Below, piece after piece: positions 1-64,000 of a stretch of 64,000 nucleotides of DNA (positions within the stretch are counted from its first letter, which is position 1; each line of letters begins with the position of its first letter). The notes under the pieces were generated by a model. That model was not told the origin of the DNA, did not search any database, and saw only the letters and a program-made list of their open reading frames with translations. The stretch is from Selaginella moellendorffii (lineage: Eukaryota; Plantae; Lycopodiophyta): positions 1,285,014 through 1,349,013 of the forward strand of contig NW_003314300.1 of assembly GCF_000143415.4 (NCBI RefSeq), read 5' to 3'. Made by a program: the position numbers and the translations under genes.

Positions 1-360
1 AGCATTGGTGCCACAGCGCTCAATCGGTTCATGTATGCATCGAAGACGCTCACCGATTTCTTCCAGTCCGATCCCCCAAGACTGCTGAGGGCCCTACACT
101 TGCCTCCTGTGCCGTGGAAGTTTGGCGGAGGGCATCCACGCTTTCTTGGTGCTACTGGGATTGAACGCCATCATCAACTTCTCTCCATTAAGATTCACCA
201 AGAATCTCCTCATCCAAGCCCTGGGCGGAGCGATCATTGTAGAACTTGTCGCTGGAGAAGAGATTCCTCCATGCTCGGCTCACCTTGCGCATTTGGTCGT
301 GGGATGAGAGCGACACTCGCAGGAGGCACTGATAAGTGGCATCGTCGTCCAGCCAGGGCT
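1..360 (-). pseudogene. F-box/kelch-repeat protein pseudogene (continues beyond window start)
   Basis: Minus strand reads PG/LDDDATYQCLLRVSLSSHDQMRKVSRAWRNLFSSDKFYNDRSAQGLDEE (plant F-box motif), then kelch-like LGGSDWKKSVSVFDAYMNRLSAVAPM. Frameshifts and a TAA near 187. Confidence 0.75.
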
Positions 361-1699
361 CTACTTGCCCTAATCCAAGCTTTATATGAAGGGCTAACGA
401 TTGAGAAGATCTTCTTTCAAATAGATGTGATACGAACTCACTTCATCTGTTCATTCGAGGCTCCACAATGAATACACAGGCAAACCTCCCTAGCATGATC
501 CCAAGAGTGAAGAGACAGCACTTTCGTTGCCGGAGCCATAATCGTACAATGCCTAAGCAATCTGACAGGTCGAAAATAACGAACACAACTTAGAGCACAC
601 AAACACAAACTAAATCAGCATTGATTACCGAGACTATCGTTTGGTGAATCTCCTCTGTAGAACCATGCTCTGGGAATGTATGAGAACCAGAGTGAGGTCA
701 CTTTGACAACATTTCTCACCGTTGATTGTTTGGCCTCTGCAATAAAGAGCTTCGAACCAGTGACCAAAGGACCAGAAAATCATGTGGACTAAACACAAAA
801 AGTAAGGAAAATATAAGTTCAAAAATCGCCGCCAGCCCACGTACCTTGTCCACAAAGAGCTTCGTGATGTGATCTCCAAATCTGTTTACTTGAAGACACA
901 GCAAAAATTCCAACATGTTTAAGCTCACCTACACAAAGTGTTGGATTTTTCTGTTAAGAGAGGTTACCGCAAATGTATCCCTTTCAGATATACGTGTCAA
1001 ATATGTGTAGCACGTTTTCACCACCCTCTAGATGACAAAGCTCTAAATGCCACCAGTTATGACTATGCCTGCAAGAGAAAAAACAGAAACCAGAGTATTT
1101 TGACATCTGTGGGCAACAGCAAGCTCAAATCTGATGGTAGTATGAAAAACTTTGGTTGATAATAGAATTCACTATATAAGTATTATATTTTTAGAGCATA
1201 TACAAGTTTCTATTCACCAAAGGCTGATCCAATCTCTAAGGGCAACTACATTTACAATCCATTAAAACTTGTGACATGAACCACAATAATATTCCAAGAA
1301 TATTTCATGGTATGTGGGATTGGGAGGGTTTATTCCTTATTCATTTCATTAGTATTGTAGTAGTTGTTCTTTTAGGGATGGTAAATGAGTGGAATATAGA
1401 TTTTGATGAGAAGTATGGTGTTAGTGATGATAGTCATAACAATGAGGAAAAAACTCTCAATGGTGTTGTAATGTGGCATAGTTGCTAGATTATTAAGGTT
1501 TAGAATGTCATTAAAGAAGTTAAGAATTCCATCAATCTCATTAAGGATTTCCTCTTTCATATAGGGTTGAATCAATCTCATATCTATGATTACCATTGGT
1601 ACATTAAACATTCCATAAAGATTATGGTATTATAGAATGAAAATCATTACTAAATATTTGTAATAGCTAGGAGATTGATTCTTGGTTGGAATTATGAGA

Positions 1700-2340
1700 A
1701 AGTTGTTAGTCTTATAATTCTTACAAGGATAAAGTAAAGATTTTATTTTTTTTGACGAAGCTCATGGGCCATGCTTCTTCGTGGTGGAAGAATTACATCA
1801 AAACTACTTCTAAAACAATTTCTTAGAATGGATTTTCTACATTTCATTTGTCAAGAAGTTTGAAAAGATTGATCTTGTGAACCAGTTGCTAAAGATCAAA
1901 TAGAGGACTTTGTCTTTAGATGCATATGCCCATCAATTCCATGATCTTTGCCTTAATCTTATAGATATTTTTAATGAGCTGTTAAAGGTGCAATATTTTA
2001 TCAAAGGTTTAAGCTTAATGGATGTGCACTAGAAAGTCAAGAAGGATTTTCCAAAAATGTTGATTGATGCTATCACTAAGGCTCAAATCTTTTTGCCCAA
2101 ACCATTAGTCAACTCAGTCAACTTTGGTCAACAGGATGTCTATGGGGTAGTCAACGTGATGACTAGCCTGCCAATGTTTCATATTCAAGGAAGAAATGGC
2201 CATTACTATGTCATGGCTCAAAGCATGGAGATAGTAATGAGGCTAAGAAATTTCATTTAGACTAAAGAGAAAAGGACAAGGTAGAGGGCAATTATTTTCA
2301 TTGTCATAAGGCTAAGCATCAGAATAAAGATTATTTTGAA
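1700..2340 (+). mobile_element. Decayed Ty3/gypsy gag remnant
   Basis: Fragments HASSWWK, VKKFEK, AKDQIED, YFIKGLS and a degenerate zinc knuckle YFHCHKAKHQNKDY (2293-2334; two Cys read as Tyr, TGT>TAT). Many stops. Confidence 0.55.
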
Positions 2341-3134
2341 GGGGTCAACAAATGTTAAGGTGACTAGTGGAATTTATAAACAACATTCTTTCACGGTTAT
2401 GAGCCATAAGTTTGATATTATACAGTGGAATTGCCTACTCGAGACAAGGAGTTGTATGTTATTGTGAAGGAATAGCAACATTATTTGTATAAATTAAACT
2501 TTGTCACAAATGTAATTTCAAGTATCAAAAGTTACCTATTGGCCAGTCCTTATATACACTCTTTCTTTACTGCCATGATGGCACGAGGTTGATATTGTTG
2601 GACCCTTTATTAGTCCCTCTTGTGCTAGTGGAGTTAATTGGGCATTTCGAGTGTATTTAGGCCGGACGAGCATAAAGAAAGAATTTCTACATGCTATTAA
2701 CTAAGCATACTTAGCCCGATAAGGAGTTCCCGTCTTATTGTGTCTTGCACTGGCTAGTATTGAGATATTGGATATTAGCTTACTGTGTCTGTTAAACATT
2801 CTCGCTATCATGCCCTTTGTGTTAGTTTCATTTTGATATCAAATGGTATTTATGAAAAGTGTCTAGATTTGCTCATTTGGCATATCTACGGAATGTAGAG
2901 ATTGTCTTGAATACAATGGTGTTTGTCCCATATCCAAATTCACAATCTAAGGATATTCCATATTTAATAAGTTTCAAGCTTGTCCCAAAGACTAACTCCT
3001 GATACTAAGGGAGGCTTGGGGTGAAAGCCCAAAGTGCATGTTCCTCAAGAAGGGGAGGGTTGGGGGGGGGGGGGGGGGGAAGGGGGGGGATTCCCAATGT
3101 ATAAAAGGGATAGTCGGTAGGTCAGGCATGGCCC

Positions 3135-3234
3135 NNNNNNNNNNNNNNNNNNNNNNNNNNNNNNNNNNNNNNNNNNNNNNNNNNNNNNNNNNNNNNNNNN
3201 NNNNNNNNNNNNNNNNNNNNNNNNNNNNNNNNNN
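3135..3234. other. Assembly gap (100 N)
   Basis: Run of N shortly after a long poly-G tract. Confidence 1.
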
Positions 3235-3249
3235 GATTTCAGAATTAAA

Positions 3250-3903
3250 TAATGAAGTGATAGTGGAGGGGATCTGATATCCTTTGAATAAGGTCAAAGT
3301 CATTGGTAGCATGTGTGCTCATCGTGAAAGAAGAATAGAATTGTAGGCTTTGAGGGCATCTGTTGGGATCACTGTGTTTTGTTGTTATAGGAATGTGGGA
3401 TTGGGTAAAACATCTTCCCATGTCTAGTCTCCTGTCTGCATCAGGTTTAATTGGCTCTCAGAAATTAGTTGCTAAGTGTCCTAATGTTACCTATACTTGT
3501 TGCATCGAGATATTTCATTAAGTTTAGTATGTTAGATTTTTCTACTTCTTGTTGTATCTATTGCTTCTGGTGATGATGAATAAAGTGATGTAATGGGATC
3601 TCTAAAACCATGTGTGCATAGTGAGAAAAGTGAAGAAACAATCCAACTTTTACTTAAGTTTGGAGAACTGTCCACTAACACGAGGAGCTAAGAGAGAACC
3701 AAGAACTAGCCACTTTTCTGTACTCCTTGTGTAAGGTGTAGCAAATGCCTAGTTGTGGGATAAACTGTTTGTGGTGGTAAAACACCTGCCACAAGCTTTA
3801 AGACACACAAGAAAATGCTCATAAATGCCTTAACACTTGCTCTATACTTAGGAATTTATCTCCTCTTGACCAATGCCGCTCAAACCAAGTTGAAACAAAT
3901 AAA
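3250..3903 (+). repeat. Near-perfect ~650-bp direct duplicate of 10237-10891
   Basis: Identical by eye except a 1-bp indel near the end (GACCAATGCC vs GACCAAATGCC). Abuts the gap. Confidence 0.9.
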
Positions 3904-6900
3904 TAGGGGCTGTGGGGCGTTCCAAATGTATAGTGGGGATAATGGGTAGGTCAGGCATGGCCAACGAACCTGAGGCATGGTTTAGCTCCCACTTGCATGC
4001 TTGTCTTTGTTCTAAGTCTAGCTTGGGTCTAAGCCCAAGTTCCACACCATGGTAGCTAATGGAGTACCCATATCCTTGTATTAGGCCACTCGTATGCTAA
4101 AATAGCGCCAAACTCCATTTAACTTCGTTTTGCACGCTAATCTTAGCATTGGGATGCGAGATGTTTTAGAACTGTTCCAAGTTTCTCTATACTCTTGTCT
4201 CTTTGCTCCCTAGGCTAAATGTTTAGGAGTCGCTTCATGCTTTGGTTCCTTCACTAGTTAGCTCCATACTTGGGAGTTTGGCTCTGTTCCTTCATTCAAT
4301 GGCATAAGGCTTTGAAATTTGGGTTCTGCTTTACTATCCTTGGGATACGTGGCATGTGACATATGGCACATAGAGAGTTTAAGTTCTGTTTCGTGGTTAT
4401 CCTATGGTGAATCACCATAAGATAAAAGGTAAGAACCAGATGCGCTACATTTGGTATCAAAGGATACGTCTCAGCAAGTACTATCCTATAAGATTGGGCA
4501 AATAGTCTCATTGCATATGTAGAAATGAAAACGATGATCTAAGTGGGTACATGTTTAAGTGTTATGACTTCGCATTCATTCCTTGGGTATGGATTTGGTT
4601 ACCTTTTTGTATCATATTGTATGAACTTGCTCTTGGGCTTATAAAATGGATATGAGATGTTTCGTTGGCACGAGTTTGCACTTGGGGCGAGTGAGTGAGG
4701 CACATTAGCAACTCAAAGTTATATTTTGAGTTAACAAAATGGATTTAAAGTGTACCATTTTGCACAAGTTTGCATTTGGGTTTGTGAGTGAGACACATTA
4801 GCAACTTAAAGTTACAATTTTTCTTAGACCTTTTCAATGGCTGATCAATAATCATTTTGTTCGAAAACCATTTTGTTTTCAAAAGCCATTACTAACTAGT
4901 GAAAGGGTTAGAGTTGATTTTGGTTAATTTAGACCTTAATAAATAGTTTATATGATACGACCTGAAAGGGATATTGACTATTGAGACTAAGGTAATTGAG
5001 TTGGATAAAGTTTGAAGTTAATGTAGAAAAGTGGCTATTACGCTTTTCTAAGAAGGGTGACTCTTGTGCCTTTCTTCTGTAATGTTATGTTTAGTGGTAG
5101 GTTACACTTTGCATTTTGTTAAACTCTATAAGAGTAGTGAACTCTCACTGATCCTGATTTGGTTTTGGTAGCTTTGTGCCTTGGTTGAGGATGGTGATGT
5201 CCAACTTAGTTGTTTGTAGTTGAAATGTTGGTACCATATTATGGTTTTGTCTATGAAGAGGTTGTGTACCGATATAAATCCATCTCATGGTCTTCACTTT
5301 AGTTTCGACGAAGTGTTGATTGTGCATAACTAACCTCTTCAAGGCATGCTCAGAGCTGTTGGCTAAACGCATTAGTGAGCTTATTAAAGTTGAGTTGGAT
5401 TCAAGTGGTCATTTAATTTGTGCTTGTCCATGAACCTTTATTTCATACCTAGGTATTACATTCATGTTAGACAAATATATGACTCAATGATGTGAGTTTA
5501 GTGTATAGGTCTTATAAAAGCAAGTTAAAAGAGTGATTGTTAGCTAGTTTGCAATTAGTGATTGCTAGTAGACTTTGTTGAGGACTGTTGACACTTGCTT
5601 CGCTTGATAAAGATTTAGCAGTGATGGGTTTACTTTATCAAATGGTGTTGTAAAGGATCGTGTCATAGGGTTGCATAGTTTTTCTATGTTGGTATATTGA
5701 TTCCACCTTTCTCAATATTATTTGGTTGTGTTTAGTTTGTAGTGTTGGATTACATGGAGTCTTGGACACAGTGATTCACTTCTTGATGAGGTGTTACCTG
5801 TAACTAAGTATTATTGAAGAATTGATCTAAGATATTGAGTAAGGTATCTTCGACTTTAGTTAGTTTGGTTGCTAAAGAGTTTGGGTGGTAATTCACTCTT
5901 GTTTTCTATTAGCTTTGTTATGGTATTGATGGCGTTGAAGTGATGCTTTGTTATTGACATTATTGAAGTTGAGATTCAAGTGAAATGAAATGTCTCTCCT
6001 TAAGATTGATAATAAGTTTCATTAATCTCGATGCAAATAATCTTGGGTGTAGCTTTATATTATTGGTGTTTGTGCATTTGCTAGTTAATAACTATGTTGG
6101 CATTCAAATGAGTTAAGTGGCAAGTTGAGTTAGTTGTGTTCTAGATGAAATTGTTTAGTAAAGGTTGAGCTTTAGCTTTTCCTTGAAAAGTGATTTAGTC
6201 ATGAACTATACTAGCTTTACGAGAGGAAGAGTTAGTGATTGATAAAGTGAGTTACATCTTACTATAAATGGATTCATAGAGGATCGGTTCGGTAGTCACT
6301 TATTGAGTATATCTTTGTTATGCTTAGCTTTTGGATTGATGCAAAAATGCTCTTTATTAACTTTGGCATTTTGAAGTTTAACTTATGGATGTTGACTAGT
6401 CACATCACTCACTTCTTTGTCAATGTTCCTTATGTCATTAAAAAAGGCATAACCGTGTAAACAACTCTAATTGCCTATTTAGAGTAGTCTATCTAAACCT
6501 TACCAATAAGTTTGGTTTTTTTGCTCAAGAGGGTTGGGGCCTTTGGCTTTTCTCTCTATGTCCTTGCGAACAAGAGTGTATCACATTTTTGTAAGCTGGG
6601 TGACACCCAAAGTAACAAAGGTGGCTAACTCCATTAGTCATTTCTTTATTAGTGATGGCCAGAAGATGTCTGAGTTGGTAGCACATTTACGTTAGACAAA
6701 GAGGTTACCCTAACTTATTTAAGTTAGTGCATTTCTCACAAAGTGTGAATACCGTGAACCTTTTTTAGAGTTGTTTCCTTGCCGGTTAGGTTGGGTCAAG
6801 CATGGCTAGCCAACATAAGGCATAATCCAACTCCTGCTTGCATATTTATCCTTATTCTGCATCTGGCTTGGGTCTAAGCCCAAGTTCCACACCATGTTAG

Positions 6901-7290
6901 TTGGTGGAGTAGTACCCATATCCTCGTATTAAGCCACCAATATATTGAAATAATGCCAAACTCTATTTGGCTCTGTTTTGCATATTAGTCCTAGCATTAG
7001 GATGTAGGATGTTCTAAGACTATTCCAAGTTACTCCGTACTCCTGTCCCTTCATTCCTTGGGCTGAATGCTCAAAAGTCATTTCGTGCTCTAATTCCTTC
7101 CCTCTTTGGTTCCATACTTAGGAGTTTGGCTCCATTCCTTCATTCAGTGGCCCAAGGCTTTGAAACTTAAATTTTTCTCCACTGTCCTTGGGACACGTGG
7201 CATGTGGCACATAAAGGGTTTAGGTACCACGTTGTAGTTATTATATGGTGAATCACCATAGGATAAAAGGTAAAAACCACGTGCGCTACA

Positions 7291-10200
7291 CTCTACCCTA
7301 CTTTGGCTTTCACCCTAGTCCCAAGAGTTACTCTCATGAAAACTTACTAATAGATGGCACTAGATTGTCAATTTGGACATAGGAATAACACCATTGTGAT
7401 CTCTATATTCTGTAGATATGCTCAACTAGTAAATTTAGATACTTTTAATAAATAGTAAATAGGAGCAAATGGAATCAATACATGGGGCATAATAACGAGG
7501 GTGTTTGGCAAATACAATAAACTATTATTTAGCAAGTATTGAGGGATCAAGCTTATTATTGCAACAATAAGGTTCTAGCAAGTGCAAGCTAACAATATAA
7601 GTTTCTCATCATTGTATAAGTATATTTGACAAAATAACAATTTAGGATTTCCTTCTTTAGTGCCCTTTCAATCTAAGTGCATATGTGATAACTGGTTTCT
7701 CAACTAGCTCAGGCGAAGATTGATGATAAATTCAATAATACTAACTTCTTGTTGTTATGGCAGTAAGGAAAGAACTCACTGATATATAACTCTCGATACC
7801 CATAGTCACATTTACAACACTTTTCCCCCCTTAGAGAAGGTCAACATCCTTGTCGATGCATACTTTAATCTAGACTACCACCAAGAAAAAACAACTCTAA
7901 AAAAAATTCACAGTATTTATACTTTATGAGAAATACACCAACTTAAATGAGTTAAGGGGCAATCTCTCTATTTAACGCAAATATGCTATAGCTTAAACAC
8001 TTTTCAGCCATCACTGACAAGGAAATGTTCAACAAAGTTAATCACCCTTACTACTCTAGGTGTCACTCAGCTTACAAAAGATGATATGCCTTTGCTTGCA
8101 AGTGACATAGAGAGAGAAGCCAAAGGCCCCAACCTTCATAAGTAAATAAACCAAACCTAGGTTTATTCTATTAAAAGTGCATGACCATATAAACAATTCT
8201 AATAGCCTATTTATAGTATAGTAATCTATTTTAGGAACATCATCTTATAAACTTAACTCACTTTATAATAAGAGCAATAAGATTCATCAATAATCAATAT
8301 AATTCTAATTTAAATCCAACAAAGATCCAAGACTCTTATCAATCACTAACTCTTGCTAAACTAGCATAGTCCATGACTAAAATCACTTTTCAAGAAAAGA
8401 AAAAACTCAACCCCTACTGAACAATCTCAACTAGAATATAATTAACCCAACTTGCTACTTAGTTTGTTTGAATGCTAATACAGTTGCTAACTAGCAAGTG
8501 TATAAATGCCAATGATATAAAAGTATAGCAACTATCAATACATTTCAAGGAGGAGTCTCTAAAAATCTAAGGTTTTAAAGAAGAGGTATTTTAATAGTGA
8601 TATTTTTTCTTAAAAATAACTTTATTTCAGAAATAAAATTCATAAGATTCTATATATTACAAAAGTATATATTTCTTGATAAGTATTATTAATCTAAGAA
8701 TTTAGATATATTCATATTTTGTTTTTGGAACACAATGAGTAAGAAGATGTTATATGTATTAATTTTTTTTCAAAATTCAAGATTCTCTTTTGAAAATAAA
8801 ATATATTTAATTTAAAATATTTTAACTGTGAAATAAATTTTATTTAAATATCCTAATATCAATGATTAGATAATTTATAGTCCTTCTAAAATTTTAATTA
8901 ACTTTATTAGAGCACAAGTTCTCTACCTATATTATCATTCCTAAAAGGCATGCTTCTCACTTATTGTGATTAGGAAGAATATAAGTTCTTCATTTGAGTT
9001 TTTTTATCATTCTAAATATGTATAATATATAAAATTATCTTCTATATATTTTTTCTAAACTAACAAACCTTTAAAATAAGAAAATTCATATACATATGAG
9101 TTTTTCTATTTATATACTTAGTTTTTATATGTAGTATTTTTACCTTCTTCCAATGTATAAATTGGTAACTAAAATCCATACTCAAGGGACACAAGCAAAG
9201 TCATAACACCTAAAATGTGTACCCACTCAAATCATTGTTTCCATCTTTGCATATATAATGATACTAGTTGCCCAATCTCATTGAATAGTACTCACTAAGA
9301 CTTATGCTTTGATATAAAAATATAGCGAACATGGTTATCACCCTTTACTCTATCGTGATTTTCCATAAAATAACTATAGAGTGAAACATAAACCCTTGGC
9401 CACGTGTCCAGATGCAATAGAGAAAAACCCAAATTTTAGAATCTTAGGCCACTAAACAAAAAGACAGAGCTAAACTCTCAAGTATAAAGCTAAAGAATGA
9501 AGCCCATTATCCCTACTATACATTTAAAACCCCCACATCACCCCCACCCACATCACTCTAAAATCCTACTCAAATATATCTCTTGTGTGACTCCCTTGCT
9601 CTAGAAAAAGGGGAAGAAGGGGAATATACCTTTGTGCCCTAGCATCTTCTCATGCCCCTAGAATATTCTAACAATGAAATATTCTAGGGAATCTCACTCT
9701 AAGCTCTGCAGCCAAAGGGAATGCACTAGCTCTGTCATGTGTAAGAACCTATGGCCAAAGTGCTGGTGAAAACTTCAAGGTGATGCCTTGTGTTGGCAAC
9801 TACTACAAGGAGAAGAGACTAAAGAAAAACAAAGAAAAGAGAAAAAGAAGAAAGCGAGTATGGAGTTCTAGAGTCAAGGGGAAACCACATGGGAAAAATT
9901 GATAACAAAAATAGATAGTAGAACAAAGGAGACAAAGTGGAAAAAAGAAAAGTGAAAATGAAATAAAGAAAAGAAAAGAAAAGAAAAAGAGAAAAACAAA
10001 AGAAAAATAGAAAAAAGAAGATGGAAATATGAAACTAAGTAGGAAAACCACTTACTTGGACTTCAACTTAAGGCCTTCTCACCTTTGGAAAGTGCCTCAA
10101 ACATAGCTCAATTGCTCTTAAAGTTCCAAAAGAATGAAGTGATAAAAATAATATGTTGCATGGGAATGGTAATTGCAAGAATGATGGAATATGGCAGCCT

Positions 10201-12290
10201 AATAGATGAATGGTGGAAGACAGTGATGGCCGATTGTAATGAAGTGATAGTGGAGGGGATCTGATATCCTTTGAATAAGGTCAAAGTCATTGGTAGCATG
10301 TGTGCTCATCGTGAAAGAAGAATAGAATTGTAGGCTTTGAGGGCATCTGTTGGGATCACTGTGTTTTGTTGTTATAGGAATGTGGGATTGGGTAAAACAT
10401 CTTCCCATGTCTAGTCTCCTGTCTGCATCAGGTTTAATTGGCTCTCAGAAATTAGTTGCTAAGTGTCCTAATGTTACCTATACTTGTTGCATCGAGATAT
10501 TTCATTAAGTTTAGTATGTTAGATTTTTCTACTTCTTGTTGTATCTATTGCTTCTGGTGATGATGAATAAAGTGATGTAATGGGATCTCTAAAACCATGT
10601 GTGCATAGTGAGAAAAGTGAAGAAACAATCCAACTTTTACTTAAGTTTGGAGAACTGTCCACTAACACGAGGAGCTAAGAGAGAACCAAGAACTAGCCAC
10701 TTTTCTGTACTCCTTGTGTAAGGTGTAGCAAATGCCTAGTTGTGGGATAAACTGTTTGTGGTGGTAAAACACCTGCCACAAGCTTTAAGACACACAAGAA
10801 AATGCTCATAAATGCCTTAACACTTGCTCTATACTTAGGAATTTATCTCCTCTTGACCAAATGCCGCTCAAACCAAGTTGAAACAAATAAAGTGGAAGGG
10901 GTACTTACACATAAACACTTTTCTGAGCTTTGAAACAAAGTTTATAATAAAATATTTGTGGCAAAATCAAAGAAAGAATAAAATCTTTTTTCACAACCTA
11001 AACAAGAAAACACCTTGGAAAAAAATATGTTCAAACTCCTGATCTAGAGTAGGAAAATTGATGGGATTAAATGCAAATGAAACTTAGGATTATGCGGAAT
11101 TTTTTTCTAGAAGTAACCTTCACAAAAAACTCAAAAAGATTCACTCAATTCTTTCAACCATGGCAAGTACTTACCTCAAAAGAAAAATATAACAAATCTT
11201 AAAGCATAAAACTCCTAAAATTACATTCTTGGGCTTGGGAAAAAACTTTTCACCTCCTCTATAGCTCCATGTAGAAAAAGATTGGAAATTTCCTTTTAGG
11301 AGCTGAAAAAGGTAAGAAGCTCAAAAACCTTTCCCTACACTCAAAATAAATAAACTTGAAAAATTGCTCTAAGTCATTCCAAATTGACTCAAATCTCGCA
11401 TACAAACCCTGTAAATAAAGCTCATGAGTAAATTTATCCAAAGAGCCCAAAAAATTATTGAAATGGTGGTGTATCCAACTCATGCCAAGCTTCTAAAGTT
11501 ACTGTTATGCACACTACGAAGAAATGGAAGATACATGTGTTGATTCTTGCATTAAATCCAAAAATTCTTAATATTAAACCACATACCTCAACAAGATCTA
11601 CAAACCCATAATCATCATTTCTCAAATTGATTCCCCAATGAGCCATGAAAAGAAGAAAATTGACTTATTTTGTCCTAAAAGAAAGAAAACTCAAAAAATC
11701 TTTAACATTTAAGCATGGTACTTAGAATTTTTCAGATGGAAACATTCCTCCTTGCTTATAAGATCTCTTCAATATCAACACCATCACCAAAATTCATATT
11801 TCTCAAGCATTTGCTCCAAAACCCCAAGAAAAACGAAAAAACCAAGAGGAGGATTAGATAGAAAGCAATCCTCCCTAATAGAGTTGCCAGATGTTGAAAG
11901 GAATGCCTCTCAACAGTGGGGAAAACACTCTCTCATTCTTTAAAATTTTGCTTAAACATACTTTTTATGTGAACTCCTTTGCTCTAGAAAATGAGGAAGA
12001 AGAACATCTCCTCACAACTTTATAATATTCTAGGGAATCTCACTTAAAGCAGTTGGTAGAATTGCTTGATGCTATGCGATTGCAATTGAACAATCAAACT
12101 CAAACCATCTACTAATAAGAACAATACTATTGTGTTCAAGACACTTTTTATAATAAATGAATATGCCTCACTTGCAGATCCAAACACTTACTATAAATAG
12201 CATATGGAACCACAATAAGACCAACACATAGGGTATGATAATGAGGGTGTTTAGCAGGCATAGTAAGTTATTATCTAGTAAGTGTTGAAG
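7291..12290 (-). mobile_element. Highly degenerate third copy of the same LTR family with nested insertions
   Basis: LTR piece ending TTTACAACA at 7819 followed by PPT complement CTTTTCCCCCCT. Internal homology to ~8520 and at 9160-9316. Decayed PBS, then LTR start at 9321 that breaks at ~9560 and resumes at ~12100-12290. Confidence 0.6.
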
Positions 12291-12539
12291 GATTATAGAT
12301 GAACTAATCATGAAGAGGAAAATCCCGTTGGAGATGTTGTAAAAAGGAGTTGAAGTTGAGTCAAGAGAGGAATAGTTTGGGCCTAATGCTACACCATAAC
12401 ATATTATTAAGATTGAGAATTAAATCTATAAATTAAAGAAGGAGAATAAAAAGAGAAAGAAAGAAGTAGAGGTACTTAAAGCAACTAAACTTAAGCATCT
12501 AGACTCTTCTTCAAGTTTTCAGGATAATGAAATTTTATA

Positions 12540-14440
12540 ACCACCCCCAATTGCATGAGTTTCAAAAGTTTAAACCTTTAAAGTATGCAGAACTATCAAG
12601 TTCTAAAAGATTAGATCTATGATATGGAAAATTATTTCATAGTGGCAAATGTAGATGATCATATGAAGATTACATGTGTGCAATCCTTTCTCACTAATTA
12701 TGCCTAAACTTAATGGCGCTAGGTATGTGCTAAAAAAGGTAGACTAAAAGTTAAATTAAGATGCAATCTTGTATCCAAGGAGTACTTGCTAGATGATCTT
12801 GGTCTAAGATTCCATATAGAACGTATAGAGAGTAGTAGTTAAAGTAATTTGAGAACTTTATACATTATGCTAATGCATTTGCTCAAAAACACATTATAAT
12901 TACAAATATAAGTGATGAAGATGCTCGAAGTTATTCCTTGAAAGTTTTTCTCACAATGAGGTTTTAAAATTTAAACAAAAAACATACCTATAGTGTACGA
13001 AGGCAACACAACAAGTTGCCTTAAATCACTCATTCATAAAATAGTATTAACAACCATATGTTAGTACTTTGGACAAGAATAAAATCTCTAGGAATAAACA
13101 AGGTGATAAATAAAGGATGGAAGGAAAGTTCTACTTTGGAGGCTCATAAGCAAAAGTTAATAAAGGTGGTGGTTGGCAACCACCAGTAACTTCTTTTGAT
13201 CCTAGGCCCTCTATTCTTCCTTCTAGTAAGTATAAGCAGTAACAACTTGTGAAATTCATGAATCATAAACTTTGTCTACAAACACTTAATGCGTACACAA
13301 GAGCTATGCACAACGTGATATCCAAAGATTTAGTCAGGTTGTTAGGATTAAAAGTTGAGCAACAAATGTCTCCCATACACTTTTGGTTTGCAAAAAGTGG
13401 GCAAATAGCTAGAAAATTTATACATGATGTACTAATAAAGATATCCAAGTGGAAAGAAAGATTAAATTTAGTAGCGTTGAAGATACCAAACTTTCAAATG
13501 GATTTCTTCAACAAATATATCAAAGGGATATATAGTGCTAGACAAATTCATATCACATTAAGATTAAAAGGACATCCTAATGTATCTTTTTAATTGTAAA
13601 AGCACTCTTCCAAGGATTGGGATGCTAAGTTCTTGACAACGAGAGTAACTTAAAAAGCAACTAAAAAGGGATATTGGACTTTTTGGGTTTAAATGATAGT
13701 AGCTAAAAGTGATTGTGATTAGATTTGAATTGGTGATGGGGTTGATCCTATACTAAAAGAAATCCTCAAATTGTTGGTGAGGAATTAGGATATCTTCTTG
13801 AAAGATGTACCACTAGAGCTACCTTCTAGCCATGAAATTAATCATCAGATTGAAATTGTTTTGGGCTCTAAATTGCCTATAAAGGTTTCATATCATTTGA
13901 ACATCAAGGAGATAGCTGAACTCAAAAGAGTAACTCATGGAGCTTCTTGATAAATATTATATTTGCTGAGCACTGGTCTTTTTTGCTATGAAAAAGGATG
14001 GTACCATGAGGATGTGTATCAATTATCAACATGATTACAGTCAAAAATAGTTATTTATTACCTCTCATTGATGACTTATTTGACCAACTTTTAAAAGCTA
14101 AGTATTTTATGTGATTGGATTTATGGTTTGAGTATCATCAAATACAGTTAATAGATCAAAATATGGAGAAGACAACCTTTAAAACTTGTTATAGATCCTA
14201 TAAATTCATGGTTATGCTGTTCGGGTTATGTAATGCCTTAATAAATAAAATATTTAAAAATTATTTAGACACATTTGTTGTTTTATATAATGACAATATT
14301 CTAGTCTTTAGTGAAACATTGGAGTACCATTTAAAACATTTAGAATTAATGTTTTAAAAGTTGTAGGAACACAAGTTATATGTTAAGGAGAGTAAATGCA
14401 CTTTTATGCAATTGCATGGGAACTTTCTTGGGCATATAGT
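12540..14440 (+). mobile_element. Ty3/gypsy gag-protease-RT relic, truncated in RT
   Basis: Protease-like ...HNVISKDLVRLLGLKVE; RT motifs KKDGTMRMCINY, LPLIDDLFDQL, DLWFEYHQI, VMLFGLCNA, VVLYNDNILVFS (YLDD decayed), FLGHIV. Stops and frameshifts throughout. Confidence 0.85.
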
Positions 14441-15389
14441 TCGCTACATATATCAATTTTCTTTAGGTATAGGATATAGAGAAATAGATCATATTATAAT
14501 AGTAGGGCATATTAGCATACTTCCATTCTTTCAGGTGAGACTGCCTTTAAATCTTGGAAATGTAGATAAAGTTGATTCTTTGATGTGATATTACTTTTGA
14601 GTCTTTCAAAAGATTCTGATTTCTTTTATTATTATTCATAAATAACTCCTGAAAATTCTTATTGGGGATTCACTGCAAAATTATACCTTAGTCTTTTCAT
14701 ATATGAGGATTTGCAATATAGGCAGGCAATAGAGTTTTTAATATAAATTAATATATAAATTAAATATCATGAAAAGTTTTATAGAGTAAATTTCTTGATG
14801 CTTTTTGTAGTACTATTCATTTCTTCATTTCTCTTGCTCTAAACTATTGTTTTAGAAGTAATAAGTATTTTTATCAATAGTGACAGTGATATCTATATTT
14901 CTATATGAGTAATAAGAACCAGAAGTGTAATATGGAAATTGTGGTTGTGCACTAAAGTTAACATTCTCACATTCTTTTGTGTTACAACTTTTACTCACAA
15001 ATTTTATATTTTCCTTACTTCCCATCTTCTCAAGAACCTTAGAAAAAACTTTCAATAAAGGAATAATATATAAATATATGATAGCTGTAAAATTAGCTAA
15101 AATATGATATAATCAAATAAAAATATAACAACTGTAATAGTAGTCAGTAAAATAATATATCTTTAGAAAAGATAAATTTTAGCTCACTTTGTCTTTTTTA
15201 AATGAGTCATTCTAGTAGAAATTTTTGACCCAGATACTTACATGTTTCAATATTTTAAAGTTTATTAGAACCTTTCATTTCTTCAATTTAGATTTCTTTT
15301 ACAAGACTTTAGTTGACTGCATTGACTTGTGTTGGCTTGTGTTGAGTTGAGTTCAACTTATGAGCTCAACTCAACTTTGAACCACCCCC

Positions 15390-15925
15390 AATTAAATGAC
15401 AACTTAGGGTTTCCTTCCTTAATGCCCCTCCAATCTAAATGTATATATGATGATTAGTTTCTCAACTAACTTGGCCAGAGACTGATAAAAGGTTCAACAA
15501 TACTAACTTTCTGCCGTCATAGTAGTAAAGAAGAATATTTGCAAAGACTTGCTGAAAGGTAACTTTCAAAACCTATAGTCATATTTGTAACAAAATTTTT
15601 GTATTCTTATATAAAAGTTTGTTGCTTAATAATTTAATATCTCAAAGATGTATTTATCTATAACTTCAATATTGTCCATCATCTTAATGCTAATATATAT
15701 ATAGAATAGTTTTATGTCGCAAATGTGATTGTGGGTATTGAAAGTTATTTATTAGTGATTCCTTTTAGATGTTTTTTTTTTATTATCACGATGGCAGTAA
15801 GTCGGCATTACTAAACCCATCATCAATTTCTACCCAAGCTAGTTGAGAAACTAGTCATCATATATGCACTTAGACTGGAAAGGCACTAAGAAAGGAAATC
15901 ATAAGTTATTATTTAGTCAAATATA
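15390..15925. repeat. Two LTR-end remnants in inverted orientation (~15390-15592 and 15715-~15925)
   Basis: First ends CATATTTGTAACA; second starts TGTCGCAAATGTG. Both resemble the LTR terminus of the local family and are imperfect reverse complements of each other. Confidence 0.7.
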
Positions 15926-16684
15926 CTTAATACAATGATGAGAAACATGTTATTAATTTACACTTGTTAATGTTGGGAACCTCCATGATATTAAGTTGAG
16001 ATCTTAGCATTATCGTCATTGTTCCATTTTACCACCTCACTAACTATATGCATGCTTCTATCAATAATTAAACGTGTATACAACAATCTTACCAAATAAT
16101 GCAATTCAACTAATCTTACATAAATTGTTTCAAATTTATTATAAAAGTCTAATAGATCTATTAGACGTATACAACTAAAGTTAGAAACTCTGACAAAAGT
16201 TAAATATTAAAATAATTCCCCTGATACCAAATGTAACACATTTGAATTTGAAATTGAAATTTAAAGTTCTTACACTATAAAACAAAAGTTCAATATCAAA
16301 TAGTATTTAGCACAATTTTAGCATACTAGTGGTTTAACATATAGTGAGTATCCCACCAACTATAACAAAATGAAACTTAAGTTAAGGCCCGAATTGAATG
16401 CAAAACAAAGAGCAATATAGCCCAATAGGCCCAAGAGGGAATTAAACTGGAAAAACCTTAGTGGCACAAGTATTCATTTCCAGTTCATGAAATTCATGAT
16501 CCCAAAATGATGTTCTTGTATATGGTATTTCACCCAGGGCTTTCCCACTTCAGCCAAGTTGCCAAGATTGTTGCTTGGCTCGCAATGATTGCTGCTGTGG
16601 TGGAAATCACAAACATTGGCCAGTATAGAGGTTCTGTTTAACAAGGAAAAAGAGAAGTTTCTGTCCACAAGCTTTGAGAAAATC

Positions 16685-17779
16685 GTAGTATCTGGGAGAG
16701 AGTTATAGAAGGCGTCGGCTACTCGCTCACACATCCTGCCCCATGTAAGCTGCGAGGCAAGGAAAAGTAAACAGCAAAAGTTTCTCATAAGAAATCTCTG
16801 TGTACCATTCTATAATCTTTTCTCTTTCTCGTTACAAGGAAAATCGTTGCCTGAATGGAGAGAGCAGAGAAACGGTCGAGGTTTGCAAACAATGCCTCTG
16901 CGCCTGCAACGTCAATTCCTTGCATGAGCGACAGCGTAAAAACGAAAGAAGAACATCGTTTACCAGTGATGGAGAGCATAATTCCTCCAAGAGCGACCCA
17001 TCCATTCACTTCACTCCTGTGGAAGTAGCGAATGAAAGTGAGCGGCGAGAGTGCCAGGAAGATCGTGCCTGAAAATATTGTAAAGCCCGATCAAGCCAAT
17101 GGAGAGGAACCAGACGGGAGTAAAAATGCCGGTTCCAAATCGTTGCATACGAAACAGGATCACCAAAATGAGCAGGACAGCTTCTGCGAAAAATAAAAAA
17201 TGCTGCGTTAAGTTTCATGATCGCGCTCGTTCCCGAAAGAGCAAGATCTTCTGGGGATGGGAGTTGTTCTCCAAGAGTGTTCTCACCTTTCTCACCTTGA
17301 AAGCCAGAGAGTTTGGAGCTACTGGCTAAGTCGTGAGTTTCAAGTCGGTGTGATGCTGGTTTTGGATCGTGTTTGCTTTGACGTGCCTACAGATAAGCGA
17401 GTAGAGAGCAAAAGTTCTAACTGCGAACAAAGATTCATGAGCTCCCGATCGAGACGAGAATGAAACAACGAGAAAAAAGAGCCAACCTTCGCCATTAGCT
17501 GGACTGAAGAGAGGGATGAGAGTGATGGTGTAGAGCGTTCCAAGGATGACGTCGGGGTTTTCCACGGTGGTCGTATCCTGGAAGATGCCAAGAAGGCCAG
17601 CCGCAAAGTGGTGGCCGTGCACAATCCCTGGAGGAAACAAAGAGACCCGATTGGATTCACGAGAGAAGAGAGATGGGGGGCTGAACCAAAGTTTGGTCCA
17701 GCTTCCACATTCTTCCCCCGCCCGGCGGAGCACTGCGATTGTGGCTGGCGGCCTCCCAACGCCGCCACATCTCCTCCAT
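16685..17779 (-). pseudogene. KUP/HAK/KT potassium transporter pseudogene (AtKUP9-11-like clade)
   Basis: RMWKLDQTLVQP, TATTLRLAF, NGEG/TFALYSLICRHVKANTIQNQHHTDLKLTT*, LFRMQRFGT, WFLSIGLIGLYNIF, GWVALGGIMLSITG/AEALFANL, AYMGQ, VADAFYNSLP. Introns are retained; internal deletions, stops and 3' truncation. Confidence 0.85.
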
Positions 17780-17985
17780 CTCTACGGCCTTTGACGAGCT
17801 CCGTCCAAGAAGCTTCTGTATTTACCCAATCCGCAACACATTGGGAGCTTCAAGATTTCTGGAGCAATCGCGGAGACCGAGCGACAGTATATTGGTTAGG
17901 AAAACCCCATGTTCTAGCAGCCAAGAACCCTAATGTTATAGTTTAAACCAATGAGCGGGAAAAAGAGCCCTAGAGGAGAAAAGCG

Positions 17986-19112
17986 ATGGCACTACTGCTG
18001 CTGCTGGCTCTCCTGCCGATCGCGATGACTCTCGTCGATGCCGCGGACAAAAATCCGGTATTCAATCCGTGCCGCCAGTTGCTTCCTGTCGGGGGCAAGG
18101 ATTCGATCAGCATTGCGGTAGGGTACACTGGCGCACCCTCGGTCTGGTACAACAACTCGGATCCGTCGCTCAATCAGCTCTCGCCTTGCGACAACGCGCT
18201 CGTCGCTGTGAGTGTTGTCTGAGAATTCGTGCGTTTGAGTTTGATCGAGCTTTCTTTGGTTTGTTGTGTTGGGCAGAAAATGCCGGCGAATTCCCGGGTT
18301 GCCGTGTTCAGGCCTCTGCTGGATCAAATCTCGATGCTGCGGACGAACAATGCGAGCTACCTGGATCTTCTCACTGCCGTAATCTATCAAACTTCCACGA
18401 TCGAAGAACACAGTAAAAAAAACTTTACTTGGACTTTCTTATCAGATTTTGTTTTTTTTTGTTCCAGTTTCCTGGGAATGCTACTGTGGTTGCTTATGCT
18501 GGGAACCCCACAATTGTCTCGACGCCAAAATACTTCCTTATTCCTTATGTAAGTTCACGAAAAGAGTTTTAGCGGAAATAGGAGTCACGCTTTGTTTTGT
18601 AAGCAGGGGAGAATACCGATCTACACACTCGTGATTGAGCTCAAGAAAGGAGTGCTCAAGAATTTGCTTTGGTAAGAATCACCTTTGCTTAGACTCTTGT
18701 GTGTGTTTATGTTTCTTTCTTCAGGAAGGACGATAAATGTGCATCTTGTGGTGGAAAGACGAGCGCTTCGTGCTTCCAAGGCGCCTGTTCGACGTCAGAG
18801 TCGACTTGTCTGGATCCATCGTCGACAATTGCGTCGGTAAAAGGCGCTGATCCGTGCCGATTTGCCGTAAGTTTTGTGTCTTTTCGTCCGAGATAGAAGA
18901 ACCATCCGTCCTTACTCCTTTGTGGCTCTTTGTCTCTTCACTTACAGATAAATGTGGCATTCTCTGGAACAGACAAAAACAATGTGGTGATGGACTCGTG
19001 GTACCAGGTGAAGTCCATGGAGCAGTACTCCATCACATCGCTCTTTGGACAGGCCGGCAATGCGCTATCCCAAGTTGGTCTGTCCATCATAGACGACCAA
19101 CTTGGTGGGTGA
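17986..19112 (+). CDS. Secreted Cys-rich Expp1-like protein (At3g11800/At3g44150-type family), ~6 exons
   Basis: Signal peptide, then motifs DKNPVFNPC, QLSPCD, VAVFRP, TLVIELKKG..NLLWKDDKCASC, VAFSGTDKN..MDSWYQV..QYS. GT-AG introns of ~55-90 nt. Confidence 0.8.
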
Positions 19113-19944
19113 CATAATCGACCAGCCACGTTTGACACGATGCGTACCTTACTTCGGCCGAGAGGAGCATGTCTTCGGGTAATCCTAATTCGGGACTGGT
19201 AAGCTTGTGTTTTTTCAGCGCCTCTCACTTGGAAGTCAAATTTTGCCATGGTTGCTGCGCTCTATATTTCATCTAGTAAGCTCGAGAGTTCTTTTCAGCT
19301 GAATGATGTGATGCCATATAGGTGATTGATCATTTCCTCACTGAGCTCGCTCGCCGAACGTTTTGCCTCGTGCCGCCAATCTGGTGTACCTTTGTGAATG
19401 CAGCGACAATTTTAAGAGCCCAGGAGGTCAGCCATTGCAGATTGGTTTCCGGACAAGCTGGCCAGCTTCGGCACCATCAGCACCGCAGTGGGTCGTCAGG
19501 ATGCTCTTACAGAAGTGGGGATTATAGCACAAAGGTAGTCAGTTACGCTGCGCAGCTCGAAGCTGGCCACGGGCTCGCAAATGGGATGAGATCATGGTAT
19601 GAACCGATATGTTTTCATGAAAGCTACGTAAAATAGGGCATGGATTTGTAGTCCTCGATCCATTCATTGGTGCTCACAGAGCAAGTGTAGCAACCTTGGC
19701 ATTCACTTGAAAGAGAGGCATTCACTCTCCTCGCAGCTTTCCTGGATTCACCAAAGCCAAATCAGTAAACGGATAATTTTTTCAACGGAGATGGAGAGGC
19801 TCGCGTCTATCGACTCGCGAGGCATGAGTGTTATCACTACGGCACATTTCGAGGAGGTCAAAGTCCATGTCATACTTATAAAATTGTCGGACATGATCAA
19901 CGATCAAACAAGCTTAAACCACATTGAGCTCTAGTTTGTTAAAG

Positions 19945-20440
19945 CTGGAGCAGGTCCAGATACATTCCGATGCCTCTGAAGTACTGAGTTAGTGTAGCAG
20001 AGCCCCACGAATTTGCCAACTGGAGTGACGAAAAATTGTCCTTTTGCTTCTGCTGCCCAGTGTATAACTCACTGGAGCTAAAGGTGAGTTGATCTTGCGA
20101 ACTTGTTTGGTCCTCCGAATCTTCTCATTTGGGTTAACTCTTCATTTGGATAGTCCATACATTATATCTGCGAAAAGAACAAGGAAGAACTCGTGAACAA
20201 GTTCGAGCTCACCTGTGTTGGCGCCTTGCGTGTGGTGCCATGAGCTGGTGCCCAGATATGCTGACCATCTCCATAGTCATACATCACTTGGGGACCATCG
20301 AACACTTCACCATGCCAGAGTCTTGTGCACACAATTGCCATCGCCAAACTCAATTCCTTCTGTGCCGCCCCATCAGCCATAGCGATGAGTACTGGATCCG
20401 AAGATGGAGTAGTATAATGTCAGCTGTGAGCAAAGCATAT
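19945..20440 (-). pseudogene. Jacalin-related lectin pseudogene
   Basis: YG*WGGTEGIEFGDG, WHGEVFDGPQVMYD..WAPAHG, an intron GTGAG...TTTTCGCAG (~20168-20212), MDYPNEELTQ, QLTF, KGQFFVTPVGKFVG, GIGMYL. Spread over several frames with stops. Confidence 0.7.
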
Positions 20441-20849
20441 GTGATGAAGTGTAGAACACTTGACACAGAGGGCGAACATGAAAAAGAACACTAAAATCCA
20501 TATATCTCTATTGATCGATCTTAATTGAATGATTGGAAGCAAGGGCCAAGTGCTTGAGATTAACTTATTGCAAGCAGGAAGCTGAAGGACGTCAATTAAA
20601 AAGTTGTCTTGTTTTTGAGCACCACATTCTTCATATGGAAGGGAAAATGCTGGTTCCCACCCTCAACTGCTCCTTGCTTCTTGTTATGACAAGAATTTCC
20701 TAGTTTACTTGGATCTCAAGGATATAAATGCATGGCAAGGCAAAGATTTTATCCATTTGGATGAAATTCTAAATGTATGGAAGAGAAATTTGTAAAAGCA
20801 GCTGAAGACCAAAGAAGTATGTTGAAGAGCATTGAACTCTTTATAAAAG

Positions 20850-21030
20850 GTTGGTGACTTGGTTTATGTGAAAGTGATATTTCCAGTATATACAATTAGC
20901 ATGTTCTTTATAAAAGATGGGAAAAGTGACCTGTCTCCTAGGCATTCCTATGAATCTTGGAATATATCAGTAAAATGGTGAAGTAAGTGTGAAAGTACAC
21001 CCATTTTTCTATGTTAGCTAGCTGAAAAGT
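20850..21030 (+). mobile_element. Ty3/gypsy integrase C-terminal fragment
   Basis: GDLVYVK ... KVHPFFYVS*LK, a decayed HPVFHVSQLK motif. Confidence 0.5.
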
Positions 21031-23522
21031 GTTTTGACAAAAAGCAAATCTTGAGTGAATTCCCTATAGATGTTTCAAGCTGAGGAAGAATGGATAGAGC
21101 TAGAGCCCTAACAAGCGTCATCAGTCAACTAGTGGACAAATCATTTACAGCAGTACCTTTAAATGACAAAAAACACCTTCAGATCCTCTATTTTGCAATT
21201 CCCCAATCCAACAATGTTTTACCAGATGCCACCATTTGATTGTCCTAGGTGAGTGACATTGTGAGGCTCTTCATTTCCTATTGGACCTTCTCTATCCTAC
21301 TATCCTCTCTACTCCTTTGATTCTTCAAATTCTTTAGGATGCCTTTCCATATCAAAATATTCCCAAAGCTCAGATTCCACAACTGGGGTAAATGTGTCTA
21401 ATACAAGCTCAGTAATTGATGTTGTAATGGTTTTTTCAGCCCCTTTAAGAAATACTCTTGGAATTGCCAATCCATGGCCATACATGGGCCAAATGTTCTG
21501 GTATACTAAACACATCAAATGAAGACCACACTATCTCACTTTCTTTCAGAGGAATAATTAGCCTTTGGCTTAATAAGAACTAATCGCCACCAAAATTCTC
21601 TCAAACATTTAAGAAACTCTTCTTGATTTGAATTTCACTTAACTCTAGTTCCTTAGCTCTTTTCTGACTCACGTCCAGCCATTGACCTACTTAGCAGTAA
21701 AAAATATTGCAAATCAATATTTTGTCTCAGCTGGCTGCACATCACTCTTAAAAGTTGGCAGCTTGACTTTGCTTGAGATGGTCAAGTCTTGTCCCCTAGG
21801 CATTACCAACTAGTTGAATCCACAAAACATATTTAGAAGAGGAATTCTACATCCCTTTGATGTAAAGGGCTTGAATATTGAGTTATAATCAGTTGCTACA
21901 TGCAAATTTTCTCACTAATGCACACTTAAGTACTATTTGTTTTGCTGAATCCTCCTACAAGAGTGGTATTGGATCAAATTGGTAACCCTATGAGACCTCA
22001 GCCCCCTCAAATAGACTCTTCTGAATGCAAAAAACCACCCTCTTTTACATCTACTCTAGAGGTCCTTTAGCAACCTTAGAATATAACCCACTCTTAATAA
22101 CCCTTTGCCATCACTTAAGGCCTTTAAGGTGGATTTAGGGTAGAGAAGATAAAGCTAAACCCCACTATTATCACTTATGGCAACCTACAAAATGAGAGAT
22201 ATACTCTCTTTTCTAAGCCCCAAATAAACTCCTTAAAAGGAACTTGTAGTCTTGCCATTAACTTTTTTTTAATAGTTCCAATTTATTTAATTTTGGGATC
22301 TAATTATAGCTTCTTTTAGATTATTGCAACACAATCTAAAGATAATCAATGATCAAATTTGTCATGTTTGATCCATATATCTCTAGTCCCCAAGTTTTGC
22401 AAAAGCATCAATTAAAACTAATGCTAAGTAGTGTGTGACAAACTTGCCCACATATAACTACAGAATAGCCAGCAAAGTGTGTAGGCAAGAAACATTATGT
22501 TTATGTTCCAGACTTTGTTTTATACGTTTAAACATTTTTGGGGCCATTGTTGTGCAATATTTCACTATACCTTCAAATGTGATGACTGGGAAAAATGTAA
22601 CCTTCCCTACACACAAGAAATCCCATACTCAAGACATACGTCACTAAGGAAACACATTTTTAAACACCAGAAAACTTGAACTTCTAATTCATTTGTAGTC
22701 AAGGTTAAATGAACTGCTTAAATTGCTTTGTGATTTTGATAGTTGACAAATTAGATCCAATTTGGATCATTCACTCTTGTATATAAGCTAAAGTTTTGGG
22801 CTAATATGAATATTCACATTTCTATATTTCAAGCTCTCACAATATTAAATAAAAAATTAGATATAATTAGATTAAAACTCAACTCAACTCAATTGCAAGT
22901 TTGAATTTTGAATTTTAGTTGTTAGATATGCCACTAAATGATCAAAGAGACATCAGTGGAAGAAATAATTTAGTTATTCTAAAAGGATCAACTGGATAAG
23001 TAGTTAATAGATATATGCAATAATGTTTGGTTAGCTTAGCTTATGAAACCAAATTATAACGTTAGGTTAAGCCTCCCTTATGAAATTAAAAAATATGCTG
23101 AAATATACTTAACTATTCACCCCATAAACCAAAAATAAATGATCTTATAGGTTATCTCACAAACCGTGAACATTAATAATTTATTTTTTATCTAATTACC
23201 CTTTTTCGTAAATACGAACTTTGGACAAACGTTGGCCATACGTGTCCGCCTTCTGTCCGTCGGTTTTGTTTATAAGCGGCATCGGAGAATTCTCTCTCTT
23301 TTGTTTTTTCTTTCTCCCTTTTCATTTTTATGCTTTTAGTCAGCTGCTTATTAGGGTTTGGGTGGAATGCGCGGTCGCCCTGGTAATGCTGCGGCATTCT
23401 CTTGCCCGATTCCTGCGCCGGCGCCCTAGATTTACGCTTGTTCTTGCTCTCGGTTCGTCGGCCATAGCTGGAGGATGCGCGATTGATCGGGATTCCTGGG
23501 TTCTTGCTCCAGCTGAGGTGAC

Positions 23523-25304
23523 ATGATCTCGATCGACGAGGAAAACAACGGCTTCCAGAGTAAGGCTGCCTCGTTTGAGCTCCTCAAGCTAGCAAATGAG
23601 AAGCAGGCCGCGGCGAAGCTGGTGATTCGGCCGGCTGTCCTGGCCAGGGCTCTTGAGGAAGAGCTTAGGGACGAGCAAGTGCCCAGCAGCTTGGGGCCAT
23701 CAGATGATTCATTCATTTTTGAGCATCATAGGGCAAAGCGAGAATTTTTTGCATTGCCGCTTGGCCGGTGAGTGGCTGATTCTTGATCCCTCGCGTCCTA
23801 GCTTGTGATCATTGTTTCCAGAATCGCTAGAACTATGAAAACTTGGATACGAGAAATGGAGGACAAGAGGAGGGCAAAGCTCTTCAATGCTGTCGCTGGA
23901 GCTGGCGCAGGTTTTTTTTTTTTTTTCCCTCTTAACTTCGTGCTCACTTAAAATTCTTTTTTCTTTGTCAAGGTTCTATATCTGCAACGTTTGTCGCTCC
24001 ACTCGATGTCGTGAAAACGCGACTTCAAATCCAACGCATTCCAAAGGCTGGACAACTTGGTGTAAATGGTAAGCTCGTTTACGTCTTTGTCTTCGTATTG
24101 ACTTGAGAGTTCTCCAGCTTTTGGAGGTACGAGCTTAGGAAAGACACTTCAATCGATAGTGAGGCAGGAGGGAGTCAGGGGACTTTACCAGGGCTTGGCT
24201 CCAACGATTTTGGCGTTGCTTCCCAACTGGGCGGTAAGTTACAATTACTCAGAAAGACCTTTAAGCTCAATCGCCTAACTCGCAGGTTTTCTTTACAACT
24301 TACGAGCAAATGAAGAGGTTATTGCAGACGAGAGGTAAAGCGAGCTTGGTACTTCTATTTCGAAGATGATAACTATTTCTTTGTACAAAGATTCACAAGC
24401 CGGGAAGCAGCAGCTGACGATGAGCTCACATTTATTAGCTGCGACGGTGGCTGGAGCCGCGACTAATCTTATTACCAATCCTCTCTGGGTTGTTAAGACT
24501 CGTTTGCAGGTAATTTTCTCTTGACTTTTTGCTGTCTGTTGATGACGGTAAAATCTCAGACTCAACGGCTGAGACCGGATTTAGTTCCCTACAAGAATAC
24601 TTTCTCTGCCTTACGTCGCATTGCGGCTGAAGAAGGCCTCAGTGGCTTGTATAGGTGTGCTTCCATTTTTTTCACGCTTATATAATCCCGTTTTTTAATC
24701 CTTTTCTGTGCTTAAACAGCGGATTGATACCAGCACTTGCAGGAGTAAGTCACGTCGCGGTGCAGTTCCCGGTTTATGAGCAGCTGAAGCAGTATTTCGC
24801 AAAGCTAGGTGGGACTGACAACTCCAGTTGCTTACTGTTTTGCTAACTTCTTATCTTCTTCCAGATGGAACTACGACAGATAGATTGTCAACAGGTCGCG
24901 TGGCAATTGCTTCATCAATATCAAAAGTCCTTGCTTCTACCATGACGTACCCTCATGAGGTTTGTGATTCTTCTAAACTTATTACGATGGCTTTGATTTC
25001 TCTTTTGCAGGTTGTGAGAGCTCGGCTCCAACAACAGGGTCAGGTCGCCGTCACTCATATGAAATACGCCGGTGTTGTAGATTGCGTGAGGAAGATCTGG
25101 GTGGAGGAGGGAATCGCCGGTTTCTACCGAGGCTGCGGGACAAATCTCATGAGAACAACACCCGCGGCTGTGATCACCTTCACGAGTTTCGAGCTGATAA
25201 TGCGGTTCCTCCAGAGCTTGGAGCCTCCCAAGGCAGTGGTTTTGAAAAGAGACGACGACGACAGCGGCGAGGAGGTCGTCTCGGAAGAAGTTACAAAACA
25301 TTGA
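23523..25304 (+). CDS. NDT: Mitochondrial carrier family NAD+ transporter (NDT1/NDT2-like), multi-exon
   Basis: Three carrier repeats ([30 protein letters not shown]) plus NDT-type [32 protein letters not shown]. Canonical short introns. The start may instead be the ATG at 23835. Confidence 0.88.
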
Positions 25305-25420
25305 GTTTTGGCACAGTTCGTGAAAGCCAAGCGGGTCTGGGTGACGATTTTGGGAGCTCAAGCTTTCGTCTCCAGTGAGGTCTCGATTCCTTCCATCTTT
25401 TTGTCTTGCTCATATTTTGC

Positions 25421-26965
25421 TTAGCTCTCTGCGATTGCATTTGTTAGTAGCACATAGGCCGCTGCGCTTGCCGGCTCCAAATCAAGTACGAATTTTGTTG
25501 CCCGACCACTGACTTTGAGATTTTGGTGTGCTTTGGAAGCTCCCAGCAAACAGGTCCAGTCCCAAGAATCTGGGAGGAATGGCATGCTTTCGGTGAGAGC
25601 TTGGGACTCGTCGATATGGCCGCCACGACGAAGAACATCAACCATGAGGCTATAGTGTTGCTTCTTTAGCTCCACGCCAAAGTCACGCGTCATTGAGGTG
25701 GCGTAGTGCCAGCCTGGACAAACGTTTCCCACGTTGCCGCACGCTAGGAGGACGCAGGCAAACGTGACTTCATCCGGGAGCTCGGTCGTGGCCATGACGT
25801 GGAAGAGCTCAAGCGCCAGCGTGGAATGCCCGGTCTGGGCATATGCTGCTAGCATGGCGTTCCACGTCACGGTGCTTCTCTCCTCGATTCGATCAAAGAG
25901 CTGCTTGGTCTCGTCCAGCTGTCCGACGCGTGTAAATGCCGATAATAGAGCGTTCCATGAGCCTGTGGTCTTACGTGGCATTGCGTGGAAGGTGTTCTTG
26001 GCCTCGTCAAGATGCCCTTGTGAGGCATATGCCGCCAGCATTGTGTTTTGGGCGATGGCGTCTCGCTCCGGCATAAGATCAAAGTAATATCTAGCGTCGT
26101 CGATCCATCCTGCCTGGGAGGAGGAAGAAATCATCAGAGTCCAGGAGATCAAGCTTCTCTCTGGCATTTGCTCGAAGAATTCCTTTGCTCGGTCGCTCTG
26201 GGTGTAGGCGGACAGCATCGCGTTCCAAGAGGCGAAGTTCTTGAATTTCATCGATCGGAATGTTGCCTCGGCGAGCTTGATCTCGCCTCGATTCGCGTAG
26301 AGGGAGATCATGGAAGTGGAGGAGACGAGATCGTGGTCCTCCATTCGATCAAACATTGCCCTGGCGGTGTTGAGATCCCCAATTCTTGCATACAGCGATA
26401 GCATCGCGCTCCAGGAGACCTGGTTCCACTCCGACATGCTGCTGTGGAAGATCTTCTCGGCCTGAGAGAGATTCCCATTCTTGCAGTGCGCGGTGAGAAT
26501 CGCGGTCCAGGAGATGAGATCCCTCTCCTCCATCGCCCACAGCAAATTCTCGGCCATGACGAGATGCCCGACGTTCGCAAGCGCCGAGAGAATCGCGTTC
26601 CATGACACGAGATCCCACTCCGGCATTCCATCGAAAAGATTCTTTGCCCTGTCGATCGCGCCGGAGGCGGAATGGATCGCGATCATCTTCGTCCAGATAA
26701 CCAGATCCAACGCTGGGATGGAATCGAAGAGCAGCGCTGCGCTGCTATAATCCCCGCCCTGGGCGTATGCCGCGATCATCAAACCCCAAGTGTAGATATT
26801 CTTTCGCTGCGTCGTGTCAAAGATCTGGCGCGCCGTGTGAAGGCCGCCGCTCTTCCCATGGATCTGGATCAAGAGATTTCGCTCATAGGTCTCCCTTGGG
26901 GCGAGGATTTGATCCAAGCAAGGAATCTTTCTTCCCGCCCATGGCGACGAATATACCTTTACCAT
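25421..26965 (-). CDS. PLS-class pentatricopeptide repeat protein with short E domain and no DYW
   Basis: Intronless 514 aa. Array of ~31-aa repeats (WNAML.AY...G....A...F..MPERD), then HYSLMVDVL, MPFLPD..W..LLGA, AYVLL. Confidence 0.92.
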   Translation of the reverse strand: MVKVYSSPWAGRKIPCLDQILAPRETYERNLLIQIHGKSGGLHTARQIFDTTQRKNIYTWGLMIAAYAQGGDYSSAALLFDSIPALDLVIWTKMIAIHSASGAIDRAKNLFDGMPEWDLVSWNAILSALANVGHLVMAENLLWAMEERDLISWTAILTAHCKNGNLSQAEKIFHSSMSEWNQVSWSAMLSLYARIGDLNTARAMFDRMEDHDLVSSTSMISLYANRGEIKLAEATFRSMKFKNFASWNAMLSAYTQSDRAKEFFEQMPERSLISWTLMISSSSQAGWIDDARYYFDLMPERDAIAQNTMLAAYASQGHLDEAKNTFHAMPRKTTGSWNALLSAFTRVGQLDETKQLFDRIEERSTVTWNAMLAAYAQTGHSTLALELFHVMATTELPDEVTFACVLLACGNVGNVCPGWHYATSMTRDFGVELKKQHYSLMVDVLRRGGHIDESQALTESMPFLPDSWDWTCLLGASKAHQNLKVSGRATKFVLDLEPASAAAYVLLTNAIAES

Positions 26966-27417
26966 GCAGTTTACCGCGCGGTAATTCGTGTTCTAGGGCT
27001 TGACGAACGGCTTTTCCCATTGAGCTCTCTGTCGCTTGGTCGTGAAGAGAAGTGAGTACCAGGGGTTTTGCGCGATCGCGATCAAAGCTGCGATATTTCG
27101 AAGGCGCCGCATTGCCGGATTTGCTGATCCATCAGCGGCCTCGAGGAATCGAGGTATCGTATGTGACAGATCCAGGCGGGGGCCTGAAGCTCAAGCTGCG
27201 CGTCGATGGATCTCCTCTAGAAGCTACATTCTTGCCAGATCCATGATTTCCGAGGAGTGATTCTTTATTGGTAAAGAGTGTGGGAGAAGCTCCAGATTTG
27301 GTGACCGATCCGGCAGACCCAGGCGTATACTCCACTCTTGTTAGCTGGGAATCGATGATTGCGGTCTACGGGCTAGAAATTTCGGGCGTGGAAAGGCTCG
27401 AGGCTGGAATTTGATCC

Positions 27418-30400
27418 ATGAGAGAAAGGACGCCGCCAATGCCGTCGCAAGGCGAGTTTAATGGCTCGGTGTTCGTGTTCCCGGACGACTACGCTCACGC
27501 CAGTCGCAGTGACGCTACCGGAGCTGCAAAGAAGGAGTCGAGCGTGGTGTCTAGAAAAGCGGAAGAATCGGGTAAGTCTTTTGTCAATGAATTTCTACCT
27601 GGGATCGCAGACTGATGATCACTTTGCGAGGAACAGCGAATAGAAGATACTTGGCGGCTTTGTGGATGGAAGAAGTTGTCGGTCCTCTACATCTTTCGGT
27701 GGAGCCTTCCGAGGAGGAGTTTGGTCGCTGCTTGCGCAATGGAATTTCTCTGTGCAAACTAGTTAACAGTGTGCAGCCTGGATCCGTCTCACGGGTAATT
27801 TTTTCTTTTCTCTTGTCATTGTTTTAGTTCTTGTTTGTTGATGCCGAATCAGTGCTCAGGTTGTCGAGAGCTGTTCTTCCAGTCCGGCGGATGGAGCCCT
27901 TTCTGCTTATCAGTATTTTGAGAACGTCCGGAATTTTCTTGTCGCAATGGAGGACCTCAGTATACCGACGTTTGATGCCTCTGACTTAGAGGAGGTAATA
28001 AGAACATAAGTTCGTTTGTTTCATGCTGTCTGGTGTATCCGCAGGCTAGTTTTGGAGGAGGCTCCGTTGCTAGAGTTGTTGACTGCATCTTGGGTTTAAA
28101 ATTGTATCACGAGTGGAAGGGAAGAGGAGGCCAGGGTCAGTGGAAGCACAGCTCGAAACAGAAGAGCCTGCTCACATTATCGTTGGAGGAAGGGGAGAAA
28201 TGCTCCTCGCTCACAAAGTCGAGGTCTTTTAGTGGGAAGAGTGGTCGTAAACGCTGCGTACTTCCGGAACTTGACTTTCTTGGCGAAACGCAGCTACTCT
28301 TTCCTGATGAGCCTCCCGAATTTCAAGCATCGCGTCAAAATTACGGAGGACAACCAGCTTACGCAGAAAATCTAAATGCGCCATCAGGTGCTTGTTTTTC
28401 TTTTAGCCTGTCAGTTTTCTAACTTGTGTACTGCAGATATTTCAAAGCAGACGGCCTCCGGATTGGAAAACCGAGATTGGCAATCAAGCATTTTTGAGTC
28501 GTTTGATGGTATCGAGGTATTAAGAGAGTTTTAGTGGCTTATGTTTTATCGTACAGTAAAGTATATGAAGCCTCTGTGACAGAATCAATCACCAGCACTG
28601 TTGTCCAACACGATCAGATCTCTTTTGAGTCAGAAACAACCGGATGAGATTCCTATGGTAAGTCTTATGATCGTTCCTCTTGATTAATCGGTGAATTTAC
28701 AGGTTGTAGAGTTCATGCTGCAGAAGATAATGGAGGACTATAGACGTCGTTTTTATGCTCAAAATCTCCAATTGAAGAAGGTTCTTTTTGATTCATCAAT
28801 TATGTTTTTTTGAAAACACCACTCTGCCAGTTGAAAAATGCGCTGAAAGAAGCTTCAGGCCGAGGAAGTAAGTTTACCATGGACATAGAGCATGGGCCTC
28901 AAAATGATGACAAGGTGATGAACAGGTTCAATTAAGGTTATGTTTTTTTTTAATTATCTGACTCTGTACAATAGATCATGTATGACCAGTTTAAGCTCAT
29001 CAAGGTACCTTCTTTGTTACCAATTCACGACTTTTTGTAAAGCTTCATAACAGGATTTGAAAAATGCATGGCACAAAACGAAGCAAGACGTTTTGGCAAT
29101 GCGGAGAGATTGGAATCTGGAAGTAGCACACCTGGGTAGCTGAACTCCAATATAGAGCTCGCTTGTTAACGCTCGTTTTGTGCAGAATCACACATCAAGG
29201 GACTAGCTGCTGCAGCATCAGGATACCAAAAAGTGCTTCTAGAAAACCGCAAACTTTATAATGAAGTGCAAGATCTTAAAGGTAAGTCGCGAGTGGTTCT
29301 TACTTTAGCTGATGTATTGATTTGTCAGGAAGCATACGAGTTTACTGTCGTGTGAGACCCTTACTAAGCGGTGATCTATCACGAAGAACTACAGTGGAGT
29401 TCATAGGTGAAAACGGCGATGTAATGATATCAAATCCAAAAAGGCAGGGCAAGGATGCTTGTCGGACTTTCAAGTTTAACAAGGTTTTCAGTACTTCTGC
29501 TTCTCAAGGTAGTAAAGCTTCCGTTAAAGTCTTGATGTATAAACTTGATATGTTTGCAGAACAAGTATTCCTGGATACTCAGCCATTGATACGGTCAGTT
29601 CTTGATGGTTACAACGTGTGTATTTTTGCGTATGGTCAAACAGGCTCGGGAAAAACGTACACCATGGTATTTATGACATAATTATACAACAACATTATTT
29701 GCAACTATTTGCTGTACAGAGTGGTCCTTCAAACGCAACAGAAGATCTCTGGGGCGTCAACTATCGAGCTTTAAACGATCTCTTCTATATATCTCAGAGC
29801 AGAAGAAATGTATGTAAATATGATATCGGCGTACAGATGGTTGAAATCTACAACGAACAAATCCGGGACCTCCTTGCTTCAGACGGGCCTACGAAAAAAT
29901 ATCCTTTTTTTTAATGTTCCTGTTTGCTCTGGTTCTCTCCTTTACTACCACACGTTAGAGATTCGAAACAGTTGTCACCAAAACGGTCTCAACGTGCCCA
30001 ATGCGAGTATGCTGGCTGTAACTTCTACTGTCGACGTTTTGGAACTTATGAAATCTGGGGAGAAAAATCGTGCTATTGGTGCTACAGCTCTAAATGAACG
30101 TAGTAGTCGTTCCCACAGGTAAGTTCAAAAAGAGTTGTTCCACACAGTATTGACATGTTTTGTGGTTTTAGTGTTTTGACTATCCATGTTCAGGGTAAAG
30201 ATCTAGTGACTGGCACTATACTCCGTGGATGTCTGCACCTAATTGATCTTGCGGGAAGCGAGCGGGTTAACAAGTCCGAAGCAACTGGGGACAGATTAAA
30301 AGAAGCGCAGCACATCAACAAATCCCTGTCAGCGCTTGGAGATGTCATCTCGGCGTTGAGCCAGAAAAACGGTCATGTTCCTTATCGAAACAGCAAATTG

Positions 30401-32095
30401 ACTCAGTTGTTGCAAGACTCTTTAGGTGAGGTGCTACGAATACAACTGGATGTGCTTCTTACGTATTGCACGTTCTGCAGGCGGCCAAGCCAAAACGCTT
30501 ATGTTTGTGCATATAAACCCAGACGCGGACTCCTTTGGCGAGACAATGAGCACCTTAAAGTTTGCAGAAAGAGTGGCGTCGATCGAACTTGGAGCTGCTC
30601 GCTCTAACAAAGAGACCGGTGAATTACAAGATCTAAAAGAGCAAGTCAGTTCAAAAAAGAGAAACTTCTCTGCTCTAACGACTGTGCTGGTTTGCAGATC
30701 ATGATTTTGAAGGACTCCTTGTCCAAGAAAGATGCTGACCTTGACAAACTGCTTCTTTTGCGCAATGTAAAGGAATCAACGTTGGCTCTGGAAAAGCAGA
30801 GGCACGAGCCTAAGATTAGGAAGCAATTTACGGATACGTTCAAAGCTAGAGAGGTATGCCTCTAGCTTTATTGCAATGATTTTTCATTTACGTTACTTTT
30901 ATACAGAACTCTCCAGTTCGCGATCGTGCGAGACGCTTATCACCGCCTGGGAACACCTTTGGTTTTGAACTCGACAGAGTATCGTCTCCTTCTAAAGGTG
31001 ACATGGCCACTGAACAGCAGAAACGAAAGGGTATAAAACCGAAACTGCTGACGTCTCCAAAGCCTCCTTACGAGGATTTTGCGCCGAAGTCACCATACCG
31101 AGAAAGATATCACAAGTCCAGGAACTCTCAAAGTAAAACGAGGGGCTCCAGTGTGTTCTTGGTCGAATCACCTCCGTGTTTGGAGGAGAGGCGAAAGTCT
31201 CCGGATGTGGATGGATTCATAAATACGGAGGCAGAGCTCTCACGGGACTCCCCGGTTCTGTGCTCTCTGGCGTTCGACCCGGCTGTGGAAGAGCCGAGCA
31301 TATCTTACAGCACCGCAAACAATGAGCAGTATTCGTGTAACGATCCGAGCTTACCAGCCGTTACTGTTGTTGATCATCAGTCGGCAACGAGTAGTTCAGA
31401 CTTGAAGGACACATGCTCAGACGTGGTTGTGACGGACATGCCACCCAGTGATTGTGAGGCTGACAAGATCCAAAGAAGCGAGACAGTAGAAGAAAGAGTG
31501 GAGACCATATCTGAGACGGTATATGAGACTCAAACACCACAGTTGCAGAGAGTTGACGAGCAGCCGAGAGAAGAAAAACGGTCACAGAATCGGTAAGTAG
31601 CTATTCTTTTGCAATGCACAATGCAGTATTTAATCTAAGCTCTCCAGGTCTCGGACTGGTTCTACAAGGAGTCGAAAAGGTCAGTCAGTCTCTTGCGTGC
31701 GACGTCGATCCACCATAGTTACCTCGAGAACAGAGCCCCCAATCATCCGGAGGAGCTCAAGCTCAATTCCATGTAAGTTTTCCTTTTACGACCGTCTACT
31801 GTTTACGCATTAGCGTAGGCTCAAGCTGATTGTTGTTCCAGTGTCAGCAAGGCATACAACACTTGAATGTCATGGCCATGGAAAGCAAGCATTTTCCCGG
31901 CAGCTGCTTTCTATTGAAACTGGAATTTCTCCCAAAGCTTCCAAAAGGTGCACGTTCGTTTTGATTGATTCCGTCCATGCATCAGAAGCTTATAAGCAGT
32001 GTACTTTTTTGAACCATGGGTCCTAATCGCTTACGTATCAATGCAGATACCCTTGGATGGTGAAGCAAATCAAGCTTAGTGCGATGATTGCGTGA
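27418..32095 (+). CDS. Kinesin-14 with N-terminal calponin-homology domain (KCH type), many exons
   Basis: CH domain ([22 protein letters not shown]), neck [24 protein letters not shown]-loop [34 protein letters not shown]. The last exons and stop at 32095 are inferred from splice sites. Confidence 0.92.
29899..29953 (+). other. U12-type AT-AC intron in the kinesin-14 gene
   Basis: 5' site ATATCCTTT, branch point TCCTTTAC (29938-29945), 3' end CAC. Removal gives in-frame ...GPTKK/LEIRN... Confidence 0.88.
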
Positions 32096-33920
32096 TCGAA
32101 GAGAAAGAGCGAGGCCTCTTGAGCAGCGTGATGGTTCTCACTTTTTAAGGTGTCATTTAAGTTCTTTTGCCATTCGTTTTAGTATATGACAGTTTTGCAC
32201 GGCGTCTGCAGGCGGAGGCCATTTTTCCAGGCAGCTAGGAAGGCATTAATTTTCACGACAAATGTAACATATCTGTACACTGAAAATTCGGAGATGTTAA
32301 ATGTGAATCTTCACGATTTTGAGTCGGTATGTATGATACATAAGTTTGCTTGGTTGTGTGAGGCTTTGGTAACAACGGCAGAGCCCAAGTCCACTGGCTA
32401 CACTTATTTGTAAACCAGTGGGCACCCCACTTCTAAGCTCTCACCTTTCCATGCTTCCAGTGAGTGGGCAATCAGATGACTAACTAATTTCAAAAGGTTT
32501 TCAATGAGTTAAGCAAACTAAAATTCATACATAATGTAGTTTGTAAGCATTTAATTAAAGAGATAATTAGTTATAAAAGAAACTTCATATTAAACTGTAA
32601 TACAGATATATAATTAGTTTTAGCGAGATTTAAAATAGATTAGTTTTTTTTGTTTTTCTTAATGTGATCTAAAAAGTTAATTACAATTTTAAAATATAGT
32701 TTTCAAAATATTTTATCTATTTTGAAATATTTAAGAGACCCCTTCTAAATTTGATTAACTTGGTTTCGAGTGTGCTCAATTTTTTAAAGTAGCTAATATC
32801 ATATAAATAATACTACTTATCTTTTCAAACATATTACTTTAAGATAAGTTTTATTTCAAAACTAAATTAGCCATAAAATAAACTTTTTATGAATAAATGA
32901 TCATATCAGCTTTTAGTAGTACATAATAAGTATATAGAATTGTCACTAGCTATTAAATATATATTGGTATATAAATTTATTTTAAAAAAATTATTGTGCT
33001 AATAGGTATCACTTTGTCTTGGTTGATATAATATATCCCAAAGTGAGCAATTATAATATACATAGTTATTCTAATTTAGTTAAATCAATATAAGTTATTG
33101 GATAGAATATTTCTTACAATAGAAGCTTTACATATGAACTTTCATATTATTTAGTTTAGCATGCTAATAAGTTTACAAAAGTTTGTAAAAAAAACTCATC
33201 TTGACATCTTTATATTATGTGATAAATTCTATAAATATCACACTAAGTTTAGAAGCTTTATAAAAAAAATTTTGAAATAATAAGTTGAATTGCCATGATA
33301 AATTAATTAGGTCTTTGTAAGAACTTTGTATCATTTTCTCTTTAATTCTCCCATCCTTATCTATCCAGTAATATCAAAGTATCACAATAACATTATTAGC
33401 ACCAATATCAAAGTTATTCACTTTTAAAAAAGTAATTTCCTCCATAAATTAATTTTTTTGGAAGGAATTTCGTACATACAATTTAATTTTTTTATTTTTA
33501 TGTTTTTTTTATTTGCCAATACAACCTTCTAAGCACTTGGATTCATCAATTTTAATTAATCATATACAATCCACTGTATCTGTAAAGATCACAATTACTC
33601 ATTTAAAATTAATTTGTCATGACCAAAGAAATAAATAAAGTATGTTAAATAAGCAATTTCACCTATCACTTAATGCATTCACTAGTTGGCCACAGCCTAA
33701 TTATGGATTAAATAAATTAAACACTACACTTATAACACCCAAAATTAAATCAATATTAATAATGTTTAAATTAAAATCTAAATTTTGTCTCTTTTAATAT
33801 TGGGTTATGGAAATATCGTTTGGACAAGAAAAGCTCAATGATAGGAACTAAACTAAAACTTCATAAGTAATTAATTTTATTAGCTAATTTAATTTATTAT
33901 ATGTACAGCTATGGAACCCT

Positions 33921-35800
33921 ATGGATACAAAATGTTCAGTGATTTCCAGAGATATGATTATAGCTGAAGATGTTGATTGGACTCTATTGAGTGGCTCAAA
34001 ATTATTTATAGCTTATTTAGAATTCAAGGATATACCAAAGTTCAAGCAAAACAAATGTTTGGACATCAAATTAAAAACAAAACATCCACTAGGAGATATA
34101 ATAAGATTAATAGAATCAAGCTATCACACAATGATAGGGTATGATGTTACTTATTATACTTAAATCTCATTCTAATAAATAATTGTTATAAGTATTTATA
34201 TGAATATGACAAAGAAGATCACTGCCACACTTTTAAATTAGTTATACCTCTGAAATCTAAAACTTGGAAACAGTAAGAATCTAATAAATTGTTAAATAGT
34301 TTTACATATGGCTAGATTATACATAAATTATAGAGAACACTGTGATTTAGTAGGGATTCTATATCATGGTCAACTTGATCTTATTAGAGATGGATAATCT
34401 CTTTTACCATAAAAGCTCTCAATGGAGGTCTTTTATATGATCCAATAGGATCATACACCAAATTAAATTTATAATGATCACATAACTATGGTGGCTAAAA
34501 ATAAATTTATTAGTGATAGCATATATTGTGATGATTTCATGAGCTTCCAAGACATCAATAACTTATCAAAGAAGTATGCAACTTCATATAGCTATTGGTG
34601 TCATCCAAATGATGCTTAAAGCGTTTATATCTAGAAAATCTGCCAATCTAGAAAAAGTGTCTTTCTACCAAGAAAGGGATGGCATTTACATTTTGGAATT
34701 TAATCAACTTAGCAGTGTCAGAAAATGATTGAATATGGTTGTAATAGTTTATTTAGTTTGGGTGTTACTTTTGGAACCAACTGTTATAAGGTATAGTTGC
34801 AATGGTTAATAATATTTATAATTAATTAACCTGATATAGTTTACATTATATACCATCATTGTTTTCAATAACCACAATAGCAGTATCTCTATTGCTTGGA
34901 CGAACTTCAAGTGAGAAAGGACATTACATAATACAATGGATGCATGTATTGAAAGATCAAATTTTGGAACAAAATAATATTAGAAGCCAAATGTAGTAAT
35001 TGTTGATGATGCTGAAGATGAGAGAAATGCTATAAGTATGAATTATTATTATATAATTAATTATAATTTGAAGGCCACATTCAGATGTGAGATCATATTA
35101 TGTATATATGGCATAGTAAAAGAAACAGGTTGAAGCTTCTAATTTGGAAAGTCAAATCTTTTGAGACTCATATAAGAATGTGGACCAACTTGAGAAGTAA
35201 TATTCTATACTGTTTGTGGCACTTATTTTGATGTTGGAAAACTACAAGTGGAAGCTATAGAGCTGATTGAAAAGTTTGAAGTTTATGTCAAATATGAAAA
35301 AGCTTTTCTAAAATATTTTTGTATTGAATGAAAATACAAAGTTATATCATAATACTCTTGATTTTGAATAATTATTATCAGTGTGGGTTGTACTTGCACA
35401 AAACTTTCAACATGCAAATAGCTCAATTAAGGCTTTTCATGCTAATATAAAATATATCCTCTTAACTGAGAAATATAGTAGAAATAGAAGAATGGATTGG
35501 GTGAACTAGCTTACAATTGAAGTTTACTCTAAACATTGGTTTATACATTAGTGCAAGATTTATGGTTTTATTCAAAGCCTTAAACAATAAAAACTGATTG
35601 ACAATGCTATCATAAATGCTCTTTAGATTAGCAACTCTCCAAGTTAATTTTAATGTGAATAAACTTAACTTAACAAGCGTCTCTAACAAGAACAAGAAAG
35701 TTGTTATATTCAACCATCACATTTGAATGAAGCATGATATATCCTTACCACAACAAGATATGGAAATACTAAATCTGAAAGAGGTATTATAAAAATCTAA
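33921..35800 (+). mobile_element. Decayed Mutator-like (MULE/SWIM-type) transposase
   Basis: AEDVDWT..AYLEFKDIPKF, VTFGTN (~34765), VFNNHNSSISIAW, KPNVVIVDDAEDERNAI (~34985), C.WH, SIKAFHANIK, RRMDW. Resembles the At4g13970/At1g60560-type MULE domain. Many stops; no TIRs found. Confidence 0.65.
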
Positions 35801-37110
35801 AATAATTATTTAGAATTGAATATCTTTGTTTTGACAGAATGAAGAATTTCTAACACATGAACAATATACATGTGCTAGTGTTGAAGATACATTACATGTA
35901 TCAGAATCAAGAGTACAAGATGTTAGAGTATAGAAGATGGAATTTACTTAAGTTACCTAAGAGAAACTTTAATTGTTGATGATAAACATGCTTAATAAAA
36001 TTCCAAATAATGAAGTATTTATAGTTATGCAATGATTTAAAGATTTTGGATAAAAATATTGATACTTTTTAACCTAAACCAGAAGATTTTATTTATCTAG
36101 TGAAAAAATTCAAATAATGAGAAGATGGATATAGTACATCCTTAAAGCAAGTTAGACCCTTGGTCAAGAAGATTTATGGGAAAGAAAAAGCTAAAGTATC
36201 AATAAATGATACAACTCCCTTTAGTCAACCTAAGAAACTGAGGCATAAAAGTTATTTTCAAGGAGAATCTTATTTAATAATATAATATATAATTTTTTTA
36301 GGCTAAATAAAGTTTTATATACTGTTTTATAATGGTAAGAAAAATTTTACACCACTATAAGCTGCAAGTGACTGCCAGGATAAACCAAAATGCTTCACTT
36401 AGTATCTTACACTTAGAAAATTTTTGCTCATCAAAAGTGGCTAATACTTAGGCCAGTGGGCATGGTTCATGTAGAAGTTCCCATATACAGGCTTGCCCCT
36501 CAACCTATACTATCTTCTTCTCCCCCACCACATTTTGATATATCCTTGGCCACATGAGTTTTAATGTGGCAAAGACAATAAGATTCAACAGGAAACCCAG
36601 AATCCCAACCATGAATAGAATCTTAGACAATATATAATGCTCTTCACAACTACTATATTCAATCTACAGCCAAAGCCACCCAAAGTAGCACCATTGTTGA
36701 TAGTTAATTGAGGCCAGCAGCCATTGCCATAACTTCAGCCACTATCCAAGTTAGATCTAAAAAGTTGAATATACAATTAAATCTATACTATTGATAAAGT
36801 GCAAAGGAATTGATTGATAGTGTATCATGGCTTGATCTACAATGAAGTGGGGTTTTTGGCAATCAATCCATTGCAACTTGAGCATAATATATTTCACAAA
36901 AATATTGGTGGCAACTGAACCATCAACTCTATTTCTATCACTTCTGAGATTATATGTTTTGTTTTTTATATGAAAGTCATAGTTTATTCTTAACTTGGAA
37001 GGTATATATTATTTTTATAAAAAGAAATTCAAAGTCATAAAGTGCTGAAGTCAAAGTCTACTAGTTACTTTATATGACAATATAAATATCCCTATTTACT
37101 TCAATATAAT

Positions 37111-37575
37111 ATGGCTAAATATAGATTTAAATATTTCGTTTTTCTATTTATTTATTTAAATAGATATGTATTTTCAACTCAGGTATGTTGAAATTTCCAT
37201 AGGATATAATTAAATAATATTTTTTTATAGTGTAATTATGGAATAAATATAAAAACTGGTTGCAATCATAACGCAGGAACATATGCAAATATTGATATAA
37301 CACTTAGTTTTTCTTTTGGAACAATTTTAAATTTTCATGATATTGATGATAAAGATGATAATTTTGAAAAATGCCATACTGATTCATTCAATTATCTTAA
37401 AAAATGTCCGCTTCCCAAAGAAAGATTGTGTAAAATACATATACAACGAGATAATAATGGATTATACCCTAATTGGTTTATTGAAAGACTTTTAATTTTT
37501 AAAGACAACCATTTAATTGCAGAACTAAATATTGAAGCATGGATTAATACCGAGAACGAAGTACTACTATGTTAA
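37111..37575 (+). CDS. Secreted single-domain PLAT/LH2 protein (ATS3/PLAT-like), 2 exons, 138 aa
   Basis: Exon 1 37111-37182 (MAKYRFKYFVFLFIYLNRYVFSTQ), phase-0 GT-AG intron 37183-37230, exon 2 37231-37575: CNYGINIKTGCNHNAGTYANIDITL...DNFEKCHTDSF...CP...LCKIHIQRDNNGLYPNWFIERL...AWI...LLC*. TATAAATA at 37081. Confidence 0.85.
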
Positions 37576-49606: not shown

Positions 49607-52579
49607 ATGCATTTCAAGGAGCTGCTCAGGGCGCTGTGGAGCGATCGCGAGGTGTTTGCCACCGGAGGTGAGATCGATGGCAGCTCGTTCCAGATGCCAT
49701 CGTCGCTGCTCGTCGAAGGCGTCGGTAATGTCGAGCTTCCTCTCTCGCAAGAGGGTCTTGACAAGCTCAAGGCCGTGTCCCAGCAAGCCCCTTACGGACT
49801 TGGAGAGAGGACTGTGGTGGACACGGACGTGAGACGAGCATGGCAGATCAATCCCGGTCGAATCTCCTGCCCCGAAAATCCAAGGTTCTTTTCTTCTGTG
49901 GCTCAAGAACTCGCCGCCGCTGGGCTGGCCGCCATGGGACTCGACTCCAAAGCTCTGGAGCTCGACGCTAGGCTCTACAAGCTCCTCCTCTACGAAGCTG
50001 GCGGCCACTTCAAGTTCCACAGGGACACGGAGAAAGAGGGTGGCATGTTTGCGACGATGATCGTCCAGCTCCCTACGGCGTCTGGCCACACCGGAGGGGC
50101 TCTCACGGTTCGCCAGGGAAGGCAGTGCTCCAGGTTTGATTTCTCCGAGGGGAGCTCCGGCCGCTGCTTCTCGACGATTTTCTTTTGCGACTGCGAGCAC
50201 CAGCTTGAGAAGGTGGCCAGTGGATCGAGGCTGTGCCTGGTGTTTAGCCTGGTGAGGAACAACGTCGACTTCATACCGGCAGGGACGGTCCCCTCGTTCG
50301 TCTCCGCGTTGCCTCGAGTTAGAGCTCTTCTCCAGCAGTGGGCCGAGAGTGGAGATGGAGCAGCAGCCGAGAGTGGAGATGGAGCAGCTATGATAACGCA
50401 GCAAGACTACCGCCAACGAAATGAGAGACGTTTCGTTCGTGACAGGAAGCTTTTGGTGATTCCGCTGGCTCACAAGTACTCGAAGACGAGTCTCTCTTTC
50501 GCCGGGCTCAAGGGACACGACCGAGTGGTGGCAGCACTGGTGAGAGCTTGCGAGTTCCTGGATCTCCATCTGTGCATGCTCACCAAGCACAAGACCGTGA
50601 CGGATTACTTCCAGAACGAGTACGTGATCGATAACTGGCTCTCCATCGACGACCAGCCGGCCAAGTTCAAGCAGTGGCACATCGATTTCACGCGGCAGGT
50701 TCTCAGGTGTGCTCCACCGCCCGCAGGGATGATCATGGAGGACGAAGAGGCCGAGGGCGAGGTTGAAGACCAGAGGAACGAGCGGGACGTGTTTGATTTC
50801 ATCGAGGACGAGTTCCGCGGCACGGAGATGATGGCGGGCAACGAGGGTGGCAGCGAGCAGTACTTTTACCACGTCGCGGCGCTGGTGGTGTGGCCAAAGG
50901 TGGCGAGGAGCTCGACGATCTGCCCGTCGCTCGGGGACATCTCTTGGGTGCTCGAGTGGCTGCGGGAGATTTACGGGGACGAGTTCGCAGCTATGGAGGA
51001 GCCCCGGAGGTTCTTGGAAGAGGCAGTGGACGGGTTAACGCGGAAGTTCGCTTCGGTTGCTCCGTGGGGTCAAACGAGGCAGAACGACATGCACTGGCGA
51101 CTGGCAAGGAACATGAGCAAGAATTTCCAGGAACTCTATCGAGAGCCCGCGATGCTGCTCGAGCTGTGCGTGAAGTCGGGGCTTCGCGAGTCGGCCTTTG
51201 CGATCCTCAGGACCTGGGTGGCGGAGCTGATCAGTCTCGACGAGTTTGCGAGAGCAGTGCATGCCTACGGCTGGGAGGCGTGCCGAGAGATCGTGGAGAC
51301 GGCGCTCGTCGGCGTGTTTCACAGTGGATTCCTTCCGTGGAAGCTGCACCGCTGCGGATGCAACGACGGGGCGGTCGCGGCTGCCAAGCTGCTCTGCCGG
51401 AGCGTCGCCACCTCGGAACAGCCGCAGTACGGGCCAGCGCCATGGCAATCCATGGTCCGCCGCTTTGGCAGGGATAGCCAGGGGTTCCAGCCGGAAGGTG
51501 GTGTCCAGAGCCTGCTCGACTTTTGCCTCACCAACGGGCTCCGCGACGAGGCCTCCCAGATCCTTGGAAAGGTCCCCCTGGCGGTGCTGAGCTTCCGGAT
51601 GATGGCTATGGTGGTGCACCACTTCCCGGAGCGCATGAAGGAGGTGGAGGTCCTGTGGGAGGAGCAGAGGGTGGCGGTAAGCTCCAGTGATCCATCATCC
51701 CGCGATGCAAAGGCGAGCGAGATGAGGTTCATCGGTGGGATTCTCGAGTTCGCGCTGCAGCTGGAAGCTCTGGGACATCTGGAAGCGGCGCGGGCATTTG
51801 CGGCAAAGTCTTTGCAGCTGCCCGGCTTCCCAGAGAAGGCGGAGCAATACCAGCCCTGGCGGCAGTGGCTCGATGAACCCGACGTCATGCTGCTCATGCT
51901 GCTCGACAAGCCTGAGAACTTACGTGTGAGAACCAGCGAGCACTGTCGCGGTGAGGTGGTCAGGGCGATGCTAAGAGCTGGGCGATTGATGGGCTTGAAG
52001 GACAAGGCGGAGATGAAGCGGCTGTTTTGCGAGCTCTGCAAGGTGGAGCTTGCAGAGGTGATGGACAAGGCGGAGCTGAATTCCTGGGCCGGGGATCCAT
52101 CGCCCCTCAATCAGAAGGGCGAGAAGATCAGGCAGTTCACGACGTGGAAGAATTACATGACTTGGGCGGAGCAAAAGGAGTTCCTGGAGATGGCGCTGTT
52201 TTGGCTCGAGGACGAGGGAGTGCTCGACAGGGTGGTGGAGCTGGCGAGCAAGAGGATGAATATGGTGAAGAGGATGGTGGAGGAGGGATTTGTGGAGAAA
52301 GCGATCGCGAGCGGGATGGTTGGATCGAGGCACGCGATGAGGAGGCTTGTGGAGGCGAGGATGGAGTACCTGGCGAGGGAGCCGAGCATGGACGATGTGG
52401 AGGGGGATTTCCTGCCGCCGGCGTCCAAGGTGATGAGGATCTGTGGCGCGGTGGATGCGCGGCAGCTCGAGGATAATCCGCGGCAGCTGCGCCGGGCGCA
52501 CGAGATTGTGGTGGAGAAGTGGAGGGCGATTTGCAAGGATGAGATGGAGTCGCTTCGAGCCTTGAGAGAAATCCTTTGA
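49607..52579 (+). CDS. 2OG-Fe(II) dioxygenase-domain protein (fungal/bacterial type) with long helical C-terminus, intronless, 990 aa
   Basis: APYGLGERTVVDTDVRRAWQI, LYKLLLYEAGGHFKFHRDTEK (HxD), HTGGAL, DCEH (distal His), GSRLCL (2OG-binding Arg), L.HKYS..SLSF..LKGHD, GNEG..Y..AALVVWP. Confidence 0.85.
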   Translation: MHFKELLRALWSDREVFATGGEIDGSSFQMPSSLLVEGVGNVELPLSQEGLDKLKAVSQQAPYGLGERTVVDTDVRRAWQINPGRISCPENPRFFSSVAQELAAAGLAAMGLDSKALELDARLYKLLLYEAGGHFKFHRDTEKEGGMFATMIVQLPTASGHTGGALTVRQGRQCSRFDFSEGSSGRCFSTIFFCDCEHQLEKVASGSRLCLVFSLVRNNVDFIPAGTVPSFVSALPRVRALLQQWAESGDGAAAESGDGAAMITQQDYRQRNERRFVRDRKLLVIPLAHKYSKTSLSFAGLKGHDRVVAALVRACEFLDLHLCMLTKHKTVTDYFQNEYVIDNWLSIDDQPAKFKQWHIDFTRQVLRCAPPPAGMIMEDEEAEGEVEDQRNERDVFDFIEDEFRGTEMMAGNEGGSEQYFYHVAALVVWPKVARSSTICPSLGDISWVLEWLREIYGDEFAAMEEPRRFLEEAVDGLTRKFASVAPWGQTRQNDMHWRLARNMSKNFQELYREPAMLLELCVKSGLRESAFAILRTWVAELISLDEFARAVHAYGWEACREIVETALVGVFHSGFLPWKLHRCGCNDGAVAAAKLLCRSVATSEQPQYGPAPWQSMVRRFGRDSQGFQPEGGVQSLLDFCLTNGLRDEASQILGKVPLAVLSFRMMAMVVHHFPERMKEVEVLWEEQRVAVSSSDPSSRDAKASEMRFIGGILEFALQLEALGHLEAARAFAAKSLQLPGFPEKAEQYQPWRQWLDEPDVMLLMLLDKPENLRVRTSEHCRGEVVRAMLRAGRLMGLKDKAEMKRLFCELCKVELAEVMDKAELNSWAGDPSPLNQKGEKIRQFTTWKNYMTWAEQKEFLEMALFWLEDEGVLDRVVELASKRMNMVKRMVEEGFVEKAIASGMVGSRHAMRRLVEARMEYLAREPSMDDVEGDFLPPASKVMRICGAVDARQLEDNPRQLRRAHEIVVEKWRAICKDEMESLRALREIL

Positions 52580-52627
52580 TCTAAATTTTAGGGTTCTTGT
52601 TGATTTCTCGCTTCGTGATCAGGCCGT

Positions 52628-52730
52628 CCACGTGGCCGCATCGATGCCGGGCATTTTGAATGCAGCTGACGTGTCAAGGTTTTGCGCCTTAAACCGTGAT
52701 GACGTGTGTATGTTAAACACGATGACGTGT
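52628..52730 (+). promoter_or_regulatory. G-box/ACGT cluster upstream of the plastid protein gene
   Basis: CCACGTGGC (52628), TGACGTGTC (52667), TGACGTGT (52700 and 52723). Confidence 0.5.
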
Positions 52731-52776
52731 GAAAGAATATGCGTTATAGGATCTTAGCTTTATGCCCTTATCATTT

Positions 52777-53713
52777 ATGGAGGTGGGAGTGGAATGGGCG
52801 AAAGGCTTGAGTCAATACTCATGTTTAAATCCTCGCCATAGTACGCTGGGATTTGGAGCTCGCCATAGTACGCTGGGATTTGGAGCTCTCAAAGCGGACA
52901 GGAAAGTTATAAGTACCAGAAGTAGAAATTTTCATGCCAGGGTTGCGAGTGGAGAATCTCAAGGTAAATTTTCACTCGTATAGAAATTCTAGAAAGCTTT
53001 CTTTCACAATCGTTCAGTGGGGGAAGTGGATAGCAAAGTCGAGGAGAGCGTTCTGGTGCTAAAGGCCGCTGCCAAGAGCAAGAAAATCCCAGCTCCAGAG
53101 GTGTTTGCGGCATTTAGAGTTTTGGAGAAAGCCCGCGTGGATCCATCCAATTTTCTAGAGACTTTGGGAGGAAGTAGTGGAGCTGAGCCAAGGTGCTGGA
53201 TGCTTGTCTTCATTTGTGGAGCCAAAGCGGTAAGCAAACTTGTCACAAATCTAGAACTTTGCTCTTAATTTTTGCTTTCGATTTGAAGGTGAGAGAAGCT
53301 TTGAAAGGTGGTGGTGGAGGTGGCACATACTTCCCATTCACCGCTGTGCAGCAATACAATGCCACTGTAAGTTTCCAAAAGCTTTCACAAGGATTCGTCG
53401 TTAACAATGTGGATCATCGCAGACAAAGAGCATACTAAACGGGCTCTACCTCGGCCCTCTTGGTGTGCTAGAATTCATGGGACGCTTCTCATGGTCCAAG
53501 AACAAGCTCTTCTTCATCTTCGATTCCCTGAGCGTCAAGGTTGGGCCTCTCGGCCCCTTCCAATTCGCGATCAGCAAGAAAGAAGAGCTGGATCGAGAGC
53601 CCGGGAACAAAGATCCTTTCTTCATCTGGTTCTACGCGGACGAAGAAATCGTCGTTGGAAAGGGGTCAGGAGGAGGCATTTTTCTGAGGGTGCGTTGCAA
53701 TCGAAGAGTTTGA
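52777..53713 (+). CDS. Plastid-targeted At1g18060-like (fibrillin/PAP-like) protein, 4 exons
   Basis: Transit-peptide-like exon 1, then KAAAKSKK..EV..AF..LEKA.VDPS.FLETLGG, YFPFTAVQ, NGLYLGPLG, KDPFFIWFYADEEI. Confidence 0.8.
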
Positions 53714-53901
53714 ACCTCAGCCGCTAGATCAGAAACTGCAAATCTCAGGCGTTGGTTTTAATCGCATCGTGGCCGTCTGTTTTGAACCTGGCATCGACGG
53801 CCATGATGGGCGGGAGACGGACGGCCAAGATATGCGGAGGAAGAATCCTAAACCTGGGTTTTGAAGCTGAAGAACCCTAAGAAAAAGAGCGGGGTGGAGG
53901 A

Positions 53902-55158
53902 ATGCTCGAGGCGAGCGCGTTGCCAGGTATGGATGTGGATCCACAGCCACAGCCAGCGCAGTCGTACCAGGCAGTGCGCCTGGCGCTGGCCGTTGCGATC
54001 GTCAAGTCCCGCGGCGGGGCGGATCGCGGTGGCATTGCGGCCAAGAAGCGGCTCAAGGATGAAATTTCGCTGCTCCGGAGCGAGATCGAGAGGTTGCGCT
54101 CCAGCTCCGCGGAGCCGCTGGTGCCGCGCGTCCTGTGCAAGTGCTTCACGGATTCTTCCACTCCGCCTCCTCGCCGGCAGCGAAATATCCTGGCGCAACC
54201 GGAGTTCCACGAGGAATCTGTCGCTCGCCTCATGGACTGCGTCCGATTCCTCAATGGCTGCAAGAAACGCCGCCTCCTCGATGCCGGCAACCAAGAACAG
54301 GACGAAGAGAGGGCTCGTCGTTTGACGGAGATGGCGAATCTCATCGTCGAGCTCGTGTCAAGTACGAACGTCCAGCTTTTCTCCGTGTGGCTCCACCAGG
54401 CTGTGGATTTCTTTGAGAGCTGCGTCTCCAGCATTGGCGGCGAGAGATTCTCCACGGCGGCCCAGAGCGCCACGAAGAGATTGGTTGGGAGCCTCGTCGG
54501 CAAGGTGATGAGCTTCACGGACTCGGCAGAGAAATCCAAGGACGAGGCTCTCAAGCTCGATCACAGGCCTTTCATCGAGAAGGTCCTCCTCCACCTCGCC
54601 GAAGTTCCTTGTATCGGCCACAGGATCCTGACCGACGTATCTGGCCAGCTCGCAGTCATCGCCGAGGCGCTGTCGCAGGCGAGAGATCCATTCGCGGAGG
54701 AGACCACCCAGCTGCTCGAGAATTCCTACTTTCTTCTCGAGCTCATCTCGAAGGTGCTGGATTTTCCCTTCACTGGCTGGCTGGAAAAGTCGAAGCTGGA
54801 TCCCGACTTGCTGGAAGAATTCGTGGCGGAGTTCTTCCGGACCAAGGAGGCCACGCTCCGATCCAACCGGCTAAACTTCCTCTTCGTCGCCTACACAGAT
54901 CGGATCTGTGCTCAGGTGGTGAAGCAGCTCCACTCGGTCTCGTCAAGTCCACAGTGCAAGGACGTGAAGCTGCAAAAGATCGTCGCCAGCTCTCTCCAGC
55001 GTCTCCTGGATCTGGCCTCGTTGAGCTTCCACAGTGGTAAGAAAGAGCTTAGAGCTCTCTTCTTAGGTCTAACGCCACTATCATTTCTTCAGCGAAGCGA
55101 TCGAACCAATGAAGCATCGCAGCCTTTCTCACGTAACTCCCACGATTTTGATTCCTAG
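53902..55158 (+). CDS. PRD2: PRD2/MULTIPOLAR SPINDLE 1-like meiotic double-strand-break protein (MEI4-related)
   Basis: RLALAVAIVKSR, CKCF, FSVWLHQAVDF, PCIGHRI, DPFAEE, FVAYTDR occur in the same order as the recalled AtPRD2 motifs (RLAIAVSLLRSK, CKCYF, FSNWSHQAVDF, PFIGQRA, DPFDE, YMDR). A possible small terminal intron begins at ~55037. Confidence 0.8.
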   Translation: MLEASALPGMDVDPQPQPAQSYQAVRLALAVAIVKSRGGADRGGIAAKKRLKDEISLLRSEIERLRSSSAEPLVPRVLCKCFTDSSTPPPRRQRNILAQPEFHEESVARLMDCVRFLNGCKKRRLLDAGNQEQDEERARRLTEMANLIVELVSSTNVQLFSVWLHQAVDFFESCVSSIGGERFSTAAQSATKRLVGSLVGKVMSFTDSAEKSKDEALKLDHRPFIEKVLLHLAEVPCIGHRILTDVSGQLAVIAEALSQARDPFAEETTQLLENSYFLLELISKVLDFPFTGWLEKSKLDPDLLEEFVAEFFRTKEATLRSNRLNFLFVAYTDRICAQVVKQLHSVSSSPQCKDVKLQKIVASSLQRLLDLASLSFHSGKKELRALFLGLTPLSFLQRSDRTNEASQPFSRNSHDFDS

Positions 55159-55829
55159 TAAAAGCGATCGAATACCATTGTTTCTTCACGATCTCGTCAG
55201 CATTGGGTAAGCGTCTCTATTCTTTCATCTCCAATACAGTTGTTCTTTTATTTGTCTAGGACGAATAGCAACTGTTTTCACTTTGAATCCAGACAGGTCT
55301 GTATCAAGGTTGAACTAGGGTTTGCATTGTCACTCTATTGCCTAGTGTACATATCAAAGGAATTGCAATATCAGTTGCAATATTTGGTATGCTCAACTCA
55401 AGCACCTTCGATTCCCATCGGCTTTAGCTCTTTTGAGAAGATCTCAATTTTCCAAGTTGATAGTAAAGATGAGAGGGTTCCATGACCAAGAAAGTGGTGT
55501 GATCCACTTAATTATCTTGTGAAGATTAGTTCATGGGTAGGGAGAGTTTGGGGAGTGTGTTCTGGTGGGATGGAGGCAATACATGGCAAATACATGCCCA
55601 TTAATAGCAAGCATAAACCATGTTTGTGTGATATAAGCAATAATACAAGTTGTTTATACATGTTTGCCTATGAAGAAGAGGTTAAAGGTTTCAGTAATAT
55701 GGCAAGTCAAGCATACTCCTAATGAGCAAATACATGCCCTTTGACAATAGGAATAAGCTAGTTAAGTGACACATAATTGAACTAATAGAAGTTCAAAAGA
55801 ACATAGCCCATGTGCTTGTTGTGACTGAT

Positions 55830-56956
55830 TGTAGCGCACGTGGTTTTGACCCTTTATCCTATGGTGATTTACTAATGAAGCGGAACCTAAACCCTCTTTG
55901 TGCCACATGACAGATGCCACGTGTCACATGCCACGTGTCCATAGGAACCTGAGGTTCAGGGCCTTGGACCACTGAACGAAGGAACGGTGCCAAACTCCCA
56001 AGCATGGAGCTAAGGAGTGATGGAACCGAACCACGGAGCAACTCCTGAGCATAAAGCCCAAGGAGCGAAGGGACAGGGGCCCGGAGCGACTTGGAACAGT
56101 CCTAGAGTAACCAGCATCCCAATGCCAAGACTAGCACGCAAAACGGAGCCAAACGGAGTCTGGCGCTATTTCGGCATACCGGTGGCCTAACGCAAGGATA
56201 TGGGTACTCCACCAGCTAGCATGGAATGGAACTTGGGCTTAGACCCAAGCCAGACGCAGAACAAGGACAGGCACGCAAGCGGGAGCTAGACTATGCCTCA
56301 GGTTGGTCGGCCATGCCCGACCTACCCACTATCCCTACAATACATTTGGAACCCCCCACAGCCCCCCCCCCCCCCCCTCTTGAGGAACACACGCTTTGGG
56401 CTTTCACCCCAAGCCTCCCTTAGTATTAAGAGTTAGTCTCTGGGACAAGCTCGAAACTTACTAAATATGGAATGTCCCTAGATTGCGAATTTGGACATGG
56501 GACGAACACCATTGTATTCAGGACGATCTCTACATTCCGTAGATATGCCAAATGAGCAAATCTGGACACTTTCCATAATTAGCATTTGGGACCGAAATGA
56601 GACTAACACAAAGGGCATGATAGCAAGGGTGTTTGGCAGACACGGTAAGCTATCATCCGGCGATATTGAGGGACCAATCTCAATACGCGAGGGTTCTTGC
56701 CAAGCCAGTGCAAGACAGAGCAAAAGAGAACTAAGAGCCAGGCCAAGTATGCTCAGCTAGAAACACATAGGAGTTCCTACCTTATGTCCATCTGGCTAAG
56801 TACAGGTGCTAAGCCCAGTAAACTAACACTTGAACAAGAGGGACTGATAAAGGGAACCAGCAATACCGACCTCCTGCCATCGTGGCAGTAAGGTAAGAGT
56901 GTCCGTAAGGACTAGCCGACAGGTAACTTTCGATACCCGAAGTCACATTCGCGACA
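55830..56956 (-). repeat. 3' LTR (1127 bp)
   Basis: Direct repeat of 61955-63100. Flanked internally by PPT (minus strand AGGGGGGGAGAG, 56957-56968). Confidence 0.95.
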
Positions 56957-59900
56957 CTCTCCCCCCCTAGGGAAGATCGACGTCCTCGTCGATGCATACT
57001 CGAGTCTAGAATACCGCCAAGGAAACAACTCCAGAAAAAGTTCACGGTACTCACACTATGTGAGAAATGCACCAACTTAAATGAGTTAGGGGGCAACCTC
57101 TTTGTCTAACGCGGATGCGCTACCAGCTCAGACACCTTCCGGCCGTCGCCGACAAAGAAATGACCAACGGAGTCAACCACCCTTGCTGCTCTGGGAGTCA
57201 CCCAGCTTACAAAAGTGTGATACGCCCCTGCCCGCAGGGACATAGAGAGAGAAGCTAAAGGCCCCAACCCTCCTGAGCAAAGAAACCAAACCCGTCGGTA
57301 AGGTTTAGATAGACTACTGTAAACAGGCAGTTAGAGTTGTTTACACGGTCACGCCCTTTTAACGGAATAAGGAACATCGACAGAGAGGCGGGTTATGTGA
57401 CCAGTCGACAGTAGCTACCCCATGACTAGAGATTTCAACATGCACATGAAGTGCCGAAGCCAGTCTACCTATACTGACCCAAACTCAAAGATCAATAGAT
57501 GGACAATATCAAAGTCATAGACAATGATATCTTAGAGTCTTAATTATCAGTGAATAAATCTTATATTAGAACACAAATGTATTCCAAGTAAGTTATCATC
57601 TGATAAACCAGTATTATAGTAGATAGGAACCACCAAGATCATCAAAATTGGTAAACACAGAATGCACCATCCAACAAAATTCAATAGCTAGTATATCATC
57701 AAGGAAACTCAATGATGAAACTTAACTACCGAAGATGGCAGATAGTATTCCAAGTAACTTACTAAAGATAACTCATAGCACATAAAGGATCATCGACTAG
57801 CAAGCAAAATGCTCGCGAATGTATCACTCGAAGGAAATAACATTCGAATCTATCAAAGTGAACTCAAGCAATAATCAACAGAACAGAATGAATGTTCCAT
57901 GGCTAACAAACACTCGTTCATGCCAACTATCACACTAGCCAATCTGAATAGACCCCGGTCAACAATACCAAGGAACCAGAGTTGCTCTAGCAAGTGTCAG
58001 CAACATCCTATCAATGTCTCAAACCCAAGAGACCAATCCAGAGCAAACCACAAAGAATATGTGGTATTGCGAAAAGCCAAAAGCTATCAAAGAGAACAAC
58101 TAACCATCATGAAAGATCATTAATCATCCCATCAAAAAGATATGCCAAATCATCGTCAAGCAAGAATCTACCATCCCGAAGAATAGCAAATAATTCCAGA
58201 CCAACAATAATCAAGCAAAACTTTTGATAAGGATAATCAACTACCCTAGATGATAGTCAATCATCACCAATGATTGCCATATACAAATACCAACTTCAAC
58301 ATCGAAGCTAACAAGCCAAAATGCCTTCCCCAACAACTCTTAACAAATGGAACAATGAGCATAAAATTCAAAGAACTAAAAGCTCGAAGAAGCCTATAGC
58401 CAAGTCGTGCCTAGCAATGATCACAAGTTTTGCATGAACTAACTTCAATGCTAAAGAAGAAATCATGGTGCAACCCACAATATCTTCCTCAACAGATCCA
58501 TAAGCTAGACTTCATAATGCCAAAGCTAATGAAGAGCATATCTGCATCAATCCAAAAGTTAAGCATAATGAAGCTATGCTTAACAAGTGATCACCAAACG
58601 ATCCTCCATGAATCCATCTATAGCAAAACGTAACTCACTTCATAACAAGCACAAGAAGAATCATCAAGGATCAATATATCCCAATTCAAATCCAACAAAG
58701 ATTTGATCACTTCAATATTGATCACTAACTCTTCCACTTGTAGAGTTAGCATAGTTCACAACTGAATCACTTTTCAAGAAAAAGCCAAAGCTCAACCTCT
58801 ACTAAATAATCTCGTCTAGAACACAACTAACTCAAACTTGCCACTCAATTCATTTGAACGTCAACATAGTTGCTAACTAGCAAATGCGCGAATGCTAATA
58901 ACACAAAGCTATAACCAAATCATCAACACTATCTTCATTGAGAGCAATGAAACTCAATATCAATCCTAAGGATAGATATATCATCTCACCTGAATCTCAA
59001 CATCAATAATATCAATGACAAAGCATCACCTCAATGCCATCAACACCATAACAAAGCTAGAAGAAAGCAAGAGTGTATCACCACTCAAAGCTCTTTAGCA
59101 ACCAAGCTAACCAAAGTCGGAGATACTTTACTCAGTATCCGAGACCAATTTCTCAACAATACTCAGGTACAGATAACACTTCCTCAAGGAGTGAATCACC
59201 ACGTCCAAGACTCAATGAAATCCAACACCACGGACTAAATGTAACCAAATGATATCAATAGAGGTAAAATTGAAATGCTAACATGGAAAAACCATGTAAG
59301 TCTAACGACGCAATCCTCCGCAACACCATCCGGTAAAGCAAGCCCATCACCGCTAAACTATCATCGAGTGAAGCAAGTATCAGAGGTCCTCGACGAAGTC
59401 TATAAGCAACCATTAGTCGCAAGGCAACCAACAATCACTTTTCAACTTACCTTCACAAGACCCAAACACTAACTTTTTGTCATCAAGTCATATACTTGTC
59501 CGACATGAACATAATACCCCAGGTATGAAATAAAGGTTCATGGACAAGCATAAACTAAATGACTACTCGAATCCAACTCAACCGCGATAAGCTCACAAAC
59601 ACATCTAGTCAATAGCTCTGAGCATGCCTTGAAGAGGCTAGCTATGCATGATCAACACTCAGCCGAAACTAAAGTGAAGACCATGAGATGGATCTATATC
59701 AGTACACAACCTCCTCATAGACAAAGCTACAGTACGGGTACTAACATCTCAAACTCAAACAACTAAGTTGAACATCACCATCCTTAGCCAAGGTGCAGGG
59801 CCACCAAGACCAAATCAAGATCAGTGAGAGTTCACTACTCTCATAGAGTCTTAACAAAATGCAAGGTGCAACCTGCCACCGAGCATAATGCTACAAAAGA

Positions 59901-61941
59901 AAGGCACAAGGGTCACCCTTCTTAGAAAAGTGCAACGGCCACTTTTCTACACCAACTCTAGACTCTATCCAACTCAATTGCCTTAGCCCCAAAAGTCAGT
60001 ATTCCTTTCGGGCTGCATCATACAAACTACTTACCGAGGTCTAAGTTAACCGAAGTCAACTCCAACCCTTTCACTAGTTTGTACTGGCTTACGAAAACGG
60101 AAAGGTTTTCGGACAAAGTGATAACAGATCAGCCATTGGAAAAGTCTAAGAAAATTTGTGGAAAATTTTCCATCCTAGAGAAAGAATGACTTCAGTCCAA
60201 GAATGCAAACTTTCAAGACTCAACCAACTTCCTCCTACTTGACAACTTCACATAGGCTCACCTTAACACAAATTCTCTTGACCTATAGTATGCTTAAGCT
60301 TCGAACATCTTTTTTTTTTTTACCCATACTTCCGACATCCAACATCGATATCCGCAAAAATGCAAAATGAACATCCAAGGCTTGATCACGAAGACCACTT
60401 CTTTGGATATCCACATTGCACTAACACTCTTTTTCAATCACCTTCAAGATACAATGTGAAGCCAAAACACTAACAAGAAAAATGACATAGAAGATCAAGC
60501 TTTAAGGAAAATTCCTCATCACTCGAATCAACAATGCCACTTCCACTAACACAAGTGCTAGCAATGTCAATGCCTCAACTGCACACCTTCTCCATCCAAT
60601 AATCTACACCAAGTGCTAATGGAACAACTGACAAGCTATAGCAAATGAATGCTACAACCATTTTCCAACACCTTATGGGCAAACCCTCAAGGAACAAGGA
60701 ACCAACTTAAGTTTTTAGCATAATGAATCACTATTGAGAATCTAGTCAAAGCTACTACAATGCTACTTCATGCAAGTAGACTAGCTTCACTATCAACCAC
60801 TTTGGGGTTGATCATCGTTTAACCAAGCAACTTCGTAAACACATTGCTCATTATCACATGGATATGATATAAGTATCACAATGACTTAATCATCAATTGA
60901 GCAACACCACGAGCAATGCCAATGTCATTACTTCAAAGGTTTATGTGACTATCAAGTGCCAACTCGATTCGACAAAATGCAACATAAATGCCACACTCCA
61001 CCGATAGAGATTTACAACACTGAACACCACCAACTTTTGTTCACAACACGGACAAGCTCATGCCACTCGCTTTTCGACCAAACTCAAAACTTAACCCAAC
61101 ACCAAGCTACTCAAGGAGCAATAGCAAGGTTCCCCGGAAAAGAATTGAGCATTGCAACCCAAGTTTTCCAATAGCAAGCCTAGACAAAATGGTATAGCAC
61201 TTCACTGCTATCCATCTTATAACTCACCATTTGTAAGACCATCATTTCCAAGATGCATCAAGGTAATGACTCTTGATTGCATGATGTGAACACGAGCAAT
61301 GAGTTAACACCTCATTGCGAATTATTTCCTCAAGAAAAGAAAATGATTTACGTGTTTGATCCTTCGTCCCCAACGACTCTCTTTTCGGTCTCATCTTTGA
61401 CTAAACCTCAAGCTTGCTTTCGCACTGCTTTCAGTCCAATCCAAGAAAACTTTATGAGAGAGCACGACAATGACTACTTGAATCAATAGACTAATTTCTA
61501 CAGTCTTGGTTGATTCACTTGTAATCATGCCTAGGAAAGATCTACTAGTACCGTGCTAAATAGCTACGGACTAGCCTATTTGCCACTCATAGCAAACTCA
61601 GGGAAGGTTTACTTTCACCCACGGTACATGGAACAACTCATGGAACCACCGATAGGCTAACATTAATCCTGCCAACTCAAAGTGTAACCTCGAGTTGCTA
61701 ATGTGCCTCACACACGAGCCCAAGCGTAAACTCGTGCTAACAAAGCATCTCAAATCCATCTTATGAGCCCAAGAGCAAGCTCACATCATAAGGTACAACA
61801 AGGTAACCAAATCCATACCTAAGGAACAATTGCGAACCCTTTGCACCAAACGTGTACCCACTCGGATCATCGTTTTTATCTCTGCGTATGCAACGAGACT
61901 AGTTGCCCAATCTCATTGTATAGTACTCGCTGAGACTCATC

Positions 61942-61952
61942 CTCTGATACCA
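61942..61952 (-). other. Primer-binding site for tRNA-iMet
   Basis: Minus strand TGGTATCAGAG, 2 nt after the 5' LTR end. Confidence 0.9.
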
Positions 61953-61954
61953 AA

Positions 61955-63100
61955 TGTAGCGCACGTGGTTTTGACCCTTTATCCTATGATGATTTACCAT
62001 AGGATAACACCACGAAGCGGAACCTAAACCCTCTTTGTGCCACATGACAGATGCCACGTGTCACATGCCACGTGTCCATGCCATGTGTCCATAGGAACCT
62101 GAGGTTCAGGGCCTTGGGCCACTGAACGAAGGAACGGTGCCAAACTCCCAAGCATGGAGCTAAGGAGTGATGGAACCGAACCACGGAGCAACTCCTGAGC
62201 ATAAAGCCCAAGGAGCGAAGGGACAGGGGCCCGGAGCGACTTGGAACAGTCCTAGAGTAACCAGCATCCCAATGCCAGGACCAGCACGCAAAACGGAGCC
62301 AAACGGAGTCTGGCGCTATTTCGGCATACCGGTGGCCTAACGCAAGGATATGGGTACTCCACCAACTAGCATGGAATGGAACTTGGGCTTAGACCCAAGC
62401 CGGACGCAGAACAAGGACAGGCATGCAAGCGGGAGCTAGACTATGCCTCAGGTTGGTCGGCCATGCCCGACCTACCCACTATCCCTACTATACATTTGGA
62501 ACCCCCCACAGCCCGCCCCCCCCTTGAGGAACACACACTTTGGGCTTTCACCCCAAGCCTCCCTTAGTATTAGGAGTTAGTCTCTGGGACAAGCTCGAAA
62601 CTTACTAAATATGGAATGTCCCTAGATTGCGAATTTGGACATGGGACGAACACCATTGTATTCAGGACGATCTCTACATTCCGTAGATATGCCAAATGAG
62701 CAAATCTGGACACTTTCCATAATTAGCATTTGGGACTGAAATGAGACTAACACAAAGGGCATGATAGCGAGGGTGTTTGGCAGACACGGTAAGCTATCAT
62801 CCGGCGATATTGAGGGACCAATCTCAATACGCGAAGGTTCTTGCCAAGCCAGTGCAAGACAAAGCAAAAGAGAACTAAGAGCCAGGCCAAGTATGCTCAG
62901 CTAGAAACACATAGGAGTTCCTACCTTATGTCCATCTGGCTAAGTACAGGTGCTAAGCCCAGTAAACTAACACTTGAACAAGAGGGACTGATAAAGGGAA
63001 CCAGCAATACCGACCTCCTGCCATCGTGGTAGTAAGGTAAGAGTGTCCGTAAGGACTAGCCGACAGGTAACTTTCGATACCCGAAGTCACATTCGCGACA
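61955..63100 (-). repeat. 5' LTR (1146 bp)
   Basis: Direct repeat of 55830-56956 with scattered SNPs and a few indels. Confidence 0.95.
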
Positions 63101-63539
63101 CTGATATAACAAACAAATTTGTACTAGTGCTTGCCTCATGAAGGCATGGCTCATCCATACCTACCTAGAACGCCTTTGTCACGCTAACACCTGAGCCAGG
63201 TGGGAACATACTGTCGGGACAAAATCCTAGATGTCCCGACGGAATGGCCTCTATGCCACATAACCAATAATAGAAATTCTCCAAAAATGTATAAATCATA
63301 TAAACTATATAGGTCTAATAGTAAAATCCTAAGGACAAAACACAAAACAAAACAATAAGACACTAAACTAACTCAATTAGATAATGAAGGGGTGCAATCC
63401 AATTAATTGACGCATGATTGCACTAGATCAAGACCCCTCATGTCACCATAACTGTTGATACCCTGGCTTGTACTCCATTAAAATGTGCTAAATTGCATGT
63501 TTCCCACACAACTTGGACCCCCATTGCTAACCAGACTGC

Positions 63540-64000
63540 CCATCTAGTGTGGCCCAGAGCCTCCCACACAAGGACCCTTATCTTTGCCCCTATCTCATCC
63601 TAGTGCACTCGAATCCCTCAGCTGGGATGTCCCCTCACCCCCTATCTATTTCTCATCGTCACAGATGCACTTGGGGCCTTTCTAGCTGTTGGAGGAGGGG
63701 TAAAAGGCCTAGTGCTCCCTGTAGAATGGCAATAACTTCTGGGGACAGAGAGGGTTAACCAGCTGGGTAGGGCATTTGCAGATGACACGACACTGTTTTT
63801 GCTCACCACATTAGAGAATCTAGATGTAGCTAGGGCCAAGTTGGAGGTCTTCAACCTTGCTGTAGGAGCAGCAATAAACTGGAACAAATCGATTGGGATC
63901 AACTGAGGGAAGCTGGGGATTGAAGGATGGGGACAAGCACTCAGCTTCCAATGGCTTCATCCGGGAGATGATGCAAGATACCTGTGCATCTAGGTAGGCA
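63540..64000 (+). mobile_element. LINE (non-LTR) reverse transcriptase fragment, decayed
   Basis: Degenerate QG.PL..YL, AFADDTTLFL, GAAINWNKS, RYL.I motifs with stops. Confidence 0.75.

What the first reader, a model, noticed from the sequence alone, without database searches (positions are those of the whole stretch)
37081..37575. Hidden, intact ~25%-GC secreted PLAT/LH2 gene inside an AT-rich transposon desert
Seen: ATG 37111, a 24-aa basic-then-hydrophobic exon, a 48-nt phase-0 GT-AG intron, and a 114-codon stop-free exon carrying the PLAT signature (C.Y.I.IKTG...AGT.A.I, FEKC..D.F, C..., D..G.YP.W, W) with six Cys. A TATA-like box lies 30 nt upstream. Hand count gives 103 G+C in 417 coding nt (~25%), whereas the neighbouring genes look far more GC-rich. 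The ORF track misses it, and gene finders trained on this genome probably would too. A rough estimate puts the chance of 114 stop-free codons at this composition near 1e-4 to 1e-5, while every adjacent TE frame is full of stops. Inference: either a live gene under selection in a compositionally shifted, probably methylated compartment, or TE cargo or a foreign acquisition. It may belong to an unannotated class of AT-rich secreted Cys-rich genes (defence or reproduction).
Basis: partly seen in the sequence, partly recalled or inferred. Interest (0 to 1): 0.85.

Follow-up and report, generated by a model that had tools for sequence, protein, structure and literature searches.

The report
Unannotated AT-rich spikemoss PLAT gene
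The spikemoss Selaginella moellendorffii carries a small, intact but unannotated gene for a probably secreted lipid-binding (PLAT-domain) protein; it belongs to a native family whose DNA has the make-up of the plant's decayed repeat DNA rather than of its ordinary genes, and its expression and job are untested.

Summary
The gene is real. The window is Selaginella moellendorffii scaffold GL377604.1. At 37111-37575 lies a two-exon gene (signal-type exon, 48-nt intron, PLAT exon; 138 aa; GC3 13% versus 68-83% in neighbours), missing from the JGI annotation. Pfam PLAT passes its cut-off, and the AlphaFold model (pLDDT 91) has the PLAT fold. A second copy on GL377639.1 (allele or recent duplicate) is intact, without indels, and half as diverged as its flanks. 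It is not foreign: it is the fastest-evolving member of a dispersed Selaginella family (at least eight partial JGI models). All inspected loci share the intron position, six cysteines (two more than bryophyte PLATs) and low GC3; the paralogues are CpG-depleted. The family is sister to moss and liverwort PLATs. Best reading: a live, secreted calcium/lipid-binding protein whose family has long evolved under transposon-like methylation, resembling maize TE-like-methylated pollen and endosperm genes. Allelic dN/dS of 0.75 and an Asp-to-Tyr change leave early decay open. The scan noted a like gene on another piece (s1-403045) and other AT-rich secreted families in this genome.

The parts
32500..39000 (.). 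AT-rich, CpG-depleted island (GC 17-34%) between a kinesin gene and a WD40 gene; decayed, stop-riddled DNA of unidentified origin
   Evidence: GC and CpG profile; six-frame stops; no Pfam match for pieces; 8-12% divergence and 13 gaps/kb against the second copy
37016..37023 (+).
   Evidence: sequence; unchanged in the second copy; not more than chance in 80% AT DNA
37082..37089 (+). TATA-like element about 30 nt upstream of the ATG (weak)
   Evidence: sequence; identical in the second copy
37111..37182 (+). Exon 1: 24 codons, signal-peptide-like (basic start, hydrophobic core, likely cleavage after Ser22)
   Evidence: best 9-residue Kyte-Doolittle mean 2.46; paralogues have equivalent 21-27-codon hydrophobic exons; SignalP not available
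37183..37230 (+). 48-nt phase-0 GT-AG intron (49 nt in the second copy; 42-64 nt in paralogues); a possible alternative donor 15 nt upstream
   Evidence: Marchantia intron one codon away; no junction reads
37231..37575 (+). Exon 2: complete PLAT/LH2 domain, 114 codons plus stop, six Cys, acidic loop motifs; Tyr42 replaces the conserved Asp of the AGTD motif in this copy
   Evidence: Pfam, PDB sequence hits, AlphaFold and fold search, family alignment, motif census

Best explanation
A native, live (or until very recently live) member of a Selaginella-expanded subfamily of land-plant single-PLAT proteins. Shown: gene structure, fold, family, vertical origin, long-term purifying selection, AT-shifted composition across the family. 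Inferred protein mechanism: the signal peptide sends it into the ER. The mature ~13-kDa acidic beta-sandwich is stapled by three disulfides (likely 25-138, 83-91 and the subfamily-specific 35-72). It binds Ca2+ and membrane lipid, or a partner protein, through its acidic loops, in the secretory pathway or the apoplast. It has no catalytic domain, so it acts as a lipid-surface binder or adaptor, most likely in a stress, defence or reproductive cell type. Inferred cause of the composition: these genes have long carried transposon-like cytosine methylation in the germ line, so C-to-T loss pushed silent sites to A/T while selection held the protein. They are presumably silent in most tissues and switched on in few.
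For: PLAT above cut-off; pLDDT 91, PLAT fold, best Atlas match a streptophyte PLAT/ATS3 cluster, TM 0.88. Second copy intact: 17 substitutions in 414 nt versus 9.6% in flanks (p=9e-5) and 0 indels (p=0.004). 23 of 29 family-invariant columns kept versus 22 of 85 others (p=6e-7); neutral AT-biased decay to 43% identity left an open frame in 6 of 2000 runs. dN/dS 0.35 versus the closest paralogue (p=1e-4; dS near saturation) and 0 N / 9 S between the two copies of paralogue P0079. Selaginella clade 96/95, sister to bryophyte PLATs 98/89. Paralogues: GC3 17-37%, codon-junction CpG 4 observed versus 20.5 expected, with TpG/CpA excess; neighbouring genes 346 versus 358. C/T differences at CHH cytosines 10-27% in the island, 6% in the gene, 1-3% in GC-rich flanks. 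Selaginella lepidophylla lacks gene-body methylation and has densely methylated repeat blocks (PMC5750206). The 35-72 pair co-occurs in all family members and in two bacterial secreted PLATs.
Against: No RefSeq or Logan protein over 42% identical surfaced, so there is no sign of strong expression in sampled tissues, though these searches are lossy. dN/dS between the two copies is 0.75 (13 N, 4 S; not different from 1), exon 1 has 5 N and 0 S, and this copy has Tyr at the AGTD Asp (Asp in 549 of 710 collected motifs, Tyr in 3). This copy's own CpG is not depleted (3 observed versus 2.3 expected; second copy 1 versus 2.0). Ca2+/lipid binding and disulfide pairing rest on homology only.
Confidence: 0.6

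Rival explanations
1. A formerly functional paralogue now under relaxed selection: a young pseudogene that has not yet picked up a stop or frameshift.
For: dN/dS 0.75 between the two copies, not different from 1; Asp-to-Tyr in the most conserved loop; five amino-acid-changing and no silent differences in exon 1; longest branch in the family (1.0 changes/site); no transcript-derived protein found.
Against: Both copies intact, no indel where about 5 are expected, divergence less than half that of the flanks; start, splice sites, all six Cys and stop shared; paralogue L004 has a visibly decayed neighbour copy showing what decay looks like here.
Confidence: 0.2
2. The gene is live, but the AT shift comes from something other than methylation of the gene itself: residence in low-recombination DNA without GC-biased gene conversion, or a local mutation bias spilling over from neighbouring repeats.
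For: Transversions are also raised in the island (2-7% versus 0.5-1.6%) and C/T differences hit CHH cytosines heavily; this copy shows no CpG deficit of its own.
Against: Paralogues in gene-dense surroundings (L005, L007) are still CpG-depleted and AT-rich; the family-wide CpG deficit with TpG/CpA excess is the classic deamination signature.
Confidence: 0.12
3. Transposon cargo: a captured gene copy moved by a Pack-MULE or Helitron and kept open only because it is recent.
For: Family members are scattered over many scaffolds, mostly in AT-rich repeat-like blocks.
Against: No terminal inverted repeats or target-site repeats; no flank shared with other family loci and no near-identical donor (closest paralogue 42%); long-term purifying selection.
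Confidence: 0.05
4. Foreign origin: the gene, or the whole six-Cys family, came from bacteria, or the island is a contaminant or misjoin.
For: Bacterial secreted PLATs (P0130, P0193; bacterial neighbours) carry the same extra Cys pair; holding the whole family together with them is not rejected (p-AU 0.3).
Against: The free tree joins the family to bryophyte PLATs (98/89); four plant-type Cys are shared with bryophytes and absent from the bacterial proteins; intron within one codon of Marchantia's; the island and gene occur on two independent scaffolds next to the same WD40 gene; the gene alone with the bacterial pair is rejected (p-AU 0.012).
Confidence: 0.03

Closest known systems
Plant single-domain PLAT proteins (PLAT-plant-stress; Arabidopsis PLAT1 AT4G39730, PMC4232524; bryophyte relatives such as Marchantia MPTK1_6g17080)
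   Same: Signal peptide plus one PLAT domain; four shared Cys; phase-0 intron just before the domain, with the domain on one exon as in Marchantia; sister clade to bryophyte proteins.
   Different: Two extra Cys (TGC and FExC); no linker before the domain and no tail after it; only about 30% identity to bryophyte proteins; expanded, dispersed, GC3 13-37%. Angiosperm sequences were not retrieved, so orthology to PLAT1-3 is untested.
ATS3 / embryo-specific protein 3 family (PF06232)
   Same: All ten aligned family members match the profile at E<0.01.
   Different: This protein scores 24.5 and its second copy 26.7, both under the cut-off of 27; PLAT scores higher.
Maize TE-like-methylated (teM) pollen and endosperm genes (PMC10888782; bioRxiv 10.1101/2025.09.26.678861)
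   Same: Short, zero- or one-intron genes for secreted proteins that look like transposon DNA and are poorly annotated.
   Different: There methylation, demethylation by DNA glycosylases and very high cell-specific expression were measured; here only a sequence footprint is seen, in a seedless plant.
PLAT domains of animal lipoxygenases and polycystin-1
   Same: Same fold (TM 0.65-0.8) and aligned acidic loop motifs; Ca2+-dependent membrane binding is known there (PMC7436259).
   Different: Those domains are cytosolic parts of large enzymes or channels; this is a stand-alone secretory protein with no catalytic domain. The fold match to the clostridial alpha-toxin C-domain reflects the shared fold only and does not make it a toxin.

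Membership tests
PLAT/LH2 domain (PF01477) | Profile score above the curated cut-off | tested here: met
   27.6 bits versus 23; second copy 34.1
PLAT/LH2 domain (PF01477) | Eight-stranded beta-sandwich fold | tested here: met
   AlphaFold pLDDT 91, eight strands; Foldseek hits all PLAT domains
PLAT/LH2 domain (PF01477) | Ca2+-dependent membrane or lipid binding | not testable with these tools
   Acidic loop motifs align with 8R/11R-lipoxygenase; this copy lacks the AGTD Asp
Plant single-PLAT (PLAT-plant-stress) proteins | Single PLAT domain, under 200 aa, no catalytic domain | tested here: met
   138 aa
Plant single-PLAT (PLAT-plant-stress) proteins | N-terminal signal peptide | tested here: inconclusive
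   Hydropathy and paralogue comparison favour one; SignalP not available; core weaker in the second copy
Plant single-PLAT (PLAT-plant-stress) proteins | Groups with land-plant PLATs; four conserved Cys | tested here: met
   Sister to bryophyte PLATs 98/89; Cys 25, 83, 91, 138 shared
Plant single-PLAT (PLAT-plant-stress) proteins | Orthology to Arabidopsis PLAT1-3; stress or ABA induction | not tested
   No angiosperm sequences returned by the searches; no expression data
ATS3 (PF06232) | Profile score above the curated cut-off | tested here: not met
   24.5 and 26.7 versus 27
TE-like-methylated (teM) functional genes | Short, few introns, secreted product | tested here: met
   One 48-nt intron, 138 aa, signal-type exon
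TE-like-methylated (teM) functional genes | CG plus CHG methylation in coding exons | not testable with these tools
   Footprint only: family CpG 4 versus 20.5 expected; this copy uninformative
TE-like-methylated (teM) functional genes | High, cell-specific expression after demethylation | not testable with these tools
Transposon cargo (Pack-MULE/Helitron) | Element ends and target-site repeat around the gene; close donor copy | tested here: not met
   closest paralogue 42%

The most novel reading that the evidence does not exclude
Selaginella keeps a whole class of short secreted-protein genes, this six-Cys PLAT family among them, under permanent transposon-like methylation and switches them on by demethylation in one cell type (spores, gametophytes or attacked cells). 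That would be a seedless-plant counterpart of the maize pollen and endosperm teM genes, old enough to have reshaped their codon usage and hidden them from gene finders.
Probability: 0.2. Interest if true: 0.75.

Novelty: new variant of a known kind. Interest (0 to 1): 0.42.

Why it matters
The gene itself is one more plant PLAT gene. What matters is the pattern: a lineage-expanded, six-cysteine PLAT subfamily with silent sites at 13-37% GC in a genome whose ordinary genes sit near 70-80%, missed or truncated by annotation. Because ordinary Selaginella genes carry no CpG deficit, base composition becomes a direct marker for genes with a history of transposon-like methylation. Existing methylomes and transcriptomes could then test whether demethylation-gated secreted genes predate seeds and pollen. 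It also shows that the S. moellendorffii secretome used in plant comparative genomics is incomplete. I found no paper on this family, though the library is partial.

Tried and rejected
All searches were made exon by exon, by reference; the joined 138-aa protein was never sent to a search tool (the exons were joined only inside local scripts to count bases and codons). The word-index homologue search on exon 2 was blank; the full scan found the family. The single-sequence structure prediction failed (pLDDT 41). The apparent CpG retention in this gene (o/e 0.95) was dropped as evidence: four of six CpGs differ in the second copy, whose o/e is 0.33. The exon 1 comparison had a one-base offset error and was redone. 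Pfam on stop-free island pieces gave nothing, so their transposon class is unproven. The metagenome scan gave only three distant loci at 26% identity. P0174 is a fragment of a multi-PLAT gene, not a close relative. Literature searches for Selaginella PLAT genes, GC3 bimodality and AT-rich genes found nothing relevant. The 11R-lipoxygenase structure paper was not held, so the Ca2+ role of the AGTD Asp rests on my own recollection of coral 8R-lipoxygenase and is unverified.

Full report
Source. The neighbouring WD40 protein clusters with XP_024516122.1 of Selaginella moellendorffii, and window 29817-51367 is 100% identical to scaffold GL377604.1. The JGI annotation calls no gene between the kinesin and the WD40 gene.

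Observation. GC3 is 12.9% against 68-83% in five neighbouring ORFs. The open frame alone is only modest evidence once the whole island is counted (about 0.05, my arithmetic), and the TATA-like boxes are within chance. The homology is decisive: Pfam PLAT 27.6 bits over a cut-off of 23, ATS3 24.5 under a cut-off of 27; polycystin-1 and lipoxygenase PLAT domains by sequence; an AlphaFold model at pLDDT 91 with eight strands that matches only PLAT folds, best a streptophyte PLAT/ATS3 cluster at TM 0.88. The surroundings are a 6.5-kb island of 17-34% GC with CpG o/e under 0.1. It is full of stops, but no piece could be assigned to a transposon family.

Second copy. Scaffold GL377639.1 carries the same island and WD40 gene. 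It is probably the other haplotype, although synteny ends near window 46111, so a recent duplicate is possible. Its PLAT gene (L001 7722-8187) is intact. There are 17 substitutions in 414 coding nt against 9.6% in the flanks (p=9e-5), and no indel against 13 gaps/kb (p=0.004). Within the gene 13 changes alter amino acids and 4 are silent (dN/dS 0.75, not significant; exon 2 0.46; WD40 control 0.24). The window's copy has Tyr where the second copy, nearly all paralogues and 549 of 710 collected motifs have the Asp of AGTD. Over the long term selection is clear: 23 of 29 columns invariant in the paralogues are kept against 22 of 85 others, and neutral decay to this distance left an open frame in 6 of 2000 simulations.

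Family. The best single-domain hits among 1.84 billion representatives are S. moellendorffii proteins at 36-42% identity. With cluster members and a profile search there are at least eight distinct JGI models (EFJ37721, EFJ32122, EFJ33735, EFJ26041, EFJ25868, EFJ04799, EFJ26146/EFJ10875, EFJ26202, EFJ38186; some may be alleles), nearly all partial and starting at the first Cys. In every locus inspected there is an unannotated hydrophobic first exon and a short phase-0 intron at or within three codons of the same place. GC3 is 17-23%, and 37% in the most gene-embedded copy. Codon-junction CpG is 4 against 20.5 expected, while neighbouring ordinary genes show 346 against 358. The two copies of P0079 differ by 9 silent and 0 amino-acid changes, so the family has clearly live members.

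Origin. The ten Selaginella sequences form one clade (96/95), sister to moss and liverwort PLATs (98/89), with this gene on the longest branch, next to P0030 (126 columns only; no fern or seed-plant rows). The Marchantia gene has a phase-0 intron one codon before the same Cys and the domain on one exon. Four Cys are shared with bryophytes; the TGC and FExC pair is new. Two bacterial secreted PLATs carry the same pair. Joining this gene to them is rejected (p-AU 0.012); joining the whole family to them is not (0.3), but they lack the four plant Cys. Convergence on an extracellular disulfide is the simpler reading (inference).

How it most likely works. Shown: structure, fold, family, selection, composition. 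Inferred: entry into the ER by a signal peptide (hydropathy only); three disulfides (pairing from fold logic and co-occurrence, not measured); Ca2+- and lipid-surface binding through acidic loops, as known for lipoxygenase PLAT domains (PMC7436259); a non-catalytic role in the secretory pathway or apoplast. Arabidopsis PLAT1 has a predicted signal peptide and promotes stress tolerance (PMC4232524). For the composition, the family-wide CpG loss with TpG/CpA gain and the raised C/T differences in the island (CHH 10-27%, gene 6%, GC-rich flanks 1-3%) point to long exposure to transposon-like methylation. S. lepidophylla has unmethylated gene tracts between densely methylated repeat blocks (PMC5750206). 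The closest described system is the maize set of short, intron-poor, secreted, TE-like-methylated genes activated by demethylation in pollen and endosperm (PMC10888782; 10.1101/2025.09.26.678861). It resembles those genes in anatomy; membership needs methylation and expression data that I could not obtain.

Searches were exon by exon, by reference; the joined protein was not searched. No other Selaginella species was reachable.

Verdict. A real, native, probably live gene (about 0.7 live; 0.2 early decay): a new variant of a known kind. Interest 0.42, carried by the compositional pattern of the family rather than by the protein. Other notes of this scan describe AT-rich secreted families in the same genome; I did not test those and they are leads only.

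Noticed in passing
L007:10001-11124 (GL377565.1; EFJ38186.1): The JGI model joins a GC-rich (63%) Cys-rich first exon to an AT-rich PLAT gene that has its own ATG, signal-type exon and TATA-like box; probably two genes fused by annotation.
   Followed up: partly
L004:8827-9166 (GL377585.1): A decayed PLAT copy with stops and frameshifts lies about 0.9 kb upstream of paralogue P0057, and P0057's own frame stops early at 102 aa: birth and death within the family.
   Followed up: partly
L009:1-14918 (GL377585.1): Paralogue EFJ26202 lies on the opposite strand inside the span of an annotated kinase model.
   Followed up: no
window ~46111; L001:16304: Similarity between GL377604.1 and GL377639.1 stops inside the wall-associated-kinase-like gene; beyond it the other scaffold has HAUS3-like and P450 genes instead. 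Haplotype rearrangement, duplicate boundary or misjoin.
   Followed up: no
window 49607-52579 (+): Intronless 990-aa ORF with a 2OG-Fe(II) oxygenase domain (26.4 bits, cut-off 27), exact sequence not in the protein collection; already noted by the scan as s1-355779.
   Followed up: partly
window 53902-55158 (+): 418-aa GC-rich ORF without any Pfam match.
   Followed up: no
window 13243-14585 (+): Decayed LTR-retrotransposon remnant: aspartyl protease (RVP_2) and reverse-transcriptase pieces.
   Followed up: partly
window 55830-56958 and 61955-63102: Direct repeat of about 1.15 kb at 96% identity, probably the LTRs of a ~7.3-kb element; related copies at 2.5-9.5 kb.
   Followed up: no
window 3250-3903 and 10237-10891: 654-nt direct repeat at 99.8% identity next to the N gap at 3135-3234: a very young LTR pair or an assembly duplication.
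   Followed up: no
L015:5001-6094 (Logan DRR438498): Bacterial contig with two tandem genes for secreted single-PLAT proteins, both with the TGC/FERC Cys pair.
   Followed up: partly
window 32616-39000 versus L001: C/T differences between the two copies are high at CHH cytosines (10-27%), more than expected if CHH methylation is low as reported for S. lepidophylla; unexplained.
   Followed up: partly

What the first reader, a model, noticed from the sequence alone, without database searches (positions are those of the whole stretch)
49607..52579. Intronless 990-aa 2OG-Fe(II) dioxygenase of fungal/bacterial type: horizontal-transfer candidate
Seen: a single exon with intact HxD...H and Arg catalytic residues. 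From recall, the motif set (APYG.G..T.VD..VR, LYKLLLY..G.HF..H.DTEK, L.H.Y...L....LKG.D, GNEG) marks an uncharacterised family common in fungi, oomycetes, bacteria and some invertebrates. It is not one of the usual plant DOXA/B/C classes and I do not recognise it from angiosperms. It sits between ordinary plant genes, which argues against contamination. Substrate unknown.
Basis: partly seen in the sequence, partly recalled or inferred. Interest (0 to 1): 0.7.

Follow-up and report, generated by a model that had tools for sequence, protein, structure and literature searches.

The report
Old land-plant oxygenase gene, not transferred
This is an intact, so far unannotated spikemoss gene for an iron/2-oxoglutarate oxygenase of unknown substrate; mosses, liverworts and ferns carry it too, so it was inherited from the first land plants and later lost in seed plants, not recently taken from a microbe.

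Summary
Window 49607-52579 (+) is one uninterrupted 990-codon ORF (chance of no stop about 2e-16). It keeps the HxD...H iron triad, the 2OG-binding Arg and all 25 residues conserved across the family. The genome is Selaginella moellendorffii. The gene has host-like GC3 and lies among ordinary plant genes, and neither this protein nor anything more than 52% identical is in the public protein sets.

The transfer reading is only partly supported. The family also occurs on large nuclear scaffolds of a liverwort (Calypogeia), a moss (Ceratodon) and a fern (Adiantum). In an ML tree the plant copies split into bryophytes (94/97) and tracheophytes (98/90, fern next to 9 Selaginella copies), as the species tree predicts. 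Their nearest relatives sit on eukaryotic contigs (diatom-like, chytrid-like). Grouping Selaginella with bacteria and mushroom fungi is rejected (AU p 0.003). Any transfer would predate land-plant diversification. No seed-plant or streptophyte-alga copy was found.

Architecture: a prolyl-hydroxylase-like catalytic domain (Z 14.8 to 4iw3), a conserved 220-aa domain with no match in PDB, and a fast-evolving C-terminal region predicted to be helical. Most likely it is a soluble protein hydroxylase; the substrate is unknown. The scan had already noted paralogues elsewhere in this genome.

The parts
49607..52579 (+). Complete single-exon CDS, 990 aa plus stop: long 2OG-Fe(II) oxygenase, not annotated in public protein sets
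   Evidence: ORF. End-to-end alignment to Selaginella paralogue P0001. The exact sequence is absent from the 15-billion-protein collection, and the best hit is only 50% identical.
49646..50266 (+). Catalytic double-stranded beta-helix domain (aa 14-220), prolyl-4-hydroxylase-like
   Evidence: AlphaFold model pLDDT 87.9, pTM 0.86. VIA-align Z 14.8 to P. putida P4H 4iw3 and Z 14.1 to Trichoplax PHD 6f0w. Foldseek E 4.5e-9 to 6n1f. PF13640 match at aa 125-212.
50018..50026 (+). H138-R139-D140: the HxD part of the iron-binding facial triad
   Evidence: H in 102 of 104 sequences and D in 102 of 104.
50198..50230 (+). H198 (distal iron ligand, invariant) to R208 (2OG C5-carboxylate-binding Arg, 102 of 104)
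50342..50388 (+). Perfect in-frame 24-bp tandem duplication (AESGDGAA twice, aa 246-261) in the low-confidence linker between the two domains
   Evidence: Tandem Repeats Finder: 2.0 copies, 100% match. pLDDT is 51-64 at aa 251-270.
50267..50926 (+). Family-specific second domain (aa 221-440) with conserved H289, Y291, K302, D305 (invariant), G411-N412-x-G414, Y421 and W429-P430; no known fold match
   Evidence: Model pLDDT 81.4, pTM 0.79. Best PDB match is only Z 3.5 and Foldseek E 0.2. The profile finds no PDB sequence. In the ESM Atlas it matches only clusters of this family. Residues.
50927..52576 (+). C-terminal region (aa 441-990), Leu/Glu/Ala/Arg-rich; its first ~155 residues (window 50936-51400, including AYGWEAC at 51266-51283) are homologous to the moss/liverwort/alga C-terminal region, and the rest is Selaginella-specific
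   Evidence: hhalign A2 vs A4: probability 95%, E 3e-8. A4 vs bacterial A3: probability 95%, E 4e-8 over 330 columns. A2 vs A3 is not significant. No Pfam or PDB match. Composition. The structure was not modelled.
48944..49354 (+). Three dispersed copies of a 38-nt motif ending GGCATTGCCTTAAAA, directly upstream of the start codon; role unknown
   Evidence: the repeat finder family D1; sequence read.
49568..50872 (-). 434-aa antisense ORF: a shadow of the GC-rich coding strand, not a gene
   Evidence: Listed. It overlaps the conserved sense CDS completely, and all homology is on the + strand (tblastn).

Best explanation
The ORF is an intact, previously unannotated paralogue of an old land-plant gene family in Selaginella moellendorffii. 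The family was already present in the common ancestor of bryophytes and vascular plants. It was then inherited vertically, lost in seed plants (and apparently in some bryophytes), and multiplied in Selaginella to at least 13 distinct loci. The protein is a soluble three-part enzyme. Part one is an N-terminal Fe(II)/2-oxoglutarate oxygenase domain of the prolyl-4-hydroxylase (PHD/PPHD) structural type with a complete active site. Part two is a tightly conserved second domain of unknown fold, predicted to pack against the first. Part three is a rapidly evolving C-terminal region, probably helical. The inferred mechanism is as follows: Fe(II) is held by H138, D140 and H198, and 2OG by R208; O2-dependent decarboxylation of 2OG then hydroxylates a residue, most likely proline, of a protein substrate. 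That substrate would be recruited by domain 2 and/or the C-terminal region. The fold, the active-site residues, the architecture and the phylogeny are shown. Catalysis, the class of substrate and expression are inferred.
For: The ORF is intact, with all 25 family-conserved residues kept on a terminal branch of 0.15 substitutions per site. The host genome is identified and composition is host-like. The catalytic domain is closest to protein prolyl hydroxylases. The joint two-domain model has pTM 0.86. There is no N-terminal hydrophobic segment (highest 19-residue hydropathy in the first 60 aa is 0.68). Homologues lie on large nuclear scaffolds of Ceratodon, Calypogeia and Adiantum. In the careful IQ-TREE (LG+C20 PMSF, 58 rows) tracheophytes score 98/90, bryophytes 94/97, and bacteria + Agaricomycetes 100/99 on the far side. 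The 98-row quick tree and the 321-row FastTree show the same picture. In AU tests land-plant monophyly is not rejected (p 0.44-0.49), while Selaginella with bacteria and mushroom fungi is rejected (p 0.002-0.003). The architecture is inherited as a whole, from bacterial through moss to Selaginella C-terminal regions. There are 15 annotated Selaginella proteins with 29-96% pairwise identity.
Against: The gene is missing from public annotations, which could mean it is silent. No biochemical data exist for any family member, and no paper on the family was found. Structural similarity to prolyl hydroxylases does not fix the substrate, since small-molecule oxygenases (PiuC, PolD, SnoK) also score Z 11-13. 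Land-plant monophyly is not positively resolved: plants and a diatom-like group form an unresolved three-way split inside a 96/96 clade. No copies were seen among named hits from Physcomitrium, Marchantia, hornworts or streptophyte algae, so several losses must be assumed. The AU tests used LG+F+G4 on trees from unfinished searches.
Confidence: 0.72

Rival explanations
1. One reading: a lineage-specific horizontal transfer from bacteria or fungi into the Selaginella (lycophyte) line.
For: The gene is intronless. The family is abundant in bacteria and fungi/oomycetes. It is absent from named seed-plant hits.
Against: Moss, liverwort and fern copies group with Selaginella in species-tree order. 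A Selaginella + bacteria + Agaricomycete grouping is rejected (AU p 0.002-0.003, delta lnL 59). GC3 equals that of the neighbours. The gene is also a single ORF in the diatom-like, chytrid-like and bryophyte-type contigs, so lacking introns says nothing about recency.
Confidence: 0.03
2. A single ancient eukaryote-to-eukaryote transfer into the stem of land plants, with a donor resembling a zoosporic fungus or a stramenopile, followed by vertical descent. This is compatible with the best explanation for everything after the land-plant ancestor.
For: The nearest non-plant relatives are on two contigs. One has a Vps41 65% identical to the monoblepharid fungus Hyaloraphidium. The other has a diatom-type ferredoxin-nitrite reductase at 78-83% identity. 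Together they form a 98/96 clade with land plants. Putting land plants with the green-alga copies (Ostreobium P0020, and P0156, which is sister to the Gonium pectorale protein P0188) costs 47 lnL units, AU p 0.04. No streptophyte-alga copy was found.
Against: Deep nodes are weak (53/86) and the tree is unrooted. The AU result is marginal and comes from a simple model. Ancient paralogy with differential loss gives the same pattern. The direction of any transfer is unknown.
Confidence: 0.3
3. The enzyme acts on a small molecule (a metabolite hydroxylase, desaturase or similar) rather than on a protein.
For: Small-molecule 2OG oxygenases also match the catalytic domain at Z 10-13: PiuC 9qn0, PolD 9blq, SnoK 5epa, HrmJ. 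The family has expanded and diverged in Selaginella, as specialised-metabolism genes often do.
Against: The top structural matches are protein prolyl hydroxylases (4iw3 Z 14.8, 6f0w Z 14.1). The long C-terminal region, probably helical, and the extra domain look more like macromolecule-recognition parts. There is no conserved biosynthetic neighbourhood in 80 bacterial loci or in this window.
Confidence: 0.25
4. This copy is silent or on its way to becoming a pseudogene, intact only because inactivation is recent.
For: It is not annotated in any public protein set. Other scan notes report broken copies of the family in this genome (s1-355706; s1-423078). A perfect 24-bp duplication sits inside the ORF.
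Against: The ORF has 990 codons with no stop or frameshift. All 25 conserved residues are kept after about 0.15 substitutions per site on its own branch, which would happen by chance about 2% of the time (my estimate). The duplication is in frame and lies in a disordered linker.
Confidence: 0.15

Closest known systems
Selaginella moellendorffii SELMODRAFT_403360 (P0001, 1029 aa) and about 14 other annotated paralogues
   Same: Same three-part architecture end to end. The N-terminal module is 67-70% identical and all catalytic residues are shared.
   Different: Only 49-52% identical over the full length, on a different scaffold. The window's copy is a separate old paralogue that is absent from the protein sets.
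Bacterial ~770-aa '2OG-Fe(II) oxygenase' proteins (for example Thiocapsa roseopersicina P0064, and Halochromatium, Thiocystis, Variovorax, Planctomycetota)
   Same: The same 430-aa two-domain N-terminal module at 29-35% identity, with the same conserved motifs.
   Different: The bacterial C-terminal region ends in a Cys-rich CxCxxC segment and a TKNQASYERR-type tail. This tail is still recognisable in mosses but not in the Selaginella clade. Bacteria form a separate clade (100/99 together with Agaricomycetes).
Protein prolyl hydroxylases of the PHD/PPHD type (P. putida PPHD 4iw3, Trichoplax PHD 6f0w, human PHD2, Dictyostelium PhyA-type 6t8m)
   Same: Best structural match for aa 14-220 (Z 12.4-14.8). 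HxD...H triad and basic 2OG-binding residue. Soluble, with no membrane anchor.
   Different: Only 12-16% identity and not detectable by sequence (best E 0.04). Those enzymes are 200-250 aa single domains, while this protein adds a 220-aa unknown domain and a 550-aa tail. The substrate is unknown.
Plant DOXB-class prolyl 4-hydroxylases (hydroxyproline-rich glycoprotein P4Hs; algal Cr-P4H 2jij/3gze)
   Same: Same superfamily and the same Pfam clan domain. Structural match at Z 10.5.
   Different: From established knowledge, DOXB P4Hs are about 300-aa ER/Golgi type II membrane proteins found in all land plants. This protein has no N-terminal hydrophobic anchor, is 990 aa long, carries extra domains and is missing from seed plants.
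OGFOD1 / Tpa1 / Ofd1 ribosomal prolyl hydroxylases (4nhx, 4nhk, 6e0t)
   Same: A catalytic DSBH followed by a second large domain. Z 10.1-11.7 over the catalytic domain.
   Different: Their second domain is itself a DSBH-like fold. Domain 2 here matches neither it nor anything else in PDB (best Z 3.5).

Membership tests
2OG-Fe(II) oxygenase superfamily (DSBH fold; Pfam PF13640 2OG-FeII_Oxy_3) | HxD/E...H iron-binding facial triad | tested here: met
   H138, D140 and H198 are present and are 98-100% conserved in 104 relatives.
2OG-Fe(II) oxygenase superfamily (DSBH fold; Pfam PF13640 2OG-FeII_Oxy_3) | Basic residue binding the 2OG C5 carboxylate, about 10 residues after the distal His | tested here: met
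   R208, present in 102 of 104 sequences, Lys in the other two.
2OG-Fe(II) oxygenase superfamily (DSBH fold; Pfam PF13640 2OG-FeII_Oxy_3) | Double-stranded beta-helix fold | tested here: met
   Predicted model (pLDDT 87.9) aligns to many solved 2OG oxygenases at Z 9-14.8 over aa 14-220. This is a prediction, not a solved structure.
2OG-Fe(II) oxygenase superfamily (DSBH fold; Pfam PF13640 2OG-FeII_Oxy_3) | Score above Pfam's gathering threshold | tested here: inconclusive
   26.4 bits against a cut-off of 27. Homologues from bacteria, moss, algae and fungi pass with 28-35 bits.
Long two-domain 2OG oxygenase family (unnamed; bacterial ~770 aa, eukaryotic 720-1400 aa) | 430-aa N-terminal module with the conserved motif set (APYG.G, LYKLL.Y, HRDTEK, EH.Y, LKG.D, GNEG, WP) | tested here: met
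   All 25 most conserved columns carry the consensus residue. phmmer E-values to relatives run from 1e-38 to 1e-236.
Long two-domain 2OG oxygenase family (unnamed; bacterial ~770 aa, eukaryotic 720-1400 aa) | C-terminal region homologous to that of other members | tested here: inconclusive
   The first ~155 residues match the moss/alga profile (probability 95%). The remainder, and the Cys-rich bacterial/moss tail, are not detectable in the Selaginella clade.
Plant DOXB prolyl 4-hydroxylases | N-terminal signal anchor (type II membrane protein of ER/Golgi) | tested here: not met
   Highest 19-residue Kyte-Doolittle score in the first 60 aa is 0.68.
Plant DOXB prolyl 4-hydroxylases | Orthologues throughout land plants, including seed plants | tested here: not met
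   Named plant hits are limited to Selaginella, Ceratodon, Calypogeia and Adiantum. A joint tree with true DOXB P4Hs was not built.
Horizontally transferred gene (recent, lineage-specific) | Nested with support inside a donor clade and absent from the recipient's relatives | tested here: not met
   the gene groups with bryophyte and fern copies, and the grouping with bacteria and mushroom fungi is rejected.
Horizontally transferred gene (recent, lineage-specific) | Composition or codon usage unlike the host | tested here: not met
   GC3 is 0.77, against 0.68-0.83 for five neighbouring coding regions.

The most novel reading that the evidence does not exclude
The family is a new class of two-domain Fe/2OG oxygenase. 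Its second domain (aa 221-440) would be a new fold with its own near-invariant His-Tyr-Lys-Asp-Asn set, serving as a built-in substrate-recognition site or a second catalytic site. The land-plant branch would have been seeded by one eukaryote-to-eukaryote transfer (chytrid-like or stramenopile-like donor) at the origin of land plants, and later discarded by seed plants.
Probability: 0.2. Interest if true: 0.6.

Novelty: new member of a known kind. Interest (0 to 1): 0.33.

Why it matters
The result removes a false lead. This gene is not a recent microbial import into a vascular plant. It is a member of a gene family that the first land plants had and that seed plants lost. The result also adds an unannotated, apparently functional gene to the Selaginella gene set. 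Finally, it points to a large enzyme family that nobody appears to have characterised: at least 561 bacterial species and 585 cluster representatives at E <= 1e-30. The family spans diatom-like, chrysophyte, green-alga, chytrid-like, mushroom and non-seed-plant sequences, and its conserved second domain has no solved or named relative. The substrate of a prolyl-hydroxylase-like enzyme kept for over 450 million years in spore-bearing plants but dispensable in seed plants would be worth finding. As a horizontal-transfer case it is weak.

Tried and rejected
2. Bacterial gene context: ORF clustering over 80 GTDB loci found no recurrent neighbour gene. The only recurrent cluster was opposite-strand shadow ORFs.
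3. Defence-system link: PADLOC matched only its generic '2OG' model. NCBIfam gave nothing.
4. Giant-virus vector idea: an IMG/VR scan found only 2 contigs, at 31% identity. Rejected.
5. Known fold for domain 2: Foldseek against PDB, VIA-align wide and a PDB profile search were all negative. An OGFOD1/Tpa1-like second DSBH is therefore rejected.
6. C-terminal region: no Pfam or PDB sequence match.
7. Fusion partners as functional hints: Selaginella P0010 has a GT8 domain in front, and Gonium pectorale P0188 has a Vid24/GID4 domain behind. Both are multi-exon gene models that may join neighbouring genes, so they were not used as evidence.
8. The careful IQ-TREE run on 98 rows and treekit's mixture-model AU test did not finish on the single CPU available. 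I used a finished careful tree on 58 rows, and AU tests under LG+F+G4 on trees from unfinished or short searches.
9. Literature: six searches found no paper on this family and one paper was checked. Ma et al. 2022 is not in the library.
10. My first guess that the window was not S. moellendorffii, because the best hit was only 50% identical, was wrong.
Full report
OBSERVATION. The ORF listing gives one uninterrupted ORF at 49607..52579 on the + strand: 990 aa, starting at the first start codon after the preceding in-frame stop. With the base composition of this stretch, 990 codons without a stop are expected with probability 1.7e-16. The 434-aa ORF on the opposite strand (49568..50872) is a shadow of the GC-rich coding strand. 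tblastn finds no second copy in the window. Pfam gives only PF13640 (2OG-FeII_Oxy_3) at aa 125-212, with 26.4 bits against a cut-off of 27. NCBIfam gives nothing.

HOST AND CONTEXT. The neighbouring ORFs are a PPR protein, a WD40 protein and a WAK-type receptor kinase (GUB_WAK plus kinase exons). The WD40 ORF is an exact match to a database protein on a 1.7-Mb contig. Its 90% cluster mate is Selaginella moellendorffii XP_024516122.1, so the genome is S. moellendorffii. Earlier scan notes had suggested this, and I tested it here. GC3 of the ORF (0.77) lies within the range of the neighbours (0.68-0.83). The 990-aa protein itself is not in the 15-billion-protein collection. Its best hit in both protein searches is only about 50% identical over the full length. 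So this copy is not represented in public annotation.

THE FAMILY. The word search found 12 S. moellendorffii paralogues, then Ceratodon purpureus (moss) and Calypogeia fissa (liverwort). After these came many unnamed metagenome proteins and about 770-aa bacterial '2OG-Fe(II) oxygenases', which share the first ~430 residues at 29-35% identity. The exhaustive HMMER search found 5293 cluster representatives at E <= 1e-3 and 585 at E <= 1e-30. Naming of the top hits added two more Selaginella proteins, the fern Adiantum nelumboides (P0134, P0268), another Ceratodon protein and the chrysophyte Pedospumella. P0020 is from the green alga Ostreobium. The ESM Atlas lists related clusters dominated by Oomycota, Basidiomycota and Ascomycota. 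No seed plant appears among the named hits.

ANATOMY. An alignment of 104 N-terminal modules (A1) shows H138, D140, H198 and R208 as invariant or nearly so. A second block of conserved residues lies beyond the catalytic domain: H289, Y291, K302, D305 (invariant), G411-N412-x-G414, Y421 and W429-P430. The window's protein has the consensus residue at all 25 of these columns. AlphaFold2 with that alignment gives a confident model of aa 1-440 (pLDDT 87.9, pTM 0.86).

Residues 14-220 form a double-stranded beta-helix. Its best matches are protein prolyl hydroxylases: Pseudomonas putida PPHD 4iw3 at Z 14.8 and Trichoplax PHD 6f0w at Z 14.1, with PiuC, 6n1f, Dictyostelium PHD, Tpa1/OGFOD1 and others following.

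Residues 221-440 were modelled separately (pLDDT 81.4). They have no significant match in PDB (best Z 3.5, Foldseek E 0.2, no profile hit). In the ESM Atlas they match only clusters of this same family.

The C-terminal 550 residues have no Pfam or PDB match. Profile-profile comparison shows that the first ~155 of them are homologous to the C-terminal region of the moss/liverwort/alga proteins (probability 95%, E 3e-8). That region is in turn homologous along its whole length to the bacterial C-terminal region, including a Cys-rich tail (probability 95%, E 4e-8). The Selaginella tail has diverged beyond recognition from the bacterial one. So the whole three-part architecture was inherited as a unit. 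The protein has no N-terminal hydrophobic segment, so it is probably soluble. This differs from the membrane-anchored plant DOXB prolyl hydroxylases, a point that rests on established knowledge. A perfect in-frame 24-bp tandem duplication (AESGDGAA twice) lies in the low-confidence linker.

PHYLOGENY. I extracted the N-terminal module from 321 proteins with a profile HMM. A FastTree puts all named land-plant sequences in one 38-row clade, together with some unnamed metagenome sequences. A quick IQ-TREE (LG+C20 PMSF) on 98 rows and a finished careful IQ-TREE on 58 rows by 437 columns agree on the following:
- Nine Selaginella copies form a clade (100/100).
- They join the two Adiantum proteins and P0136 in a tracheophyte clade (98/90).
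- The Ceratodon and Calypogeia proteins, plus unnamed sequences, form a bryophyte clade (94/97).
- These two clades and a three-member group (P0186, P0140, P0144) form a 96/96 clade whose internal order is unresolved.
- P0139 is the next branch out (98/96).
- The 12 named bacteria and two Agaricomycete proteins form a separate 100/99 clade.

P0139 lies on a 35-kb contig with Nol9, Vps41 and WDR5 genes. Its Vps41 is 65% identical to that of Hyaloraphidium curvatum and 43-47% identical to chytrid Vps41 proteins, so the contig comes from a zoosporic fungus. P0186 lies next to DCP1 and a ferredoxin-nitrite reductase that is 78-83% identical to diatom enzymes. P0140's contig carries RING and ankyrin fragments. 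P0188 is from Gonium pectorale (assembly LSYV; PMC4844696). The nearest relatives of the plant clade are therefore eukaryotic.

AU tests (LG+F+G4, 10,000 RELL replicates, trees from unfinished or short searches) gave three results. Land-plant monophyly costs 2.7 lnL and is not rejected (p 0.44-0.49). Selaginella grouped with bacteria and Agaricomycetes costs 59 lnL and is rejected (p 0.002-0.003). Land plants grouped with the green-alga-type sequences P0020, P0156 and P0165, to the exclusion of the diatom-like and chytrid-like ones, costs 47 lnL (p 0.04).

INTERPRETATION. The gene was present before bryophytes and vascular plants split, and it has followed the species tree since. Its absence from seed plants is a loss. 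Its abundance in Selaginella (15 annotated proteins with 29-96% pairwise identity, plus this copy and the broken copies noted elsewhere by the scan) reflects duplication and decay within the genus. A recent or lycophyte-specific transfer from bacteria or fungi is rejected.

How the land-plant ancestor obtained the gene is open. One possibility is descent from an older eukaryotic gene with paralogy and many losses. The other is one ancient transfer between eukaryotes. The placement next to chytrid-like and diatom-like sequences rather than chlorophyte ones, and the lack of identified streptophyte-alga copies, lean slightly towards the second.

FUNCTION. Nothing is known experimentally for any member, and I found no paper on the family. 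Bacterial loci show no conserved neighbours. PADLOC matches only its generic 2OG model. Viral contigs are essentially devoid of the family. On structure alone, the most likely activity is Fe(II)/2OG-dependent hydroxylation of a protein residue, most plausibly proline. Domain 2 and the C-terminal region would serve in substrate recognition. I give this about 0.4 against about 0.25 for a small-molecule substrate, with the rest open. Two gene models fuse the module to other domains: GT8 in Selaginella P0010, and Vid24/GID4, a receptor for N-terminal proline degrons, in Gonium P0188. Both are multi-exon predictions that may merge neighbouring genes. I treat them as leads only.

The sandbox had one CPU, so the larger careful tree and the mixture-model AU test did not finish. 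No spliced model was needed because the gene is a single exon.

VERDICT. The gene is a new, unannotated member of a known but uncharacterised family. Interest is modest and rests mainly on the unexplored enzyme family and its unknown second domain.

Noticed in passing
window 50342-50388: Perfect 24-bp tandem duplication inside the ORF. It is in frame, encodes AESGDGAA twice, and lies in the poorly modelled linker between the catalytic domain and domain 2, so it looks like a very recent slippage event.
   Followed up: partly
window 48944-49354: Three copies of a 38-nt motif ending GGCATTGCCTTAAAA, spaced 263 and 110 bp apart, directly upstream of the start codon. This could be a promoter-proximal repeat or the remnant of a small element.
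   Followed up: no
window 52832-52888: Perfect 27-bp tandem repeat (2.1 copies) about 250 bp downstream of the stop codon.
   Followed up: no
window 32001-40000: An AT-rich stretch (GC 0.26-0.33) between gene-rich GC 0.5-0.6 blocks. An earlier first-reader note (s1-355647) places a low-GC PLAT/LH2 ORF at 37081-37575.
   Followed up: no
window 44861-47221 (-): WAK-type receptor kinase in two long ORFs: the GUB_WAK_bind part at 46262-47221 and the kinase at 44861-46057.
   Followed up: no
L092:3001-7729 (S. moellendorffii GL377565.1), protein P0010: The annotated 1342-aa model joins a glycosyltransferase family 8 domain to a paralogue of this oxygenase. It is either a real fusion or two neighbouring genes merged by the annotator.
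   Followed up: partly
L091:6001-14225 (Gonium pectorale LSYV01000010.1), protein P0188: The green-alga family member is modelled with a C-terminal Vid24/GID4 domain (PF09783), the receptor for N-terminal proline degrons. This is a suggestive partner for a prolyl-hydroxylase-like enzyme, but it may be a gene-model fusion.
   Followed up: partly
proteins P0017, P0018, P0019 (metagenome contigs, e.g. L088:999-3665): This bryophyte-clade subgroup has lost iron ligands in some members (H138 to L in P0017, D140 to I in P0018) on a long branch of about 0.8. It may contain non-catalytic or decaying copies.
   Followed up: no
ESM Atlas cluster, row 3: A 229-aa haptophyte-dominated cluster matches domain 2 alone (TM 0.58/0.56). 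It is either a free-standing version of the unknown domain or made of fragments.
   Followed up: no
window 53902-55158 (+): 418-aa ORF with host-like GC3 (0.735) and no Pfam match, directly downstream. It is probably an exon of an uncharacterised plant gene.
   Followed up: no
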